Source of the DNA: an uncultured Nitrososphaerota archaeon
Lineage (GTDB): Archaea; Thermoproteota; Nitrososphaeria; Conexivisphaerales; DTJL01
Direction: 5' to 3'
NCBI GenBank assembly: GCA_963842885.1
Contig: CAWJIE010000003.1
Span: forward strand, 320,001-384,000
Length of the DNA: 64,000 nt
The notes under the pieces were generated by a model. The model did not search any database. It saw only the letters and a list, made by a program, of their open reading frames with translations, and was not told the origin of the DNA. Each line of letters begins with the position of its first letter. Positions within the stretch are counted from its first letter, which is position 1. Both the position numbers and the translations under genes were made by a program. Positions 1 to 64,000 of this stretch are shown one piece after another.

Positions 1-2
1 TA

Positions 3-473
3 AAGGGCGTGATCTTTAGGGATCTTACCCCGCTTTTCAAGGACAAGAAGGCGTACCGGTGGGCGATCTCTCGACTGGTCAGCTTCTACAAGAAGGAAAA
101 GGTGGATCTTGTCGCGGCGGTCGAAGCCCGGGGCTTCATAGTCGGCGCGCCTTTGGCACTGGAGCTCGGCGTTGGGTTCGTCCCCCTCAGGAAACCGGGG
201 AAGCTTCCCTGGAAGAAAAGAAAGATCACGTACCAGCTGGAATACGCGGAGGAATCCATTGAGATTCACGAGGACGCGGTGAAGAAGGGCCAGCGCGTCC
301 TGCTGGTGGACGACCTTCTGGCGACGGGTGGGACCGCATCAGCAGCGGCAAAGCTCATCGAGCAGCTGGGCGGCAAGGTCGCGGGGATGGCCTTCGTTGT
401 GGAGCTCGCATATCTAGATGGGAGGAGCAAACTGAAGGGCTACGACGTAAAGTCGCTCCTGGTCTACAAGTGA
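3..473 (+). CDS. apt: Adenine phosphoribosyltransferase (5' truncated by window edge)
   Basis: KGVIFRDL, EARGF, RKPGKLP, PRPP motif VLLVDDLLATGGT. Confidence 0.95.
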   Translation, partial: KGVIFRDLTPLFKDKKAYRWAISRLVSFYKKEKVDLVAAVEARGFIVGAPLALELGVGFVPLRKPGKLPWKKRKITYQLEYAEESIEIHEDAVKKGQRVLLVDDLLATGGTASAAAKLIEQLGGKVAGMAFVVELAYLDGRSKLKGYDVKSLLVYK

Positions 474-480
474 ACGGCCT

Positions 481-1153
481 TCACAGTTCTTCCGTCGCTT
501 CCCCCTTTATCCTATAAATCGAAACGTCGGGGAAGTTGAAAAGCCCCACCTCCACGACACCTGCGAAGCCCTTGACCTTCCTCTCCAGGGCCTCCGCGTC
601 CGAGATGGAACGGAACTTTACGTCCAAGATGACGTTTCCTCTTTCCGTGAGCAGCGGAAAGCCCCTCTCCAGCAACCTCATGCTGGCCCTCCCCCCTTCC
701 AACGACAGGCGCCTCTTGACCAGTTCGACGGCGGCGGGGACGACCTCGACCGGGACGGGCATGTCCAGGTTCTCTGACGAACTTCTCGTACCCCGCAATC
801 ACGAAAATCGACTTGGCAGCCTCCCAAAGGATCTTCTCGTTAAGAAGCGCACCGCCTCCGCCCTTGATGATTCGTCTTCTGGAATCTATCTGATCAGCGC
901 CGTCCACCACCGTGTCGACTTCCTTGATGAATTCAATCGAACCCATGCGGAGTCCCGCTTCGGCTGCGACGAGCTGAATCTGTCTCGAAGATGGATAGGC
1001 TATGAGCCTCCGCACGAGGGATTCCTCACCTTCGAGGGCGCGGACGAAATCCGCCGCGGCGCGGCCGCTTCCCAGCCCAAGAGTCCTGGAGGCCTGAAGC
1101 TGCTTCCTGAGCCTGGGCATCTTCTCCAGTTGAATCAACATAAGATGACGCAC
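481..1153 (-). CDS. rpiA: Ribose-5-phosphate isomerase A, split by a +1 frameshift near 775
   Basis: GLGSG, DGAD, KGGGGALLNEK in ORF 512..1153; C-terminus PVPVEV...GNVILD...GVVEVGLF in ORF 481..798; junction GTC-A-GAG-AAC. Confidence 0.9.
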
Positions 1154-1846
1154 CTACTGCTCCATGTCCATCTGCTCGAGCTTCGCCATGGCCTCGCTGA
1201 TGTCGTCGACGACCTTCTTCAGCTTCTCGTCCATGACCGGCGCCTTTTCCCTTCTGGCATCAGTGAGCTTCTCCTTCCTTTCTTCTCTCAGCGGCTCCAG
1301 AGCCTTCTCCAAAGGAGGGAGCTCCGCGCCGACCTTGACCTTCAGATCCTTCAGCCTTGCGTCGATCTGCGCCACCTTGGAGTTCACCAGGGAAAGGAGC
1401 TCCTCCCTGGCGTTCTCCAGGTCGGCAACATCGACAACGGCTTGGGCCTTGGATAGTTTCTCGTCGACTCCCTGAAGGTCCCCCCTATACTTCTGAGAAA
1501 GAAACTGCATTTCGTCCTTGGTAATCCTCCCCTGCACTTCGGCTTCGTAGACCCTCGTCAGGGCGCCGCTCAGGTATTCCTTCTCCATCTTCATGAGGCG
1601 GACCTCCCTGCGCGCGCTTTCCAGCTCGGTGGTCGTGGGGCCACGGAGCAGGATATGTTCCGCCGACTCGGCGACGGGCGGCGGCTCAATCCTAGGGGTC
1701 TCTGCCCTAGCTCTCCTAGTGCGACGGGAGTAGACATAGGCCCCCCCTACGGCAGCACCGAAGGCCGCACCGAAGGCCAGGCCCTCGATGATAAGAGAAG
1801 CGGAATCCGAGCTCAACGAAGCCTTTCCTTCTACGCTTGACGCCAT
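1154..1846 (-). CDS. Membrane-anchored coiled-coil protein, unknown function
   Basis: N-terminal Gly/Ala-rich hydrophobic helix followed by RRTRR, then long E/K-rich helical region; abuts rpiA start. Confidence 0.75.
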   Translation of the reverse strand: MASSVEGKASLSSDSASLIIEGLAFGAAFGAAVGGAYVYSRRTRRARAETPRIEPPPVAESAEHILLRGPTTTELESARREVRLMKMEKEYLSGALTRVYEAEVQGRITKDEMQFLSQKYRGDLQGVDEKLSKAQAVVDVADLENAREELLSLVNSKVAQIDARLKDLKVKVGAELPPLEKALEPLREERKEKLTDARREKAPVMDEKLKKVVDDISEAMAKLEQMDMEQ

Positions 1847-1886
1847 GAACTTCCCGTTAGTTAAGCGTATTCGTCACGAAACCGGC

Positions 1887-2054
1887 TCAATCCAAGCGCT
1901 TGGCCCAGCTGTAGGAGCGAAGCTTGGGCGACGCGCCGAATCCGCAGTTGGAGCACTTCTTCGAGTGGATGTTGTATGTGGCCTTCCCACAGCGGCGACA
2001 GACTATGTGAGTCTTGTGCTTGCTGTGCTTACCCGCTGACGGAGTTCCCTTCAA
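1887..2054 (-). CDS. rpl37e: 50S ribosomal protein L37e (absent from ORF track)
   Basis: Manual translation MKGTPSAGKHSKHKTHIVCRRCGKATYNIHSKKCSNCGFGASPKLRSYSWAKRLD; downstream of Lsm as is conserved in archaea. Confidence 0.96.
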   Translation of the reverse strand: MKGTPSAGKHSKHKTHIVCRRCGKATYNIHSKKCSNCGFGASPKLRSYSWAKRLD

Positions 2055-2083
2055 CTGAGATCATACAACCTTCTTTGTCTGGC

Positions 2084-2317
2084 CTAGCCGAGCGGAGGAG
2101 GAGAGATCAGAACCACGTTGTCTCCCCTTACGACGATCGTCCCAAGGGAGTTGGACTTCCCCTCTGCGAGCATCTCCTCCGACCCCTCCAAGATGAGGTT
2201 CATGTGCTGGTCAAATCCCTGAAGGGACCCCCTGATGACCTTGCCCCCTTTGAGCTTAATCAGGACGGTCTTGCCGATGCTGTCGTTCAGTACTTTGAAT
2301 GTCATGTCTGCGGCCAA
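2084..2317 (-). CDS. Sm-like (Lsm/SmAP) RNA-binding protein
   Basis: Sm1 GFDQHMNLIL and Sm2 IVVRGDNV motifs. Confidence 0.95.
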   Translation of the reverse strand: MAADMTFKVLNDSIGKTVLIKLKGGKVIRGSLQGFDQHMNLILEGSEEMLAEGKSNSLGTIVVRGDNVVLISPPPLG

Positions 2318-2398
2318 TTCTCGTCTCTCTCCTCGCTGTCGAGGGGGAGTCTATGCCCATATATTTAAATTTGCAACAGGCTCCCCTGCCCCCAGCCC

Positions 2399-2884
2399 TT
2401 GAAGATACAGTTCTACTCCAAACGCGAACTGAAGGAGATCGAAGACGCCCTAGGGGTCCAATGGAAGAACGCAACGGTCCCCGAGCTCGGGCTTGAGAGG
2501 AGGGGCTTCGTCGAGGAAGGCTCGTACGTGGCCCTTGGGAATCACACCGTGGTCGACGCCAGAGGCGTGTTCGCGCCGTTCTTGGGCGACGACGAACTGC
2601 TAAAGGCTTTTCCCAAGGTCGTGGTGGATATGGGCGCCATCAAGTTCCTCACCAACGGCGCCAACGTGATGAGGCCAGGAATCAGGTCGTTCCTCGCCCC
2701 CTTCTTGAAGGGGGACGTGGTGGTCGTGATAGATGAGAAACATGGCAAGGCGTTGGCCGTCGGCACGGCGATGGTGGACAGCTCAGAAGGTGAGAGGACG
2801 GAGAAGGGTCCCGTTATCAAGAACGTTCATTACATCGGCGACAAGTTCTGGAACGCTGTTAGGGAGTTGAAGGCTGAGGCCTAA
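2399..2884 (+). CDS. PUA-domain RNA-binding protein (MCT-1/Tma20-like)
   Basis: VVVDMGAIKFLTNGANVMRPGI, KNVHYIGDKFW. Confidence 0.9.
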   Translation: MKIQFYSKRELKEIEDALGVQWKNATVPELGLERRGFVEEGSYVALGNHTVVDARGVFAPFLGDDELLKAFPKVVVDMGAIKFLTNGANVMRPGIRSFLAPFLKGDVVVVIDEKHGKALAVGTAMVDSSEGERTEKGPVIKNVHYIGDKFWNAVRELKAEA

Positions 2885-3428
2885 GAGAAGCCGCAGAGCT
2901 GAGCATCTTCCTTCCTGTTTCGCTCTTGATTCGCTCGTCGGCCGTCATCCAGAACTCGTCAAGGAGCTCTTTCCTGATCCCCTTCCTTTCGTAGGCCGCC
3001 GCCTGCATCACCATCTCTAGTTTGTCCATGTCCCTCACCAGCAAGGCCTCCTGGCTGCTTCCATGGTTGAACTCCTCGAATAACGTGATGTAGGAGGTAA
3101 TCAGGGGCTCGGGCAGGGCACGAAGGAGATCTGAAAGGGCGACGCTCTCCTTCACGTCCTTCAGCGCGACATCCATTTCCCCCGGCTGAATGTCCCCGGT
3201 GACGGCTTCACAGACGTCATGAAGAAGGGCCATCCTCATCATCTTCTCTGTATCCAAGTGAAGGGCGTCGCCAGCGATCATGGCGGCTAGGGTCGTCGAA
3301 AAGATGTGATCGGCGACGGACTCCGGGGAAGCGACTCCCGCCCTTCGCTTCCATCCCTTCCTCTCGACGTCCTTGACGCCGGAGCACGCCGCCAGCGTCG
3401 CAAGCATCCCTTGAAAATCATCGTCCAT
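2859..3428 (-). CDS. HD-domain hydrolase (5'-deoxynucleotidase HDDC2/YfbR-like)
   Basis: RKGW, ESVADH, LLHD, GDI, DKLE motifs. Confidence 0.9.
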   Translation of the reverse strand: MDDDFQGMLATLAACSGVKDVERKGWKRRAGVASPESVADHIFSTTLAAMIAGDALHLDTEKMMRMALLHDVCEAVTGDIQPGEMDVALKDVKESVALSDLLRALPEPLITSYITLFEEFNHGSSQEALLVRDMDKLEMVMQAAAYERKGIRKELLDEFWMTADERIKSETGRKMLSSAASLRPQPSTP

Positions 3429-3589
3429 GTGTGTCTACGCGGAAGAGTAGGTTCCTTGAGATATTTGAACCCGGCTGCGAAAAACGCCTTGGAGCTACTG
3501 CTTTCTTACAAGCATGACAAGAATAATTTACCTAGCTAGGTATTGAAGTCACCCGTCTATCATTGTCTAACCAGAGCAGTGAAAGGTAG

Positions 3590-3880
3590 ATGAGTCAGGC
3601 TGCTACGAAGACGCATGAAAAGGAAACCGTGACATACTTGAAGGCATACCCGATCAAGAGTGCCGACGAGGTGCCCAAGGTCAAAGAGGACCTGCGCAAC
3701 GGAACTATCATAATCCTGAGGATAACTCCGCTGGCCAACAAGAGCATTGAAGAGCTCAAGCAGGCCGTTGAAGAGCTCTACGCATTCGCCACCGGCGTCG
3801 GAGGCGACATAGCGCGCCTGGGAGAGGAAAGAATCGTGATAACCCCCCCTAAGGTGAAGATCTGGCGGGCGCTGGGCTGA
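3590..3880 (+). CDS. sepF: Cell division protein SepF
   Basis: G-IIILRITPL, GGDIARLGEERIVITP archaeal SepF pattern. Confidence 0.85.
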   Translation: MSQAATKTHEKETVTYLKAYPIKSADEVPKVKEDLRNGTIIILRITPLANKSIEELKQAVEELYAFATGVGGDIARLGEERIVITPPKVKIWRALG

Positions 3881-3886
3881 AGCGAT

Positions 3887-5806
3887 CTAGTATAGCTTTA
3901 TGCTGTCCAGGACATTCGGCTGGTAGGCGGGAAGCCTGAATATCCTCTCGATGGATTCGGCGAGGTTCTCGCACTTCTTCCGTTCTCCGTGGCCGACTAT
4001 GACCCTCTGGAGCTTCGGCCTCAGTTTAGAGACATAACGGATTATCTGGTTGTAGTCGCTGTGACCGCTGAATCCCTCCACCTTCTCCACCTTGCAGTTG
4101 ACGTCCACTATCTTCATCCTTCCTCCGTCCTCAACGAGTGTGACTTGGCGGGAGCTGTCTAAGACGCGGCGGCCGAGGGTCCCCTGCACCTGATATGAGA
4201 CGAACAGTATCTTGTTCTTCGGGTCGCTGGCGAGCTCTTGAAAGTACTGGACTGAGGGTCCGCCCTCCATCATGCCAGAAGTGGCCATGATTACGGAAGG
4301 GCCGGAGGCCAGCGCCTCCTCCCTCTTGCTCGGGTGGTCTATGACGGTGAAGTATTCCGTGATGAAGGGGTTCTCGTCCTGGTCCACAATCCTGTCCCTG
4401 AGCTCCCTAGAGAGGTACTCAGGGTAGTACATGTGGATGGCCGTCGCCTCCCTAATCATGCCCTCGACGAAGATGGGGGCCTCCGAAAGGATGTTGTGCC
4501 GCATGTAGAGGTCCAGCACCAGCATTATCTCCTGTGCGCGCCCGATCGCGGGAACGGGGATGAGCACCTTCCCTCCTTCCTTCAGCGTGGAGTTGATGCT
4601 GTTGACGAAGGTCATCTCGGTCTCCTCCCTAGGCGGGGAGATGTCCGACTTGTTGCCGTAGGTGCTTTCGGTTATCAGGGTCTCGACCCTGGGGTAGTTG
4701 AAGGAGGCGGCCTCCAACAGCAGGCTCTTTGCGAACTTGAAGTCGCCCGTGTATACGATGTTGTGAGCACCTTCGCCCACATGAAGATGGACGGTGGCGC
4801 TGCCGAGTATGTGGCCCGCGTTGTATAGCACGAGCTTCACGTCGGGTGAGATGTCGGTCACCATGCCGTAGGGAAGAGGTATGATGTGGCTAACAAGGGA
4901 CCTCAAATCTTTCAGGTCCCACATGTACGATTGGCCCTCCATCGTGGAGACCTTCAGCGCGTCTGTAAGCAGAAGTTCCACCATGTGAAGCGTCGGCTCG
5001 GTGCAATAAAGGGGCCCCTTGTAGCCGTACTTGTAGAGGAGTGGCAGGAAACCGACATGATCAAGATGGCTGTGGCTCAGCACGATGGCGTCGATGTCCG
5101 CCAAGCTTGCGTTCAACCAGTCCAGCCTTGGGAAGCAGTCCGGCGGGTTGCGGTTGCCCGGATGGATGCCCCCATCGAGGAGTATCTTACTATCAGTAGT
5201 CTCTATCATCATGGAGGATCGCCCTACCTCCTTGAAGCCTCCCAGAGCCGTGAACCTGACCTCGTTCCTGTCGCTCATACGGGGCCTGAATATCCTCTCG
5301 CCGGTCTGGCGCATGAACTGGAGGCGCTCGTCCTGGGTCGCCTTCAGCGTGTAAAGGACGTTCTGGACGGTCGTGCTGGGGATATCCGAGGATTTCCTGA
5401 TCTTGAGGCGCCAACCCGTCGTGTCGAGGAGCTTGGTTACCTCGGGGCTGATGAGCTTGGGATGGCGCAGGTCTACGATTGCTTCCCCGGTCGTTTCGTC
5501 GAAGAACATATTCTGGAGGCCGGCATCGCGAGGGATGCAAGAGGCAAGGAAGTTCCTCGCTTCGTCCTCGGGCTTCCTCACGGACTGGTCCACCCTGATT
5601 ATCACCCTCTTCTTCAGTGAGTTCACTATCTCGGGGATGACGTATTCGTTGTGGTCGAAGAAGGTCGGGTTCTTCGAGTAGAGGGCTATGCGGGGGCCTT
5701 CATACTCTACCCTCACTACCTGAGCTTCGGGGGGGACATTCTGTAGAATCACCCCTACGATGCTCTGACTTTTTCCTCCGTTCTGGTTCCTCTGCGTCAA
5801 ACTCAA
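3887..5806 (-). CDS. fttA: Beta-CASP ribonuclease aCPSF1 / transcription termination factor FttA
   Basis: N-terminal KH region (EYEGPRI), GGFKEVGRS, HSHLDH, AGHILG, FSGHSD; coupled to psmB. Confidence 0.95.
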   Translation of the reverse strand: MSLTQRNQNGGKSQSIVGVILQNVPPEAQVVRVEYEGPRIALYSKNPTFFDHNEYVIPEIVNSLKKRVIIRVDQSVRKPEDEARNFLASCIPRDAGLQNMFFDETTGEAIVDLRHPKLISPEVTKLLDTTGWRLKIRKSSDIPSTTVQNVLYTLKATQDERLQFMRQTGERIFRPRMSDRNEVRFTALGGFKEVGRSSMMIETTDSKILLDGGIHPGNRNPPDCFPRLDWLNASLADIDAIVLSHSHLDHVGFLPLLYKYGYKGPLYCTEPTLHMVELLLTDALKVSTMEGQSYMWDLKDLRSLVSHIIPLPYGMVTDISPDVKLVLYNAGHILGSATVHLHVGEGAHNIVYTGDFKFAKSLLLEAASFNYPRVETLITESTYGNKSDISPPREETEMTFVNSINSTLKEGGKVLIPVPAIGRAQEIMLVLDLYMRHNILSEAPIFVEGMIREATAIHMYYPEYLSRELRDRIVDQDENPFITEYFTVIDHPSKREEALASGPSVIMATSGMMEGGPSVQYFQELASDPKNKILFVSYQVQGTLGRRVLDSSRQVTLVEDGGRMKIVDVNCKVEKVEGFSGHSDYNQIIRYVSKLRPKLQRVIVGHGERKKCENLAESIERIFRLPAYQPNVLDSIKLY

Positions 5807-6453
5807 TTAGCCTGAAGCGTTCGAAGGACTGCGTCCTTCTCCGCGGCGGTCAGCTCTCTGAAACCTTCCTTGTCGATGACCGCCACGTCGAACGAATCAC
5901 CGGAATACGTGTCCCTCTTCATTGCCGAAGTTACGCCCTTCACGGCAAGCTTGATGGTGTCGGCGACGGCCATCCCCTCCTTGTACTCGGCCTCCAGTAT
6001 CCCCAGCACGATCGGCGAGCCGCTGCCAGTAGACGTGTACTTCTCACTGGTGAGCGATCCGAAGTAGTCGACGTTGTACAGGGAGGGCCCTGTCTCGTCG
6101 AAGCCAGCCAGTATTATCTGGGCGATGAGGGGGTAGTACCTTTGGTTGAAGAAGATGTTCGCGATTAGGCGAGAGGCCGAGCTCACGGGTATGCGTTTTT
6201 CGTGATCCATCCTGTACATTGCCGCGTAGTACTTCGCGATGTCTATGACGTTCTGGGCGTCGGCCACCGAGCCTGCGATGGTCATCGCCAGATGCCGGTC
6301 GATCTGATGGAGCTTCTTGCCCTTGTGATGGGCTATGTAGTTGCCCATGGTCACTCGAGTGTCGGTGGCGACCACTACGGCTCCTTCGCAGACCATCCCA
6401 AGGGTGGTAGTCCCCGTCTTCGTGATATCCATCTTCTCCACATTCAAACCCAA
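5803..6453 (-). CDS. psmB: Proteasome subunit beta, catalytic
   Basis: Propeptide junction KTG/TTT, GSVADAQ, STGSGS; TTG at 6453 preceded by AGGTGA. Confidence 0.95.
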   Translation of the reverse strand: MGLNVEKMDITKTGTTTLGMVCEGAVVVATDTRVTMGNYIAHHKGKKLHQIDRHLAMTIAGSVADAQNVIDIAKYYAAMYRMDHEKRIPVSSASRLIANIFFNQRYYPLIAQIILAGFDETGPSLYNVDYFGSLTSEKYTSTGSGSPIVLGILEAEYKEGMAVADTIKLAVKGVTSAMKRDTYSGDSFDVAVIDKEGFRELTAAEKDAVLRTLQAN

Positions 6454-6539
6454 AGTAGTTTCACCTATGCTCTGAAGCGAGCGGTAAAAGCACCACAGAC
6501 TTCGAGAGAGTGGTAAATAAGCTTTGCACATCTATTCAA

Positions 6540-6712
6540 GGCCAAGCCTGCCGTCGTGTTGGGTCTACAAACGCGGTCCCTGTCCGATGACATGGAGGCT
6601 GGAAGCTAGGCAGGTGAAGCCAAGAAGGGGAACCGGACGATGCTGCGGCTTACCTCAGAGTTGACGCCCCGAGTCATAGGGGCAGACGAGAACTGAAGAT
6701 CTGGCAGGGGCC
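6540..6712 (+). ncRNA. Candidate structured ncRNA (~173 nt)
   Basis: Ends pair (GGCC-AAG-CCTGCC with GGCAGGGGCC); internal helices; kink-turn-like hairpin 6655-6696; TATA-like TAAATAAG at 6514-6521. Confidence 0.45.
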
Positions 6713-6745
6713 ACGTCCGTCACCGATGAAGCTTTATCAGATGTA

Positions 6746-7819
6746 GTGACGTGGCATGGGCCGTGTCCAACGGCAAGACATCTGATGGAGCTTCCATCGG
6801 TGGTGTTGGCAGGTCGGGACGTCCTGGATGAGACGGGCGAGCTGATCAGGGGCCAAGGCCTGGCCGGAAACGTCGTCATAGCCTCGGGGCCCAATGTCTG
6901 GGCCAACCTCGGCAGGAGATTCATGGGCAGCCTCGAGAGGGCGGGCTTCAGCAGCGCCTGGGTCCAGGTGGCTGCGCCTGACATGGCCTCCGTGGAGATG
7001 GTGGAGGAAGAGGTGGCAAGGAGTGGCGCCAAGATAGTCATCGGAATAGGGGGAGGGAAGTCCATCGACGTCGCCAAGCTGGCTTCCTTCCGCAAGAAGG
7101 CCCATATGATAAGCGTCCCGACCAGCGCGTCGCACGATGGCATGTCGAGCCCGTTCGCCTCCATCCGAGGGTTCGGAGGATCCTATTCCGCCGTGACGAA
7201 GCCTCCGTTTGCCATCGTCGCCGACATCGGGGTCATCTTGGGTGCTCCCCCTCGTACTTTCAACGGTGGCGTGGGCGACCTCCTTGCCAAGCTGACGGCG
7301 GTCAAGGACTGGCAGCTGGCCCGGGACGACAAGAACGAGTACTACGGAACGTATGCCGCGAACCTTGCCAAGATGAGCGGCATCATGGTGGAGGAGGAAG
7401 CCGCTAACATTGGGAGCAGGAACGAGGAAGGAGTAAGGGGATTGGTGGAGGCCCTGATCAGCGCCGGCGTGGCGGCGGGGATTGCAGGAAGCAGTCGGCC
7501 CTGCAGCGGAGCCGAGCACCTGTTCAGCCATGCGCTAGATAGGATAGCCCCCGGGAAGGGGCTCCACGGCGAGAAGACGGGTCTTGGGGCCATAATGATG
7601 GCCCGTCTCCATGGACTGGACTGGGAGAGGATTAGGAGGTCGCTTTTGGAGGCAGGCGCACCGGCAGCGGCGAGGGACTTGGGCCTGAGTGATGGGGAGG
7701 TAGTCGAGGGTATCCTGGCCGCGCCGAGCGTTCGGCCGGAACGCTATACCATCCTGCACAAGCTCAAGCTGGACTCTGGTCAGGCAAGGGCCTTGGCAAC
7801 GGAAACGGGCGTAATCTAG
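6746..7819 (+). CDS. egsA: sn-glycerol-1-phosphate dehydrogenase
   Basis: GGGKSIDVAK, PTSASHDG, SSRPCSGAEHLFSH, LHGE; true start uncertain (possibly GTG 6763 with an extra base, or ATG 6785). Confidence 0.95.
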   Translation: MTWHGPCPTARHLMELPSVVLAGRDVLDETGELIRGQGLAGNVVIASGPNVWANLGRRFMGSLERAGFSSAWVQVAAPDMASVEMVEEEVARSGAKIVIGIGGGKSIDVAKLASFRKKAHMISVPTSASHDGMSSPFASIRGFGGSYSAVTKPPFAIVADIGVILGAPPRTFNGGVGDLLAKLTAVKDWQLARDDKNEYYGTYAANLAKMSGIMVEEEAANIGSRNEEGVRGLVEALISAGVAAGIAGSSRPCSGAEHLFSHALDRIAPGKGLHGEKTGLGAIMMARLHGLDWERIRRSLLEAGAPAAARDLGLSDGEVVEGILAAPSVRPERYTILHKLKLDSGQARALATETGVI

Positions 7820-8578
7820 GCAGTGAGGCTTCTCTTCGGGGGCAGCCTCAGGCTTGGCTTCGGCCGGCTTGGCCTCCTCCTTGGGCTTCGCAGCAGCCGG
7901 CGCCTTGTACTCCTCCGAGTAGGTCAGTGAAGTGACGGACTTCACGTACTTGAAGACGTCGTTAGAGGCGGCCCTCTTTATGAACTGGAGACCGTCGAGA
8001 TAGAAGACCTCTTCGGGAAGCAGGACCGTGGCTGTGCCCTTCTCCGCGTCCAGCGATAGGTTCAGCTTGTCCTCGCCAATGGGCAGCCTTCTGAGCAGGA
8101 GGGCCTTTGCGATGTCGCCGGGCTCAGTGACCGTCTTCACGACTTCAAGGTCGTAAATCAGGTTCTTGCCGGCAAGACGGTGGTTGAAGTCCACCTGCAC
8201 TCGGCCGGAACCTATGTACCTTACGAGACCGACCTTCCCTTCGACCTCCACCTCGGCGCCGATGGCGAGCTCGTGGGCCTTCTCTCCGAACTTCTTCTCA
8301 GGAATGAGCTTGATCTTAGAGGGATCCCTTTCTCCAAAGCCCTTGTCCGGGGTGATTTCAACGTTCAGCTTGTCGCCCACGTTCGCCTTGAGCAGCGCGT
8401 CGTCCAATCCTTTGAGCACCCAGCCTTCGCCCACGCACACCAGATTCGGAGTGTACCTGGCGACGGGGTCGAAGACGCCCAAGCTCTTCGCGTCCTCTGC
8501 ACGGGTGGCTTCCAAGACCTCGCCCGTGTCCTTGACCTTGGCGACATAGTTGATGTATGCCAGCGTCCCGCTTTCCAT
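7816..8578 (-). CDS. Long-type archaeal FKBP peptidyl-prolyl isomerase (SlyD-like); probable +1 frameshift near 7826
   Basis: GEGWVLKGLD, PDKGFGERDP, VDFNHRLAGK; removing one base gives KPTA-stop overlapping the egsA stop (CTAG). Confidence 0.88.
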
Positions 8579-8637
8579 GACTAATCCTACCAGCATTAAG
8601 ACCCTAGGAGAGAAGTATAAAAGAATTAAGCGATGAA

Positions 8638-9811
8638 TCAGGCTGGAATGGCCTTGAGCCGCTCCTCCGCCGCCTTCAACATCAACGCGATGTCGACGCG
8701 ATATCCCGTGAAGTTCAGGGCTCCGCCGATGGCGCCCACCGTAGTCACCACATGCCATCCTGTCCACTTCACCCATGTTCCCTATCCTGAAGATCTTGCC
8801 CTTGAGCTCGCCAAAGCCTCCGGCGACGACGACGCCGAAGTCGTTCTCGAGCGACTCGCGGAATGACTTGTCATCAAGACCATCAGGATACCTGATGGAG
8901 ACGACGACGTTGGATCGGACATGGGGCTTGACGAAGGGCTGAAGTCCGATGCCGCTGAGGGATTCGTAGAAGGAAGAGGCTGTGGCCTTGTGGCGGGCTA
9001 TCCTCCTGTCCATCCCCTCCTCCATCACCATCTTGAGTGCTTCGTCAAGGGCGTAGAACAGAGGGAGGGCAGGCGTGAACGGGGTCTCCGCCTTCGCTCC
9101 GAACTCCGCGTACTTTGCGAGGTTGAAGTATGTGCTCAAAGGAGGGCTCGCCGCCAGTAGCTTCTTGACCTGCTCGTTGAAAGATATCAGCGCCAGTCCG
9201 GGCGGCGCCGCCAGACACTTCTGGCTGGCCGTGACGACCATGTCGATGCCCCATTTGTCTTGCGGGAGCTCGTCGCCCCCCAGGATCGAAACGGCGTCGC
9301 AAACACAGAGGGCGCCGAAGGCCTTCGCCACGTCCGAGGCCTCCTTCATCCACCTGTATGTAGTCCCAGGGGAGGTGTCGTTGTACACGACAAAGACCGC
9401 CTTCACCTTGCCTGCCTTCTTGGCCGCATCAGCCAACTGGTCAGGGCGCGGCGCATCCCCGAAAGGGGCGTTGACCCTGATGGCATGACCTCCAGCTTGG
9501 TCGATAGAGTCGGCAAGGCGCTGACTGAACTCTCCGAACACAGGGACCAGCACGTTGTCCCCATGCCTCACCACGTTCATGACGGCGGCTTCCACGCCGC
9601 CAGTTCCCGAACACGAGAGAACGGCCATGTCGGCTGAGGTGCCGAAAACGGACTTGGCGTTGGTGATTATGTTCTTCATGAGCGGATGGAAGCTCTCGCC
9701 CCTGTGGTTGATGACGGCCTTGACCATGGCGTCCATAACCCTGTCGGAGACGTTGGTCGGGCCGGGTAGCATTATGAGCTTGCGTTGCGGGTAGTAACCC
9801 ACGCTAGACAC
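8638..9811 (-). CDS. Class V aminotransferase (serine-pyruvate/alanine-glyoxylate family); +1 frameshift near 8758
   Basis: MLPGP, SGTGG, DAVS, SQKCL (PLP Lys), FRIGNMG; shifted frame continues WHVVTTVGAIGGAL...IPA-stop. Confidence 0.9.
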
Positions 9812-9836
9812 CGTTAGTGGTAGGAAAGCATGTTAT

Positions 9837-10373
9837 CTAAACCCTTTTGCCATTAGCGGAGTCTTGCTGAGCGAAGAGCTCCCTGATGCGTTCGGCCCCC
9901 TTCATCTCCTTGAGGTAGCGGGCCACCTCCTTTGGCACCAGATGCTCCCACTTCTTCCCGGAAGCTATCCTGTGGCGGATCTCAGTCGCCACAAGCTCCT
10001 CCCTTCGCAGGAGGGGGACCTCCTCCACGGGGATGCCGTTCTCCTTGCAGAGCCGTATGCTCAGGGAGTCGTTTGAGAGCGCGAGATCGAACCTCGGCGT
10101 GAGGGACTTCAAGAGAGGCACCCACAGAGAATGGTTCTCCACATCGGGGAGCTCGGCGAACATCACTTTGCCAAGGAGCCCCCTGCCGTGCAGGACGGTC
10201 GCGATCATCTCCATACGCTCTCCGGCGGTGAAGGGGTTCCTGAACTCGTGGCTCCTCTGCGAGCTTCCGATGACCAGTACAAGCCTGTCGGCGCGATCGA
10301 GGCCGTATTCGATGGCACGCAGATGGCCCAAGTGGAATGGCTGGAACCTGCCGATGAGGAGTGCTACTTTCAA
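9837..10373 (-). CDS. nadM: Nicotinamide-nucleotide adenylyltransferase
   Basis: GRFQPFHLGH, NPFTAGER. Confidence 0.93.
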   Translation of the reverse strand: MKVALLIGRFQPFHLGHLRAIEYGLDRADRLVLVIGSSQRSHEFRNPFTAGERMEMIATVLHGRGLLGKVMFAELPDVENHSLWVPLLKSLTPRFDLALSNDSLSIRLCKENGIPVEEVPLLRREELVATEIRHRIASGKKWEHLVPKEVARYLKEMKGAERIRELFAQQDSANGKRV

Positions 10374-10469
10374 TGGTGGCCGAGGTATGGCTACCGCCTG
10401 CCAATCTTAAAAAGTAACCTACATGAATACCGACTTCGAGAGGACGTCTGGCTGAGGCCTTGTGACTTG

Positions 10470-11498
10470 ATGAGAATTGATGGAAGCCGCGGTGAAGGAG
10501 GGGGGCAGATACTCCGGACCTCCCTCATTTTCTCGCTTGTGCAGGGAAGGGAGGTTGAGGTTTACAACATCAGGGCGAAGAGGGATAACCCCGGGCTTCG
10601 ACCTCAACATCTGGCCGTCGTCAATGCTTTCGCCTCCGCGACGGGGGGCCTTGTGGAGAACGCCAAGGTCGGCTCTGACCGAATCAGGTTCTCACCGGCT
10701 TCGAGCGTCGCCGACTCTCTTGAAATAGACGTGGGCACCGCCGGCAGCGTAACGCTCATCCTTCAGACGTTGCTCTCCGCCATCTCTCTAAAGGGTATGG
10801 AATGCAACCTGCGAGTGAGAGGTGGCACCGACACTAGGTGGAGCCCCACATATGATTACTTCCAGAAGGTCTACGAGCCAGCGGCGTCGGTCCTTGGCGT
10901 CAAGATCGAATCCACCTTGAAGAGACGGGGATTCTATCCCGCTGGCGGAGGCGTCGTGGAGGGTCAGTGCCGGCCTGCCGGGCCACCATCCTTCGTCAAG
11001 TTCGAGACGCATCCTGCGCTTAATGGGGTCGCAGTCTCCAGCGTCTGCGCGAATCTCCCAAGGTCGGTGGCGGCTCGGCAGGCGGACTCGGCGGTGGCCT
11101 GTCTGACAAAGGCAGGGGCCCATGTGGAGGATGTCAGAGTCGACGAGCAGGATGCAGACTCCCCGGGTACCTCCATCTTGGTGCACCATCGAGAAGGGGA
11201 CGCGGTCTTCCTGGGGGGTGACGCGGTTGGCGAAAGGGGCGTCAGGGCTGAGGACGTCGGCGCATCTGCGGCGTCGGACTTCCTCGCCTCCAGATCGAAA
11301 GGGGCTTCGGTGGATCATCACCTGGCCGACATGCTCGTTCCGCTGATGGCCCTGCAAGGAGGGGGAGAGATGCTCACTGACGAAGACACCCAACACCTGA
11401 GGACGAACCTCGAGGTGGCGGCCGCCTTCACGGGCTGCCTCTACGACATAGCAAAGGAGGGGGCCCTCTGCAGGGTGAGAGTGCTCAAACGAGTGTGA
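10470..11498 (+). CDS. rtcA: RNA 3'-terminal phosphate cyclase
   Basis: IDGSRGEGGGQILR, PGLRPQH, GFYPAGGG, HLRTN. Confidence 0.95.
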   Translation: MRIDGSRGEGGGQILRTSLIFSLVQGREVEVYNIRAKRDNPGLRPQHLAVVNAFASATGGLVENAKVGSDRIRFSPASSVADSLEIDVGTAGSVTLILQTLLSAISLKGMECNLRVRGGTDTRWSPTYDYFQKVYEPAASVLGVKIESTLKRRGFYPAGGGVVEGQCRPAGPPSFVKFETHPALNGVAVSSVCANLPRSVAARQADSAVACLTKAGAHVEDVRVDEQDADSPGTSILVHHREGDAVFLGGDAVGERGVRAEDVGASAASDFLASRSKGASVDHHLADMLVPLMALQGGGEMLTDEDTQHLRTNLEVAAAFTGCLYDIAKEGALCRVRVLKRV

Positions 11499-11560
11499 GA
11501 AGGCCCCTTGAGTCGAATGTCGATAACCCTTTTATTCATGCCACTTTCAAGAAATCGCAA

Positions 11561-12157
11561 ATGTCTGAATTCATGATTCCTGGGGCTACGGCCGTGGGCA
11601 TTGTCTTCGATGACGGTGTAGTCCTCGCGGCCGAGAAGAGGTTCACTTATGGCAACTTCATCATGAGCAAGACGGGGAAGAAGGTCTTCATGCTCAACTC
11701 CAACACGGGAGCGGCGTTCGCAGGGATGATCGGCGACATGCAGGTCCTCGCAAGGAACATGCAGTCGATCATCAAGATGAGGGAGATGGAGATCCGTAGG
11801 AAGATGACCCCCAATTCGGTCGCCAAGCTGATGTCTGTGGTCATGTACAACCGGAAGATGGCTCCTTTCCTGAATCAGGTCATCCTAGCCGGAGTAGACG
11901 TAACGCCATCGATTTACATCCTGGATGCGTTAGGGTCCGTCATCCCGGACAAATACGCCGTCATAGGCTCGGGGACGGAGATCGCCATCGGCGTGGTCGA
12001 ATCCGAGTTTGTGGATGGAATGGACGAGGAGAAGGCCAAGCAGCTCGCCATCAAGTCGATCAAGGCCGCAAGCCAGAGGGACGCGGCGAGCGGGGACGGC
12101 ATCGACCTGATGGTCATATCAAAGGGCGGAATCAAGGAAGAGAAAGTGGCCTTCTGA
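11561..12157 (+). CDS. psmB: Proteasome subunit beta, non-catalytic paralog
   Basis: PG/ATAVG (Ala replaces catalytic Thr1), GSG, RDAASGDG. Confidence 0.9.
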   Translation: MSEFMIPGATAVGIVFDDGVVLAAEKRFTYGNFIMSKTGKKVFMLNSNTGAAFAGMIGDMQVLARNMQSIIKMREMEIRRKMTPNSVAKLMSVVMYNRKMAPFLNQVILAGVDVTPSIYILDALGSVIPDKYAVIGSGTEIAIGVVESEFVDGMDEEKAKQLAIKSIKAASQRDAASGDGIDLMVISKGGIKEEKVAF

Positions 12158-12180
12158 CAGGCCGAAGCTGCTGATGGCTC

Positions 12181-12828
12181 TTGAAGAAGGTTGATTCGCT
12201 GAACAAGGTACTGGGCTCACTTGCTTCGTCATCGAGGAGCCTCGAAGGTGCCGTGGCCAGGCGCGAGAAGATCCTCAAGGGCTCGCGTGACGTCGTGGCC
12301 GACTGCTCCAAGGCGATAATAGGCATCCACACGGGCGACAGGGAGGCCGCCAGGGCCCTGATCCTGAAGGCGAGACAAGGTCTGAAGGAGCTACGGGAGG
12401 CCTCCCAGGGAGAGATGGATAAGTACCTGACGTCTCCAGAGACGGAGTACGTCGAGGCCGAGGCCCTCCTTGCGTTGGTCGGGCACAAAGCCATGCCGTC
12501 GGCCGAGGAGCTCGGCGTTCTGCCTGGATCTTACATCCTAGGCCTTCTGGACGTGATAGGCGAAGCGAAGAGAAGGCTCTTCGACTGCATCAGGCAGGGC
12601 GAACTCGACGAAGCAGAACACCTCTTCAAGGTCATGGAGACGCTGTACGTCTCCATCAAGCCCCTGGCGGTATACGACAACATCGTCCCCGGGCTAAGGC
12701 GCAAGCTGGACGTAGACAGGTCCATTCTGGAAGACACGAGAAGCATGATGACGGAGGAGACGAGACGGACCAAACTCCTTAAGATGATGCGCTCGCTCGA
12801 AAGGAAGATGGATGCCTCGAAAGAGTAG
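12181..12828 (+). CDS. Translin/C3PO family RNA-binding protein
   Basis: RE..LKGSR, EYVEA, YILGLLDVIGE, LRRKLD. Confidence 0.85.
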   Translation: MKKVDSLNKVLGSLASSSRSLEGAVARREKILKGSRDVVADCSKAIIGIHTGDREAARALILKARQGLKELREASQGEMDKYLTSPETEYVEAEALLALVGHKAMPSAEELGVLPGSYILGLLDVIGEAKRRLFDCIRQGELDEAEHLFKVMETLYVSIKPLAVYDNIVPGLRRKLDVDRSILEDTRSMMTEETRRTKLLKMMRSLERKMDASKE

Positions 12829-13475
12829 GCCCGCCTTCAGAGACTTCTTCCCGTACGCCACCTTGGTACAGAGGGAGCTGGCACGGCTCTACCTCCCTTC
12901 AGGCATCAAGGCCGAAGAAGCCAGAGACGACCGTGGCACTGGACGTGTCCTATTCCAAGGAGAAGGCGTTCGCGGCGGCCGTCGTCTGCCAGGCAGAAGG
13001 AGAGAAGGTCGTAGAGGTGCAGACGGGCGTCTTCGGCGTTCACTTCCCGTACATCCCTGGATACCTCTACATTAGAGAGGCCCCTTCCCTGTTGAGGATC
13101 CTCGCCCAGGTCGAGTCGGACTACGACCTTCTCCTGGTGGACGCGCATGGGAGGCTGCATCCCAGGAAGGCGGGCCTCGCCACCATCGTGGGGGTCCTGA
13201 TGGAAAAGCCGACGGTGGGCGTGGCCAAGAGCTTGCTGACAGGGGAGATAAGGGGGATCGGGCGGGCGCGGCCCGTGTACCTCCACGGAGAAGTGGAGGG
13301 GCTGTGCCTGAAGGACGGGAGGACATTCTACGCGAGCCCGGGAAACATGATGTCCATTGAAGAGATAGAGAAGTGGCTGAGGGGCAGAGATTACGCGTAT
13401 CCCAGGGAGCTGGTCCGGGCCGACGCCCTCTCCAAGGAGCTCAGAGTGACTTCAGAAGCTGGGGGTCCCTCTTGA
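12812..13475 (+). CDS. nfi: Endonuclease V, +1 frameshift near 12925
   Basis: N-terminal QRELA in ORF 12812; DVSY, FPYIPGYLYIRE, DAHGRLHPR, GVAKS in ORF 12933. Confidence 0.9.
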
Positions 13476-14082
13476 GGTTCGTGCTCTTGAGGCTTGGCAA
13501 TGGGCTGTCGAGCCTGGTCACGATGAATTTCAGGCCTTTCGCGCTCCCCTGAGCCAAGAACGTCGCCTCGCGGTGGGTCTGGTCGTAGCCCAGGGCTATG
13601 ATGTCGGGCCTTATCAGCTCCACCGTCTCGAAGATGTCCTTTTCGCTCCCAAGGATGGCCGCATCGACGAAACGCAGGCTCCTCACCAGGTTGAGACGGG
13701 TCTCCTCCGTGTTCACGGCGGGCTTCCCCCTCATGCTCAGGACCGTCTTGTCCCTAGCCACCGAAACTACCAGCATGTCCCCCAAGGCCCTGGCCTTCGA
13801 CAAGGTGTAGATGTGGCCTGGGTGCAGGATGTCGAAGACGCCTCCAGCCATGACTACCTTTAGGCTGCTCCGTCCGTCCAGGGTGAGCATGAAGCGATCG
13901 TGGTCAGAGATGGACACGAGCCCGCTCCTGACGGCCTCTTCGATAAGGGCGTCGCCCAACTCGGGGCCTAACCCCAGGCTCAGTAGGATGCTTTGATGTG
14001 TCCATTCACCTTCCAGTGTGAGGGAGAGCAGGGTCGTGAGGAACTTCTTCTTTACGGCGTCGCTCTTGAACAACTCAGTCAT
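13441..14082 (-). CDS. ribL: FAD synthase RibL-like nucleotidyltransferase with N-terminal wHTH-like segment
   Basis: GGVFDILHPGH, VARD, PDIIALGYDQ. Confidence 0.85.
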   Translation of the reverse strand: MTELFKSDAVKKKFLTTLLSLTLEGEWTHQSILLSLGLGPELGDALIEEAVRSGLVSISDHDRFMLTLDGRSSLKVVMAGGVFDILHPGHIYTLSKARALGDMLVVSVARDKTVLSMRGKPAVNTEETRLNLVRSLRFVDAAILGSEKDIFETVELIRPDIIALGYDQTHREATFLAQGSAKGLKFIVTRLDSPLPSLKSTNLKRDPQLLKSL

Positions 14083-14117
14083 GACAAGCAGCCGCTCCCC
14101 ACAGCAGCGCGCCTATC

Positions 14118-14567
14118 CTAGCTCTGCACTACCTGACGAAGTTCCTTGTCGGCAATGATGGACGGATGATGGGTGTCCACCAGGACAGCCTCGAACCATC
14201 GGTAACGGCCATCCTCCATCAGGAAGTAGGATCCGAGCACCTTCATGTTGGGGTACCTGTCGACAACCCTGGTGGCAACGACGCCGGCCTCGGGAAGCTG
14301 CCCCTTGATCCTCAGGACGCCCAAATGCTTGGGCCTTCTTCCGGCAACGGGTCTCTTGATCCTAATCCCGCCTCTTGATATCCTGACCCTAACAACGATG
14401 AAGCCTTGCTTGGCCTTGTATCCGACCTTCCTTGCCCTGTCGAGGCGCGTGGGATGGGCCAGACGCACGACGCGTGGACCCCTCCTCCACGAAACGAGAC
14501 GGCCCTTGATGTTGGGGTCCTTCTCTCTGAGTGCGGTCTGCCAAGTCTCTGCAACGTACTTGTACAT
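14118..14567 (-). CDS. rpl15e: 50S ribosomal protein L15e (short form)
   Basis: PTRLDRAR..GYKAKQG, GRRPK, EDGRYRWFE. Confidence 0.95.
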   Translation of the reverse strand: MYKYVAETWQTALREKDPNIKGRLVSWRRGPRVVRLAHPTRLDRARKVGYKAKQGFIVVRVRISRGGIRIKRPVAGRRPKHLGVLRIKGQLPEAGVVATRVVDRYPNMKVLGSYFLMEDGRYRWFEAVLVDTHHPSIIADKELRQVVQS

Positions 14568-14663
14568 CGACGCTTCAGCTGAGCCTCCACTTTCCTTCAC
14601 TTAAAGCTTTTACCCCAAGAAGCGCACAGTTCGCTCGTCTCAACTGCGCTGGTCTTTCATAAT

Positions 14664-15602
14664 TCAGCCGAGCTTGGAAAGGTGGTCTAGCACCTTCTGC
14701 GCCACGATCGTAGCAGCCGAGGCCTGGGCCTCAAACGTCTGTCCGCCAATGTGGGGGGTGAAGACGACGTTGTCTAGTGAGAGGAGCTCGCTGCCGAGGG
14801 GCGGCTCTATGGCAAAGACATCTAACGCCGCGCCCTTAATGGAGCCGCTTTTCAGGGCGTTTACAATTGCGTTTTCATCCAACACTTCGCCCCTCGACGT
14901 GTTCACGATAAAGGAGGTGCTCTTCATCTTCGCCAACCGCTCTGCGCCTATGAAGCCTCGCATTGCGGCCCCACCAGGGAGGTGCAAGGAGATGAAATCG
15001 GATGCGGAGAGCAGTTCGTCAAGCTCAACCATCTTGGCGCCCAGGGCGTCCAATGTCAGCTGGTCGGGTCGGACGACGTCGTACGCCAAGATGTTAACAT
15101 GAAAAGGCTTAAGCAACTCGGCTAGGCGTCGGCCGATGCGGCCGAAGCCCACGATGCCCACCGTCTTCCCGGAGATTTCGGTCCCCATGAGAGACTCCTT
15201 GATCCAAACGCCGTTCTTGAGACTATGATGCCCCGCTCCCACCCCGCGCGCCGCCGCGATCATCAGACCAAGAGCCAGCTCGGCGACCGCGTTCGTCAGA
15301 GATTCGGGGGAGTTGTAGACGGCGATCCCTCGCTGCTTGGCAGCGTCGACGTCGATGTTGTCGAGGCCCACGCCGGCACGGCCAATCACCTTCAGCTTGG
15401 CAGCCTTCTGGATGACGTCACCCCTTATCTTGGTCCTGCTTCGGACCACGACTGCGTCGAACTCATCGATAACGGCGAGAAGCTCCTCAGGGGTTATTTT
15501 GGGCCGATAGTCGACCTCTAATCCGCCATCTCTGAGAAGTTTCAAACCCCGCTCGTCGATGTGGTCACAGACCAGAACCTTGTACGTGGTGGCCAACTCC
15601 AT
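14664..15602 (-). CDS. D-2-hydroxyacid dehydrogenase (SerA-like, no ACT domain)
   Basis: [32 protein letters not shown]. Confidence 0.9.
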
Positions 15603-15632
15603 CGCCCAGATGATTGTGCGTCCGTCTTTGAT

Positions 15633-16991
15633 TTAAACGCTGGCTCGCGTCATGATTAGCCTGGTCAGACGCCTAGCCGCCACCACAGGCGAGGGCCAGA
15701 AGTTCTGCACAGGCGGGGAGAAATTCGTTTCAAGGTACGCCAAGGCCGATATGTGTAGCCCTTGGGAGATCATCATGGTCGCAAGGTTCCCCCACCCGGC
15801 GGCTCCAAGCCCGATGAACTGGGCGCCTAGAAGGAGGCCGGAACTGGAGTCAACGACCAACTTGGAGTTCAGGTTCCCTCCCCCGGGGAAGTATGGAGCG
15901 TACGCGTATGACGTCCCTTCGGCGACCAGAATGGGGATCCCATAGGTCTTGGCCTCCGTCTCCGACAGACCGGTGGCAGAGACCTCCAGACCGGCGATCC
16001 TCGAGGAGGTATTCCCGTAGAGTTCGGGGAGCTTCTCCTTTCCGCCAGCCGCGTTGGCGCCAGCGACCTCGCCCGTCCTCAACGCTATGGTGGCGAGCTG
16101 GATGGGACGGCTCTCGGAAACCAACTTGTTAGTCAGCTCGACGCAGTCGCCAGCCGCGAAAACACCGGGGATGTTCGTCTGTGATTCCTCGCCGACAAGT
16201 ATCCCTCCGTAGCGTCCCAAGGCCACCCCTGCCTCCCGGGCCTCCGCTGCCTCCGGCCTAATCCCGGCCGAAGCCACAACGAGTTCCGCTTTGATAAGCT
16301 CGCCATCCACCAGGACGCCTTCTGCCCCTTCGAAGCCCATAATGCTCTCAACCTTCCTGCCAAGGATGAAGGTGACGCCCCTGAAGGCCAGGGCATCTCG
16401 GACCCTGGCCGCCATGGAAGGGTCGAAGACGGTGGGCAGAACCTCAGGCATCATCTCCACCACCGTGACCTTGCTGCCCCTAAGAGTCAACGCGTCAGCG
16501 ACTTCCAGCCCGATGAGACCGGCACCGACTATCACAGCGGAGCCACCCTGCTTAGCCACCGCTGAAATAGCAACAGCATCCTCCAGCGTCCTGAGCTTCA
16601 TCACGCCAGCCCTGCCGAACCCTGGAATCGGGAGGTCGACAGCCTGAGCTCCCGTCGCCAGAACAAGAGAATCGTAACTCATGGAGTCAACTCCACCAAC
16701 CCGCCTGACGGACAACGTCTTCTCTGCGGGACTAATCTTCTCCAGAGTGGTCTCGAGGGAGAGGTTCACCTTCAGGGACTCTTCGTAGTAGGCCTTCTTG
16801 TTCAAGAAGAGGTTGGAGCTAGCTGGGACGTCGCTGGAGATGACATAGGGGAGGCCGCATCGCGAGTACTCATGGTGCGTCGAACTTTCGATGATAGTGA
16901 TTGAGGCGACTCTGTCCTGCTTCCGGGCTGCCTCCGCCGCCGTAGTTCCGGCCAGTCCACAACCTACAATAACAACCTGTCTGTTTCCCAC
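15633..16991 (-). CDS. NADH oxidase / CoA-disulfide reductase family flavoprotein
   Basis: GCGLAG, single redox Cys YSRCGLPY, GAGLIGLE, FAAGDC. Confidence 0.85.
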   Translation of the reverse strand: MGNRQVVIVGCGLAGTTAAEAARKQDRVASITIIESSTHHEYSRCGLPYVISSDVPASSNLFLNKKAYYEESLKVNLSLETTLEKISPAEKTLSVRRVGGVDSMSYDSLVLATGAQAVDLPIPGFGRAGVMKLRTLEDAVAISAVAKQGGSAVIVGAGLIGLEVADALTLRGSKVTVVEMMPEVLPTVFDPSMAARVRDALAFRGVTFILGRKVESIMGFEGAEGVLVDGELIKAELVVASAGIRPEAAEAREAGVALGRYGGILVGEESQTNIPGVFAAGDCVELTNKLVSESRPIQLATIALRTGEVAGANAAGGKEKLPELYGNTSSRIAGLEVSATGLSETEAKTYGIPILVAEGTSYAYAPYFPGGGNLNSKLVVDSSSGLLLGAQFIGLGAAGWGNLATMMISQGLHISALAYLETNFSPPVQNFWPSPVVAARRLTRLIMTRASV

Positions 16992-17025
16992 AAGTAATAG
17001 CGGGAGGAGGGTTCATTATAAATTG

Positions 17026-18222
17026 ATGGTGGGCCTAATCGGCAAGCCCAACACGGGGAAGTCGAGTTTCTTCAACGCGGCCACCCTCCTCGACGCACCC
17101 GTGGCCAACTACCCGTTTACCACCATCGAACCCAACGTAGGTGTTGCGTATATCACCAAGAAATGCATATGCAGGGAGCTGGGCGTGCAGGACAGCCCCA
17201 AGAACAGCGCATGCGTGGACGGCGTAAGGCGCATCCCGGTCAAGTTGGTGGATGTTGCCGGCCTCATCCCCGGCGCATCCAAGGGGTTGGGATTGGGGAA
17301 CAAGTTTCTGGACGACCTGAGAAGGGCCGATGCATTGATTCACGTGGTGGACGCCTCTGGTGGAACTGACAGGGAGGGCAAGGTCGTCACCGCAGGGACC
17401 GAGGATCCCATGGAGGACGTGGCGTTTGTGGAGAGAGAGTACGACCTCTGGCTGACCGGCATCCTGGTAAGAGACTGGGCGAAGATGACGAGACATATCG
17501 AGCCGGCGAAGGCCAAGGAGGCCGTCGCGGAGAAGCTGACGGGGCTGGGCGTCTCCGTCAGCGACATGCTGGATGCCGTGCGAAAGGCGCAGTTGGAGGC
17601 CAAGAAGATGGCCGATTGGAGCGACGAGGAAGTAGCACGGTTCGCTTCCGAGCTGCGCAAGTCCAACAAGCCGATACTGATTGCCGCCAACAAAGCCGAC
17701 GTCCCCGCGTCGGCGGCCAACGTGAAGAGGCTCAAGGATTCGGGTAGGATGGTGATTCCGACGTCGGCAGCTGCGGAACTCCTCCTCAGGAGGGCGGCGG
17801 AGAAGGGCCTCATTGCCTACTCCCCTGGCGATGGCTCGTTCGGGGTGAAGGAGGGAACGGCGCTCAGCCCGGAGCAGTCCAAGGCCCTCGAGTTCGTGGA
17901 CCAGAAGGTCTTGAGAATCTACGGAGACACGGGCGTGCAGAGAGCCCTCAACGAAGCTTACTACGGCTTGCTGAATGGAATCGTCGTCTACCCTGTGGAA
18001 GACGAGAACAAGTTCTCCGACAAGAACGGGAATGTCCTCCCGGACGCATTCGTGCTGCCCAAGGGCTCCACCGCGAAAGACCTTGCCGGCAAGATTCACA
18101 GTGATTTGGTTGAATGCTTCCTCTATGCGATGGACGCCAAGAGGAAGACCCGGCTCGGGGCTGAGTACGAACTGAAAGATGGGGACGTAATCAAGATAGT
18201 GGCTACATCTAGGCGGGCGTAG
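17026..18222 (+). CDS. ychF: Obg-family ATPase YchF
   Basis: GKPNTGKS, NYPFTTI, DVAGL, ANKAD, C-terminal TGS. Confidence 0.95.
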   Translation: MVGLIGKPNTGKSSFFNAATLLDAPVANYPFTTIEPNVGVAYITKKCICRELGVQDSPKNSACVDGVRRIPVKLVDVAGLIPGASKGLGLGNKFLDDLRRADALIHVVDASGGTDREGKVVTAGTEDPMEDVAFVEREYDLWLTGILVRDWAKMTRHIEPAKAKEAVAEKLTGLGVSVSDMLDAVRKAQLEAKKMADWSDEEVARFASELRKSNKPILIAANKADVPASAANVKRLKDSGRMVIPTSAAAELLLRRAAEKGLIAYSPGDGSFGVKEGTALSPEQSKALEFVDQKVLRIYGDTGVQRALNEAYYGLLNGIVVYPVEDENKFSDKNGNVLPDAFVLPKGSTAKDLAGKIHSDLVECFLYAMDAKRKTRLGAEYELKDGDVIKIVATSRRA

Positions 18223-18844
18223 TCTCGACGGCAGCTTCAGGAGCGGGTGCGGGCTGGTCCTTCGGGGCCTTCAGGAGCTTGGTCTTCCGAATGCCTAGAT
18301 GGCGCAGCATGTTGATTTTCTTGGCTTCGGCGAAGATCTCAGAGGCCGTCTTGTTCAAGACCATCTCCTGAACCAGCTGCTCGTAATCGAGCGCAGCCGC
18401 CTTCTCCTGGAGTATCTTGTCGGCGACTTCGCGGACCTTGTGTTTCCTAGAGCTGTTGATCCTTCCCTGGGTAAACGCGATGAGATAGATGCGAATGAGG
18501 TAGCCGTCCCTAGTTGTGTAGTCCTTTATTAGACCGACCATGGAGGAGCCTCTCCTGACCAAGCTTCTCATGTATTCTCGGGCGTACTCGTGGCCCCTGA
18601 AGGTGGTGAAGGCTTTGTTCCCATCGATCTTGGTGACCACAAATGAGACCTTTATCGAGTAGTGAGATGGGTCCTGCTTCAGCAGGTCATACAGCGTGGT
18701 CTGGATGACCCTGCCGATGGCCTTGTTGGCGTCAGTGGCAGGTATCCTGGCTATCTGCACGCCTCCGAAACTGCTGGGGGCAATGACTTCGAGCCAAGTC
18801 TTTTCACGCCATTTATCCTTGACTTTTGTGGTCTTCCTCGGCAT
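18209..18844 (-). CDS. rps3ae: 30S ribosomal protein S3Ae (eS1)
   Basis: KDKW..K.W, GRVIQTTLYD, YMRSLVRR. Confidence 0.95.
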   Translation of the reverse strand: MPRKTTKVKDKWREKTWLEVIAPSSFGGVQIARIPATDANKAIGRVIQTTLYDLLKQDPSHYSIKVSFVVTKIDGNKAFTTFRGHEYAREYMRSLVRRGSSMVGLIKDYTTRDGYLIRIYLIAFTQGRINSSRKHKVREVADKILQEKAAALDYEQLVQEMVLNKTASEIFAEAKKINMLRHLGIRKTKLLKAPKDQPAPAPEAAVETTPA

Positions 18845-18888
18845 ACCGCTACGCGATTAGCCCTTCGCTGTCAAAGATATAAACCGTT

Positions 18889-20169
18889 CTAGGCAGAGAA
18901 AGGGTGGATCCTCTCCTTGCCGCCCATGAAATCCTGAAGCGGTCTGGGGATATCGAACGAGCCGTCCGAGTTCTGGAAGTTCTCCATCATGGCGATAAGG
19001 GCCCTGCTGGTGGCGACGAGGGTAGAGTTGAGCGTGTGAACCAGGCGCGGTTCGTCGCCCATCTTGTCTCTGAACCTGATGGAAAGGCGCCGTGCCTGCC
19101 AGTCGGTGCAGTTGGAGCAGGAGACCGCTTCACGGTACATCCCCTGGCCCGGAAGCCATACTTCGAGGTCGTACTTCTTGGCGGCTGGAGCGCCCAGGTC
19201 GCCCGAGCATATGTTGACCACCCTGTAGGGGAGCCCGAGCTGCTGGAAGAACACCTCGGCCGTGGAGATGAGCCTCTCGTGCTCTGGCCAGGAGTCTTCC
19301 GGCCGGGCGAAGACGAACTGCTCGACCTTTTCGAACTGATGGACGCGGAAGATGCCTTTAGTGTCACGGCCGTGTGCGCCCGCCTCCTTCCTGAAGCAGG
19401 GTGAAACCCCCAGGTACCTTATCGGGAGCCGGCTCCCTTTCAGAATCTCGTCGGCGTGGTATGCCAAGAGAGCGTGCTCGGATGTCGTCAGAAGGTAAAG
19501 ATCTTCTCCATCCAGCTTGTAGATCGAGTCCTCGAAAGCGGTCAGGTCGACGGCCCCCTCCATTATCTCCTTCCTGAGCATGAAGGGAGGCTGCACCACC
19601 GTGTAGCCCTTCTCCTGTCCGAACTCCAGCGCAAACTGAATCAGAGCGAAATTGAGGCGAACCAGGTCGCCCTTCAGGTAGTAGAAGCGGGCTCCTGCCA
19701 CCTTCGCGCCCCTCTCCATGTCGATGATGTCCAGAGACGTCCCCAGGTCGATGTGGTCCTTGACGGGGAATCCCATCGGTCTGGGGGTCCCCCAGCGCCT
19801 TACCTCCACGCTGTTCTCATCGCCGATGCAGTCGGGCACGCTCTCGTGGACGACGTTGGGGAGACCCAGTTGAAGATGGTGGAGCGCTTCTTCCGTCTTC
19901 CTGAGCTCCTGGTCATCGTTGGAGATCTTGGCGGACACATCCCTCATCTCGGCGATCATCTTCGAAGGGTCCTGCTTCTTGGCCTTCATCACAGCCACCT
20001 CATCTGAGCAGACGTTCCTCTGGTGGCGGAGGTCCTGCAGCTCAACGATGAGCTTGCGGCGCTTTGCGTCGAACTCCAAGAGCTCGTCCAGAGGGAATTG
20101 GACCCGCCTCTTGCTCAGGTAGGCTCGGACCAGGTCAGGGTTCTCCCTGACGAACTTCATGTCGAGCAT
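18889..20169 (-). CDS. serS: Serine--tRNA ligase
   Basis: TSE, FRKEAG, GIFRVHQFEK, SCSNCTD, HTLN. Confidence 0.97.
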   Translation of the reverse strand: MLDMKFVRENPDLVRAYLSKRRVQFPLDELLEFDAKRRKLIVELQDLRHQRNVCSDEVAVMKAKKQDPSKMIAEMRDVSAKISNDDQELRKTEEALHHLQLGLPNVVHESVPDCIGDENSVEVRRWGTPRPMGFPVKDHIDLGTSLDIIDMERGAKVAGARFYYLKGDLVRLNFALIQFALEFGQEKGYTVVQPPFMLRKEIMEGAVDLTAFEDSIYKLDGEDLYLLTTSEHALLAYHADEILKGSRLPIRYLGVSPCFRKEAGAHGRDTKGIFRVHQFEKVEQFVFARPEDSWPEHERLISTAEVFFQQLGLPYRVVNICSGDLGAPAAKKYDLEVWLPGQGMYREAVSCSNCTDWQARRLSIRFRDKMGDEPRLVHTLNSTLVATSRALIAMMENFQNSDGSFDIPRPLQDFMGGKERIHPFSA

Positions 20170-20174
20170 CTAGG

Positions 20175-20426
20175 CTAGTTCCCCTCCGCGGAGCGGATCC
20201 CGAGAAGAGAGACCCCACATGCTTCAAACACATCATCCACGGTGGAAATAAGCGTATCTGTGACGGAGGAGGAAGCGAATGTGAGCATCAGCGTATTGCC
20301 TTTGCGCTTCATTTCGAGGGAGAGGCCCGGCGGGAAGCCGACGTTGTCAGGCTCCAAGCTGGAGTGGAGGGCTTTTGCCAGAGAGGCGTCGTCGGTGGAG
20401 ATTCGTATCCTCACGGAGGCCCTCAA
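20175..20426 (-). CDS. pcc1: KEOPS subunit Pcc1
   Basis: SLEPDN motif, 83 aa, conserved position between DHH gene and serS; TTGA start/stop overlap. Confidence 0.8.
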   Translation of the reverse strand: MRASVRIRISTDDASLAKALHSSLEPDNVGFPPGLSLEMKRKGNTLMLTFASSSVTDTLISTVDDVFEACGVSLLGIRSAEGN

Positions 20427-21817
20427 GCGATGCCACTCTTGAGCTTCTCGTAGAACAGGCCGGCCTTCACTGCGGGCACGTGGGCTCCAGCGGCAGAGTC
20501 GTGGCCGCCGCCGTTGCCGCCCGCCATGGCCGCTGAGCGAAGCATGACGCTCCCCAGGTTGAGGGAGGGGAGTGCGCCTCTTCCCTTCCTGACGGAGAAC
20601 TTGATTTCGCCAGACTTCGTTATGGTCCTTAGGATGATGAGCTTCCCCTTCAACTGTGGCATGTTGCAAAGGGCGTTGGAAAGGGCCCCTGTCATGTTCT
20701 CCTGGACGATGCCGTCGCCGACCAGCTGGACCAGGGGGCCGTCCTGAATGACCCGCTCTTCGTCGGAAAGCAGGACGTGCAGGTACCTCATGATGGAATT
20801 GCGGAACTCCATCAACGTCTTCTCGGCGTCCGTCAGGGCCGCCCCACGATCGCCCATGCAGAGGGCGATGCCGAGGCCCGCCTTGTTCATGCGGCCTGTG
20901 GCGTCCAAAACGGAGGCGAAGTCACGAGCGTCCTTCAGGTACGTGCGCTCGTCCTCCTTCTTCAGGAGGTACACGTTTCCCCTAATGCCTGCCGCTTCGT
21001 CGCCGGAAATCTCGAGGTACGGAGTGAGAGTCAGTATGAGCTTCTCTTTCTCGTCCGACGAAAGCTCCGAAGCGACCCTCCAGCGGGACGCCTCCTTGAG
21101 CTCGAAGCCTGCCGTCTGCAGAGCTGCAAGACAGGCGTCCTTGTTTCCGGAGAGCCCCTGGATGTACGGGTCGAATGTCATGGCCACGGATTCGTGTATG
21201 GGCCGGACGCCCCGGCCGAAAAGCAGGAGGTCCTCAACCACCTCCATGCGGTCCACAGAGACAGCCTCCGTCGCCAGCTGTTCGTTGAGACCCAGGAGCG
21301 AACGTCTGGTTCCCTGGTCCTGCCTGTCCCCCAGAGCCCCCACCACCGACAGCCAAGCCATCGAGCGAGCGCCGCTGACCATGTTCGAAGCCAGGAAATA
21401 ACTCAGTCCGGCTCCGGACAGTTCGCGAGCACCGTCGAATCCGTACGAATTGACGTTGAAGACCCTGGGGTTGTCCCTTTCTTCGTCGGTGAGCTGATGG
21501 TGATCGACCAGCAGATATTTCCCCTTGAGATGCTCCTCGATGAGCGGGACGTGCCCGCTGCCGACCTCGCAGAGGACGTAGAAATCGAAACCCTCTCTGG
21601 AGATCTCCTCCAAGAGGCGTGGGTTGACGTCGGCTATGGCGCGAGCTGTAAAGATCCCGTCGTCCTGCGCCAGGGCCCTCGCAAGGACACCCATCGACGC
21701 GATGCCGTCGGCGTCGATGTGGCCCAACATCATTATGCTGGCCTTCTGCTTTGCTAGTTCCTTGAGATTGAGACCCTTCTCCGAAGCCGCTCGACGCAAA
21801 GCATCGACGTCAGGCAT
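20423..21817 (-). CDS. DHH family phosphoesterase (RecJ-like)
   Basis: HIDADG, DHH, GALGD.QD, GGGH. Confidence 0.9.
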   Translation of the reverse strand: MPDVDALRRAASEKGLNLKELAKQKASIMMLGHIDADGIASMGVLARALAQDDGIFTARAIADVNPRLLEEISREGFDFYVLCEVGSGHVPLIEEHLKGKYLLVDHHQLTDEERDNPRVFNVNSYGFDGARELSGAGLSYFLASNMVSGARSMAWLSVVGALGDRQDQGTRRSLLGLNEQLATEAVSVDRMEVVEDLLLFGRGVRPIHESVAMTFDPYIQGLSGNKDACLAALQTAGFELKEASRWRVASELSSDEKEKLILTLTPYLEISGDEAAGIRGNVYLLKKEDERTYLKDARDFASVLDATGRMNKAGLGIALCMGDRGAALTDAEKTLMEFRNSIMRYLHVLLSDEERVIQDGPLVQLVGDGIVQENMTGALSNALCNMPQLKGKLIILRTITKSGEIKFSVRKGRGALPSLNLGSVMLRSAAMAGGNGGGHDSAAGAHVPAVKAGLFYEKLKSGIA

Positions 21818-21827
21818 TGTGCCGGCA

Positions 21828-22286
21828 TCACGCCAGCTGTGCTACCTGTGCGCTGTACTTCCACTCCTTGGGAAGTGCACCCGTCTTCTTGTAGTACAAT
21901 GACAGGCGGTGGACGGAGGCCTCCAGGAGCTCCAGTGAATGTACGTTCTTCTTGTCGGCCCTGTGCACCTTCAGGTGAGCTTGGAGACGGCGGGCCTTTG
22001 AGATCAGGTTCCCCAAGTCCTCGGGGATGGGAGGAGCCAGACCCGCCTTCTGAAGAACTTCGGTCACGTTCTTGCCTATGAGTTTCTTCGAAAGCGGAAC
22101 GCCATACTCGTCCCTGAGCCTCACTCCGATAACGCTTGGAGAGGAGCCCTCCTTCGCCAGCTTTACGATGATCGATTCGACGGATTCCGCGTTGTAGTTA
22201 ATCCACTGGGTGGATATGATCGAGGGCGGCCGGCTCGAATGGGACTTCCCATGGCGATGACTGTGTCTCCTAGCCATGTCCTTCAA
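21828..22286 (-). CDS. rps15: 30S ribosomal protein S15 (uS15/S13e)
   Basis: MARRH..RHGKS.S.RP, IG..LRD.YGVP, PEDL. Confidence 0.96.
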   Translation of the reverse strand: MKDMARRHSHRHGKSHSSRPPSIISTQWINYNAESVESIIVKLAKEGSSPSVIGVRLRDEYGVPLSKKLIGKNVTEVLQKAGLAPPIPEDLGNLISKARRLQAHLKVHRADKKNVHSLELLEASVHRLSLYYKKTGALPKEWKYSAQVAQLA

Positions 22287-22334
22287 ACCTCCCTAACTCC
22301 AGCATATAACAATTCCTCTTGAGCAAGGGGGGAG

Positions 22335-22898
22335 TCATCGCGTGACCCAAGACCCCAGCCTCCGGAAGGCGAGAGCACGATGAGAGACCCTGCTCTTCTC
22401 CTCGAGCGTCATCTGCGCGAAGGTCCTGCTGTGGCCGGAGGGGACGAAGATCGGATCGAATCCAAAGCCTCCTTCGCCCCTGGCCTCCTCCGAGATCGTG
22501 CCGTGTACCCTACCGGTGAAGATCCAAACTTGGTCAGGCGGCACGCCGTACGCCACTGCCGCGTCGAAATAGGCCGACCGATCCTCCTCCCCTTCGAGGA
22601 GCTTCAGGATCCCCTGATTCCCTATGGTGCCGAAGGCGTGGGACGCCAGGGCTCCGGGGAAGCCCTTCAAGGCCTTGACGCACAGCCCCGTGTCCTCCAC
22701 CACGAGGGGTCTGCCGAACGAGGGGAGGGCTGCCTCCAGAGAGGTCTTTGCCACCTTAACCGGATCCAAGCTCTGAATCTCGTCGCCCTTTACGTCCTGG
22801 CCGACGAGCACAACTCCGAACTCCTTCAGCACGAAATTGGCCTCTGCCAGCTTGTGCATGTTGGAAGTGGCCATCACTATTTCCAAACTACTCTCCAC
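22335..22898 (-). CDS. rdgB: XTP/dITP diphosphatase (Ham1/RdgB)
   Basis: TSN.HK, EDTGL, GFGFDPIF, SHR. Confidence 0.93.
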   Translation of the reverse strand: MESSLEIVMATSNMHKLAEANFVLKEFGVVLVGQDVKGDEIQSLDPVKVAKTSLEAALPSFGRPLVVEDTGLCVKALKGFPGALASHAFGTIGNQGILKLLEGEEDRSAYFDAAVAYGVPPDQVWIFTGRVHGTISEEARGEGGFGFDPIFVPSGHSRTFAQMTLEEKSRVSHRALAFRRLGSWVTR

Positions 22899-23529
22899 TC
22901 CATTCGGACCTGGCGTACCTTCCCCTGCGCTCTATGTCGGCGGCTCGTTCCCATATCTGTTCCGCGACGGCGCCACCCCTCTCCTCGAAGTAGCCTCCTC
23001 TGAAGGCTTCGATGGCGCCCCTGCTAACTGGGCTGTGGGCGCTCTGGAATACCTCCTTAACCAGATGGAGGTCTACCGCCAGATCCTCGACGGCCTCCGA
23101 CCTGTGGGAGAGCCCGAAGTCAATCACGGCCATCCTGCCCTTGGAAAGGATGAAGTTGGAGGTGGTGGGATCCCCATGAACGACGCCGTGGGAATGAAGG
23201 CGCGCGAGGTAGGAGCCCATGACGGCGCACAGGTCGGTCCTGGGATGATCCCCCGCAAGAAGCTCCTTCAGCCTCGGACCTTCCAGATACTGCATGACTA
23301 TGGTGTAGGCCTTTGAATCGACATGAAAGACCAGCGGAGTTGCGACGCCCATCGCCTTCGAGGCGCTGAGGAGTTCGGCTTCATGAAGTGTCCGGGCTGC
23401 CCTCATCCGGTCGTCCAACTCCTCCTGCATGTAAAGCCTCCTGGTCCTCACCTTGAACACCGCTGGATAGTCCAGCCACCTGCCGAGGAGGATGTCGGCC
23501 TCGGCCCCCCTCCTGATCAGTCTCGCCAA
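22888..23529 (-). CDS. bud32: KEOPS kinase Bud32
   Basis: GAEA, RTLHEA, HGDPTTSN, IDFGL, RGRY; TTG start at 23529. Confidence 0.93.
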   Translation of the reverse strand: MARLIRRGAEADILLGRWLDYPAVFKVRTRRLYMQEELDDRMRAARTLHEAELLSASKAMGVATPLVFHVDSKAYTIVMQYLEGPRLKELLAGDHPRTDLCAVMGSYLARLHSHGVVHGDPTTSNFILSKGRMAVIDFGLSHRSEAVEDLAVDLHLVKEVFQSAHSPVSRGAIEAFRGGYFEERGGAVAEQIWERAADIERRGRYARSEWSGE

Positions 23530-24524
23530 GGCACATCCACCGTATCCAACCGCCACGCCTGGCGCACGAAACCTGCAGATGGAATAACGGAGACGCCAGA
23601 TTCGAAATGACGCAGTCCTGCCCATGCAATCTGCGCGCCGCAGTCGCCGGAGAAGGCAGGAGGGGAACCCGCCGATTTGGCTTCCTGTCTCTTTGCGACG
23701 CAATCGATCATCGACATGAGCCTCCTGTTGGCGGAGACGCCGCCCACCACCAGGAGCTCACTCCTTTCGGAGAAGGCCAGGGCCCTTTCCGCGACTTCGC
23801 ACAGCATGGCGTAGGCGTGCTCCTGGAGAGAGTAGGCCAGATCATCGTTGCTGCTGACCCCTGCCTGGTTCTTCGCGGCCGTGAGGAGGCCGGAGAACGA
23901 AACGTCATTGCCCTTCACGACGTATGGAAGCTGCACCAGCTCCGTGCCCTTCAGGGCCATCTTCTCAATGGCCGGACCGCACGGGCTGCCCAGCCCGATG
24001 TGGCGGCCGAACTGGTCCAGCAGCTGCCCTATGGTGATGTCGAGCGTCTCCCCGAAGATCCTCCACCGGTGCCCCGCTGGGACGACGACGGCGGTGTGCC
24101 CCCCGGAGACGAGGAGGCAGACGGGCGACGACATTGAACACAGCAGAGAACCCAGCTCAAGGTGGCCTACGGCGTGGTTCACAGGGACGAGAGGCTTCCG
24201 GTAGTACGAGCTGAGGGACCTGGCCACGACGGCGCCCACCCTAAGGCAAGGTCCGAGGCCGGGGCCCGCAGAATATGCGACGAAATCCAGCTCGGAGGCC
24301 CTGATCTTCGCCCTTTGGAAGCAATCCCTGAGGACCGTAGGAGCCACTTCGGCATGATGCCTGGAGGCTTCGCGTGGATGGATCCCAGAACCGGGGGGAG
24401 CCTTGTAGACGTCCCGGCAGTCGGCCAACACCTTGCCGTCGGAGTCCATGACGGAGGCGCCGAAGGTGTGGGCGGTGCTCTCGATGCCCAGGCCCATCAG
24501 ACGGGCGCCTCGTCTTTGTGACAT
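23517..24524 (-). CDS. kae1: tRNA N6-threonylcarbamoyltransferase Kae1
   Basis: GIESTAHT, GPGLGPCL, VNHAVGH, VSGGHT, GETLD. Confidence 0.96.
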   Translation of the reverse strand: MSQRRGARLMGLGIESTAHTFGASVMDSDGKVLADCRDVYKAPPGSGIHPREASRHHAEVAPTVLRDCFQRAKIRASELDFVAYSAGPGLGPCLRVGAVVARSLSSYYRKPLVPVNHAVGHLELGSLLCSMSSPVCLLVSGGHTAVVVPAGHRWRIFGETLDITIGQLLDQFGRHIGLGSPCGPAIEKMALKGTELVQLPYVVKGNDVSFSGLLTAAKNQAGVSSNDDLAYSLQEHAYAMLCEVAERALAFSERSELLVVGGVSANRRLMSMIDCVAKRQEAKSAGSPPAFSGDCGAQIAWAGLRHFESGVSVIPSAGFVRQAWRLDTVDVPWRD

Positions 24525-24594
24525 CGGGCTTCGAGCTGTTGCCGCTGAAGATAACCTTTATCTTAGATGGGCATCAAGTTGGCTCCGTCAAGGC

Positions 24595-25005
24595 ATGAAA
24601 GCGAAGTCCGCCGAAGTCTCATTCCACCTCCATATGACGGAGGATGAGGTCAGGGTTGGGGAGGCCTTGAAGGAGACCTTGGGAGTCGAGGCGACGACGT
24701 CGGAGGCTCTTTACGGTCATAACGGGAACCTCATACTGGACACCAGGGCTTCGCTGACGCAGCCGGAGGCTGAGGCGCTCCTGAGGAGAGTGCTTGGGGG
24801 GCTCAGCCCATCCGACAAGGCTCGTCTGCTAGGGGAGCTGCGGGGGCACATCGACGAGACGGGCACCTTTTTTCTGCGATTGGACAAGCAGGAGATGCTC
24901 CTGGGGCATCTCGTGATGGCGGAGTCGGACGCCATAAGGATACGGATTAGGCTCGATGGTAAGGGAGAGGGGGCCGAGGAAGTGATCAAGGAATGCTTGA
25001 TCTGA
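24595..25005 (+). CDS. DUF54 family RNA-binding protein
   Basis: HMTED, GHNGN, FFLRLDKQ. Confidence 0.85.
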   Translation: MKAKSAEVSFHLHMTEDEVRVGEALKETLGVEATTSEALYGHNGNLILDTRASLTQPEAEALLRRVLGGLSPSDKARLLGELRGHIDETGTFFLRLDKQEMLLGHLVMAESDAIRIRIRLDGKGEGAEEVIKECLI

Positions 25006-25598
25006 ACAGCGTCGAACTGTGCATCAGGCCATCCAAGCCGTTTGGCGACTGGGTAAAGGCCTTGAAGCTGTTTGGCTATTCAGTGGTGGGCTTGGATCTC
25101 AAGGAGGATGAAGCTCTTGGGTTCCAAGTCGAGTCAGGGTATGATCTCAAGTGCTTCCTGCGGACTCCTGGCGGCCGGCTCCCTTCGGTGGATTCCTGTC
25201 ACCTGGCCGAAGCATCGAAGCGTAGGAAGCCTCCCTCCCTTTTGGTCGTCGGGCTGGCCGATGGCGTCGATGGAATCGATGCGTTCTTAGGTGCCCACCC
25301 CAACCGGGTCGAAGCCCTGGAGTTGAGCATCGGCGAGGTGCGCGTGGCATATGAGGAAGACCCCCGGAGGGCGTTCGAGTGGACCTCCAGTCTGTCCCGG
25401 GCGGCCGGAGCCAGGGGCATCCCCATCTTGGGGTCCTCCTCTGCTTTGCTCCCCGGAGGGCTCGTTACGCCCCTCACCAAGAAGGCCTTCGCTGCCATGC
25501 TGAAGACCAATCATCGCTCTGTAGGCATCCGCGAAAGGAAGTTCCTGAAGAGGCTGGAGCAGATCGCCTTGACGCGTCTGATGGTGAGTGAGAGCTGA
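24993..25598 (+). CDS. Probable RNase P subunit Rpp30, highly divergent
   Basis: Position between DUF54 and Pop5; LFGYSVVG, LELSI, PILGSSSA resemble Rpp30 PHP-barrel elements. Confidence 0.6.
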   Translation: MLDLNSVELCIRPSKPFGDWVKALKLFGYSVVGLDLKEDEALGFQVESGYDLKCFLRTPGGRLPSVDSCHLAEASKRRKPPSLLVVGLADGVDGIDAFLGAHPNRVEALELSIGEVRVAYEEDPRRAFEWTSSLSRAAGARGIPILGSSSALLPGGLVTPLTKKAFAAMLKTNHRSVGIRERKFLKRLEQIALTRLMVSES

Positions 25599-25918
25599 GG
25601 CTCGTCAAGCGGTATTTCGCGGTGTTGGCTACTGGCGCCGGAGAGCATCGTCCCGGCCCCATCAGAGACAACCTCGCGCGGCTCTACGGCGTGACGTCTG
25701 CCCATGAGGTCACGCTCAAGGTGGTGGAGGCTCGCGAGTGGGGCTTCGTCCTGAGAGCGCTGATGCGCGAAGGGAGCTCCACGGAGAAGGTGGTAATGGC
25801 GTTGAGCTTCACAAGGGACGACGATGGCTGGCTGCGTCCGCTCCATTGCTCCGGCACGCTTAAGGCGCTCAGAACAAAACTTAAAGAAGCCGGGCTTTTC
25901 AGTTCAAGATCGGGATGA
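25595..25918 (+). CDS. Probable RNase P subunit Pop5/Rpp14, divergent; apparent CTG start
   Basis: KRYFAV, LYG, SGTLKALR motifs. Confidence 0.7.
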   Translation: MRLVKRYFAVLATGAGEHRPGPIRDNLARLYGVTSAHEVTLKVVEAREWGFVLRALMREGSSTEKVVMALSFTRDDDGWLRPLHCSGTLKALRTKLKEAGLFSSRSG

Positions 25919-25978
25919 AGTTATCGCCGTCCCAGGCTGAGCCCCAAAGGCGTTGAAGACCTCGCGACGAACTGACCC
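25912..25978 (+). ncRNA. Box C/D guide sRNA
   Basis: GGG/CCC terminal stem, box C-like ATGAAGT, D' CTGA 25937-40, C' TTGAAGA 25953-59, 12-nt guide, D CTGA 25972-75. Confidence 0.7.
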
Positions 25979-26046
25979 AAAAGAACGCTTGAATTCGATG
26001 CGTCCGTCTTGCGGACCGAGTCGCACGTCCGGTAGCCATGACCCAG

Positions 26047-26316
26047 CTAGAAGGAGATACCGAAGCCAGAAAGGACGACAGAGTCCTCTTCAGGCGTCAC
26101 CTCGATTCGCTCCACGGAGGCCGAAGGCGGGCCCTTCCTGCACCTCTCCAAAGCATAGTTGACGTCGGCCTCCGCGCCGTCGAAGAGAGCTTCAACTGAC
26201 CCGTCATCCAAGTTGCGCACCCAGCCCTTCAACTGCGATGACTGGGCCACCTCCATGACATAGTATCGGAAGCCCACTCCCTGGACTGAGCCATAGATCC
26301 TCACTCGCACCCTCAA
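26047..26316 (-). CDS. acyP: Acylphosphatase
   Basis: G.VQGVGFR, GWVRN..DGSVE. Confidence 0.95.
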   Translation of the reverse strand: MRVRVRIYGSVQGVGFRYYVMEVAQSSQLKGWVRNLDDGSVEALFDGAEADVNYALERCRKGPPSASVERIEVTPEEDSVVLSGFGISF

Positions 26317-26379
26317 CCGCGACCGCTGAGCAGACCATGGGCAGTTGGGCTAATACGTCTAGCCGCCGAAGGGCGGCGC

Positions 26380-26793
26380 CTAGGTGATTTCCCTGAGGAT
26401 GATGATAGTGTTCGTGGTAGCCACGCCGTCGGCGCGGCGTATCTGGTCGATGCTGCCGTTGACCTCGGCGATGTTGGTTCCGGTGATAAGCACGGCGATG
26501 TCATACTGTCCGGTGATTTCGTACACGCGCTGAACCGCAGGCAGGGCCTTTATCCTGGCAGAAACATCACTCGTCGGCGTGGAGGGCGCAACGGCGACCA
26601 GGGTCAGGGCGCTCGCCGCCTGTCCCACCTCTATGTCGATGGTGAAGCGCTTGATGATGTTCAGCTCCTGGAGTCTCTTCACTCGCCTTCTGACGGCTGC
26701 TTCGGAGAGGCCTACGTTAGAACCAAGATCGACGAATGAAAGACGAGCGTCGTGCTTAAGAAGCTCGAGGAGCTTCTTGTCGACTTCGTCCAT
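26380..26793 (-). CDS. Lrp/AsnC regulator, LysM-like
   Basis: HTH LSEAAVRRRV, IKRFT, YEITGQYDI. Confidence 0.9.
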   Translation of the reverse strand: MDEVDKKLLELLKHDARLSFVDLGSNVGLSEAAVRRRVKRLQELNIIKRFTIDIEVGQAASALTLVAVAPSTPTSDVSARIKALPAVQRVYEITGQYDIAVLITGTNIAEVNGSIDQIRRADGVATTNTIIILREIT

Positions 26794-26912
26794 GCCGAAT
26801 CAGGAAGCATTTTGCCCGTTGCGGAATTAAAACCTTTCCTTCCGATTTGGATACGTCGGCCCCCTGAGGCACTTGGAATCATCTGCATCATATCACGATG
26901 ACCTATGCAGGC

Positions 26913-27371
26913 TCACGGAGGGATTAGATACGCCCTGAGCTCCCCTTCGGACCCGGAGGCCAGCAAGGCCACCATCGGCCTCGGAACGTCACAGGCAGCA
27001 GCTGTCGATTTGACGGCGAGAGTCCGTGAGCAGAAATACGTGCTTCGGCGGATGACCATGCTCAAGGGGTGGGTGAGCGTCAGCGAGCTCGAGCCGCAGG
27101 CTCCGAAATCGAAGCTCTTCCCTTCAACGTCAATGACGAATCTCAGCCTGGAGCTGTCCCTGCAGATGAAGGCCTTTGCGTCGTCCGTCAGGTCCTTGCA
27201 GGCCGAATCGGCTCTCACTCCCAGGATGCAGTCTCCCTGCAGGGTGAGGAAGTCCTCCCGCGTCACTTCCAGGGTCATCCTGTTCGTGGCTCGGACGTTC
27301 GGATGACCCTTGAAGCGGACTGTCAGGATTGGCTCCAACGACGCGCACCCTTCAGTAGCTGTCCTGCCCAA
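26913..27371 (-). CDS. DUF371 protein
   Basis: GHPNVRAT..TLEVTRE, GDCILGV, SMVIRRS. Confidence 0.88.
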   Translation of the reverse strand: MGRTATEGCASLEPILTVRFKGHPNVRATNRMTLEVTREDFLTLQGDCILGVRADSACKDLTDDAKAFICRDSSRLRFVIDVEGKSFDFGACGSSSLTLTHPLSMVIRRSTYFCSRTLAVKSTAAACDVPRPMVALLASGSEGELRAYLIPP

Positions 27372-28023
27372 CGAGCGGGACGAAGACGCAGCCTCCCAGG
27401 TCCTCTTCGACGAAGCGGTCGGCAGAGGCCCGGACCAGCCTGATCAAGTTCTGATAGCCCAAGGGCCCCAACGGGATGAGCAGGACGCCGCCGACCTTGA
27501 GCTGCTTCTTCAGAGCTGCTGGGATTCGGGGGGCAGCAGCGGTCACCACTATGCCGTCGTAGAGCCCCTCGGTCCCAGATGAGTCCCCCAGGGTTCCGTC
27601 ACGGAGCACCACCTCGACCCTGCTAGAGTACCCCGCACGCGCCAGGTTCCTGCTCGCGAAGTCGAAAAGCTCCGGAACCCGTTCCAAAGAAACGACCTTG
27701 CCTCGTCTCGCATCGGGCGGCGCCACCATCTCGGCGAGGAGCGCCGCGTTGTATCCGCTCCCGGTGCCCACTTCAAGGATGACGTCTCCTGGCTTCGGCC
27801 TCAGGGCTTCCAGCATGATGACCACCATGTGCGGAGCCGAGATGGTCTGACCAGTGTCGCCCAGAGCCAGCGGCATATCAAAGTATGCTTGCTCTTCCGT
27901 TCCCGGCCAAACGAACATCTCCCTCTTCACGCTCATGAACGCCTTCCTCACCTGTTCGGACCTAAGGAGGCCTTCTGCGGCCAAGCTGTCGGCGAGCATG
28001 CTCCTCTCGTCATGGAATCCCAA
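27352..28023 (-). CDS. pcm: Protein-L-isoaspartate O-methyltransferase
   Basis: GQTISAPHM, LEVGTGSGY, FVPLVG. Confidence 0.95.
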   Translation of the reverse strand: MGFHDERSMLADSLAAEGLLRSEQVRKAFMSVKREMFVWPGTEEQAYFDMPLALGDTGQTISAPHMVVIMLEALRPKPGDVILEVGTGSGYNAALLAEMVAPPDARRGKVVSLERVPELFDFASRNLARAGYSSRVEVVLRDGTLGDSSGTEGLYDGIVVTAAAPRIPAALKKQLKVGGVLLIPLGPLGYQNLIRLVRASADRFVEEDLGGCVFVPLVGQDSY

Positions 28024-28026
28024 ATG

Positions 28027-29055
28027 CTACCCGAACCACCTTTCGAGGCTCTCGCTCTTCCCCTTCGAAGCCTCCTTCACCCTCTTCACGGCGGCCTGGA
28101 CCCTGTCGGGGGAGAAGTCGTGCTTGTCGCAGAGTAGCGATCTGACGCCGTCAGAGTCGATCTCGCCCCAGGTCACCTCCTTCATGTCCGCCACGGCCGG
28201 CTTCAGGAAGATGTCCCGAATCTGTTCGTATTGAGATTGAGCCAGCTCCGCCTTGATAGGATCGACCCGGTCGAGGGAGCCGTAGCTGTGTATGTACTTC
28301 AACGCAGTCACCGTACCTACGCCCTTGAACCCGTCAGGGTTGAAGTCCGTGCCCAAGAGGATACCGAGGTCGACGAGCTGCAAACGGTCGACCGAAAGCT
28401 CCTTGAAGACGTCCTCGAGCTTCACCATCTCCGGCGTGACGTCGATGTAGACGTTCTTCCCGGGGAGCTTCCTCCTCCCAGATACGGTCAGGTTCCTCAC
28501 CAGACGTGGAGAGCCGAAGAGGAGGGAGTCGTAGTCCTGCGAGACCGAGGCCCAGGCAACGCCAGTGGCAGCCAGATGGGCAGCTTCGCATTCCCCTTCG
28601 GAGGGGGCCTGCACCGAAGGGAGGCCCATCAGCTTGAGGAGCTCCTTCGACTCTGCGACCATGGATTCGTCCAGCCGGACGGACATGGAGCCGTACTTGC
28701 GCATACCTTCGGTGTCTCCTTTCACCTGAGCCTCCTGGTAGAGCTCGTACGCCTTCCTCTTCACTTCTCCCCTTCTGAATATCTCTTCACGTTTGAGCTG
28801 GGGTGGCTTGCCGTCGAAGACATAGAGGGGCTGAATGCCGTTCTCCAGGAAGTTGCAGGTACGGTAAAAAAGGCCACTAAGATGGCTGGTGATTCTCCCC
28901 TCCCTGTCCATGAGAGGGTCGCCGCCCTCGCCCCTTATCACGGCCAAGAACTGGTAGAGCGCGTTGTAGGCATCGATGGCTATGACGCGCCTGTACAGGT
29001 CTTCCAGCTTGATGGGGAATCTGCTCTTGACAAGGGGACCCAGGTCTACGCCCAT
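28027..29055 (-). CDS. fen: Flap endonuclease 1
   Basis: MGV, DAYNALYQF, SQDYD, GTDFN, PIP-like SLERWF. Confidence 0.97.
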   Translation of the reverse strand: MGVDLGPLVKSRFPIKLEDLYRRVIAIDAYNALYQFLAVIRGEGGDPLMDREGRITSHLSGLFYRTCNFLENGIQPLYVFDGKPPQLKREEIFRRGEVKRKAYELYQEAQVKGDTEGMRKYGSMSVRLDESMVAESKELLKLMGLPSVQAPSEGECEAAHLAATGVAWASVSQDYDSLLFGSPRLVRNLTVSGRRKLPGKNVYIDVTPEMVKLEDVFKELSVDRLQLVDLGILLGTDFNPDGFKGVGTVTALKYIHSYGSLDRVDPIKAELAQSQYEQIRDIFLKPAVADMKEVTWGEIDSDGVRSLLCDKHDFSPDRVQAAVKRVKEASKGKSESLERWFG

Positions 29056-29090
29056 GGTCTTGTAGCCAGCCAGAAAGGCCGAGAAGTCTC

Positions 29091-29342
29091 TTATGTGCTT
29101 TCCTGACGAGCAGGTTCCGCCTTCGGCTCGCGATATTCGATACGGCGTCTCTCCTTGTCCATCCAGCTCACGGTGATGAGCCCCCGGATCTCGAGCCTCA
29201 GCAGGACGTCGTTGAGCTCATCCATGTCCATCTCCTTGGTCTTTCGTAGCTCGTTGAGGAGGTCCACGTCGGTGGTGACCTTCATGGACCTTATCTTCTC
29301 GTCGACCGCTGCAGCGGCGCTATCTACCATTATCAGAAACAC
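29091..29342 (-). CDS. Small winged-helix-like conserved protein
   Basis: ELN..LL.LEIRGLI.V pattern; between cdc48 and fen1. Confidence 0.7.
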   Translation of the reverse strand: MFLIMVDSAAAAVDEKIRSMKVTTDVDLLNELRKTKEMDMDELNDVLLRLEIRGLITVSWMDKERRRIEYREPKAEPARQEST

Positions 29343-29400
29343 CGTTCAGAACGTCGTTTCACTGGCGTCCGCGCAGGCTTATTAAAGTTGTTGCGGGGTT

Positions 29401-31578
29401 TCAACCATAGAGGCTTTGCTTCTGCATCTTGATCACCTGACTTCGGAGCTTCTTGTCAAGCTCGGCGTACCAGTCCTCGACCTCCTTGCTGAATCCAGGC
29501 TTGACATGCTCCAAGCCTTCGGCGAAGTCGGCGCGGGAAACGGTCTCCGACTTCCTGCGGATGGCCGAGAGGCCTGCTTCCCGACATAGCGATTCCAAGT
29601 CGGCACCAGTGAAGTTGACCGCCGACTTCGCAATGGATGCAAGGTCGACATCAGGGGAGAGTGGCATGTGGGAGACGAAAATCTTGAGGATCGACAGGCG
29701 GCCGGCTTCGTCGGGAGGGGCCACGTAGAACAGGAGGCCCATCCTCCCCGGCCTCAGGAGAGATGGATCCAAGAGGTCGGGTCGGTTGGTCGAGCCGATT
29801 ATGAAGACCCCTTCGCCGGAGTAGAGGGAATCGATTTGGGTGAGGAGCTGGCTCAGGACCGTCTCGCCGTTCCACCCCTCATCGGAGGCGTAGCGAGCCT
29901 TCGCCACGGAGTCGATCTCATCGAATAGGATTATGCAGGGGCTGGAGGACCTGGCCTTCCTGAAGATGTCCCTGATGGCCTTTTCAGACTCGCCTAGCCA
30001 CCTGCTGAGGATTTCGGGTCCCCTGATGACTATGAGGTTAGTCTGGGACTCGGCGGCCAAGGCCTTCGCGAGGAGGGTCTTTCCGCAGCCGGGCGGCCCG
30101 TAGAGGAGGACGCCGCGGGGCGGCTCGATACCCTTTTTCTTGAACTCCTCTGGGTGCTTCACGGCCTGGATGATGTTCTCGCTCAGAGCCTCCTTGATCT
30201 TCTCCAGGCCTCCCACGTCGCCCCAGAAGGTCTGGGGGACCTCGACGTAGAACTCCCGCAAGGCGGTGGGGACTATTCCCTTGTAGGCTTCAAGGAAGTC
30301 CTCCATGTCGACACTGAGCTTCTCCAGCGTCGATGTCGGCACGCTCTGGACGTTGATTTCGGTCTGCGGAATCACCGAGCGAAGGGCCCCCAGGGCTGCT
30401 TCGCGGCAGAGAGCTTTGAGATCGGCGCCGGTATAGCCGTTCGTAATGGAGGACAGCCGCTTGAGATCGACGTCTCCTGCGAGAGGCATCCCCCTTGTAT
30501 GAATCTGCAGAATCTCCAGCCTGCTTTCGGTGTTGGGGACGCCTATCTCCACCTCCCTGTCAAAGCGGCCGGGCCTCCTGAGGGCCAGGTCGACGTCGTC
30601 AATCCTATTGGTGGCTCCAATCACCACCACGTTGCCCCTTTCGCTGAGGCCATCCATCAGGGAGAGGAGCTGGGCCACCATCCTCTTCTCCACCTCCCCG
30701 AAGACCTCCTCCCTCTTGGGAGCGATGGCGTCGACCTCGTCGATGAAGACTACGCTCGGGGCGCTCTCCTTGGCGTCCTTGAAGATCTCACGCAGCTTGG
30801 CTTCCGTTTCACCGTAGTACTTGCTCATGATCTCCGGGCCGTTGATGGTGAAGAACTTCGCCTGAGATTCGTTGGCGAGGGCCTTCGCGATCATGGTCTT
30901 TCCGCAGCCGGGCGGCCCGTAGAGGAGGACGCCGCGGGGCGGCTCGATACCCAGCCTTGAGAACAGCTCGGGGAACCGCAGGGGGAGCTCCACGATTTCG
31001 CGAAGCCTGCGCAGCTGCTCGCGGAGGCCGCCTATATCTTCATAGGTGATTCGCTGCTCCGTCATGAACGACTCGGCCAGCTTGGCCTCCACCTTGAGCT
31101 TGGTGGACTCCTCGGCCACCACTATTCCACGCGGGGACACCTTGATGACCTTGAAGTTCACCGGATTGCCCAGAACGACGATGGAGAGGGAGCTTCCCTC
31201 CACCAGTGGCATCCCCTTTATCCTGTTCTTGACAAAGGATTCGAAGTCCTCGTCCAGCTGAACCGACTTGCCGAGAGGAGCGAGAACGACGCTGATGGCC
31301 GACTTCACGGTGGCTTTCCCCACGTCTATGAACCCGTTGAGCGTCACGCCGAGGTTGCGGCGAATCGAGCCGTCGATCCTGACAAGGCTCGCGCCAGATT
31401 CGTCGGCGTCGCTGGGCCACGCTGTAGCCGCGGCCACCAGCTTGCCCTTCAGCTCCAGGAAGTCCCCAGGCTTGACGCCAATCTTCATCATGGCCGCCAT
31501 GGGAAGCCGGGCCCTGGCCTTCCCTATGTCTCTGGGAAGGGCCTCCTGGACCTTCAGGCGCACTCTCTTTGCAGGCAT
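29401..31578 (-). CDS. cdc48: CDC48/VAT AAA+ ATPase
   Basis: N domain plus two AAA modules with GPPGCGKT, DE Walker B, RPGR. Confidence 0.96.
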   Translation of the reverse strand: MPAKRVRLKVQEALPRDIGKARARLPMAAMMKIGVKPGDFLELKGKLVAAATAWPSDADESGASLVRIDGSIRRNLGVTLNGFIDVGKATVKSAISVVLAPLGKSVQLDEDFESFVKNRIKGMPLVEGSSLSIVVLGNPVNFKVIKVSPRGIVVAEESTKLKVEAKLAESFMTEQRITYEDIGGLREQLRRLREIVELPLRFPELFSRLGIEPPRGVLLYGPPGCGKTMIAKALANESQAKFFTINGPEIMSKYYGETEAKLREIFKDAKESAPSVVFIDEVDAIAPKREEVFGEVEKRMVAQLLSLMDGLSERGNVVVIGATNRIDDVDLALRRPGRFDREVEIGVPNTESRLEILQIHTRGMPLAGDVDLKRLSSITNGYTGADLKALCREAALGALRSVIPQTEINVQSVPTSTLEKLSVDMEDFLEAYKGIVPTALREFYVEVPQTFWGDVGGLEKIKEALSENIIQAVKHPEEFKKKGIEPPRGVLLYGPPGCGKTLLAKALAAESQTNLIVIRGPEILSRWLGESEKAIRDIFRKARSSSPCIILFDEIDSVAKARYASDEGWNGETVLSQLLTQIDSLYSGEGVFIIGSTNRPDLLDPSLLRPGRMGLLFYVAPPDEAGRLSILKIFVSHMPLSPDVDLASIAKSAVNFTGADLESLCREAGLSAIRRKSETVSRADFAEGLEHVKPGFSKEVEDWYAELDKKLRSQVIKMQKQSLYG
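30076..30952. repeat. 58-bp perfect direct repeat inside cdc48 (30076-30133 and 30895-30952)
   Basis: ggtctttccgcagccgggcggcccgtagaggaggacgccgcggggcggctcgataccc occurs twice. Confidence 0.93.
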
Positions 31579-31665
31579 GCCGACACCAACCTACCGCATC
31601 AGGTAGAATTAAGCGCTCCTGCACGCTGATAAGCCTAAGTGCGAAAACAAAGGTCTTGCCGGCGG

Positions 31666-31947
31666 CTACTTGATGTGCGTCGAAGACCGGCTTACGCCTA
31701 CTACGTCCACTTGGCTGATGCCCTTGGTCGCGAGGAGGGCAGCCTCCAGGGGGTCCGTCCCCCCTTCCTTGTCTTCGATGCCGAAGTCCATGATCAGGGC
31801 GTTGAGGCCGAAAGCTATCGGCTCCACCCTGTACCTTATGACGGAGGCGACGGCCTTCGTTGAGACCTTGATGTCTTCCAATGTCTGCTCTGGCTTGGCT
31901 TCGATGTCCTCAGGAAGGACTTTGACGCGCACGACTAGGTCAGCCAT
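31666..31947 (-). CDS. ef1b: Elongation factor 1-beta
   Basis: KVLPED, EPIAFGL, GGTD..E. Confidence 0.95.
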   Translation of the reverse strand: MADLVVRVKVLPEDIEAKPEQTLEDIKVSTKAVASVIRYRVEPIAFGLNALIMDFGIEDKEGGTDPLEAALLATKGISQVDVVGVSRSSTHIK

Positions 31948-31962
31948 GGATGATGCCCCCGT

Positions 31963-32142
31963 CTACGGGCCTTCGAATCCGCAGTTCTCGCACTTGTAAG
32001 GCCTGGCGAGAAGCCTGCAGCGTTCGCAGCGCCAAATCAGAACCTTGCCGCACTCGGGACAGTAGAACTTCACAGCCTTCTCTCTTGGATCGATGGGCTT
32101 GTTGCAAGATGAACAAGTCGGAGGCTTGACCAGCGGCGACAA
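31963..32142 (-). CDS. Small double zinc-ribbon protein (DUF1610/HVO_2753-like; absent from ORF track)
   Basis: [59 protein letters not shown]; conserved position upstream of ef1b. Confidence 0.92.
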
Positions 32143-32402
32143 AGTTTCTCACCCCCCTTTCAGAAGTGGTCTATTTAACAATTGCTCGCTGAAGAGACAC
32201 CGAAAGGGAGGGCATCTTCCGGCCCAACCATCGTTCCTGAGCCACATTTAGGCAGGAAGAACTCTGCAGTACCGCTCAAAACCATCAAAAAAGGGGTCCA
32301 CAGGCTCCTTCGGCACGGTAAAAAGAGCCATTTTAGGCACAAGATACGCATACAGTTAAATACGCACGTCTCGTATACTACGCACAACGGTGAAATGAGA
32401 AG

Positions 32403-32552
32403 TTGGCTGAAACGGCATACTGCGTCAAGTGCAGGGCCAAACGCGAAATGAAGAACCCCAAGGAAGTCAAGCTGAAGAATGGACGGAAGGCTCTTTCGGG
32501 CACCTGCACCAAGTGCGGTACCAAAGTATTCAGGATTCTTGGCAAGAAATAG
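32403..32552 (+). CDS. Small basic zinc-ribbon protein, DUF5679-like (absent from ORF track)
   Basis: MAETAYCVKCRAKREMKNPKEVKLKNGRKALSGTCTKCGTKVFRILGKK; TTAAATA at 32356, GGTGA upstream, T-rich tract downstream. Confidence 0.88.
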   Translation: MAETAYCVKCRAKREMKNPKEVKLKNGRKALSGTCTKCGTKVFRILGKK

Positions 32553-32585
32553 ATGCATTGACGAGCCATAGTCCCCTTTTTTCCC

Positions 32586-33749
32586 CTATCTTCTGGTTAG
32601 GTCCACTAATGAACGCAGTCGCCCGTAGCTCCCGCCCAGCACTAAGAGGGAGTCAAGGAGGCCCTTCACTCCGAGCATCTTCGCGAAGTCAAGGGCGTGG
32701 TAGTCGAAGCTGCCGTCCTTAAGGGAATCGCCCACGTTATGGTGTATCATTATCCTGAACAGGGCGTCCAGTTCGTCGTTACCCAGGTCCACGAATAGCC
32801 TGCGCAGCGAGAGTTGGGTGTCGAAGTCCTTCTGGAACTGAGCCCTCCATTCCAACTCGTAACCGTGCAGCAGCTTGGGATCGCCGGCCAGCAATGCCCT
32901 GGCGGTGGCTGCGCCTGCCATCATCCCTCCCACCCCGCCGCTGAAGATCCCGCCCGCGGTGGTGGGTTTGGTCTGTCCTGCCGCGTCACCTACGAGGAGC
33001 CTCCTTCCCAACACGAACTGCGACAGCGGCCCGCCGACCACGATGCTGGCGTAGGTCTTCTTGAGGACTTGCCCACCGCGCCTGGCTATGTAGGCTTCAA
33101 GCCAAGGCTGGAGTGAAGGGCCGTGGCCGGCTATGCCCACCCTTGCCGAGGAGCCATCGAGAGGGATGAGCCAGGCGAAGTACTCCTTGCTCACCTTTTT
33201 GTCGAGGAAGACCTGCACCATCCCCCTTTTGATGTCGGGGAGGACGCATTCGTACTGCACGGCCTGAAGCAGGCCCTCCCCGTTGAAACCTTTGTAGACG
33301 GAGACGCCCCTCGCGTCGATGAAGTATTGGGCGACGTATCGGCCCGACGAAGTGACCACCTCGACGCAATCGTCCTTCTCTTCGATTCCGACGACCCTGT
33401 CGCCGAGCTCGAAGCGGGCGCCTGAGACGGCCGCCTCCCTGGCCACTGCCTTATCTAGCTCCCTTCGTCTGAGCGCAACGACGCCCACCTTCCGTGCGTC
33501 AACCTCCAAGACCTCTCCCCCGGGAGAAGTGAAGGCGGCCGACTTCATGGTGTCGGCAATCACCCTGCTTGAGGGGGCGATCCCCAGCTGCTCGAGGCTG
33601 TCCAGGGAGACGAGGCCGCCGCATTTCTCGGGCGTCCCTATCTCCAGGTCGTCCTCGAACACGATGACCTTGCAGCCTTCCTCAGCCAGCCGCCGGGCAG
33701 CCGAAGCACCAGCTATGCTGGCCCCTGCGACGACCACATCACAGGACAT
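32586..33749 (-). CDS. Geranylgeranyl reductase family flavoprotein
   Basis: GASIAG, PEKCGG, YFAWLIP, VGDAAGQ.KP.TAGGI. Confidence 0.88.
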   Translation of the reverse strand: MSCDVVVAGASIAGASAARRLAEEGCKVIVFEDDLEIGTPEKCGGLVSLDSLEQLGIAPSSRVIADTMKSAAFTSPGGEVLEVDARKVGVVALRRRELDKAVAREAAVSGARFELGDRVVGIEEKDDCVEVVTSSGRYVAQYFIDARGVSVYKGFNGEGLLQAVQYECVLPDIKRGMVQVFLDKKVSKEYFAWLIPLDGSSARVGIAGHGPSLQPWLEAYIARRGGQVLKKTYASIVVGGPLSQFVLGRRLLVGDAAGQTKPTTAGGIFSGGVGGMMAGAATARALLAGDPKLLHGYELEWRAQFQKDFDTQLSLRRLFVDLGNDELDALFRIMIHHNVGDSLKDGSFDYHALDFAKMLGVKGLLDSLLVLGGSYGRLRSLVDLTRR

Positions 33750-33798
33750 TGAAGACAAGTATCCCACCGCCCATCCCAACCTGCAGAAAGGAGTTTCT

Positions 33799-35193
33799 TT
33801 AATGTGCCGTCGTTCGGACAGATGAAGAGGCTTCTCGAAGGATACGGACGCCGCTTCTGGCGAGCTCCTCGGCCTTCTTCGCTGTCTTGGCCTCGACGTA
33901 GCAGCGGAAAAACGGCTCGGTCCCGCTGGGGCGGAGGAGCATCCAAGACTTGTCAGGATAGACCATCTTGACGCCGTCCAAGGTTATGACCCTGGCCTTC
34001 TTCTGACGAGAGAGCTGCAGTATGCGTTCCTGGATCGCCGCCTTGCTGGATTCGTCACACCGGAAGGCCCTCTTGACCATGTGGTACCTGGGAAGAGTCT
34101 CCGTCAGCTCCCCTAGGGTCTCGCCGCGTCGATCCATCAGCTCCAACATCTTGGACGTGGAGAGCGCGACGTCCCCGTAGAGGAGAACCTCCGGCCAGAT
34201 GTACTTCCCTGTCTCCTCGAATCCGAAGACTGCGCCTTCTGCCGTCCGCAGGGCGTCTATGATGGCTGGGGGGCCGACGCGAGTCGTCACCAGCTTCCCC
34301 CGCCCCCGGCAGACGTCTCGGATGAGCTGCGACGAATTCACGGGCGCCACGATAGTTCCTCCGTTCCTGTCTTGGAGGCGGTCCAAAGCGAAGAGGGAGC
34401 CGGTGACGTCTCCCCACACCACGTCTCCTCTTTCGTCGACGAAGATGGCCCTGTCGCCGTCACCGTCGGTAGCCACGCCGAGCTCGGCCGAGGCCTCCGT
34501 TACGGCTTGCTTCAAAGCCTTGAGGACCTCTCGCCTGGGGTAGGGCGGCCTCGATGGGAACCTGCCATCCGCCGAGTCGTTGATCGCGACCACCTTGCAG
34601 CCCAGCTTCACCAGTATGGGGCCTATAATTCCCGAAGCAGCACCGTTGCCGGGATCGACGACGACGCGACGACCGCCAAGGCGGCCGATGTCGGTCACTC
34701 CAAGGATGGATTCTTGGTACGCTCCTTTCGCTTCGCCAGGCCTAGTGCGCCCTGTCCTGTTCCAGGGGTTCGGCAGAAGAGTGCCCCCGAAATACATGGA
34801 CTCCAGCTTCGCCTGAAGTCGGACGTTGATCTCCCCGCCGTCCGCCTGAAAGAACAGAAGTCCAATCACCGGAGCGATTGTGTGGCTGCCGGTGACGACG
34901 ACGGCGCCGTCGAGCTTCTCACGTTTGAGGTAGTGTAGGACGGCGGGAGTGGGGACGACCCCGCAGTCACGGACGTCGACGCCCCCTGCGTTCAAGCCAG
35001 ATACAACGGCCCTCTGCACGACGGCGGCGTGAAGGCGCACGTCCATGCCGACAGCCACTTCGCCCTCCCGTCCGAGGAGGTGGGCGAAACACAAGCCCAT
35101 CCTTGCCGCGAAGTCGGGTGTCAGGTTCCTATTGATGAATCCTCTGATGCCGGACGTGCCGAACAGCCTTAGCGTCACGTGTTTTGCCGACAT
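33799..35193 (-). CDS. Phosphohexomutase (PGM/PMM/GlmM family)
   Basis: LFGTSGIRG, TGSH, DGDGDR, RPSGTEP. Confidence 0.92.
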   Translation of the reverse strand: MSAKHVTLRLFGTSGIRGFINRNLTPDFAARMGLCFAHLLGREGEVAVGMDVRLHAAVVQRAVVSGLNAGGVDVRDCGVVPTPAVLHYLKREKLDGAVVVTGSHTIAPVIGLLFFQADGGEINVRLQAKLESMYFGGTLLPNPWNRTGRTRPGEAKGAYQESILGVTDIGRLGGRRVVVDPGNGAASGIIGPILVKLGCKVVAINDSADGRFPSRPPYPRREVLKALKQAVTEASAELGVATDGDGDRAIFVDERGDVVWGDVTGSLFALDRLQDRNGGTIVAPVNSSQLIRDVCRGRGKLVTTRVGPPAIIDALRTAEGAVFGFEETGKYIWPEVLLYGDVALSTSKMLELMDRRGETLGELTETLPRYHMVKRAFRCDESSKAAIQERILQLSRQKKARVITLDGVKMVYPDKSWMLLRPSGTEPFFRCYVEAKTAKKAEELARSGVRILREASSSVRTTAH

Positions 35194-35349
35194 GGCCACC
35201 GAATCGACCTTTGGTGGAGATTGCTTAATAACAATACCTCGTATGTCTTATGATCATCCCCGACGATACCCGACGGCGTCACTCGCTCGCCTACGTTTGG
35301 CCCGTGTTAAATACTCCCGGGAGCCCAGTGGGGTTCAGGACGTGGAAAA

Positions 35350-36501
35350 ATGGACTGGAAAATCGTCATCGATGGAATCGCAAAGGCGACCTTGGCAGTC
35401 TTCGTCCTTGAAGTCCTCGCTCGTCTTTCAATGGCATTCAACATCGGGATTGCGGGAATCATCTACCTCGACGTGCTCTTCGCAGCCCTCTTGGTCCTCA
35501 CCGTTTTAGGCTATGGCGTCTACTATGGCAGGACCTACGGTGCGCCTGTCCCACTTGTCGCAACCGTAGTGCTGGGCGTCTCCGGGTTCGCCCTGGCCTT
35601 CGTCGCGCTGCTGGGATTCCCCGCATTCTCTTCTCCTGCCAGGACGCAGCTGTTCTGGCTGGGCACGCTCATGGTGGCTATCGCCATACCGCTTGGGTCA
35701 TATGCGTCTCGCCAGGTCAGGAAGGAGTGGCATGACCATGTGACTGACTTCGAGTTCGGCCATCACAGCTACAACCTGGCCAAGGACTTTGACGGCTGCG
35801 CCGACGGCAGACAGGGCCTCTCCGCACCCGCCTTCGGAGAGCCCGCCGTGAGTTCAGGAGGAGGGAACTGTGAAGGCGCGGGTATCAGGATCGAATGGGA
35901 GATGGGCTCAATCATCTTCCGCAATGAAGGCGGGAACGGAATCGCCGTAGCTGGGAGAGGCCACCTGGAGACATCTCATGGACAAGACAACCTGGACGGA
36001 ATCTGCGTCGTGTCTTCCACCTGTCCCTTGGAGATCCGGGACTCCCCTGCGAGGGTGGCGACCGACGCCGATGCCGCCGACCATGAATTCAAGACCCTAG
36101 GCGACCTGAGGGCCAGCGTAGCTTCCGCCAGCTCGGACATCGTCTCGGAGGCCGAGAGTTTCGTGAAAGAAGCGATCTCCCGCTACAACCCCGACGACAA
36201 GGTGGAATCGGTCTCAGTGGGAGGCTTCATCAACGTGGAAGAAAGCGCTCACAGAAAAATCGTAAGGGTCCCCGGCGTCTATGTCTATGACGGGCCAGAT
36301 GGAGAAGTCGTCCGCGTTGGCGGAAGGGTGGTGAAAAACGAAATAAGGTCGCCGGGCTCCATGATGGGATTCAACGGGGTCTTCAAGGAAGGAGAGAAGC
36401 CTGTGACTGTCATCAAGAACCTGTCCGGAGGTCTGAGCTTTGTCATAGTGGGGCCGCGTTGGGTGGCATGGAAGAAGGATGAGAAGGTGATATCTCCATG
36501 A
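35350..36501 (+). CDS. Membrane protein, four N-terminal TM helices plus beta-rich soluble domain
   Basis: Hydrophobic first ~120 aa; TTAAATA at 35307; ATGA-coupled to next gene. Confidence 0.8.
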   Translation: MDWKIVIDGIAKATLAVFVLEVLARLSMAFNIGIAGIIYLDVLFAALLVLTVLGYGVYYGRTYGAPVPLVATVVLGVSGFALAFVALLGFPAFSSPARTQLFWLGTLMVAIAIPLGSYASRQVRKEWHDHVTDFEFGHHSYNLAKDFDGCADGRQGLSAPAFGEPAVSSGGGNCEGAGIRIEWEMGSIIFRNEGGNGIAVAGRGHLETSHGQDNLDGICVVSSTCPLEIRDSPARVATDADAADHEFKTLGDLRASVASASSDIVSEAESFVKEAISRYNPDDKVESVSVGGFINVEESAHRKIVRVPGVYVYDGPDGEVVRVGGRVVKNEIRSPGSMMGFNGVFKEGEKPVTVIKNLSGGLSFVIVGPRWVAWKKDEKVISP

Positions 36502-36824
36502 CCTACTACTCAACGGTCCACAGCCTCGGCAACGTCGGAGCGCTTTTCCTCCTGGCATACATCATAGCCCTCCCTTTGGGTATGGTCGACCAGTTCGTAA
36601 AAGGGATACTATACGTTGCCCTAGCGCTGATACTCGTGTCAGCTTTCGACGCTCCTCGGCCCGGCAGGGTTTTCAAGGGGGTTCTCGGGAGAGTGGGAAC
36701 GCTGGCGTTCGTGTTCTGGCTGCTGGTAGTGGTGTTCAAGCTGGCGGTGGTGCCGCTGACTTCCGCCCAGCTCTTCTGGACCTTCGTCGCGGCGTTGGTA
36801 ATAAGGGCGGCTGTAGAGATATAG
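36498..36824 (+). CDS. Small 4-TM membrane protein
   Basis: Almost entirely hydrophobic 108 aa; ATGA overlap with upstream gene. Confidence 0.78.
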   Translation: MTYYSTVHSLGNVGALFLLAYIIALPLGMVDQFVKGILYVALALILVSAFDAPRPGRVFKGVLGRVGTLAFVFWLLVVVFKLAVVPLTSAQLFWTFVAALVIRAAVEI

Positions 36825-36851
36825 GCGGGAGTCCGGCGGAGTGGAAGGTCG

Positions 36852-37322
36852 ATGAGCCTGAAGCTGGCCCAGAGGTTTTTCAACAGGGTCTTCCCTGCTC
36901 GATTGACCAGCTTTTGGTCCCTTGAGAGGCTGGAAAGGAACGAAGAGTTCGCCCTTCTGCTCAAGAACCCCATACGGAGGAAGGTCGTGCTTCACTACCT
37001 TCGCAACCAGAACACGTGGAGCAGCATTTCTTCACTGGCGGCCGATATCGGCGAGAGCAAGGCGACCGTCCAAGACCACCTCGAGACGATGAAGGAGAAG
37101 ATGTTGATCGAGAGATGGTTCATGAACAGGAGGCTCTTCAGGTTGAAGCCCGAGATATACCCCGAGCTCGCGCCCAATCCGTTCATGATCGCTGGCGTGC
37201 TGGTGGCCGTGGGCCTCGCCGTGGGATACCTCCTCCGGCCCAGCGAAGTCATCGCCGGAATGCTGGCGGGGGTATCGCTTATGCTGACCATCTACATCGT
37301 TGTGGAGACCAAAAAGCTGTAG
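36852..37322 (+). CDS. ArsR-like wHTH regulator with two C-terminal TM helices
   Basis: NPIRRKVV, SISSLA..IGESKATVQDHL; hydrophobic C-terminal hairpin. Confidence 0.8.
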   Translation: MSLKLAQRFFNRVFPARLTSFWSLERLERNEEFALLLKNPIRRKVVLHYLRNQNTWSSISSLAADIGESKATVQDHLETMKEKMLIERWFMNRRLFRLKPEIYPELAPNPFMIAGVLVAVGLAVGYLLRPSEVIAGMLAGVSLMLTIYIVVETKKL

Positions 37323-37325
37323 CGC

Positions 37326-37877
37326 CTACGGCAGAAGGACGCAGGCGGCCACGACGGAGGTCCAAAGGCCGTTCTTGTCCCCCTCGGCTGACTGGACCAC
37401 ACTAGCGGTCCTGTAGATTTTCCCCGATATCTTCCATTCCTGCTTTAGGACGTCCCAGCTCTTGTCCGGGTCGAAAGGCAGTCCCATCGTGGAAGCCAGC
37501 ATGTAGATTGCAAGGTCTTCTGAATAGTCGGCCGTCTTGGAGTCGGTCTTCCCGAACGCGTGCACCTCCGACAGATAGCCGTACATGTTCTTGTCCCTCG
37601 GAAGGGCCAAGCCGACCGCGGCCGAAATGAGCCGGTTGGGCTCGTCGGTCTCGTTCCTGCTGAGAACGACGAAGACCACTTGCCCAGGACTGATCAGCTT
37701 CAGCCCTTCCTTCCTGCTGATGACTCGGGCCCTCGGGGGAAAGATGCTGGAGACGGGCACCAGGTTACAGTGGGCTATCCCCGCGTCTCTGAGCGCCAGC
37801 TCGAAGCTGTTAAGCTTCTCTTTGTGGCGACCGACGCCGTTCGTCAAGAAAACCCTCTTTGGAATGAATGAGGACAT
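37326..37877 (-). CDS. pdaD: Pyruvoyl-dependent arginine decarboxylase
   Basis: SFELALRDAGI, NLVPV/SSI self-cleavage site, YGYLSE. Confidence 0.92.
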   Translation of the reverse strand: MSSFIPKRVFLTNGVGRHKEKLNSFELALRDAGIAHCNLVPVSSIFPPRARVISRKEGLKLISPGQVVFVVLSRNETDEPNRLISAAVGLALPRDKNMYGYLSEVHAFGKTDSKTADYSEDLAIYMLASTMGLPFDPDKSWDVLKQEWKISGKIYRTASVVQSAEGDKNGLWTSVVAACVLLP

Positions 37878-37933
37878 CGCGCTAAGACGGGGGTAATAGG
37901 ATGGCTGTATTTAAGTTGCAACACCACCACCAC

Positions 37934-38035
37934 CGCCTCCATCGTAAGATGGCCGGAAACCCGATGGCGAATCCGCTGCGGATCCTTGAATGCCAAGTCG
38001 GACTGGCAGTTGCGCCCTGGACCCGACCGGCGCAA
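37934..38035 (+). ncRNA. Candidate multi-hairpin RNA with loop-loop complementarity
   Basis: CCATC-GTAA-GATGG, ATCCG/CGGAT, TGCCA/TGGCA, TTGCGCC/GGCGCAA; loops GTCGG and CCGAC; strand uncertain. Confidence 0.5.
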
Positions 38036-38452
38036 TCAGAAGACCGACGTGCTAAGGGCCTTGACAATCTTCTCTTCGGATATGATGTCCCGGACGGAGA
38101 CGACCCCGAAGAGCTTCCCGGATTCGTCCACAACGACTAGATGCCGAACGTTGAACTTGGACATCGTCATGGCTGCCTCGTCGATGCGGGCTGTCTTCGG
38201 AATGGAGATTAGTTGCTTGGTCATAAAATTCTCTATCGGAGAGTAGATGCTGCCGCCCTTGGCCACGGCGGTTACGATATCGCGCTCGGAGAGGACACCC
38301 ACCATCTTGGCCTTGTCCAACGGATTCACCACGACCAGGAGGCCTATCCGGTGGGTGCTCATAAGCTTGGCCGCGTCCATGAGGCTGGCCTCCGGCTCAA
38401 TCGTAACGGCCGCCGTCCTAATCAGGTCGCCGACCTTCATGACATCATACAC
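38036..38452 (-). CDS. CBS-domain pair protein
   Basis: AAKLM...IGLLVV, GVLSERDI, VRHLVVVD, GVVSVRD. Confidence 0.92.
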   Translation of the reverse strand: MYDVMKVGDLIRTAAVTIEPEASLMDAAKLMSTHRIGLLVVVNPLDKAKMVGVLSERDIVTAVAKGGSIYSPIENFMTKQLISIPKTARIDEAAMTMSKFNVRHLVVVDESGKLFGVVSVRDIISEEKIVKALSTSVF

Positions 38453-38577
38453 TACTGGGCTTTAGAATATAAGGAAACGGATATCCGGGTGGCATGGGTT
38501 GATGAGAAGTCTTTGCCGGCAAAAGCTTTTGAGCACCCGGTGCCGACTTCGCCTACATCCGGAGTCAATACGATATT

Positions 38578-39240
38578 TTGAAGGCACACACGATCGACGC
38601 TGCGCTGTTCGATTGGAGCGGCACGCTGGTCGATGACCTGGACGTCGTCTGGAGGACCAATGACCAGACACTGATGTCGTTCGGCGTCCCGCATCAGGAC
38701 ATTGAGACCTTTAGGGAGAGGTTCATCCTCCCATGGCAGTCCTTCTACGCTCTCTACGGGCTCGGTGACGCGCGGACCCTTGAGGAAGTAGACGCAAGGT
38801 TCTGGAAAATCTACCGTCCCCTGTCGGAGGAGATCAGGCCGTTTCCTGAAACCTTCCCTCTTCTGGCCAAGCTCAAGTCTATGGGAATCAAGACCGCAGT
38901 AGTCACTCAGACCAAGCGAGGTCCTTTGCTCGAGCAAATGGAGAGATTCGGCTTGGTCGAGCTAGTCGACGCGACGGTGGGCGCTGAGGACGCGGAGGAG
39001 CTCAAACCCTCGCCGAAGCCAGTCCTGGCTGCCCTGCGTAAGCTGCACGTGGAGCCGGAGGAAGCGGTCTTCACGGGTGACATGGTCGAAGACGTCTTGG
39101 CTGGGAATAGTGCGGGCGTAAGGGTCATTTCGATTGTGCGAAAGGGTAGTTACCAGACGGAGGAACGTGTCAAATCCGGAAATCCCTACCGCATAGCTCG
39201 CAGCATGAGGGAGGTCACTGACATCATCAAGGGCATATGA
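38578..39240 (+). CDS. HAD family phosphatase (Gph-like)
   Basis: FDWSGTL (second Asp replaced by Ser), KPSP, GD..ED. Confidence 0.88.
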   Translation: MKAHTIDAALFDWSGTLVDDLDVVWRTNDQTLMSFGVPHQDIETFRERFILPWQSFYALYGLGDARTLEEVDARFWKIYRPLSEEIRPFPETFPLLAKLKSMGIKTAVVTQTKRGPLLEQMERFGLVELVDATVGAEDAEELKPSPKPVLAALRKLHVEPEEAVFTGDMVEDVLAGNSAGVRVISIVRKGSYQTEERVKSGNPYRIARSMREVTDIIKGI

Positions 39241-39245
39241 CCTCT

Positions 39246-39428
39246 GCCGGCCGAGCCTTCTTCTTCCAACCGTGTGACGGCGCCGTCCTGGCCTCGCTCA
39301 GTCCGACACGCAATTCGAAGGGCAGGCCAACGACCACACGACTTCAAACAGCCAGTACCAAGTGACGTGCCTTTCCAGCCTAGGCGATGCCCTCATAAGC
39401 CTCTGAGCGACAGGTTAGGCTCACCGGC
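39246..39428. ncRNA. Candidate structured RNA filling the convergent HAD / SelB-like intergenic region
   Basis: Terminal helices GCCGG/CCGGC and GAGCCT/AGGCTC plus four internal 6-8 bp helices. Confidence 0.4.
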
Positions 39429-39431
39429 CCC

Positions 39432-40409
39432 CTATGCAAATGCGGAGACGACACCGCCGCCGATGACCCTGGAGGCGCCAGGTCTGATATTCAGGTCCAC
39501 TAGGACGGCCCGCTGTCCAGCCCAAACTGGCACATGCTTCTGGTATGTGACCGTTATCTTCCCATCCGGCTGGGGAACGACATGGCCAAGGTTCAGGCCT
39601 GATATGGTTTGGACGTGGAGGTCGACGGGCTTACGGATGCCCTGACGGAAGTACGGCGAAGGTCTGAAGTCGATGGTGGCCTGGTGAGAGACCCTGACGC
39701 CTTCGCTGCCGACGCCCACCCCCTTCTGAAAGTCCTCGACGGACGCTCCCTTCAAACAGAGCCCGACTCTGGAACCTTCAGGGGCGAAGCTGACATCGAC
39801 GTCCATGATCTGGATGCTCCTTACCTCAACCTCTTTCCTTTGGGGGAGGATCCGCATGACGTCGTGGGCCTTGACGGAACCTGAGACGACGAAGCCCAGC
39901 ACGACAAGACCGACGCCCTTGACGTTGAACGCTTGATCGACGGAGACGTAGGCCAGGCCGCCGGTCTCTTTGCTCCTCGACCTATCCTCGCCCATCGAGG
40001 AGAAAAGGGAAGGGTCGCCCGAAGACACGACCGGGAAGGAAGACAGCGTGAGGCCTTTGAAGACCTTCTGGGCCATAGACCGCGCAGAATCTGCGTCCCC
40101 TGTCGCTACGATCTTGCCCTGTGACACCTCCAAAAAGTCAAGCATCAGTGCGAGCTCGCCGTCCATCCAGCTGAGCTTGCCTTCCTTGGGCAGGAAGTAC
40201 AGGGCCTCATCTGAGATCGAGGCGATCTTCAGCACGTCCTGAATCTTCCCCGGGTAGGCATTCTCATCGAGGAGTATGAAGCCGCTGCCGCCGCTGGCGT
40301 GGTAGTAGAGGAAGAGGCCTTCCTCTTCGCTGGGATTGCCCAAGTGTGATGCGACCTTCCGCCGCAATGTCGCATCTGAGCCCAAGAGACTGGAAACCGT
40401 TATGGTCAA
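39432..40409 (-). CDS. SelB-like protein (EF-Tu domain II/III, degenerate G domain)
   Basis: VDQAFNVKGVGLVVLG, VRSIQ..D.DV..A..GSRVGL.LKG; no GxxxxGK; start uncertain. Confidence 0.85.
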   Translation of the reverse strand: MTITVSSLLGSDATLRRKVASHLGNPSEEEGLFLYYHASGGSGFILLDENAYPGKIQDVLKIASISDEALYFLPKEGKLSWMDGELALMLDFLEVSQGKIVATGDADSARSMAQKVFKGLTLSSFPVVSSGDPSLFSSMGEDRSRSKETGGLAYVSVDQAFNVKGVGLVVLGFVVSGSVKAHDVMRILPQRKEVEVRSIQIMDVDVSFAPEGSRVGLCLKGASVEDFQKGVGVGSEGVRVSHQATIDFRPSPYFRQGIRKPVDLHVQTISGLNLGHVVPQPDGKITVTYQKHVPVWAGQRAVLVDLNIRPGASRVIGGGVVSAFA

Positions 40410-40527
40410 GTTGCCGGCTTCACGTTTGGAGAGGCGCCCTCCAATCGTTCTAATAACCCTTTTCACAGCGTTCGCAGGCCTCCCAAGATCGAAGGCCGTT
40501 CCGTGGAAAGAACTAGGCGAAAGTGGA

Positions 40528-40617
40528 TGCCGCGGGCAGGATTTGAGCCTGCGACACATCGGTGACTGATGTCGATGAACTTCAGCCGATTGCTCTCCCA
40601 GGCTGAGCTACCGCGGC
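40528..40617 (-). tRNA. tRNA-Phe(GAA) with 16-nt intron at 37/38 (40564-40579)
   Basis: GCCGCGG/CCGCGGC acceptor stem, ATCGG/CCGAT anticodon stem, intron TCAG pairs with CTGA (relaxed BHB); T-loop CTCAAAT. Confidence 0.93.
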
Positions 40618-40731
40618 GCAGATTTGAAGAGCGTTTTCGGGCAATATATCTCCTTTCCGGTCAGAGGAAGATGAAGGAACGATTCTGAGAAGCGGCGACA
40701 GATTAATCAGGCGAGCCACGACCGGTTAGCT

Positions 40732-41277
40732 GTGACCGTTGGTTCCAATCTGAAAGCCGATCATCGTGTGGTCAGGAGACTCGAATCGGTGCTGAGGGTC
40801 ATGGCGGCACGCATTTCCGCGGGGGAGAGGCTCCCCGCCGAGGACGTGGAGGAGGCGATCCGGCTGATGTTCGAGTTCGTTGATTCATACCATCATGTCA
40901 AGGAGGAGGTGGGCCTCTTCCCAGTAATCCAAGGTGCGAGCAAAGAACAGCAGAAGATGGTGTATGCGTTCCTGGTCGAGCATGAATTTGGGAGGAAGGC
41001 CGCGCGCAGGATTGAGCAGGAGTTTTCGTCTTGGGTGAAGGGGGAGGAGGCAGCCGAGCCGCTGGCACGCTTCATCCTGACCTACGCAGACTTCATCAAG
41101 GTCCATACGGCGAAGGAGGACGAGTGGTTCGAGAGCGTCGACGGCAAGCTGCTTTCTGGCACGCTGCAGAGGGAGATCTTGGAGAGGTTCGCGCAGGTCG
41201 AGACACTAGGCCCTTCCGCCAAGGAGAACTTCGGCCGTCGGGTAAAGGATCTGGCAAGGAAGTACCTGAAGAAGTGA
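40732..41277 (+). CDS. Hemerythrin/HHE-domain protein
   Basis: DH, HHVKEE..LFP, EH..GR, H..KED. Confidence 0.9.
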   Translation: MTVGSNLKADHRVVRRLESVLRVMAARISAGERLPAEDVEEAIRLMFEFVDSYHHVKEEVGLFPVIQGASKEQQKMVYAFLVEHEFGRKAARRIEQEFSSWVKGEEAAEPLARFILTYADFIKVHTAKEDEWFESVDGKLLSGTLQREILERFAQVETLGPSAKENFGRRVKDLARKYLKK

Positions 41278-41392
41278 ACCCCCCCCCCGGCCGGATTATT
41301 TCCAGGTTATCACAAATGCCTTATCATCGGAATCACCCGGTCTCGAAAGAGGGCAAAAGCGAAATAAGTGCGCGCCGCCTACGAGACGGGCG

Positions 41393-42373
41393 TTGACGAC
41401 GAAAGAGCTGGTCCGAGGAGTCGCGAGGGGGAGCAGGAAGGACATTTCCAAGGCCATCACCATCCTCGAAGACGGCCTCCCCGGCTCAAGGCGGCTCTAC
41501 GCTGAAATATACAAGAGGGGAGGAAACGCGTTCGTCCTCGGCGTCGCAGGCCCGCCTGGAGCGGGGAAAAGCTCACTGATCAACTGCATCATAAGGGAGC
41601 TTAGGTCCATGGGCCGCAAGGTGGGCGTGGTCGCCGTGGACCCGACTAGTCCCTTCACAGGGGGGGCGCTGCTGGGAGACAGGATCAGGATGGTGAATCA
41701 CAGCCTCGACGAAGGGGTCTACATAAGGAGCATGGCCTCGAGGGGCAGCAGGGGCGGCCTGTCCCGGAGCACGAAGAAGGTGATCGACGTCCTGGACGCC
41801 GCGAAGTTCGACGTCATCCTGCTCGAGAGCGTAGGCATAGGTCAGACCGAGGTGGACATCGTCAAGGTCGCCCAAGCCACTCTCGTGGTTATCATGCCGG
41901 AGATGGGGGACTCCGTTCAGGCCATGAAGGCGGGGCTCATGGAGATCGGCGACATAGTAGTGATGAACAAAGCCGACCTAGAAGGGGCGGACAGGGCGGC
42001 GCTGGAGATCGCTCAGTTCGCTAGGACGAAAGACGGCGCAAGGCCGACGGTCCTGAAGACAGTGGCAAGGACATGCGAGGGGGTTCCCGAGCTCGTCGAC
42101 GCCCTCATGAGGCTGATGGCTGGGGCTAAGGGCAGAGCCAATGTGGAGGGCGGCGCCCTAGAGGAGGTGAGGGAGGCCATAGGGTCGAAGGTCGAGAAGG
42201 CGTTCTTGGATGGCCTCGCGTACAAGCCCAGCTGGACAGAACTGCTGGAGAGGGTTACGCTCCGAGAACTGGACCCCGACTCGGCGGCTGAACTTGTCGT
42301 GAGGGACATGACCTCGAAGTCAAATGGACTAAGGGCGGACGGACCGACGAAACGAGCTCGCGCTCGCCGTTGA
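41393..42373 (+). CDS. meaB: Methylmalonyl-CoA mutase-associated GTPase MeaB/ArgK
   Basis: GPPGAGKS, VDPTSPFTGGALLGDRIRM, ESVG.GQ, NKAD. Confidence 0.94.
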   Translation: MTTKELVRGVARGSRKDISKAITILEDGLPGSRRLYAEIYKRGGNAFVLGVAGPPGAGKSSLINCIIRELRSMGRKVGVVAVDPTSPFTGGALLGDRIRMVNHSLDEGVYIRSMASRGSRGGLSRSTKKVIDVLDAAKFDVILLESVGIGQTEVDIVKVAQATLVVIMPEMGDSVQAMKAGLMEIGDIVVMNKADLEGADRAALEIAQFARTKDGARPTVLKTVARTCEGVPELVDALMRLMAGAKGRANVEGGALEEVREAIGSKVEKAFLDGLAYKPSWTELLERVTLRELDPDSAAELVVRDMTSKSNGLRADGPTKRARARR

Positions 42374-42400
42374 GGGACGTTTACTCATTCCTCCACAGGA

Positions 42401-42841
42401 TCAGGTGTCCGACCCAGATCCCCCACCGCGAGCGTGAGCCCCGCCATGCGAGGCCGTGAGCTTTTCCATTTCTTTCGCCACGAAGGCTGAAATGTCCGAT
42501 TCGGCCTTCAAGTACACCGCCTCTCCCCCTCCGGCTGTGCCGGCCACGGAGAGCCCGAGTGTGAAAGGTGCCAGCGCCCAGGCGGCCAGGCCTGCGAGCG
42601 TGGTGTCCTTGACCATCTGAGATACGTCCCTGTCGATCTCCAGTGTGAAGTCGTCTGGCTCTCCGACAATCCTCAGTGCGAAGGTGACCTTGATGACAGT
42701 CAGAGCCTTCTCCTGCACGGCCACCAGAGTCAGGCGCCTGTGATCGGACTGGACATTGTAACCTCTGAGCAAGAGGAAGGCGCTTACCTTCCTGAATAGC
42801 AGGTCAAGGTCAGCGCCGTACGAAAGGTAGCGCGACCGCAT
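42401..42841 (-). CDS. Hypothetical protein with Gly/Ala-rich hydrophobic hairpin
   Basis: Open frame filling gap; LAGLAAWALAPFTLGLSVAGTAGG. Confidence 0.6.
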   Translation of the reverse strand: MRSRYLSYGADLDLLFRKVSAFLLLRGYNVQSDHRRLTLVAVQEKALTVIKVTFALRIVGEPDDFTLEIDRDVSQMVKDTTLAGLAAWALAPFTLGLSVAGTAGGGEAVYLKAESDISAFVAKEMEKLTASHGGAHARGGGSGSDT

Positions 42842-42930
42842 CCCATTTTCATCGTCGCATGCCTTCCTAATAGCGTTTGGCTCCATCATCAAGCAACGAA
42901 AGGAGGCTACGTCCAGCCCTCCAATCGCAC

Positions 42931-43458
42931 TCACCAGGTGAATTGGCGGTTCAGGTGGGGTATAAGTGCGAGGGTTGTGCCGTGCTGGTAGAGAGCCGTC
43001 CTGTCTATCACACCTTTGGTAAGTATGCCCACCGCACCTAGTCCGTGCTTGACGTCGGATGTGCCCGTGATCCTGTCCATGGCCTCTCCCAGCTCCAGGC
43101 CCTCGTCGACGAGCTTCAGAGACTCGAGGGGGAGCGGGAAGAGCCCTGTGGTGGCACTGGATTCGCGGCCCTTCGCGTCCACTATTGAAACGGCGGCAAA
43201 GGCGTATCGCCGGCAGTCGAACTCGATTATCCCGCCTTCGACGCCTACCGCCAGATCACACTTGGCCAGTTCCTGGGCGTGGACGGCCCTGTTCCGAGCG
43301 CCCCTGAAGGCGTCGTTGCCCAAGGGTTGTGGACTGACGTCGGAGCTGGCTTGGACGCCAATGACCTCCGAGTCGAAATAGGGTTCGAGCGCCAGTCGCA
43401 CCGCTTCCACTTTGACCTTGTTTGTGCTTCCTACTGATACTCTGATGCTGGGTTTCAT
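42931..43458 (-). CDS. yjjX: Inosine/xanthosine triphosphatase (YjjX family)
   Basis: GSTN.VK, QP, GARNRA, GVEGG, GAVGILT.G. Confidence 0.92.
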   Translation of the reverse strand: MKPSIRVSVGSTNKVKVEAVRLALEPYFDSEVIGVQASSDVSPQPLGNDAFRGARNRAVHAQELAKCDLAVGVEGGIIEFDCRRYAFAAVSIVDAKGRESSATTGLFPLPLESLKLVDEGLELGEAMDRITGTSDVKHGLGAVGILTKGVIDRTALYQHGTTLALIPHLNRQFTW

Positions 43459-43531
43459 CGTACGGCGTCTTCAGCGAAGGCTCTCCAAATGAACCTTTCG
43501 AAGGCCAGTCGAGAAGAAAGGCCTGGTGCGC

Positions 43532-43897
43532 TCATAACGTCATGACGTCGTCGTACGAATCCTCGGGGAGGCGCCTGGCCACGTCAGGTGATGTGGCGAT
43601 GATAGTATGGTAGATCTTCCGGTTGTCCCTCCGGAAGCACTTGATCTTCCTGATTCTCGGATCCCCTCGGCGGTAGGTGGTAATGCAGTTGATGAAAATC
43701 GTGTTCCCTTCGAATGCCACCATGATGTCGGGGACATATGACGTTCTCCTCCCACTCTCCAGCGTCACGGTAAAAGGGGGCACGTCATGGTCGTGGGGCA
43801 CTCCCTTCTCGGAAAGGTCCTGGCAGACCCTGTCCTCAAGCTTCGACCTCACGACGTGACCGAAGGAGTTCGTTCGCCCCTTGCGTGACTCTTTCAA
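43532..43897 (-). CDS. PD-(D/E)XK fold protein resembling T7 endonuclease I, ExK motif altered
   Basis: RSKLE..V...L...GV, YVPD, then IFINCIT in place of IFVETKG. Confidence 0.65.
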   Translation of the reverse strand: MKESRKGRTNSFGHVVRSKLEDRVCQDLSEKGVPHDHDVPPFTVTLESGRRTSYVPDIMVAFEGNTIFINCITTYRRGDPRIRKIKCFRRDNRKIYHTIIATSPDVARRLPEDSYDDVMTL

Positions 43898-44142
43898 CGC
43901 ATTGACGAGAATCGTGCCGGCGCTTTAATCTTTCTGAGGGCGAAAGACCGGTTGCGGGCTTCTGGAGCGTCGAACCCGCACCTCCCGCACGGTCTCCTGC
44001 TAGCTCCGCTCGATTTACAGCTCCTGCGCGCCCCGGACGGCGGATGGCGGCACGTTGCGACTTGAACGTCGAAGCGGGGGCCGACGGCCTTCTGGCGAAC
44101 ATCTTTAATAGCTTGAGAGGACATCGAGACCTAGAGTACCAT

Positions 44143-44745
44143 TTGGACTCTGGCTTGGCTCTCAGGACCAAGCGCCTCCTCCTGAGAGACTTCAGAGAGG
44201 AAGACTGGGAATCAGTCCATGTATATGCGTCGGACCCTGAGGTGGTAAAGTATGTGTCTTGGGGTCCCAACACGGAGGAGGAGACCAAGGGCTTCGTCAG
44301 GCAGGCCATGAAGTGGGGGGAGGAGAGGCCCAGGCTGCACTTCGAGCTTGCCGTGATATTGAAGGCCGATGATACACTCATCGGTGGGTGCGGGTTGAAC
44401 TTGTCTAGCTCCCAGAATCGCGAAGGCTACGTAGGGTATTGCTTCAACAGGATATACTGGCACGCAGGATTCGCCACTGAAGCCGTCGAGACGCTGATAC
44501 TCTACGGCTTCGAGCAGCTGGGACTCCACAGGATCTGGGCCACCTGCGACCCCGACAACTTGGCCTCAGCGCGGGTCCTTGAGAAGGTAGGGATGAAACG
44601 TGAGGCGCAGCTTCGGGAGAACATGTGGATGAGGGGGAGGTGGAGGGACTCCTTGATCTACGCGGTGCTTGACAGGGAGTGGTCGGACCTACGTGGAAGA
44701 GATGCCGCCAAGCGGAAGGAGAAGGATGCTGCTGGCGTGGCCTAG
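44143..44745 (+). CDS. GNAT acetyltransferase, RimJ/RimL family
   Basis: LRTKRLLLR, YWHAGFATEA, NLASARVLEKVGM. Confidence 0.92.
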   Translation: MDSGLALRTKRLLLRDFREEDWESVHVYASDPEVVKYVSWGPNTEEETKGFVRQAMKWGEERPRLHFELAVILKADDTLIGGCGLNLSSSQNREGYVGYCFNRIYWHAGFATEAVETLILYGFEQLGLHRIWATCDPDNLASARVLEKVGMKREAQLRENMWMRGRWRDSLIYAVLDREWSDLRGRDAAKRKEKDAAGVA

Positions 44746-44795
44746 GGAGGCTGGGCCTGTGAACAGGCTACCGGCCGGGCTGCGGCAAGGATGAT

Positions 44796-45779
44796 GTGCC
44801 GAGGCGGTTGAGCTTGGATTCCGTAGCTGGCGTCGACATCGGGGCGACGCGGCTTAGGGTGGCATTGGGTGACGGCTCGGGGAAGATCGTGGCCAAGGCC
44901 TCTGAACGAAGCTCTCATCGGGCTTCGCGGACGGCTTTGGGGGAACAGGTCAAGGAGTCTCTTTCGCGGCTGCTCAAAGAGCACGGCTCATCAAGGCTAA
45001 GATGTATTGGCGTGGCCTCCACCGGACCCCTGGACAGAAGGGGCGGAATCGTGGACCCGGCGAACCTTCCCAAGCTGGGTTTCGTGCCGCTCGCGCGGCC
45101 CCTAATTGAAACCTTCGGTTCCGATGTCCTTCTAATCAACGATTGCTCCGCAGCGGCTGTCGCTGAGAAGGAGATTGGCTTGGGGAAGGGATTCGACAAC
45201 CTGGCGTACGTTACCTTGAGCACAGGCATCGGCGCAGGAGTCTTCGTCGATGGCCGCCTCTTGGTGGGAAAGGACGGAAACGCGCATGAAGTCGGCCACA
45301 TGGTCATAGATCGCGAGCAGAGGCTCGTGTGTGGTTGTGGTAAGGGCGGGCATTGGGAGGCATACTGTTCGGGACGGAACATCCCACGACTGGCTCCCCT
45401 TTTACTGGACGACGCTGCTGACGCCCGCAGGGTGGGGGCCCTCACGTCTCCGCAGATCTTCGAGCTTTCAAGGGGCGGCGACAAGGCCTGCGCTAGGGTG
45501 ATCCGGGAGGTCGGACTTCTCAACGCGATGGGCTTCGCCAACATCGTCGACGTCTACGACCCGGAGCTCGTCGTCGTGGGTGGTTCCGTGGCGCTCAACA
45601 ATGTCGACCAAGTGCTGGGGCCAATCAAGGAAAGGATTGGCGACCTAACCAGGAACAGGGTCCCGCCCGTCAAGCTGACGGAGATGGGGGAGGATGTCGT
45701 TCTTTCGGGAGCCCTCCTGGCGGCACTTCACGTAGCGGACTATCACGAGCTGAAGCCTTGGACCTATCCTGCAGACTAG
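44796..45779 (+). CDS. ROK family sugar kinase
   Basis: VDIGAT, NDC, STGIGAG, EVGH, CGCG..GHWE. Confidence 0.93.
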   Translation: MPRRLSLDSVAGVDIGATRLRVALGDGSGKIVAKASERSSHRASRTALGEQVKESLSRLLKEHGSSRLRCIGVASTGPLDRRGGIVDPANLPKLGFVPLARPLIETFGSDVLLINDCSAAAVAEKEIGLGKGFDNLAYVTLSTGIGAGVFVDGRLLVGKDGNAHEVGHMVIDREQRLVCGCGKGGHWEAYCSGRNIPRLAPLLLDDAADARRVGALTSPQIFELSRGGDKACARVIREVGLLNAMGFANIVDVYDPELVVVGGSVALNNVDQVLGPIKERIGDLTRNRVPPVKLTEMGEDVVLSGALLAALHVADYHELKPWTYPAD

Positions 45780-45783
45780 GTGT

Positions 45784-46134
45784 TCAGACCGAGCGAATCA
45801 TCGTCAAGAGCATCTTGAACCTCTTCGCAGCGCGAAGCGAATGCGGCCTGTGCGCGGGTAGGATGATGCCGTCTCCCTGCCCTAGACGGTTGTCGGTGCC
45901 GGCTACGTTGACGTCCGCCTCGCCTTCCAGGATGTAAACTAGGGCGTCGAACGGTGCTGTGTGTTCGCTGAGGCCTTCTCCCTGATCGAATGCGAAAAGC
46001 GTGACGGAGCCCGCCTTGCCTTCAACGATGGAACGACTTACAACGGAGCCAGCTTGATAGGGAACGAGAGAGGAAAGGTTGACCCTTTCGCCGCGGGAGA
46101 GCCTGCCTTTCTTGTCAGACCTCCCTTCGACCAT
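45784..46134 (-). CDS. Cupin-domain protein
   Basis: FAFDQGEGLSEHTAP.DA, PHSL. Confidence 0.92.
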   Translation of the reverse strand: MVEGRSDKKGRLSRGERVNLSSLVPYQAGSVVSRSIVEGKAGSVTLFAFDQGEGLSEHTAPFDALVYILEGEADVNVAGTDNRLGQGDGIILPAHRPHSLRAAKRFKMLLTMIRSV

Positions 46135-46197
46135 GCTTTGCCCTCTGTCTTTGTGTGAGCTGGGAACCTAAAAGCGTTTGTCCATTATCGGAGCTTG

Positions 46198-46950
46198 TCA
46201 GCGGAAGTCTTGGAGGCCTCTCCTTTCTTTTATGAGGCCGAGAACCATGTCGAAATACGTAACGAGGGCGCGGCGAAACTCGACCTCGTCCCAGTCGGCC
46301 CTTGCATTCTCAAGAAACGACTCCACTTCGTTGAATTGCTTTTGACTCTGCTCACCGGAGAACGAGAGGTACTTCTCGTTCTTGCTTTGCATCTCTTCAA
46401 TCCCTTCGGTGAAACCCCTGCGCCGGAGGGATGCGACGGCGAAAGCGTTTCTCACCAGCAGGACGGCATCAACCACGGAATCGCCGGATGGCCTCTCGGA
46501 CACCCAGTCGGCAAAGAATCTCTGCGCATGCTTCAGCTCCCGACCCGACATCGAGGCGAAGACGATGTCGTCGACGATGATGTTCTGGAGGTGGCTGAAC
46601 ACGTCGACAAGAGCTGCTGACTCCCTTTCGTTGAGCCCGTCTCTTTCCGCCGCCTCCCTCAAGACACCGTCGACGATATCAGAGACGTGTGATGGCGACC
46701 CTTGCTCCGTATGGTAGATGTGCGCGAGCTCGTGAAGGATAAGCCCTCCGAGCATCTCCGAGTCGAGGGCCCACTCGGCGATGACTATGCTGTGTTCATC
46801 TCCATCACTCTTGGCGTATCCCATTATCTTCAGGTCAGGGTCCACCTCAACTGTGACCTTGGAGGTTATCGGATAGCCAGCTTTGCCCATTCGTTGAATC
46901 GCCCACTGAAGCGTTCCGGTAAGAGATGTGTCTCCAGGCTCTTCTCCCAA
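46198..46950 (-). CDS. HExxH zincin-like protein (DUF5781-like)
   Basis: LILHELAH.....SPSH followed by NIIVDDI. Confidence 0.75.
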   Translation of the reverse strand: MGEEPGDTSLTGTLQWAIQRMGKAGYPITSKVTVEVDPDLKIMGYAKSDGDEHSIVIAEWALDSEMLGGLILHELAHIYHTEQGSPSHVSDIVDGVLREAAERDGLNERESAALVDVFSHLQNIIVDDIVFASMSGRELKHAQRFFADWVSERPSGDSVVDAVLLVRNAFAVASLRRRGFTEGIEEMQSKNEKYLSFSGEQSQKQFNEVESFLENARADWDEVEFRRALVTYFDMVLGLIKERRGLQDFR

Positions 46951-47333
46951 GAAGTGGTGACCTTAGCGTCGTCTGCACAGGCTTCCAGATAAACACGACG
47001 CCGTTCATCTACGTGAATGGATTTGGAATCGGGAAGGGGAAGCGGACGAGGCCGGCTAGTGTTGCTCGATATCGTCGAGGTATCCTGTTTGCTCTTTAGC
47101 AGGCCCTCTTCTTTGGTCAGAAGGGACCACAGTTTGATGTCATCTTCGGAATTCACAAGAATGTACTGCAAGGAATACGCCCTGATGCCAACTCTGTCCA
47201 GCGCTGCAGGATAGGCGAGGACCTTTCTCCCATACCTGTCTGTCGTAGCCTCCGAGATTGGTTGACTGTATCTCCGTCTTAGCTTCTCGATCTGAAGCTC
47301 CACCTCTCCAAGCTCTTCGGGATTCGCGAGCAC
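46866..47333 (-). CDS. Hypothetical protein (3' end uncertain)
   Basis: Strong SD GGAGGTG before GTG; first ~85 aa protein-like; tail overlaps next gene by 85 nt. Confidence 0.5.
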   Translation of the reverse strand: MLANPEELGEVELQIEKLRRRYSQPISEATTDRYGRKVLAYPAALDRVGIRAYSLQYILVNSEDDIKLWSLLTKEEGLLKSKQDTSTISSNTSRPRPLPLPDSKSIHVDERRRVYLEACADDAKVTTSWEKSLETHLLPERFSGRFNEWAKLAIR

Positions 47334-47453
47334 CCTCCACCTCCCCCCGTGTTCCTCGGACTAAATCGTGCGGTATAACTCGGACAGTCCACAATTCCTA
47401 GGCTTCTAGCTAGAACCCTTTGCTTTCTGGAGAAACGACGCGCCCGGCAGCGT

Positions 47454-47948
47454 TTAGGCCCTGACGCCCAGCAGCTCAAGGAATCTCTTGAAGTCTGCAT
47501 CGCTGACCCAGTCGACCTTTAGGTACTTGACCAGCTCCTCGCCTTCGTAGCCTATTCTCCTCGCCTCCTTCAGGGTCGCTTGGTAGGCTTCAATCTCCGT
47601 AGCGCGGTCCACATAGTCATATCTTTCGTCGAAGAGCTCCTTTCCCTCGCGAAACTGCCTAACGTGGACCAGCTCATGGATGACGTCGAGGTAAAGGTAT
47701 CTCTCGTCGGCCGTCTCTAGGTAGGGCAGGCTGACATGGAGATCGCCGGTTTCTCCGTCGACATGCATGTAGCCGCGACGTGAGGCGAGCACGACCCTGA
47801 TTCCAGCGAGGACCTCCTTCGTGTTCCTTCCGAATATGTCCTCCACCGCATCCACCCTGTCAAAGCCGCGGAAGACTTCGGCGAACTCGTATGTCCCGAG
47901 CTCCAAGTCTCTTCTGATTTCGATTCCCAAGTCCAGGGCAGGATTCAC
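47454..47948 (-). CDS. Small HExxH metalloprotein
   Basis: DVIHELVHVRQ, downstream TEIEAY third-ligand motif. Confidence 0.8.
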   Translation of the reverse strand: MNPALDLGIEIRRDLELGTYEFAEVFRGFDRVDAVEDIFGRNTKEVLAGIRVVLASRRGYMHVDGETGDLHVSLPYLETADERYLYLDVIHELVHVRQFREGKELFDERYDYVDRATEIEAYQATLKEARRIGYEGEELVKYLKVDWVSDADFKRFLELLGVRA

Positions 47949-48710
47949 CTCGACTCCGCGTCTGTCGAGAGCACAAACTTGCTATAGATCGCTCTGAAGC
48001 CGCGCTTGAGGTAGAACCCTTCAACATGGTCCTCCGCGAAGGTCTGCAGCACGAGCGTCAGCCCCTGCTCCTCGGCCTGGCCGGAGGCATAGCTCAACAT
48101 CCCGCTGGCCACTCCTGACCTGCGGTATTCGGGCACCGTCCCGACGCAATAGGCGCCCAGCAGCCCTCCATGGCGGAAGAGCGCCATTTCACCCACGACC
48201 TCCTTCCCCCGCCTGGCCAAAACCAGGGAGGCGTCTTTGTCCTTGGCTGCTCTTCTTGCAGCAGCCTCCACCTCTGCCTCCTGGCCGCCGTCGCCGTAAA
48301 AGGACCGAAGATAGGCCGAAACCCACTCATGAACGTCGGACACGACCCGCATGATTTCGACTGACCCGCTCTCCCTGGGTACCTCCGGCCCCGCCCGCCA
48401 TTACCTCCATTGTGTCCAAGGCGACGTAACCGGCCGACTCCAATCTCGTTCTCAATCCAAGAAGACGCGGGTCATCGATCACGAAGAACGAAGGCCGGAC
48501 ACCTGCTTTCGTGAACTTGCTGAGGGCGTGTTCAAAAACCGAATCGACGTCCGACACGTCGCCCATTATAGTTGCGTGGTTGAAGAGAGGCTCAGGGAAA
48601 CTCGTCGAGGTGATGACGTAGGCGCCTTCACCAAGCCAGCTGACGTCTCCCCAGTGGGACCACCATGAGACTTCGTTGAGCTCCTGCTCTTCGATGCCGA
48701 CGCTAGTCAA
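47945..48710 (-). CDS. Two-domain GNAT acetyltransferase, +1 frameshift near 48360-48400
   Basis: N half in ORF 48327..48710; C half VGTVPEYRRSGVA...FYLKRGF in ORF 47945..48352. Confidence 0.82.
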
Positions 48711-49926
48711 AGATGTTCACGCCCAGGATGGCGCTGGCCTTTGCTATGGAGTCGTAGTACGCATCCAGCCTCTGAAGGTTGACTTCATTTGCGCCCTCCT
48801 CGACGAGCTTGGAGAACCGGGCGATGGCGTGAGGCGTGTCGAAATCGTCGTTCACGGCTTCGATGAATGACCGCAGAGCTAGGTTGGGGCCTTCCAGAAT
48901 CGGCTCGCGCGAAGAGCCTTCCTTAATCTTCTTCGCCTTGGCCTTCAACCTCCAGAACTCCTCGTCGACATGACCCAGCTTCGATTCGTCGTACTCCATG
49001 TCCTCCCTGTAATGGGAGAGCAAGAAGTACATCCTGAGCTGGCTAGGGCCGAACTTCGAAAGGGCCTCCCTCACGGTGACGATGTTCCCCTCCGACTTGG
49101 ACATCTTCTTCTTGGCGATTGTCAGCAGACCCGTGTGCATCCAGAACCTGACATAGGGCTTCAAACCCGTAAGCGATTCGGCCTCGGCTATCAGAGATTC
49201 GTGATGCGGATAGATGAGCTCCCGGGCGCCTCCATGGATGTCGTATTGGGGACCCAGCTCCGTAAGAGAAACTCCCGTGTCCTGAATGTGCCATCCAGGG
49301 CTTCCTGTCCCCCACGGGCTTTCCCAGCGCTGAACTGATGTGGGCGAAGACCTCCAAAGAGCGAAATCTGTGAGGTGCCTCTTCTTCGGGGATATCTCGA
49401 CAGGCCTGAGGGTCAACTCCTCGGCTGTAAGGTGCGAAAGTTGGCCGAACTCGGGCACGGTGGAGGTGTCCAGATAGACGTCGCCGTCGGTGACGTAAGC
49501 GTGTCCATGTCCGATGAGGCCTTCGACCTCCTTGATCATCTCCTGGATGTAGTCGGACACCTTCGGGTACTTCGTGATGCTTGTGACGTTGAGCCTTGCG
49601 GTGTCCTGGATGAAGGCGTTCGCATATCTCTGGGCGTATGCGTGCGGGCTCAGCTTTTCCCTCTCGGCGCCCTTTACGATGCTGTCGTCTATGTCTGTCA
49701 TGTTCATGATAAAGGTAACTTCGTAGCCCTGGTGAATCAAGTAACGGGCCACCGTGTCGAAGAAGATGGCCGTCCTTGCGTGGCCGACGTGCATGTAGTT
49801 CTGGACGGTGGGACCACAGACGAGCATCTTCACCCTCCTCCTGCTGAGGCTTTCGAAGGTTTCTATCCCTCCTCTGAGCGTGTCATAGATGCGCAGTCCA
49901 GCAGGCAGGCCCGAATGACGCCTCAT
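48703..49926 (-). CDS. Cysteinyl-tRNA synthetase-like protein lacking the C-terminal anticodon-binding domain
   Basis: CGPTV, HVGH, DFALW, PGWH, PHHE, KMSKS, DDFDTP; ends right after the DALR bundle. Confidence 0.88.
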   Translation of the reverse strand: MRRHSGLPAGLRIYDTLRGGIETFESLSRRRVKMLVCGPTVQNYMHVGHARTAIFFDTVARYLIHQGYEVTFIMNMTDIDDSIVKGAEREKLSPHAYAQRYANAFIQDTARLNVTSITKYPKVSDYIQEMIKEVEGLIGHGHAYVTDGDVYLDTSTVPEFGQLSHLTAEELTLRPVEISPKKRHLTDFALWRSSPTSVQRWESPWGTGSPGWHIQDTGVSLTELGPQYDIHGGARELIYPHHESLIAEAESLTGLKPYVRFWMHTGLLTIAKKKMSKSEGNIVTVREALSKFGPSQLRMYFLLSHYREDMEYDESKLGHVDEEFWRLKAKAKKIKEGSSREPILEGPNLALRSFIEAVNDDFDTPHAIARFSKLVEEGANEVNLQRLDAYYDSIAKASAILGVNIFD

Positions 49927-50024
49927 GCTAGGGTGGGCGTCGGAGGACATTAAAAGCATGCCCTATTCCTGGTCCGATGGAACGGGCCCGCTCTTTTTCT
50001 GCTGACGCGTTGCGATTCGTTCCA

Positions 50025-50126
50025 ATGCGAGTGAACTTTATCGGCATCAGGGTAACTGATTTGGAGAGGCCATTGGGATTCTGCAAGGAAGTCCTTGGTC
50101 TCACGGCCCACCTAGAACAGATATAG
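50025..50126 (+). pseudogene. VOC/glyoxalase N-terminal remnant
   Basis: MRVNFIGIRVTDLERPLGFCKEVLGL then stop at codon 34. Confidence 0.6.
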
Positions 50127-50154
50127 GGAGCCGTCCTAAGCTAGGTCGACAGAG

Positions 50155-50448
50155 ATGATCTACGAGAAGAGGCTCAACACTCTTCCGGAGCTGGCCGAAG
50201 AGCTGCGGACCTTGGATTTCGACGGAGGGATCAGAGTGCAGGGAAGGTACGGCGGGGAGCCTTGTTTCATCTTCATCACAAGATTTGGGGCCAGCTTCGC
50301 AATGGCTCTGTACTCGGGCAAGCGAGGGACTTCGGACTCGGAGGTCCCCGACCGAAGGCTGATGTTGAAGCAGTACGAGGAGATCGGGCCACTTATGAAG
50401 TTCCTCGAGGGTGAGGCGCTGGACCCCTTGGAAGCATATTCCTATTGA
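50155..50448 (+). CDS. Hypothetical protein
   Basis: 97-aa ATG ORF, globular composition, TATA-like GATATAG ~30 nt upstream. Confidence 0.65.
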   Translation: MIYEKRLNTLPELAEELRTLDFDGGIRVQGRYGGEPCFIFITRFGASFAMALYSGKRGTSDSEVPDRRLMLKQYEEIGPLMKFLEGEALDPLEAYSY

Positions 50449-50493
50449 CCTCAGGCAGACACGCTTAATAGGCGAACGAAGGAAGTTTGAGGT

Positions 50494-51012
50494 ATGAGTT
50501 TCTGCCCTTCGTGTGGCAGACCCGCCGCAGACAACGCCATCTTCTGCCCCAGCTGCGGTTACAACCTGCAGACCAAGCCCCAGGGCTCTCAACAGCCTCC
50601 GGCTTCTGCGTCGCTCCCGGTCATGGCAGGGTCTGGCGGAAGGATGTCGCGGCCTGTCGGGGTGACCGTCATCGCGGTCCTCGACGCTCTCGCGGGGTTC
50701 TTGATGCTGCTGGGGGGTGGAGCCATTCTGGGGGTTGGCAGTTTCATGGGATCCTTCGGCGGGCCGATGAGGGCGTTCCACGGACTGCTCACCGGCTTCG
50801 GTGTCCTAGTCGTGGTCGTGGGGCTGGTGACTATCTTTCTCGCATGGGGGATATGGACAGGGGCTCGTTGGGCATGGACTGCGGCGCTCCTGATTGCCAT
50901 CCTGAGCGCGGTGCTTCATTTGCTGAGTTTCAGCGTATTCGTCCTTGCTATCAATGTGATAGTCATCGTGTACCTTCTGCAGCCCAACGTCAGGCTGTAC
51001 TTCAAGCATTGA
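50494..51012 (+). CDS. Zinc-ribbon membrane protein
   Basis: FCPSCG...FCPSCG, RPVGVTVIAVL, four TM helices; GAGGT SD. Confidence 0.88.
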   Translation: MSFCPSCGRPAADNAIFCPSCGYNLQTKPQGSQQPPASASLPVMAGSGGRMSRPVGVTVIAVLDALAGFLMLLGGGAILGVGSFMGSFGGPMRAFHGLLTGFGVLVVVVGLVTIFLAWGIWTGARWAWTAALLIAILSAVLHLLSFSVFVLAINVIVIVYLLQPNVRLYFKH

Positions 51013-51373
51013 ATCGCTGGAATCCTGCCACGTTTTTGACATCTATCGTATTGGCATGAGCCATACCTAGAGTATGGATGGGTGGAAGTGAGGGCCTATC
51101 CCGTCATCCAAGCGGCCTTCATCCTGGGGAACGGCTCCACCATCAGCCAAGGCTTCCACTTCGACGATTTGACCGTGCCGGCGGGAAGGGTGACCCGTTC
51201 TAGCTGGAATGTTTCCGTTCCGCTGGCTTTGATGGGGGCTGCCAACCTGACAGCCTACCCGAGGATTAGGGGACCGATATCGGAGGCGTCACCCACCTAT
51301 CGGGTACCCCAGGGAAGGCCGCATGCTCCGAACAAGATTAAAGGACGGGAGAAGAACGTCTTAGGGACCGGCC

Positions 51374-51931
51374 ATGGTGATTGCGGGGAAGGCGGTGTAC
51401 CTTCGTGGCATCGAACGAGAGGACTTGAAGCTTATGCACAAGTGGCTCAATGACAGCGAAATCATGCAGTGGGCACGTTCCCAGCCTGACAACGTTGCGT
51501 CGATGGAGGCTGTGGAGAAGGAGTTCGAGCTTGACCTGAAGGGCGAGAACCCCCATCGGTGGACTTTCATATTGGCGCAGGTGGGGACGGAAGAGCCCAT
51601 AGGATGGGCGTCGATTCGCTGGTGGAGGCCGTTCAGCACGACCGTCGACATCGGCCTGGTAATCGCGGAGAAGGGGCTGAGGGGGAAGGGAATCGGAACT
51701 GAAGCCACGATGCTCCTCGCAGATGAGGCCTTCGACCAGCTGCACATGCACAAGGTCGAGCTGTGGACGAGGGCTGACAACACAGCGGCCAGGAAGGTCG
51801 CGGAGAACTGCGGTTTCAGGTTGGAAGGGACGGACAGAGAGGTCGTATTCTTCGATGGGAAGTACCATGACGGCGTTTCTTATGGCGTTCTCGAAGACGA
51901 GTTCAGAAAGGCAGCCGCCAAGACAGGATGA
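51374..51931 (+). CDS. GNAT acetyltransferase, RimJ/RimL family
   Basis: VYLR.IE.ED, RGKGIGTEA, N.AA......GF..EG. Confidence 0.92.
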   Translation: MVIAGKAVYLRGIEREDLKLMHKWLNDSEIMQWARSQPDNVASMEAVEKEFELDLKGENPHRWTFILAQVGTEEPIGWASIRWWRPFSTTVDIGLVIAEKGLRGKGIGTEATMLLADEAFDQLHMHKVELWTRADNTAARKVAENCGFRLEGTDREVVFFDGKYHDGVSYGVLEDEFRKAAAKTG

Positions 51932-52078
51932 AAGTTCGTACCGTGTCTGCCCCGGCCGGATTGAGGAGGTCGATGAAGTGCAGACGATGCGAGCCTTGAA
52001 AGGGTCCTTCGTGCCGTGATGAAACAACCACACAATGCTAATGTATTCCTTCGATAGTCGCATAGAGCGTGAGAACGA

Positions 52079-52453
52079 GTGGTGGACAACTGCCTGGAAT
52101 GTAGCAAGATTGGCATGACCACGGAGTGCCAGTACATGGAGTTCCCTGAAGGGATGCATCACTACTTCGACGAGAAGGTCTGCTCGTTCCACTATTGGCT
52201 CCTCTACGTGCGTCCCAGGAAAGGGTGGGAAGACTATCTCAGCTTCGAGCAAGCGGACGGAGCTGCCGCCGGATACCATGTCACCCTTCCTCCTGAGGAA
52301 GTGATAAGAACTGCCATCCGTGGGGACGTCGCGCCCGTCATCGGTTCCATTGGCGGCAAACAAGCTACTCAGACTTCTGATGGTGGTCAGGGCCAGCCCC
52401 CTAGGTCGAGCAGGGACCAGACGACAGCGCAGCCGCCTTCATCTCAATCCTGA
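52079..52453 (+). CDS. Hypothetical protein with Cys/His cluster
   Basis: CLEC...C...HH...CSFH; low-complexity tail. Confidence 0.5.
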   Translation: MVDNCLECSKIGMTTECQYMEFPEGMHHYFDEKVCSFHYWLLYVRPRKGWEDYLSFEQADGAAAGYHVTLPPEEVIRTAIRGDVAPVIGSIGGKQATQTSDGGQGQPPRSSRDQTTAQPPSSQS

Positions 52454-52536
52454 GCAATCGTGGGAAGAGAGCAGCTCACCTAGAGCTTTGAACGGATTTC
52501 TTCCTTTGTGGTTCTGATGGGGGGCCAGAGAGCACG

Positions 52537-53010
52537 TCAGGCCCCTCTGGTCCCAGACGGCAAAGCAAGGGACACATCCGGCGAGATTGCACAGATGGCT
52601 TCGAGCCGTCGGGCGGAGCTGGCAAAATAGATTAGATGAGACCCGCATCGGCAGTCGGACGATCCGAAGTGGGGCACCGAGCCGTCGGAGGTTTTCTTCA
52701 GAATCGTCGCAACTTCGCACTCGGTGCGTGAGCGCCAGACCACTACGCTAGTCGGAGTGACCTCCCGCCGCGCAGTCAAGTAGTCTATGTGCCATCTAAC
52801 CGTCTTTGTGCTTGCGACATGCCGCGCTACGCGCTTGCGGAGGTTGGCTCGGGCGGAACCGACGTAGACGTAGCAGCCCTTCCTGAAAGGCAGACAGCCC
52901 AATGATCCCACCGGAATCATCTCCTCGTGGTTGAAGACGAGAGTCAGGGCGTACACACCGCTGCCAAGAAGTTGGCTCAGTTCCTCGGAGGTCATCGGGA
53001 TGGAGGTCAA
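52537..53010 (-). CDS. GIY-YIG (Uri) nuclease, DUF123 family
   Basis: GVY, YVYVGSA, RVARH, WHIDYL, FGSSDC.C.SHL. Confidence 0.92.
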   Translation of the reverse strand: MTSIPMTSEELSQLLGSGVYALTLVFNHEEMIPVGSLGCLPFRKGCYVYVGSARANLRKRVARHVASTKTVRWHIDYLTARREVTPTSVVVWRSRTECEVATILKKTSDGSVPHFGSSDCRCGSHLIYFASSARRLEAICAISPDVSLALPSGTRGA

Positions 53011-53139
53011 AGGTGCCTGTATTGAACTCTTGTCCCTATGGGTGAAAGACGGAATAGGAATCGGCCGTCGTCAAAGCGAAGAGGTCGGACCCGTGCCATG
53101 CAAGGCGATGTAGTCTCGTTTGACTCGGAACCCCGATGT

Positions 53140-53454
53140 TCAGCCCAGGGCTTTCTTGATTTCTGCCGAAATCTCGGCATCAGTCTTTCCGTCGGTGGAG
53201 ATGCCGAGCTCGCTGGCGGCCTTGATCATCCTGACGCGCGCGTCGGAGGAAGGCTGGCTAGAAGTAGTCGACGCCGAAGCCTTGAGTTTCTGGACCTCCA
53301 GCTCGGACTCGACCTTCGCCTTCTGGAACTCGCCCTGGGCGCGTCCGAGGGACTTGGCCAAATCGGGGATCTTGCCGGCGCCGAAGATCAGAACGACTAC
53401 GATGACGATCACTATCAGCCATTCCGAACCTTGCAGCAGCATTGGTACGAACAT
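53140..53454 (-). CDS. tatA: Twin-arginine translocase TatA/E
   Basis: EW, LIFGAGKIPDLAKSLG...EF.K. Confidence 0.93.
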   Translation of the reverse strand: MFVPMLLQGSEWLIVIVIVVVLIFGAGKIPDLAKSLGRAQGEFQKAKVESELEVQKLKASASTTSSQPSSDARVRMIKAASELGISTDGKTDAEISAEIKKALG

Positions 53455-53669
53455 TCTCTACACCTTACGGTCAGAGGCGCGTGCTATTATTTACAGATAT
53501 GGATCGCAAATGTTTCAAGAGACCGATATGCAGACATCCATTATGGATTCCGACGAGGGAAGGGGATGACAAGTCCGGACTGTCTGGTAAGACAGGGAGG
53601 AGTCCCTTCTAAGCCGAATCGGTGCCCCGAATTCACGGCTCGCTTATAAGGGCCAACCGAAGGATACTT

Positions 53670-54284
53670 GTGGACCAAGCCTTGTTCTCAAGGATCAAGG
53701 TCTCCGGGGCGTTGATATTCCTGGCAACCACTCAGTTCCTCCTTGGGATGCTCTTGGCCGAGACCCTTTATCCGGGATACAGCGTCTCCGCGAACTATAT
53801 CAGCGATTTCGGAGCCACGTGCCGCGCTACTTGCACCATCGTTCAACCCTCCTCGCTGATATTCGGTTCATCCGTCTTCTTGCTCGGAGCCCTTCTGGTC
53901 CTAGGAGCCTACCTTTTCAGACAGGGGTCCGGATCGGTGCTCGTGCCCTTGCTTCTCGGAGTAACCGGCTTGGGAGCCATGGGAGTCGGCGTCTTCCCTG
54001 AAACGACAGGTGTGTTGCACGATGTCGTGTCATTGGTGGCATTTGTGGGAGGAGGGCTTGCCGCTGTTGCCTCCTTCAAGTTCTCTAGGCCCGTCCTTTG
54101 TTACTTCGCCGCAATTCTAGGAATGATGACTCTCGTGGCGCTGGTGCTGTACGCCTCCAGGATCTACTTGGGGTTAGGCGCAGGCGGCATGGAGAGGATG
54201 GTCGTGTTTCCGGTCCTCACCTGGGGGATCGGGTTCGGCGGCTATTTGACGGCAAGAACAGAAGACTCATTCGCGAAACATTGA
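53670..54284 (+). CDS. DUF998 membrane protein
   Basis: YPGYS...NYISD.G, GVGVFP, LH, GGMER. Confidence 0.88.
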   Translation: MDQALFSRIKVSGALIFLATTQFLLGMLLAETLYPGYSVSANYISDFGATCRATCTIVQPSSLIFGSSVFLLGALLVLGAYLFRQGSGSVLVPLLLGVTGLGAMGVGVFPETTGVLHDVVSLVAFVGGGLAAVASFKFSRPVLCYFAAILGMMTLVALVLYASRIYLGLGAGGMERMVVFPVLTWGIGFGGYLTARTEDSFAKH

Positions 54285-54326
54285 TTCGCGTGTGAAGCGG
54301 AATCCAGAAGGCTCCACCTTGGACGA

Positions 54327-55415
54327 CTAGACCACCAGCAGCTCCTTGTCGCACTTGCCTATCGTCTCGACTCCTTCTGTGGTGACGACCAGGTCGTCCT
54401 CAATCCGGACGCCCAGTCTTCCAGGTAGGTATATCCCAGGTTCCACTGTAAAGGTCATCCCCGGTCTCAGGACCAAGGGGCAGGAGCTGGTGATGCTTGG
54501 CTCTTCGTGGACATCGAGACCCAGCCCGTGCCCCGTGCGGTGGAGGAAGCAGTCGCCGTAGCCAGCCTTGGTTACGACGGCTCTCGCCCTTCTGTCCAGT
54601 GTGCCGGCGACGAGGCCAGGCTTGATGGCCGAGATGGCAGCGGTCTGCGCATCCAAGACGGTCCTGTAGACCTCCATCTGCATGGGCGACGCCTTCCCGA
54701 CGAAGACCGTCCTCGTGAGGTCCGCGTAATAACCGCGATATGTGGCGCTGACGTCCATCAATACGCAATCCCCGCTGCGGACCTTCGTCCCAGATGAGTC
54801 GCCATGAGGGAGAGCGGCGTTCTTCCCCGTCAGCACGGCGTTGAATGGCACCTTCTCCCCTCCCAGCTCCCGTATCTTGCGCTCAATCTCAAAACCGATC
54901 TGAAGCTCAGTCGCACCCACCTTGATGGCATCAATCCCAGCCAGGATGCCCTCTTCGACTATCTTGCCGGCCTTCTTCATGGTGGCGAGTTCCTCGGTGT
55001 CTTTGGTCACTCGCAGCTCCATCACCGCGATGGTGGTATCCTCAATGGTGGACCTGGGGATTGCCTTGGAGACGTACTGGAAGAAACGGAAGGGAAGGAA
55101 GCTCTCGACGCCCACTGTGCCGCCACCGAGACCCAGCTCGGACAGTGTCGACCTGATGAGCCTGTCCGGGCCCTCTTCGTCCGTATACGACCTCACGTCC
55201 TTGACGCTGGACTGCTCCTTTGCCTTCTCCGCCTCCAAGGAGGGGAGGATAAGGGAAGGCTCACCATCGGCGGGTACCACCATGGCCGAGAACCGCTCGA
55301 ACGATTGAATGGGGATGCCGGCAAGGTAGAGCAGGTTGGCGGTGGATGAAATGACCATGCCGGAAAGGCCCCGTCTGACGATGACCTTCTGAAGTCTTCT
55401 GGCTCTGGGCGACAA
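54327..55415 (-). CDS. Xaa-Pro peptidase (M24B)
   Basis: ALPH, YYADLTRT, HRTGHGLGL.VHE, TVEPGIY, GVRIED. Confidence 0.94.
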   Translation of the reverse strand: MSPRARRLQKVIVRRGLSGMVISSTANLLYLAGIPIQSFERFSAMVVPADGEPSLILPSLEAEKAKEQSSVKDVRSYTDEEGPDRLIRSTLSELGLGGGTVGVESFLPFRFFQYVSKAIPRSTIEDTTIAVMELRVTKDTEELATMKKAGKIVEEGILAGIDAIKVGATELQIGFEIERKIRELGGEKVPFNAVLTGKNAALPHGDSSGTKVRSGDCVLMDVSATYRGYYADLTRTVFVGKASPMQMEVYRTVLDAQTAAISAIKPGLVAGTLDRRARAVVTKAGYGDCFLHRTGHGLGLDVHEEPSITSSCPLVLRPGMTFTVEPGIYLPGRLGVRIEDDLVVTTEGVETIGKCDKELLVV

Positions 55416-55547
55416 CGGGGAGTCGGTTGTCGAAAGGCCTTATTACCTTTCCCAACGTCCTGAGGGAAGATTCGATGGGGAGGACCATGACGTCCCGTAG
55501 AACCCGTCTTGAATGGAGAAACCTGAAGGGGCTCTAGGCAAGAGGGA

Positions 55548-55913
55548 CTATGTAGGGTCCGGAAACGATTCCAGGATGCCGAAGACGTTGCCTTCGGTGT
55601 CCTGGCAATAAGAGAAGATGCCCACGCCGGGTATCTTGGTCTTCTTGGAGACCTGCTTTCCGCCTGCCGCCTTGATCTTCTTTGCGAACTCGTCATGGGA
55701 AGGGACGTTCACCGTGTTAATGGTGCTCTCCTTCTTCTCCCGCTTCATTATGGCGCCGTCGATGCCTGCTTCTTTCTTCTTCCCGGTCGTGATCAACCAG
55801 TAACCCACGGAGCCGCCCCATTTCTTGATCTTCCATCCGAAGACCTTCTCGTAGAAGGCCTTGGCCCTCTTGGGGTCCTCGGCCGCTATTTCGAAGTGGA
55901 TGACTCTTGGCAT
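55548..55913 (-). CDS. VOC/glyoxalase family protein
   Basis: HFEI, FYEKVFGW, DTEGN.FG. Confidence 0.92.
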   Translation of the reverse strand: MPRVIHFEIAAEDPKRAKAFYEKVFGWKIKKWGGSVGYWLITTGKKKEAGIDGAIMKREKKESTINTVNVPSHDEFAKKIKAAGGKQVSKKTKIPGVGIFSYCQDTEGNVFGILESFPDPT

Positions 55914-55981
55914 ACTATAGAACAGTCAACACATGCGAATCTATTAAGCGTATTTCACGAAGTTCTAGAGAAATCCCCGAG

Positions 55982-56350
55982 TCATGAGAGCTTGATCTCC
56001 AGGAAGACCCTTTTCCTGTGCCTTAGCCTTGTCGCGACCTTGTCAAGGACCATGAGCATACCATATTTCGATCTGAAGGTCTTGTTCAATTCCTCCGAAG
56101 AATCGTCTTCCGACATCGTGGCGACCCCTTCAAGGTACGGACCTAGGGGCTCCCCGCCCACCTTGCAGGGCGCCAGAGCCACATTGGGGTTGTTCCGCAG
56201 GCGCCTGACCTTGCCAGAGGTGGCCATCGTCCAAACGTAGACGCGGCTGTCCCTTTGCACAAACCACACAGGGGTGGAGACCTTGGCGCCGCTGCGTCTA
56301 TAAGTCGTCAGGCTGACGTACTTGTGACCTTCAAGTGCCGTGGAGCTCAA
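55982..56350 (-). CDS. PPOX-class (F420/flavin) split-barrel oxidoreductase
   Basis: YVSLTTYRRSG..VSTPVW, SGKVRRLRNNP. Confidence 0.9.
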   Translation of the reverse strand: MSSTALEGHKYVSLTTYRRSGAKVSTPVWFVQRDSRVYVWTMATSGKVRRLRNNPNVALAPCKVGGEPLGPYLEGVATMSEDDSSEELNKTFRSKYGMLMVLDKVATRLRHRKRVFLEIKLS

Positions 56351-56585
56351 TTTTCGCAGGCTCTTCTGTGGGGCGCTTCCCCTATATCCATTCCCCCGCC
56401 GGAGCGGAGAGCTCGGCGGCTCTTAGGGGTCACCTCGGGCTTGGGACCCTGGCTGGCCAAGAGCGACTGAATCGCTTTGAGTCCTTTTGCCTTCGCATCC
56501 TACCTTTTGGCGGGCCTTTCAGTGGACGCCCGATGGTCGGGCTGGATTAGCTTAATAAGGCCGTTATTTCTGCGGATGAAGTATA

Positions 56586-57563
56586 ATGATATTCAACAGT
56601 ATTCTGGATCTCATCGGCCACACACCAATGATTAGGGTGAACAACCTGGCCAGCAACAAAGAAGTTGAGCTTTACATCAAGCTGGAGAAGATGAATCCCG
56701 GCGGCTCCGTCAAGGACAGGATTGCCAAGTACATGATCGAAGACGCGGAGCGACGGGGCGTCCTAGTCCCAGGAAAGACGGTGATCGAGCCGACCAGTGG
56801 CAATACCGGCATAGGCCTGGCAATGGTCTGCCGTTCCAAAGGTTACGATTGCGTCCTGGTGATGCCGGAGAGCATGACCATGGAAAGGCGACAGCTGATG
56901 ATCGCTTTGGGCGCGAAGATCATCCTGACGCCCGGGGGAAAGGGGATGGACGGCGCCGAAGACTACGCTAGGAGCCTCGTCACTCGCAGAGCTGAACGAT
57001 ATTTCATGCCAGACCAGTTCGGAAACGAGGTAAACGCGCGGGCCCATTACGAAACCACGGCTGAGGAGATATGGAAGGATACGGAAGGGAGAATCTCACT
57101 GGTCGTGGCAGGACTTGGGACGGCGGGGACATCGATGGGTGTGGCCCGACGCCTTAAGGAACTCAACCCCAAGGTCAGGGTGATAGGCGTCGCACCCGAC
57201 GAGAAGACGCCAATCCAAGGCCTCAAGAACTACAACACACAGCACATCCCTGGAATCTGGAAGCCGGAGCTTCTGGACGAGGTCCGGTACATCGGCTCTA
57301 AGACTGCGGAAGAGACCGTGAGGCTTCTGGCCCTGGCTGAAGGGCTGCTGGTGGGACCGAGCTCGGGTGCGATACTGCACGTCGCCCTGAAGGAGGCTAA
57401 TGAAATGGACAGCGGCGTCGTGGTGTCGATCGCGCCCGACGGCCTCGAAAGGTATCTGACCACTCCGGTATGCGAGCCCAGTTACTGCCTGGACTGCGCT
57501 CAGAAGTACGGCATAAAGTGCTCCTACAGCGACGGTGTGCCCATATCGAAGTCTGAAGCGTAG
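56586..57563 (+). CDS. PLP-dependent cysteine synthase family protein
   Basis: IGHTP, NPGGSVKDR, TSGNTG, GTAGT, G.SSG. Confidence 0.93.
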   Translation: MIFNSILDLIGHTPMIRVNNLASNKEVELYIKLEKMNPGGSVKDRIAKYMIEDAERRGVLVPGKTVIEPTSGNTGIGLAMVCRSKGYDCVLVMPESMTMERRQLMIALGAKIILTPGGKGMDGAEDYARSLVTRRAERYFMPDQFGNEVNARAHYETTAEEIWKDTEGRISLVVAGLGTAGTSMGVARRLKELNPKVRVIGVAPDEKTPIQGLKNYNTQHIPGIWKPELLDEVRYIGSKTAEETVRLLALAEGLLVGPSSGAILHVALKEANEMDSGVVVSIAPDGLERYLTTPVCEPSYCLDCAQKYGIKCSYSDGVPISKSEA

Positions 57564-57618
57564 CAGGTTTCGCGGCCCTAGGCATGGGCTTGCCAGATGT
57601 CGTCCTTGCGATAGCTGC

Positions 57619-58449
57619 CTAGACTACTGTCAGCACCAGAGCGGCGACTATCAGCGCCCCAGCCAACAGGTCGCTGGCTCCTGGTTTTTCCTTCCCGAGA
57701 GCCTTCGAAAAGAGCTGTGTAAGGAAGGGGGAAAGGCTCGTCAGCAGGATTGTCATGTTCAGGCCCACTAGAGTCAGAGAGTAAACGAAGAGAGAGGTGC
57801 CAGCGGCAGTGTCTGCGACCGACAAGGCAGCCAGCCAGGCGTGCCTTTTCGCTCCGAAACCCACAGAGCCCTTCGGGCGCCTAACGGCAAAGACGACGCT
57901 GAGGACGATGACGGCCCCGCCGATACGCATGAAAGTGAGGGAAAGCGGGTTTGCCCCTCCGGAGGTCGCCAACTGCAGGACCGTCTGGCCAGCGGTCCAC
58001 AGAACGGAGGCCCCAAGGGCCAGGGCGACTCCCTTGAAGCGCAGACCGGTCCTGTCACCTCTCGACAGGATGTAGATGCCAGCGATGATCAGACACGAGC
58101 TGACGAGGAAGGTGGGGCGAAGTGGCTCCCCGACCAGAGTCGCCGAGAACTGGGTCAGCAGCACGTCCGTGTAGGCCACGGGCGCCGCCACGGACGCCCC
58201 GGCGTACTTGACGGCGTAGAAGTAGAAGGTGTCTCCCGCCACGAGGACCACCACGCCGCTGACCATGGCGTACGGCAAACCTTGGATTGAACCCACCAAG
58301 AGGAAGGGCACCAGCATGGCGAGTCCGCCATAGCAGAGGCGGAGGAGATTGATGGTCGGCGTGTCATACCGAAGAAAGTAGTCCCTGTAGTAGATCGGAC
58401 AGAACGCCCAGATGATGGAGCTGGTGAGGGCTGGGACGGACTCGGACAT
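57619..58449 (-). CDS. EamA/DMT family transporter
   Basis: About 10 TM helices in two repeats; GAS.AAP, LGKEK. Confidence 0.88.
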   Translation of the reverse strand: MSESVPALTSSIIWAFCPIYYRDYFLRYDTPTINLLRLCYGGLAMLVPFLLVGSIQGLPYAMVSGVVVLVAGDTFYFYAVKYAGASVAAPVAYTDVLLTQFSATLVGEPLRPTFLVSSCLIIAGIYILSRGDRTGLRFKGVALALGASVLWTAGQTVLQLATSGGANPLSLTFMRIGGAVIVLSVVFAVRRPKGSVGFGAKRHAWLAALSVADTAAGTSLFVYSLTLVGLNMTILLTSLSPFLTQLFSKALGKEKPGASDLLAGALIVAALVLTVV

Positions 58450-58574
58450 GCTGCTTCGAAATGTCTCCTGATGCGACAGCATGACGGCCGGCCTACTTTA
58501 ACGGTGTCGCCACGGTCGGCTCATCCGAGCTGCCCTGTTGAACTTTAAGCAGAAGATGACAAAACGAGGGGACA

Positions 58575-59150
58575 TTGAGTGACGCCGAGGGACTCTACGT
58601 GGCCGACAGGGGGGCATGGCACAGCTGGTTGTAGAAGCATCATGACCGGAGCCCAGGCGTGTGGCTCGTCTTCTGCAGACGGCAGACAGGGAAGATTTCA
58701 ATCCCATATGACGACGCCGTCGAAGAGGCTCTCTGTTACGGCTGGGTTGACAGCCAGATAAGGCGCACCGACTCGGAGAAGTTCGCGCGCAAGTTCATGC
58801 CGCGCCGACTGAGAAGCAAGTGGTCCCACTCCAATGTGGAACGGGGCCGGAGGATGATTGGCGAAGGGCGAATGACGGAGGCCGGTCTCATTTAGGTCAG
58901 GGAGGCTAAGAGGAGGGGGACATGGTGCGCCCAGGAATCGAGACCCCGCAATCTCCAAACCCCCTCCTTTCTCGGCGACGCCTTGGGGACGAATCCCAGG
59001 GCGGAGACGAACTTCCAAAGGATGGCAGGCTCTTACAGGGATCAGTTCGTGGCCTGGGTCGCCAGCGTCAAGACCAAAGCAATTCGCAGGAAACGCGTGC
59101 TGGAGACGCTGGAAAGGCTCGAGAGAAACGGGAAGCTCGGAATGAAGTGA
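58575..59150 (+). pseudogene. YdeI/OmpD-associated family gene with two in-frame TAG codons (58632, 58893)
   Basis: Single frame: W.SWL*KHH...VWL, AVEEALCYGWVDS, RR..SKWS..N, GRMTEAGLI*V...W, K....R..R. Confidence 0.85.
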
Positions 59151-59237
59151 TGTCATGATCGTCCCTTCGAGCGAATAGGCTTTATGTCACCACTGGGTCC
59201 ATCTCTTGAGCCCACGGCATGGACCAACAGGTGGATT

Positions 59238-59885
59238 GTGTTGCATAGGGTGCTCGTCATGGGTTTCGAGCCTTTCGGGAAGGAGGATGGCAACCCGACG
59301 GACAGGCTGGCCAAGGCGTTCGACGGAAGGATCATAGGCAAGTCGAAAGTGGCGGGGAGGGTCCTTCCGGTCAGCTATCGGAGAGTCGGGGCGAGCTTGC
59401 GCCTTATCCTTGAGAAGGAGAAGCCGCAGGTGGTTGTGGCGACGGGCCTCTGGGGCGGAAGGACGGACATGACGGTCGAAAGGATCGCCGTCAACGTCAT
59501 GGATGCGCGAATCCCCGACAACGACGGTTTCAGCCCGAGGGACTCTCCTGTCGTCAAGGGAGGCCCCGCGGCATACCTTTCGACGTTCCCCTACACGAGG
59601 ATCTTGGCAGACATGAGGAGGGAGGGAGTGCCAGCCACTCTATCGTACTCGGCGGGGACCTTCATATGCAACGCCCTGCTCTACCACTTGCTTCACTACG
59701 CGCACAGGTATGGCATCCCCCGGCTTGGAGGCTTCCTTCATGTCCCCAACCTGCCGGAAGAAGTCATTTCAAAGCAGGGTGCTTTCGGTATGTCAAAGCC
59801 CAGCATGTCTTTCACCTTGATGGAGAAGGCCGTCGAGGTGGCCGTGCTGGACAGCCTCGATGAAATCGAGGAATCCCGGCGGTAG
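59238..59885 (+). CDS. pcp: Pyroglutamyl-peptidase I
   Basis: GFEPF, ER.A.N, AGTFICN (Cys), GFLHVP (His). Confidence 0.94.
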   Translation: MLHRVLVMGFEPFGKEDGNPTDRLAKAFDGRIIGKSKVAGRVLPVSYRRVGASLRLILEKEKPQVVVATGLWGGRTDMTVERIAVNVMDARIPDNDGFSPRDSPVVKGGPAAYLSTFPYTRILADMRREGVPATLSYSAGTFICNALLYHLLHYAHRYGIPRLGGFLHVPNLPEEVISKQGAFGMSKPSMSFTLMEKAVEVAVLDSLDEIEESRR

Positions 59886-59987
59886 GTCGGCCCGGACCAG
59901 AGGAGCGAACCCTGCGGCGCGCGTGGGGCCTCTGCATCACCCTAGGGTTTGGCAGATTGCGCCACGCATGACCTTTGGAAAGATTGT

Positions 59988-61766
59988 CTATGTGGAACTC
60001 TCTACGTTCAGGGCCCTGGGCAGCGTAATCACGGCTGTGGTACCCTTCCCTTCTTCGCTCCTGACGTCGATTTCCCCGCCGTGGGCCTCCACGAGTCGCT
60101 GGCAGATCGCCAGGCCAAGTCCTAGACCCTTGGCCTTCGTTGTGAAGAAGGGGCTGAAGAGCTGCCGTAGCGTCGTCGAGTCCATCCCGACGCCCGTGTC
60201 GCCGACTTCGGCAACGACCTTGTCTGCATCGGCCCTGACGGACAAGCTCAAAATCCCTCCGGAGGGCATGGCCTCCACTGCGTTGGAGATGAGGTTCTGG
60301 AAGACGCGCTTCAACTTGGCCAGGTCGCCGTTGACGAATGCGCCGGTGTCAAGGTTGCGAACAAGCTTGACGGACGGAGGAAGGTCCAGACCAGAGGCAA
60401 ACTGCCCTAGCATGGACCCCAGGTCCAATCTCTCACTGTTCAGGTCGGTCGCCCTCGAGTACTGAAGAAGATCGTCGATTATCTTGCTAGAGTGTTCGAC
60501 CGCCCCCTCGACGGATCTGATTGAATCCTCTATCTTGTCGCCCAGGTCTTCGGGCAGGACGTTCTTGATGTAAAAGAGATTGGTGTTGATGGCCGTCAGA
60601 GGGTTACGTAGGTCGTGGGCCACCTGGGCGGCCAGGCTGCCGATGGCGGCCAGACGCTCGGACTGCACCAACAGTTGGTGTGCTTTCTCCAACTCTTCCG
60701 TGCGCTCCTTGACTTTCTTCTCTAGACCAACACTGTACGACTTGAGCTCGTCTTCCGCCTCCTTCCTGGCGGTCACGTCCTGTACCTGCGATATCGAATA
60801 GAGGGGCTGGCCACCCGCGTCGCGCACAAGGGAGACGCTCAGGGTCGCCCAGATGACCTTGCCGTCCTTCCTTACGTATCGCTGCTCCACCTGGTAGGAG
60901 GCGAGCTTCCCCTCCCTCATCCGGAGGCTATAGTCCGAGTTGACGTCCCTGTCCTCCACATAGGTGACCTCTTCGAAAGTCTTGGCAAGGAGCTCCTGCT
61001 CCGTATAGCCCAAGGTTTCGCATAGGGCCCTGTTGACCTTCATCCAGCGGCCGTCCAAGCCTGTCATGGCCATCCCCACGGCCGCGTCTTCGAAGGCCGA
61101 CTTGAAGCTCCTCGCAGTGTCGATGAGCGCCGCCCTCTCGAGTTTTCTCTCGGAGATGTCCTCCATCACCTCGATGGCTCCCCACAAGCGTCCGCTTTCG
61201 TCGCGCACCGGTAGGGTGGTCACCAGCATGTCGAGGTTAGTGCCGTCCTTGTTCTTCCGCACTTGTTCAGAGTTGTAGGTCCCCACTCCTCCGAAGGCTT
61301 TCAGCAACTCATATCTGAAGCCAGGTAACAGTTCGGCGGGCACGGTGGGGTCGGCCTTGCCCAACACCTCCTCTCGCTTCCATCCGAAGATGTGCTCCGC
61401 GGGGAGGTTCCAGGATTCCAAGTTCCCCCGGAGGTCAGTTGAAGCGACTGCCAGGGGCGACGCATCCAAGAAGGTCCTTAGGCTTTGGCTGGCCGTCTCC
61501 TTGGACCTATCGGCTGAATCGACATCGTGCACGTAGCGTCTTGCGAGGAGAAGTACTGAAACTCCGGAGGTAACCGCGTAAAGCAGGTCCAGCGCGATGG
61601 TCAGCCAGAGTGCGAAGGTCCTGTCTGCCACAAGGCCAAGGACAAGAAGGTCGGAGGAAAGGAGGAAGGCAACCGACATGGACAGCCACAGGAGGAGGAG
61701 AGCGTCGGGTTCTGAGAGATGCGTAAGGCGTTGCACGTACTTGATCAGGTCGTGGGGAGACTCCAA
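59988..61766 (-). CDS. Membrane PAS-PAS sensor histidine kinase
   Basis: Two TM, two PAS/PAC, H-box AHDLRNPL, NLISNA, DTGVG, FFTTK, GLGLGL. Confidence 0.94.
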   Translation of the reverse strand: MESPHDLIKYVQRLTHLSEPDALLLLWLSMSVAFLLSSDLLVLGLVADRTFALWLTIALDLLYAVTSGVSVLLLARRYVHDVDSADRSKETASQSLRTFLDASPLAVASTDLRGNLESWNLPAEHIFGWKREEVLGKADPTVPAELLPGFRYELLKAFGGVGTYNSEQVRKNKDGTNLDMLVTTLPVRDESGRLWGAIEVMEDISERKLERAALIDTARSFKSAFEDAAVGMAMTGLDGRWMKVNRALCETLGYTEQELLAKTFEEVTYVEDRDVNSDYSLRMREGKLASYQVEQRYVRKDGKVIWATLSVSLVRDAGGQPLYSISQVQDVTARKEAEDELKSYSVGLEKKVKERTEELEKAHQLLVQSERLAAIGSLAAQVAHDLRNPLTAINTNLFYIKNVLPEDLGDKIEDSIRSVEGAVEHSSKIIDDLLQYSRATDLNSERLDLGSMLGQFASGLDLPPSVKLVRNLDTGAFVNGDLAKLKRVFQNLISNAVEAMPSGGILSLSVRADADKVVAEVGDTGVGMDSTTLRQLFSPFFTTKAKGLGLGLAICQRLVEAHGGEIDVRSEEGKGTTAVITLPRALNVESST

Positions 61767-62109
61767 TCGGCATCCTTCCGGTGTATACAGGAAATAGCGA
61801 ACTCACGTTAAAGCTTTTGAGATGGACATTCAGCGATTGCTGGAGCCCCAGTTCGGGGCGGGAAAGTTGTGGAGGACGGTTTCCCGATGAGGACCTTGTT
61901 CGAACTGGTGTTGAGGAGACAACGCATCAACTCGAGCCCTCGAAAGAGTTGTTCGACGCTGGTGGGCGGACATAGCGGGACTGACCCTGTCCAGAATGGT
62001 TCAAGCGGCCGGCTGATGGCAACGGATTCTTTTGCGTCTTTCGGAGAACGACCTCTTTGACCTGCTCCATAATCAATAAATACACACCAGCAGGCAACCT
62101 CAGAAACGA

Positions 62110-62187
62110 GCGGTGGTCGTCTAGCCTAGTCTAGGACATCAGCCTGCCACGCTGGTAACGCGAGTCCAAATCTCGCCCACCGCACCA
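62110..62187 (+). tRNA. tRNA-Gly(GCC), CCA encoded, non-canonical A18 and C55
   Basis: GCGGTGG/CCACCGC acceptor, TCAGC-CTGCCAC-GCTGG anticodon arm, GCGAG-TCCAAAT-CTCGC T arm. Confidence 0.9.
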
Positions 62188-62701
62188 GCAATTCTGTCCA
62201 AATCCCTGCTATCGACATGGGTTTTTCCTATCTCGCTTGACGACTGCATGGGATTATCCAAGAGGTAGAGTAGCTCTGACTGACATAAAAAGGCCATGTC
62301 GTCCGCTCCTGAGAAGTTGTAGGTTGATTGGGCGTGGGACCTGTTCGTCATCAACCGAACAATCCCCACCACAGACCCACTGACCATGGGTCCGAAGGGA
62401 CGAGTGCTCACATGGGTTCACAAAGCGGACTCCTCTGACCTGACAGAGTGCCCGTCGGGAACCGCTTCCACATAAGCCCTCTAACGGGCTGGGGCCCAAG
62501 GCGACCCCGTCAGAGATGTTCTATGACGATTACGGATAGCAAAGTTGGCAACCTAGCTGACTCGGTCGCTCTTGCTTACTCATTCGGGAGCCATAAGACG
62601 GTTTTCCGTCATTCACTTGGGGCCATGTAACTGAGTTACGTAACTTAAATCCGACAGGCATTTAGTCCAGACCAGACAGAGTCTTTTCGACCCACTAAGG
62701 T

Positions 62702-63322
62702 ATGCTGCAGATGCAAGATATCTGGAAGTCTTACGGTGCGATAAAGGTACTGGAGGGCGTCGGCCTCGAGGTCGAGGACGGCCATTCCATGTGCATCTAC
62801 GGGCAGAGCGGTTGCGGAAAGTCGACCCTGCTGAAGCTCGTAGCGCTAATCACGTCACCTGAGAGGGGGGCGCTTGTCGTAGACGGCACGGACACCACAA
62901 AACTGACGCCAAGCCAATTGGAGGAGTTCAGGAAGGAAAAGATAGCCTACTCCTTCCAAGAGCCGCTTCTTATCCCATACATCAGCGCAGTCGAGAACAT
63001 AACGGATATCGTGGGCGCGCCCAGGGACAGGGCCGTCGAGATGCTCTCTTCGTTGGGCCTGTCCCAAAGGCTTAACCACAGGCCTGGCAAACTCAGCGTG
63101 GGCGAAAAGAAAAGGGTGGACGTAGCTCGGGCTATGCTGAAAGGGTCGAAAATCATCGTGGCCGACGAGCCCCTGTCGAACCTCGACCCATCCACGGCGG
63201 AGACAGTGATGGCGCTGCTGAAGGAGCACACGTCAAAGGGTGGCATCTTGATCTATTCCTCCGTAGAGCCGACCGAATCCAAGTTCGCTGACGCCGCCTT
63301 CAACATGCAGAAGAGGGGCTGA
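62702..63322 (+). CDS. ABC transporter ATP-binding protein (LolD/MacB-like)
   Basis: GQSGCGKS, SFQ, LSVGEKKR, ADEP..NLD; switch His absent. Confidence 0.9.
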   Translation: MLQMQDIWKSYGAIKVLEGVGLEVEDGHSMCIYGQSGCGKSTLLKLVALITSPERGALVVDGTDTTKLTPSQLEEFRKEKIAYSFQEPLLIPYISAVENITDIVGAPRDRAVEMLSSLGLSQRLNHRPGKLSVGEKKRVDVARAMLKGSKIIVADEPLSNLDPSTAETVMALLKEHTSKGGILIYSSVEPTESKFADAAFNMQKRG

Positions 63323-63361
63323 CCGACCCCCTGCAAGCAACGTCAGGCTTGGGTGCTGCGA

Positions 63362-64000
63362 ATGAGACGTGTCGTTCTCACTCTCGTGCTCCGAAAGATC
63401 GCCAGAGAGGTCGGATGGACTCTGCTGGTCGTGGCGGTCATGGGCGCGGCCTTCTCGGGGGTGATGGTCGTCCCTTCGGTGGGGTCGTCGCTCGGGTCGG
63501 GTCTGAGGGACTACGCGAACACTGTGGGCACGTACATGATAGTCGCGCCCGTCAACTCGCCATCCGCGACCCTGCCCGCGGAAGCGGTAGAGAACATCAC
63601 TTCGGTCGAAGGGATTGAGGCGTCGTATCCCTTCTCCGCGAACAGCACTTTCTTCATCGTGCCTGGGGGAAATGCCACGAGCCTCCAGAACAGGGAAGCA
63701 CTGAGCGCAGTCGTAGGCGACGGCTACTTCCCACCCGAGCTGCTGTCTCTGACCTCAGGACGGATGCCATCCGCCAGCGGAGAGTACGTGCTCAACACGG
63801 AGGCGCCACCGATGGGTGGGATGGGCAGCATACAGGAGGCGTTCTTCTCGTGCTACTCCTGCGGCCAAGGAGGCGTCTTGGGCACGACGTTCAGCGCGAC
63901 CGACGTGGGGGCCGTGGCCACGGACCTCTACCTTTCGGACATTCAGGTGTTCTGGAATGCCACCTTCGTCGAAAACCAACTGGGGGCATCCACGTTTCAA
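63362..64000 (+). CDS. ABC permease (MacB/FtsX-like), 3' truncated by window
   Basis: Open frame from ATG 63362 to window end; N-terminal TM, I.SVEGI, GRMP extracellular-core pattern. Confidence 0.75.
   Translation, partial: MRRVVLTLVLRKIAREVGWTLLVVAVMGAAFSGVMVVPSVGSSLGSGLRDYANTVGTYMIVAPVNSPSATLPAEAVENITSVEGIEASYPFSANSTFFIVPGGNATSLQNREALSAVVGDGYFPPELLSLTSGRMPSASGEYVLNTEAPPMGGMGSIQEAFFSCYSCGQGGVLGTTFSATDVGAVATDLYLSDIQVFWNATFVENQLGASTFQ

Follow-up and report, generated by a model that had tools for sequence, protein, structure and literature searches.

In the mycothiol pathway, the ligase MshC is derived from cysteinyl-tRNA synthetase (CysRS) and ends after its helical bundle, 7 residues past the position aligned with E. 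coli residue 388. MshD is a tandem GNAT acetyltransferase with its acetyl-CoA site in the C-terminal domain. According to a 2020 review, archaea lack mycothiol and the genes for it (PMC7278568). Other aminoacyl-tRNA synthetase (aaRS) paralogs without a tRNA-binding domain are EpmA/PoxA, a LysRS paralog paired with EF-P, and the amino acid:carrier-protein ligases. Paralogs of the EpmA/PoxA type pass the amino acid that they have activated either to a protein or to the prosthetic group of a carrier protein (PMC9437257). The same source describes CysRS* of Desulfobacterales, a second CysRS that lacks the anticodon-binding domain and is found beside the canonical CysRS; it is linked to SelC* and SelB* and charges tRNA (PMC9437257).

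Here we analyse a window of 64,000 nucleotides from an uncultured Nitrososphaerota archaeon, which contains the following features.

47454–47948, minus strand: gene of an HExxH zincin-like metallohydrolase, 164 aa, with HELVH and, further downstream, the invariant Glu of TEIEAY
47945–48710, minus strand: gene of a tandem GNAT acetyltransferase, whose window copy is split by an apparent frameshift of 1 nt near 48381–48383
48703–49959, minus strand: gene of a CysRS paralog, 418 aa (407 aa counted from the ATG at 49926)
49960–50154, no strand: intergenic region between orf97 and the ligase gene, 195 bp, divergent promoters presumed
50155–50448, plus strand: orf97, a small partner protein of 97 aa, divergent from the ligase gene; identified by its ORF, gene neighbourhood and complex model

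On balance we lean towards a four-gene archaeal system around a tRNA-independent amino-acid ligase, with cysteine as its likely substrate. In our reading it would follow an MshC/MshD-like logic without orthology to either protein. As in MshC, the ligase ends after the helical bundle, and in the genus of the window the fourth zinc ligand Glu is lost, as it is in the aligned MshC of C. striatum. As in MshD, the GNAT is tandem, and here only its C half matches Pfam GNAT families. In contrast, the second zinc ligand is Cys in MshC and Asp here, and the paralogs do not share the –37 net charge of MshC. Unlike the mycothiol genes, the genes here are adjacent, and the GNAT is often fused with the zincin. 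PIG-L/LmbE (PF02585), which we take to be the family of MshB and Mca, is not found in the window's genome (87% complete); it is present in 2 of 41 related genomes, one of which carries the module. We know of no counterpart of the dedicated 97-aa partner in the mycothiol pathway. With EpmA/PoxA–EF-P the locus would share a small protein at the tRNA acceptor site, which here is predicted only. However, EpmA/PoxA and the carrier-protein ligases are class II whereas the paralog is class I, they have no counterpart of the GNAT and the zincin, and orf97 comes from no known family. From CysRS* the locus differs in its neighbours, which are the GNAT, the zincin and orf97, and in having no tRNA gene in the cluster.

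A truncated CysRS paralog in a genome with a canonical cysS

The protein encoded at 48703–49959 on the minus strand matches PF01406 (tRNA-synt_1e) over residues 35–330 at 3.3e-96 and DALR_2 over residues 365–414 (Pfam). The earlier note had reported that it keeps the HIGH (HVGH) and KMSKS motifs and ends after the DALR bundle, and both are seen in the ORF and its domain matches. The C-terminal tail past the E. coli 388 column is 9 residues long in the window's paralog, against 62–77 in 26 full-length CysRS; across the aligned paralogs it is 8–13 residues and in MshC 7. With 9 residues past this column, the anticodon-binding domain of canonical CysRS is missing from the window's paralog. The altered motifs TVQN, WHIQDT and PHHESL, pointed out before, are all found, and the next gene (start TTG at 48710) does overlap the paralog gene by 8 nt. 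TVQN is ruled out as a diagnostic change, because TVQ is also found in a Streptomyces cysS.

In E. coli numbering, we take the zinc ligands of CysRS to be C28, C209, H234 and E238. The paralogs depart from this canonical Cys/Cys/His/Glu set: C209 is replaced by Asp, and in the genus of the window E238 is replaced by Leu. The zinc site of the window's paralog is Cys/Asp/His (Cys37, Asp216 and His241), to which Glu245 is added in most relatives. Loss of the fourth ligand, as in PHHESL, is limited to the window's genus and one more database match; most paralogs have PHHEAE. The Asp at the second zinc Cys had been considered not diagnostic by itself; in our sample it is diagnostic, being present in 30/30 paralogs, 0/26 full-length CysRS and 0/1 MshC. 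Invariant across 33 paralogs are C37, the HxGH motif, T77, W212, D216, H241, H242 and K274–S278. The median net charge of the core is –1 for the paralogs and –5.5 for canonical CysRS, and that of the one MshC is –37. The paralog core is no more acidic than canonical CysRS, thus a loss of RNA-binding surface is not evident, and net charge does not discriminate as a test for lost RNA binding.

The window protein is a CysRS paralog in a genome that also has a canonical cysS. A search for a second cysS, proposed as a check, finds a full-length copy of 467 aa with WHIECS and HHENE on contig C5 of the same genome. Paralogs are carried by 14 of the 41 related genomes, and the canonical copy is present too in 12 of these 14; the other two are 59% and 85% complete. 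In the tree, the 30 paralogs group together with an SH-aLRT of 98, apart from canonical CysRS and from the MshC tested, which is one sequence (C. striatum plasmid) on a long branch. Orthology to MshC is rejected: the paralog scores 236.5 bits against TIGR03447 (cutoff 485.1), its PDB matches reach 300.9 bits to CysRS vs 187.5 to MshC, and its clade is separate. Against TIGR00435 it scores 366.4 bits (cutoff 340, NCBIfam), which may be why databases name such proteins cysteine--tRNA ligase. Where the paralogs are named in sources they carry this name, so the genomes seem to have two CysRS; one of the two is probably not a tRNA synthetase.

The acetyltransferase and the HExxH protein

The N half of the GNAT (48327–48710) is without a Pfam match. 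The C half (47945–48352) matches Acetyltransf_1/7/10 and contains RRSGVAS, which presumably is the acetyl-CoA-binding motif. A single GNAT ORF of ~255 aa had been described in the window, but the two halves sit in different frames. In relatives, the GNAT orthologs are one ORF of 251–254 aa. Contigs of three metagenome runs (X1, X2 and X4, all of one study) have one base fewer at 48381/48382; run X3 is without coverage at this site. Among the 20 runs listed, no holder of the sequence is an RNA run. Reading the two frames together suggests that one base fewer at 48381/48382 would restore a GNAT of ~254 aa. As given before, the GNAT stop and the HExxH start overlap by 4 nt (47945–47948).

The two-domain nature of the GNAT, also claimed earlier, is supported by the AF2 model of an intact ortholog (pLDDT 92.3), which is a tandem GNAT with MshD among its structural matches. 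The Foldseek matches of this model include VipF (9.5e-14) and MshD (2c27, 4.4e-10, TM 0.62; 1ozp, 2.3e-8), and VipF, 3frm and 4ius are better fold matches than MshD. Matches to aminoacyl-tRNA-dependent transferases are also observed, namely Sbb17 (1.5e-8) and MprF-type proteins. In NCBIfam, for which the two halves of the window copy were scanned separately, neither half matches an MshD family model and only NF002959 is hit (E 0.0025). Residues R196, G199, V200 and A201 are conserved in the orthologs and are assumed to fit the acetyl-CoA loop.

For the HExxH protein no Pfam or NCBIfam family is found. An alignment of 11 sequences shows no variation at H91, E92, H95 and E118 and almost none at E120. 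Its model (pLDDT 92.7) gives mostly zinc metallopeptidases in the top rows of VIA-align, all weak (Z 7.8–5), and no Foldseek match at E ≤ 0.001; in the Atlas only unnamed archaeal clusters are matched. The protein resembles the minigluzincins (selecase, jannalysin/abylysin) and other small zincins in having HExxH with a downstream Glu in a small soluble archaeal domain, and the fold matches to them are weak (Z 6.8, 6.6 and 6.0; Foldseek probability 0.75–0.89). However, minigluzincins have ~110 aa vs 160 aa here, and the HExxH protein is outside their sequence family and often fused to the GNAT. It is present in 14 of the 41 related genomes, and these are exactly the ones with the truncated paralog. 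In the species-wide scan, the HExxH family is found without the paralog at 35 of 80 loci.

Gene order, neighbours and the predicted orf97 complex

At 51 loci the paralog, the tandem GNAT and the HExxH zincin follow one another in this order, i.e. at 40 of the 80 loci from the species-wide scan and at 11/11 loci of relatives, where conservation of the three-gene neighbourhood had been suggested as a check. Recurrence of the same gene order in both sets is more than chance. The GNAT and the HExxH protein are fused at 14/51 loci (8/11 in relatives, 6/40 in the scan), and these fusions are in other genera. The trio of genes in the earlier note thus stands, but the frameshift, the GNAT–HExxH fusions and the upstream orf97 had all been missed. 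A gene for a glutaredoxin-like CPHC protein flanks the module at 25/40 loci, on one side or the other. Among the 41 relatives it is present in 9/14 module-bearing vs 0/27 module-free genomes, and it is not found in the other 5 of the 14. The window's genome has this gene, unlinked to the module. A glyoxalase-family gene lies beside the module at 8/40 loci. A neighbour of ~455 aa in Bathyarchaeia has no Pfam, PDB or Atlas match, and its profile is not similar to that of the paralog (hhalign probability 0.8%).

No Pfam family is found for orf97, and the intergenic region that separates it from the ligase gene (49960–50154) has no Rfam match and no tRNA. orf97 lies directly upstream of the paralog at 39/40 loci, and 13 of the 41 related genomes have it, which are precisely those that carry the core paralog. 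Residues D23, G25, R27, F40 and the C-terminal Tyr97 are invariant (Tyr in 30/30 aligned sequences). In the same alignment (n = 30), no Lys is invariant, Tyr at position 3 is replaced by Phe in 3/30, and the N-terminus is 2–8 residues longer in 4/30; thus no obvious conserved nucleophile is visible in orf97.

Structure prediction places orf97 on the mouth of the ligase active site. The ligase–orf97 model has an ipSAE of 0.71 (runs 0.68, 0.72 and 0.71) and the best of 3 controls 0.00, where ipSAE is the model's own confidence and self-made alignments were used as input. The ipSAE mark is reached by 58/80 solved complexes vs 2/110 mismatched pairs. The runs share at least 89% of contacts, and the pLDDT of orf97 is at least 87. 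The predicted interface is formed by D81, W212, residues 235–241, 278–279 and the loop 164–180 of the ligase, and by residues 1–4, D23, G25, R27, F40 and Y97 of orf97. The contacted ligase loop carries a paralog-specific LRP motif where canonical CysRS has AGAR.

Proposed pathway and alternative readings

From these features we infer the chemical steps and the identity of the acceptor. The most likely step is that the paralog would activate cysteine as Cys-AMP on its retained zinc site. Lacking the anticodon-binding domain, the ligase would then transfer the cysteinyl group to a nucleophile other than tRNA, and the acceptor would be a small amine or orf97. The latter may dock at the place expected for the acceptor end of a tRNA, either as an accessory or regulatory subunit shaping the acceptor site or as the acceptor itself. 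The tandem GNAT would use acetyl-CoA to acylate this product; as with MshD, the simplest target would be the amino group of the added Cys. The HExxH zincin, often GNAT-fused, could cleave an amide, either to free the amine acceptor or to release or recycle the product. The end product may be a thiol-bearing compound or tag, tied to the CPHC protein that resembles glutaredoxin. The presence of the gene of this protein next to 25/40 loci supports a role related to thiols. The thiol and ligase idea of the earlier note is partly supported, by the paralog, the tandem GNAT, the synteny and the CPHC gene, but orthology to MshC does not stand. Since one zinc ligand is altered from Cys to Asp, the enzyme may use an amino acid other than cysteine.

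The same genes could also serve protein cysteinylation, in which the ligase would add Cys to orf97 as a tRNA mimic, the GNAT would acetylate this Cys and the zincin would trim or remove the tag. Such a scheme would resemble the EpmA/PoxA–EF-P pair or the carrier-protein pathways. In the complex model, both conserved termini of orf97 (residues 1–4 and Tyr97) are found at the active-site mouth together with D23, G25, R27 and F40, which is consistent with an acceptor, as are the strict co-occurrence and adjacency of orf97 and the paralog and the C-terminal Tyr in 30/30 sequences. There is also precedent in PMC9437257, where aaRS paralogs without tRNA-binding domains are known to modify proteins or carrier proteins. 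However, orf97 has no invariant Lys and no obvious conserved nucleophile, and a regulator or accessory subunit predicts the same contact; we regard this reading as unlikely. Its fullest form, a class I aaRS paralog that cysteinylates a dedicated small protein, with a fused acetyltransferase–metallohydrolase editing the tag, throughout Nitrososphaeria including ammonia oxidisers, is likewise unlikely; if true, it would be a new kind of protein-tagging or carrier-protein system. No aaRS paralog of class I is known to modify proteins, and orf97 as the acceptor, if true, would be the first known case.

An action on RNA seems quite improbable to us: the paralog would charge a special tRNA, like CysRS*, or attach an amino acid to a modified nucleoside, like GluQRS/YadB, and the GNAT would be a Fem/MprF-like aminoacyl-tRNA transferase. 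CysRS* does charge tRNA-SelC* without an anticodon domain (PMC9437257), aaRS paralogs supplying GNAT-fold ligases are a known theme (PMC2922099), the paralog core is near neutral, and MprF and peptide synthases that depend on aminoacyl-tRNA are among the structural matches of the GNAT model. But no tRNA or Rfam match is found in 44000–54000, the nearest ARAGORN tRNA being ~7 kb off, and the genome has one tRNA-Cys(GCA) and, by ARAGORN, no SelC-like, SeC or suppressor tRNA. The GNAT C-domain matches Pfam families of the acetyl-CoA type and has the R-x-x-G-x-A loop, and in the predicted complex the acceptor-end site is taken by orf97. CysRS enzymes reportedly have cysteine persulfide synthase activity, and the paralog could be such a synthase or a cysteine sensor or regulator, in a cluster for sulfane sulfur or redox signalling. 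The thiol-redox neighbours (CPHC at 25/40, glyoxalase family at 8/40 loci) and the retained residues of the Cys-binding pocket would fit. However, the invariant HIGH and KMSKS motifs argue for adenylate chemistry, the first Lys of the KIIK segment, on which persulfide synthesis depends, is not conserved in the paralogs (S/R/K/N), and the GNAT–zincin fusion and partner docking are left unexplained. We consider a non-ligase role very improbable.

The favoured four-gene ligase system gives this group a concrete candidate, open to testing, for a thiol pathway based on cysteine. Our literature searches, including the text of PMC2922099, PMC7278568, PMC9437257 and PMC8762117, found no account of such a module; supplementary files might list such paralogs. 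amoA is not found in the window's genome or in its order. The carriers are widespread, in soil, in peat and among ammonia-oxidising Nitrososphaeria. Five amoA-positive genomes have both CysRS copies, and five have a looser version of the gene set. Some of the amoA-positive carriers are complete single-contig genomes, with which experiments may be feasible if they belong to cultured strains.

Gene organization of the module

The module lies on the minus strand, with one further ORF upstream of the paralog in divergent orientation:

47454-47948 (-): HExxH protein, 164 aa, ORF; no Pfam match
47945-48352 (-): GNAT C half, 135 aa, ORF; GNAT family matches in Pfam
48327-48710 (-): GNAT N half, 127 aa, ORF in a frame different from that of the C half; no Pfam match
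48703-49959 (-): CysRS paralog, 418 aa, ORF; PF01406 and DALR_2 matches
50155-50448 (+): divergent partner ORF (orf97), 97 aa; no Pfam match

In Pfam, residues 35-330 of the paralog match the CysRS catalytic domain PF01406 (3.3e-96), and residues 365-414 match DALR_2. The motifs quoted in the earlier note, HVGH, KMSKS, TVQN, WHIQDT and PHHESL, are all found in it, and so are the 8-nt overlap of paralog and GNAT and the 4-nt overlap of GNAT and HExxH genes.

The note also described a two-domain GNAT of ~255 aa. This holds for the relatives, where a single protein of 251-254 aa covers both halves, while in the window the halves lie in two frames. GNAT frame B continues open beyond its own ATG, as far upstream as ~48400. 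Contigs from three metagenome runs of one study (X1, X2 and X4) have one base fewer than the window at 48381/48382, and all local depth supports each; a fourth run, X3, has no cover at this site. By reading of the printed frames, the loss of one base joins both frames into a protein of ~254 aa, in which MEVM and HEW are 22 residues apart, as in the ortholog of locus L028. Given these contigs and the single ORF of the relatives, the break stems either from misassembly or from a variant peculiar to this single genome, and the GNAT gene is intact in the population. Another base, at 47939 just inside the annotated HExxH start, is absent from the X1 and X2 contigs and part of X4, and thus the true HExxH start codon is uncertain.

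Downstream of the module, at 46198-46950 (-), a DUF5781 protein (PF19093, 6.4e-12) also carries an HExxH motif, HELAH; its synteny with the module is limited to the genus. At 40528-40617 (-), the ARAGORN prediction is a 'tRNA-???' whose anticodon has two bases, probably a misread intron-bearing tRNA.

Shortened CysRS paralogs

A second, full-length cysS, for which a search had been proposed, is found on contig C5 of the same genome (467 aa; motifs GLTVYSY, WHIECS, HHENE and KMSKS). Shortened copies are present in 14 of 41 related genomes, 12 of which also have a full-length copy; the two others are 59% and 85% complete. A database search with the paralog returned at least 120 clusters, the great majority of ~390-430 aa; those that carry a name in their source are called cysteine--tRNA ligase and come from Thaumarchaeota/Nitrososphaerota MAGs. 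The paralog scores 366.4 bits against the cysS equivalog TIGR00435 (cutoff 340), and its PDB sequence matches are CysRS 8qhp at 300.9 bits versus MshC 3c8z at 187.5. Membership of MshC was rejected at only 236.5 bits against the MshC equivalog TIGR03447 (cutoff 485.1).

We aligned 57 sequences: 30 shortened paralogs, 26 full-length CysRS (21 from Nitrososphaeria, 5 from bacteria) and one MshC, with E. coli residue numbers and Zn-ligand roles as we take them to be. The paralogs carry CGPTV[QN]x in place of the TVY motif, GGA in place of GGG, and WHI[QE]D, while KMSKSEGN is kept. Asp replaces the second Zn cysteine in 30/30 paralogs, in 0/26 full-length CysRS and not in the one MshC. As had been claimed, the paralog ends after the DALR bundle: 8-13 residues follow the E. 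coli 388 column, versus 62-77 in full-length CysRS, and MshC is likewise short (7). Loss of the fourth Zn ligand (PHHESL) is limited to this genus, apart from PHHEAL in one database match; most paralogs keep PHHEAE. TVQN, previously read as a substrate-motif change, is not diagnostic alone; one Streptomyces cysS also has TVQ.

All 30 paralogs group together in a maximum likelihood tree (LG+G4, quick search, 56 rows): a branch with SH-aLRT 98 divides them from both the Nitrososphaeria CysRS and the one MshC included. Deeper branching order has no resolution in this tree.

At locus L012 (G001:C25, 1008-2214) of a same-genus genome, 59% complete, the paralog is split across two frames, which may be an assembly error. 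A class-level relative (G039:C7:51600-54300) has a more divergent shortened paralog with a 394-aa frame, WHLQDV and PHHDCLE; its HExxH gene is unlinked (C3:50017-50475), and a search for the partner protein gave no match in this genome. In 503 Klebsiella plasmid records, a CysRS-like gene covers query residues 22 or 40 to 410 (e.g. NZ_CP125127.1 190691-191826), often unannotated or labelled 'DALR domain-containing protein'.

Conservation of the module and its partner protein

The order paralog, GNAT, HExxH, whose conservation had been named as a check, is observed in 11/11 relatives by tblastn of the window proteins over 15-kb stretches, down to 42% identity; wider flanks are common only within the genus. 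GNAT and HExxH form a single ORF of 400-472 aa in 8 of these 11. Our species-wide scan with an HExxH profile, one genome per species, confirmed 569 stretches, and the best 80 were analysed. All three genes are in order in 40 of these 80 (6 fused, 34 separate). Four are truncated by a contig end beside the GNAT, and one has GNAT-HExxH with the paralog absent within 2.6 kb upstream. In the remaining 35 the HExxH gene stands alone; record titles place most of these in Bathyarchaeia, Marsarchaeota, Micrarchaeota and Thermoplasmata. Among the 41 relatives, the HExxH carriers are exactly the 14 genomes with a shortened paralog.

Of the 40 module loci (from the best 80 of 569), 39 have the 97-aa partner ORF next to the paralog. 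Among the 41 relatives, its carriers are exactly the 13 that have the core paralog, and in each case it lies immediately upstream. All 30 aligned sequences share D23, G25, R27, F40 and the C-terminal Tyr, and M1, Y3, E4, L20, D21, T42 and R43 are nearly invariant. Complex prediction of ligase and orf97, both given as alignments, yields ipSAE of 0.68, 0.72 and 0.71, against 0.00 for three controls; ipSAE is the model's own confidence and no measurement. The mark was reached by 58/80 solved complexes and 2/110 mismatched pairs, a calibration that holds only roughly since our own alignments were used. Contact agreement between runs is at least 89%, and partner pLDDT at least 87. The predicted interface would involve partner residues 1-4, 22-25, 27, 40-42 and 97, and on the ligase D81, W212, 235-241 and 278-279, on the amino-acid and KMSKS side of the active site, together with loop 164-180, where a paralog-specific LRP motif replaces AGAR of canonical enzymes.

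The partner profile matches 50 of 301 genomes of the class, including weak matches in the unpublished G230, G131 and G282, which enter no other result given here. No amoA was found in the window genome or any sampled genome of its order. A looser version of the module is found in five genomes with amoA, of which two are single contigs. In these, a second CysRS (389-431-aa frame) accompanies the canonical copy, and a 231-aa GNAT overlaps the end of this second gene. An 82-aa partner-like protein with FAY at its C terminus is encoded ~1 kb upstream, and HExxH lies 2-3 kb away.

Enzymes, thiol context and candidate pathway

The model of an intact GNAT ortholog (pLDDT 92.3) has two GNAT-like halves, in agreement with the tandem, MshD-like architecture proposed before. 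Foldseek matches include the tandem GNATs VipF (9.5e-14), 3frm, 4ius and MAB_4324, with MshD 2c27 at rank 12 (4.4e-10), glucosamine N-acetyltransferase, and the aminoacyl-tRNA-dependent transferases Sbb17 (1.5e-8) and MprF. The conserved R196, G199, V200 and A201, which presumably fit the acetyl-CoA loop, together with the Pfam matches favour a role as an acyl-CoA enzyme.

For the HExxH model (pLDDT 92.7), Foldseek finds nothing at E <= 0.001; most of the VIA-align matches are zinc metallopeptidases, with modest Z scores (VgrG2b effector domain 7.8, selecase 6.8, jannalysin 6.6, BlaR1 6.5, SPRTN 6.3). H91, E92, H95 and E118 are invariant. The family is small: a search of 1.84 billion proteins gives 260 representative clusters at E <= 0.001, and its members are ~160-180 aa alone or ~400-470 aa fused. 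Some proteins (P0155, P0163, P0164 and P0185) have the domain in two or three tandem copies, and in one relative two copies lie side by side (G004:C181:1074-2090).

A ~110-aa WCPHC protein (weak Glutaredoxin match, E 0.02) is encoded directly after the HExxH or the partner gene. It adjoins the module in 25/40 loci and in 5/11 relatives' loci, and occurs in 9/41 relatives, all module-bearing; in the window genome it is unlinked (C3:118606-118902). A glyoxalase-family gene adjoins 8 and an M29 peptidase 18 of the 40 module loci (all 40 from the best 80 of 569). PIG-L/LmbE, which we take to be the Pfam family of MshB/Mca, was not found in the window genome and is present in only 2/41 relatives.

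The best-supported reading is a tRNA-independent ligase system of MshC/MshD-like logic and independent origin, whose chemistry we infer throughout. The ligase acceptor would be either a small amine or the partner protein, with orf97 as a dedicated docking protein. The mycothiol pathway uses LmbE-type hydrolases, and a zincin would take their place here. Alternatively, the paralog may act on an RNA substrate, since its core is no more acidic than canonical CysRS (median net charge -1 versus -5.5), while MshC stands at -37. The Desulfobacterales CysRS* has no anticodon domain and yet is reported to charge a tRNA (PMC9437257). Against such a route, positions 44000-54000 of the window have neither a tRNA nor an Rfam match, and in the window genome ARAGORN detects a single tRNA-Cys but neither SeC nor suppressor tRNAs. 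Our literature search, which did not reach supplementary files, found no description of the module, and according to a 2020 review archaea have no mycothiol genes (PMC7278568).

Beyond the ligase system proposed here, the Bathyarchaeia HExxH neighbourhoods may belong to an analogous pathway that relies on another ligase. In the 35 loci without the paralog (e.g. L118 3050-4414 (+), L120 1487-4977 and L125 2107-4410, Bathyarchaeia), several genes recur beside the HExxH gene. A well-conserved ~455-aa family, with no match in Pfam, PDB or Atlas, is found in 17. Other neighbours are a 310-aa GNAT (Acetyltransf_1 + Acetyltransf_18; 16/35), an MBL-fold protein (11/35) and a GT4 glycosyltransferase (5/35).
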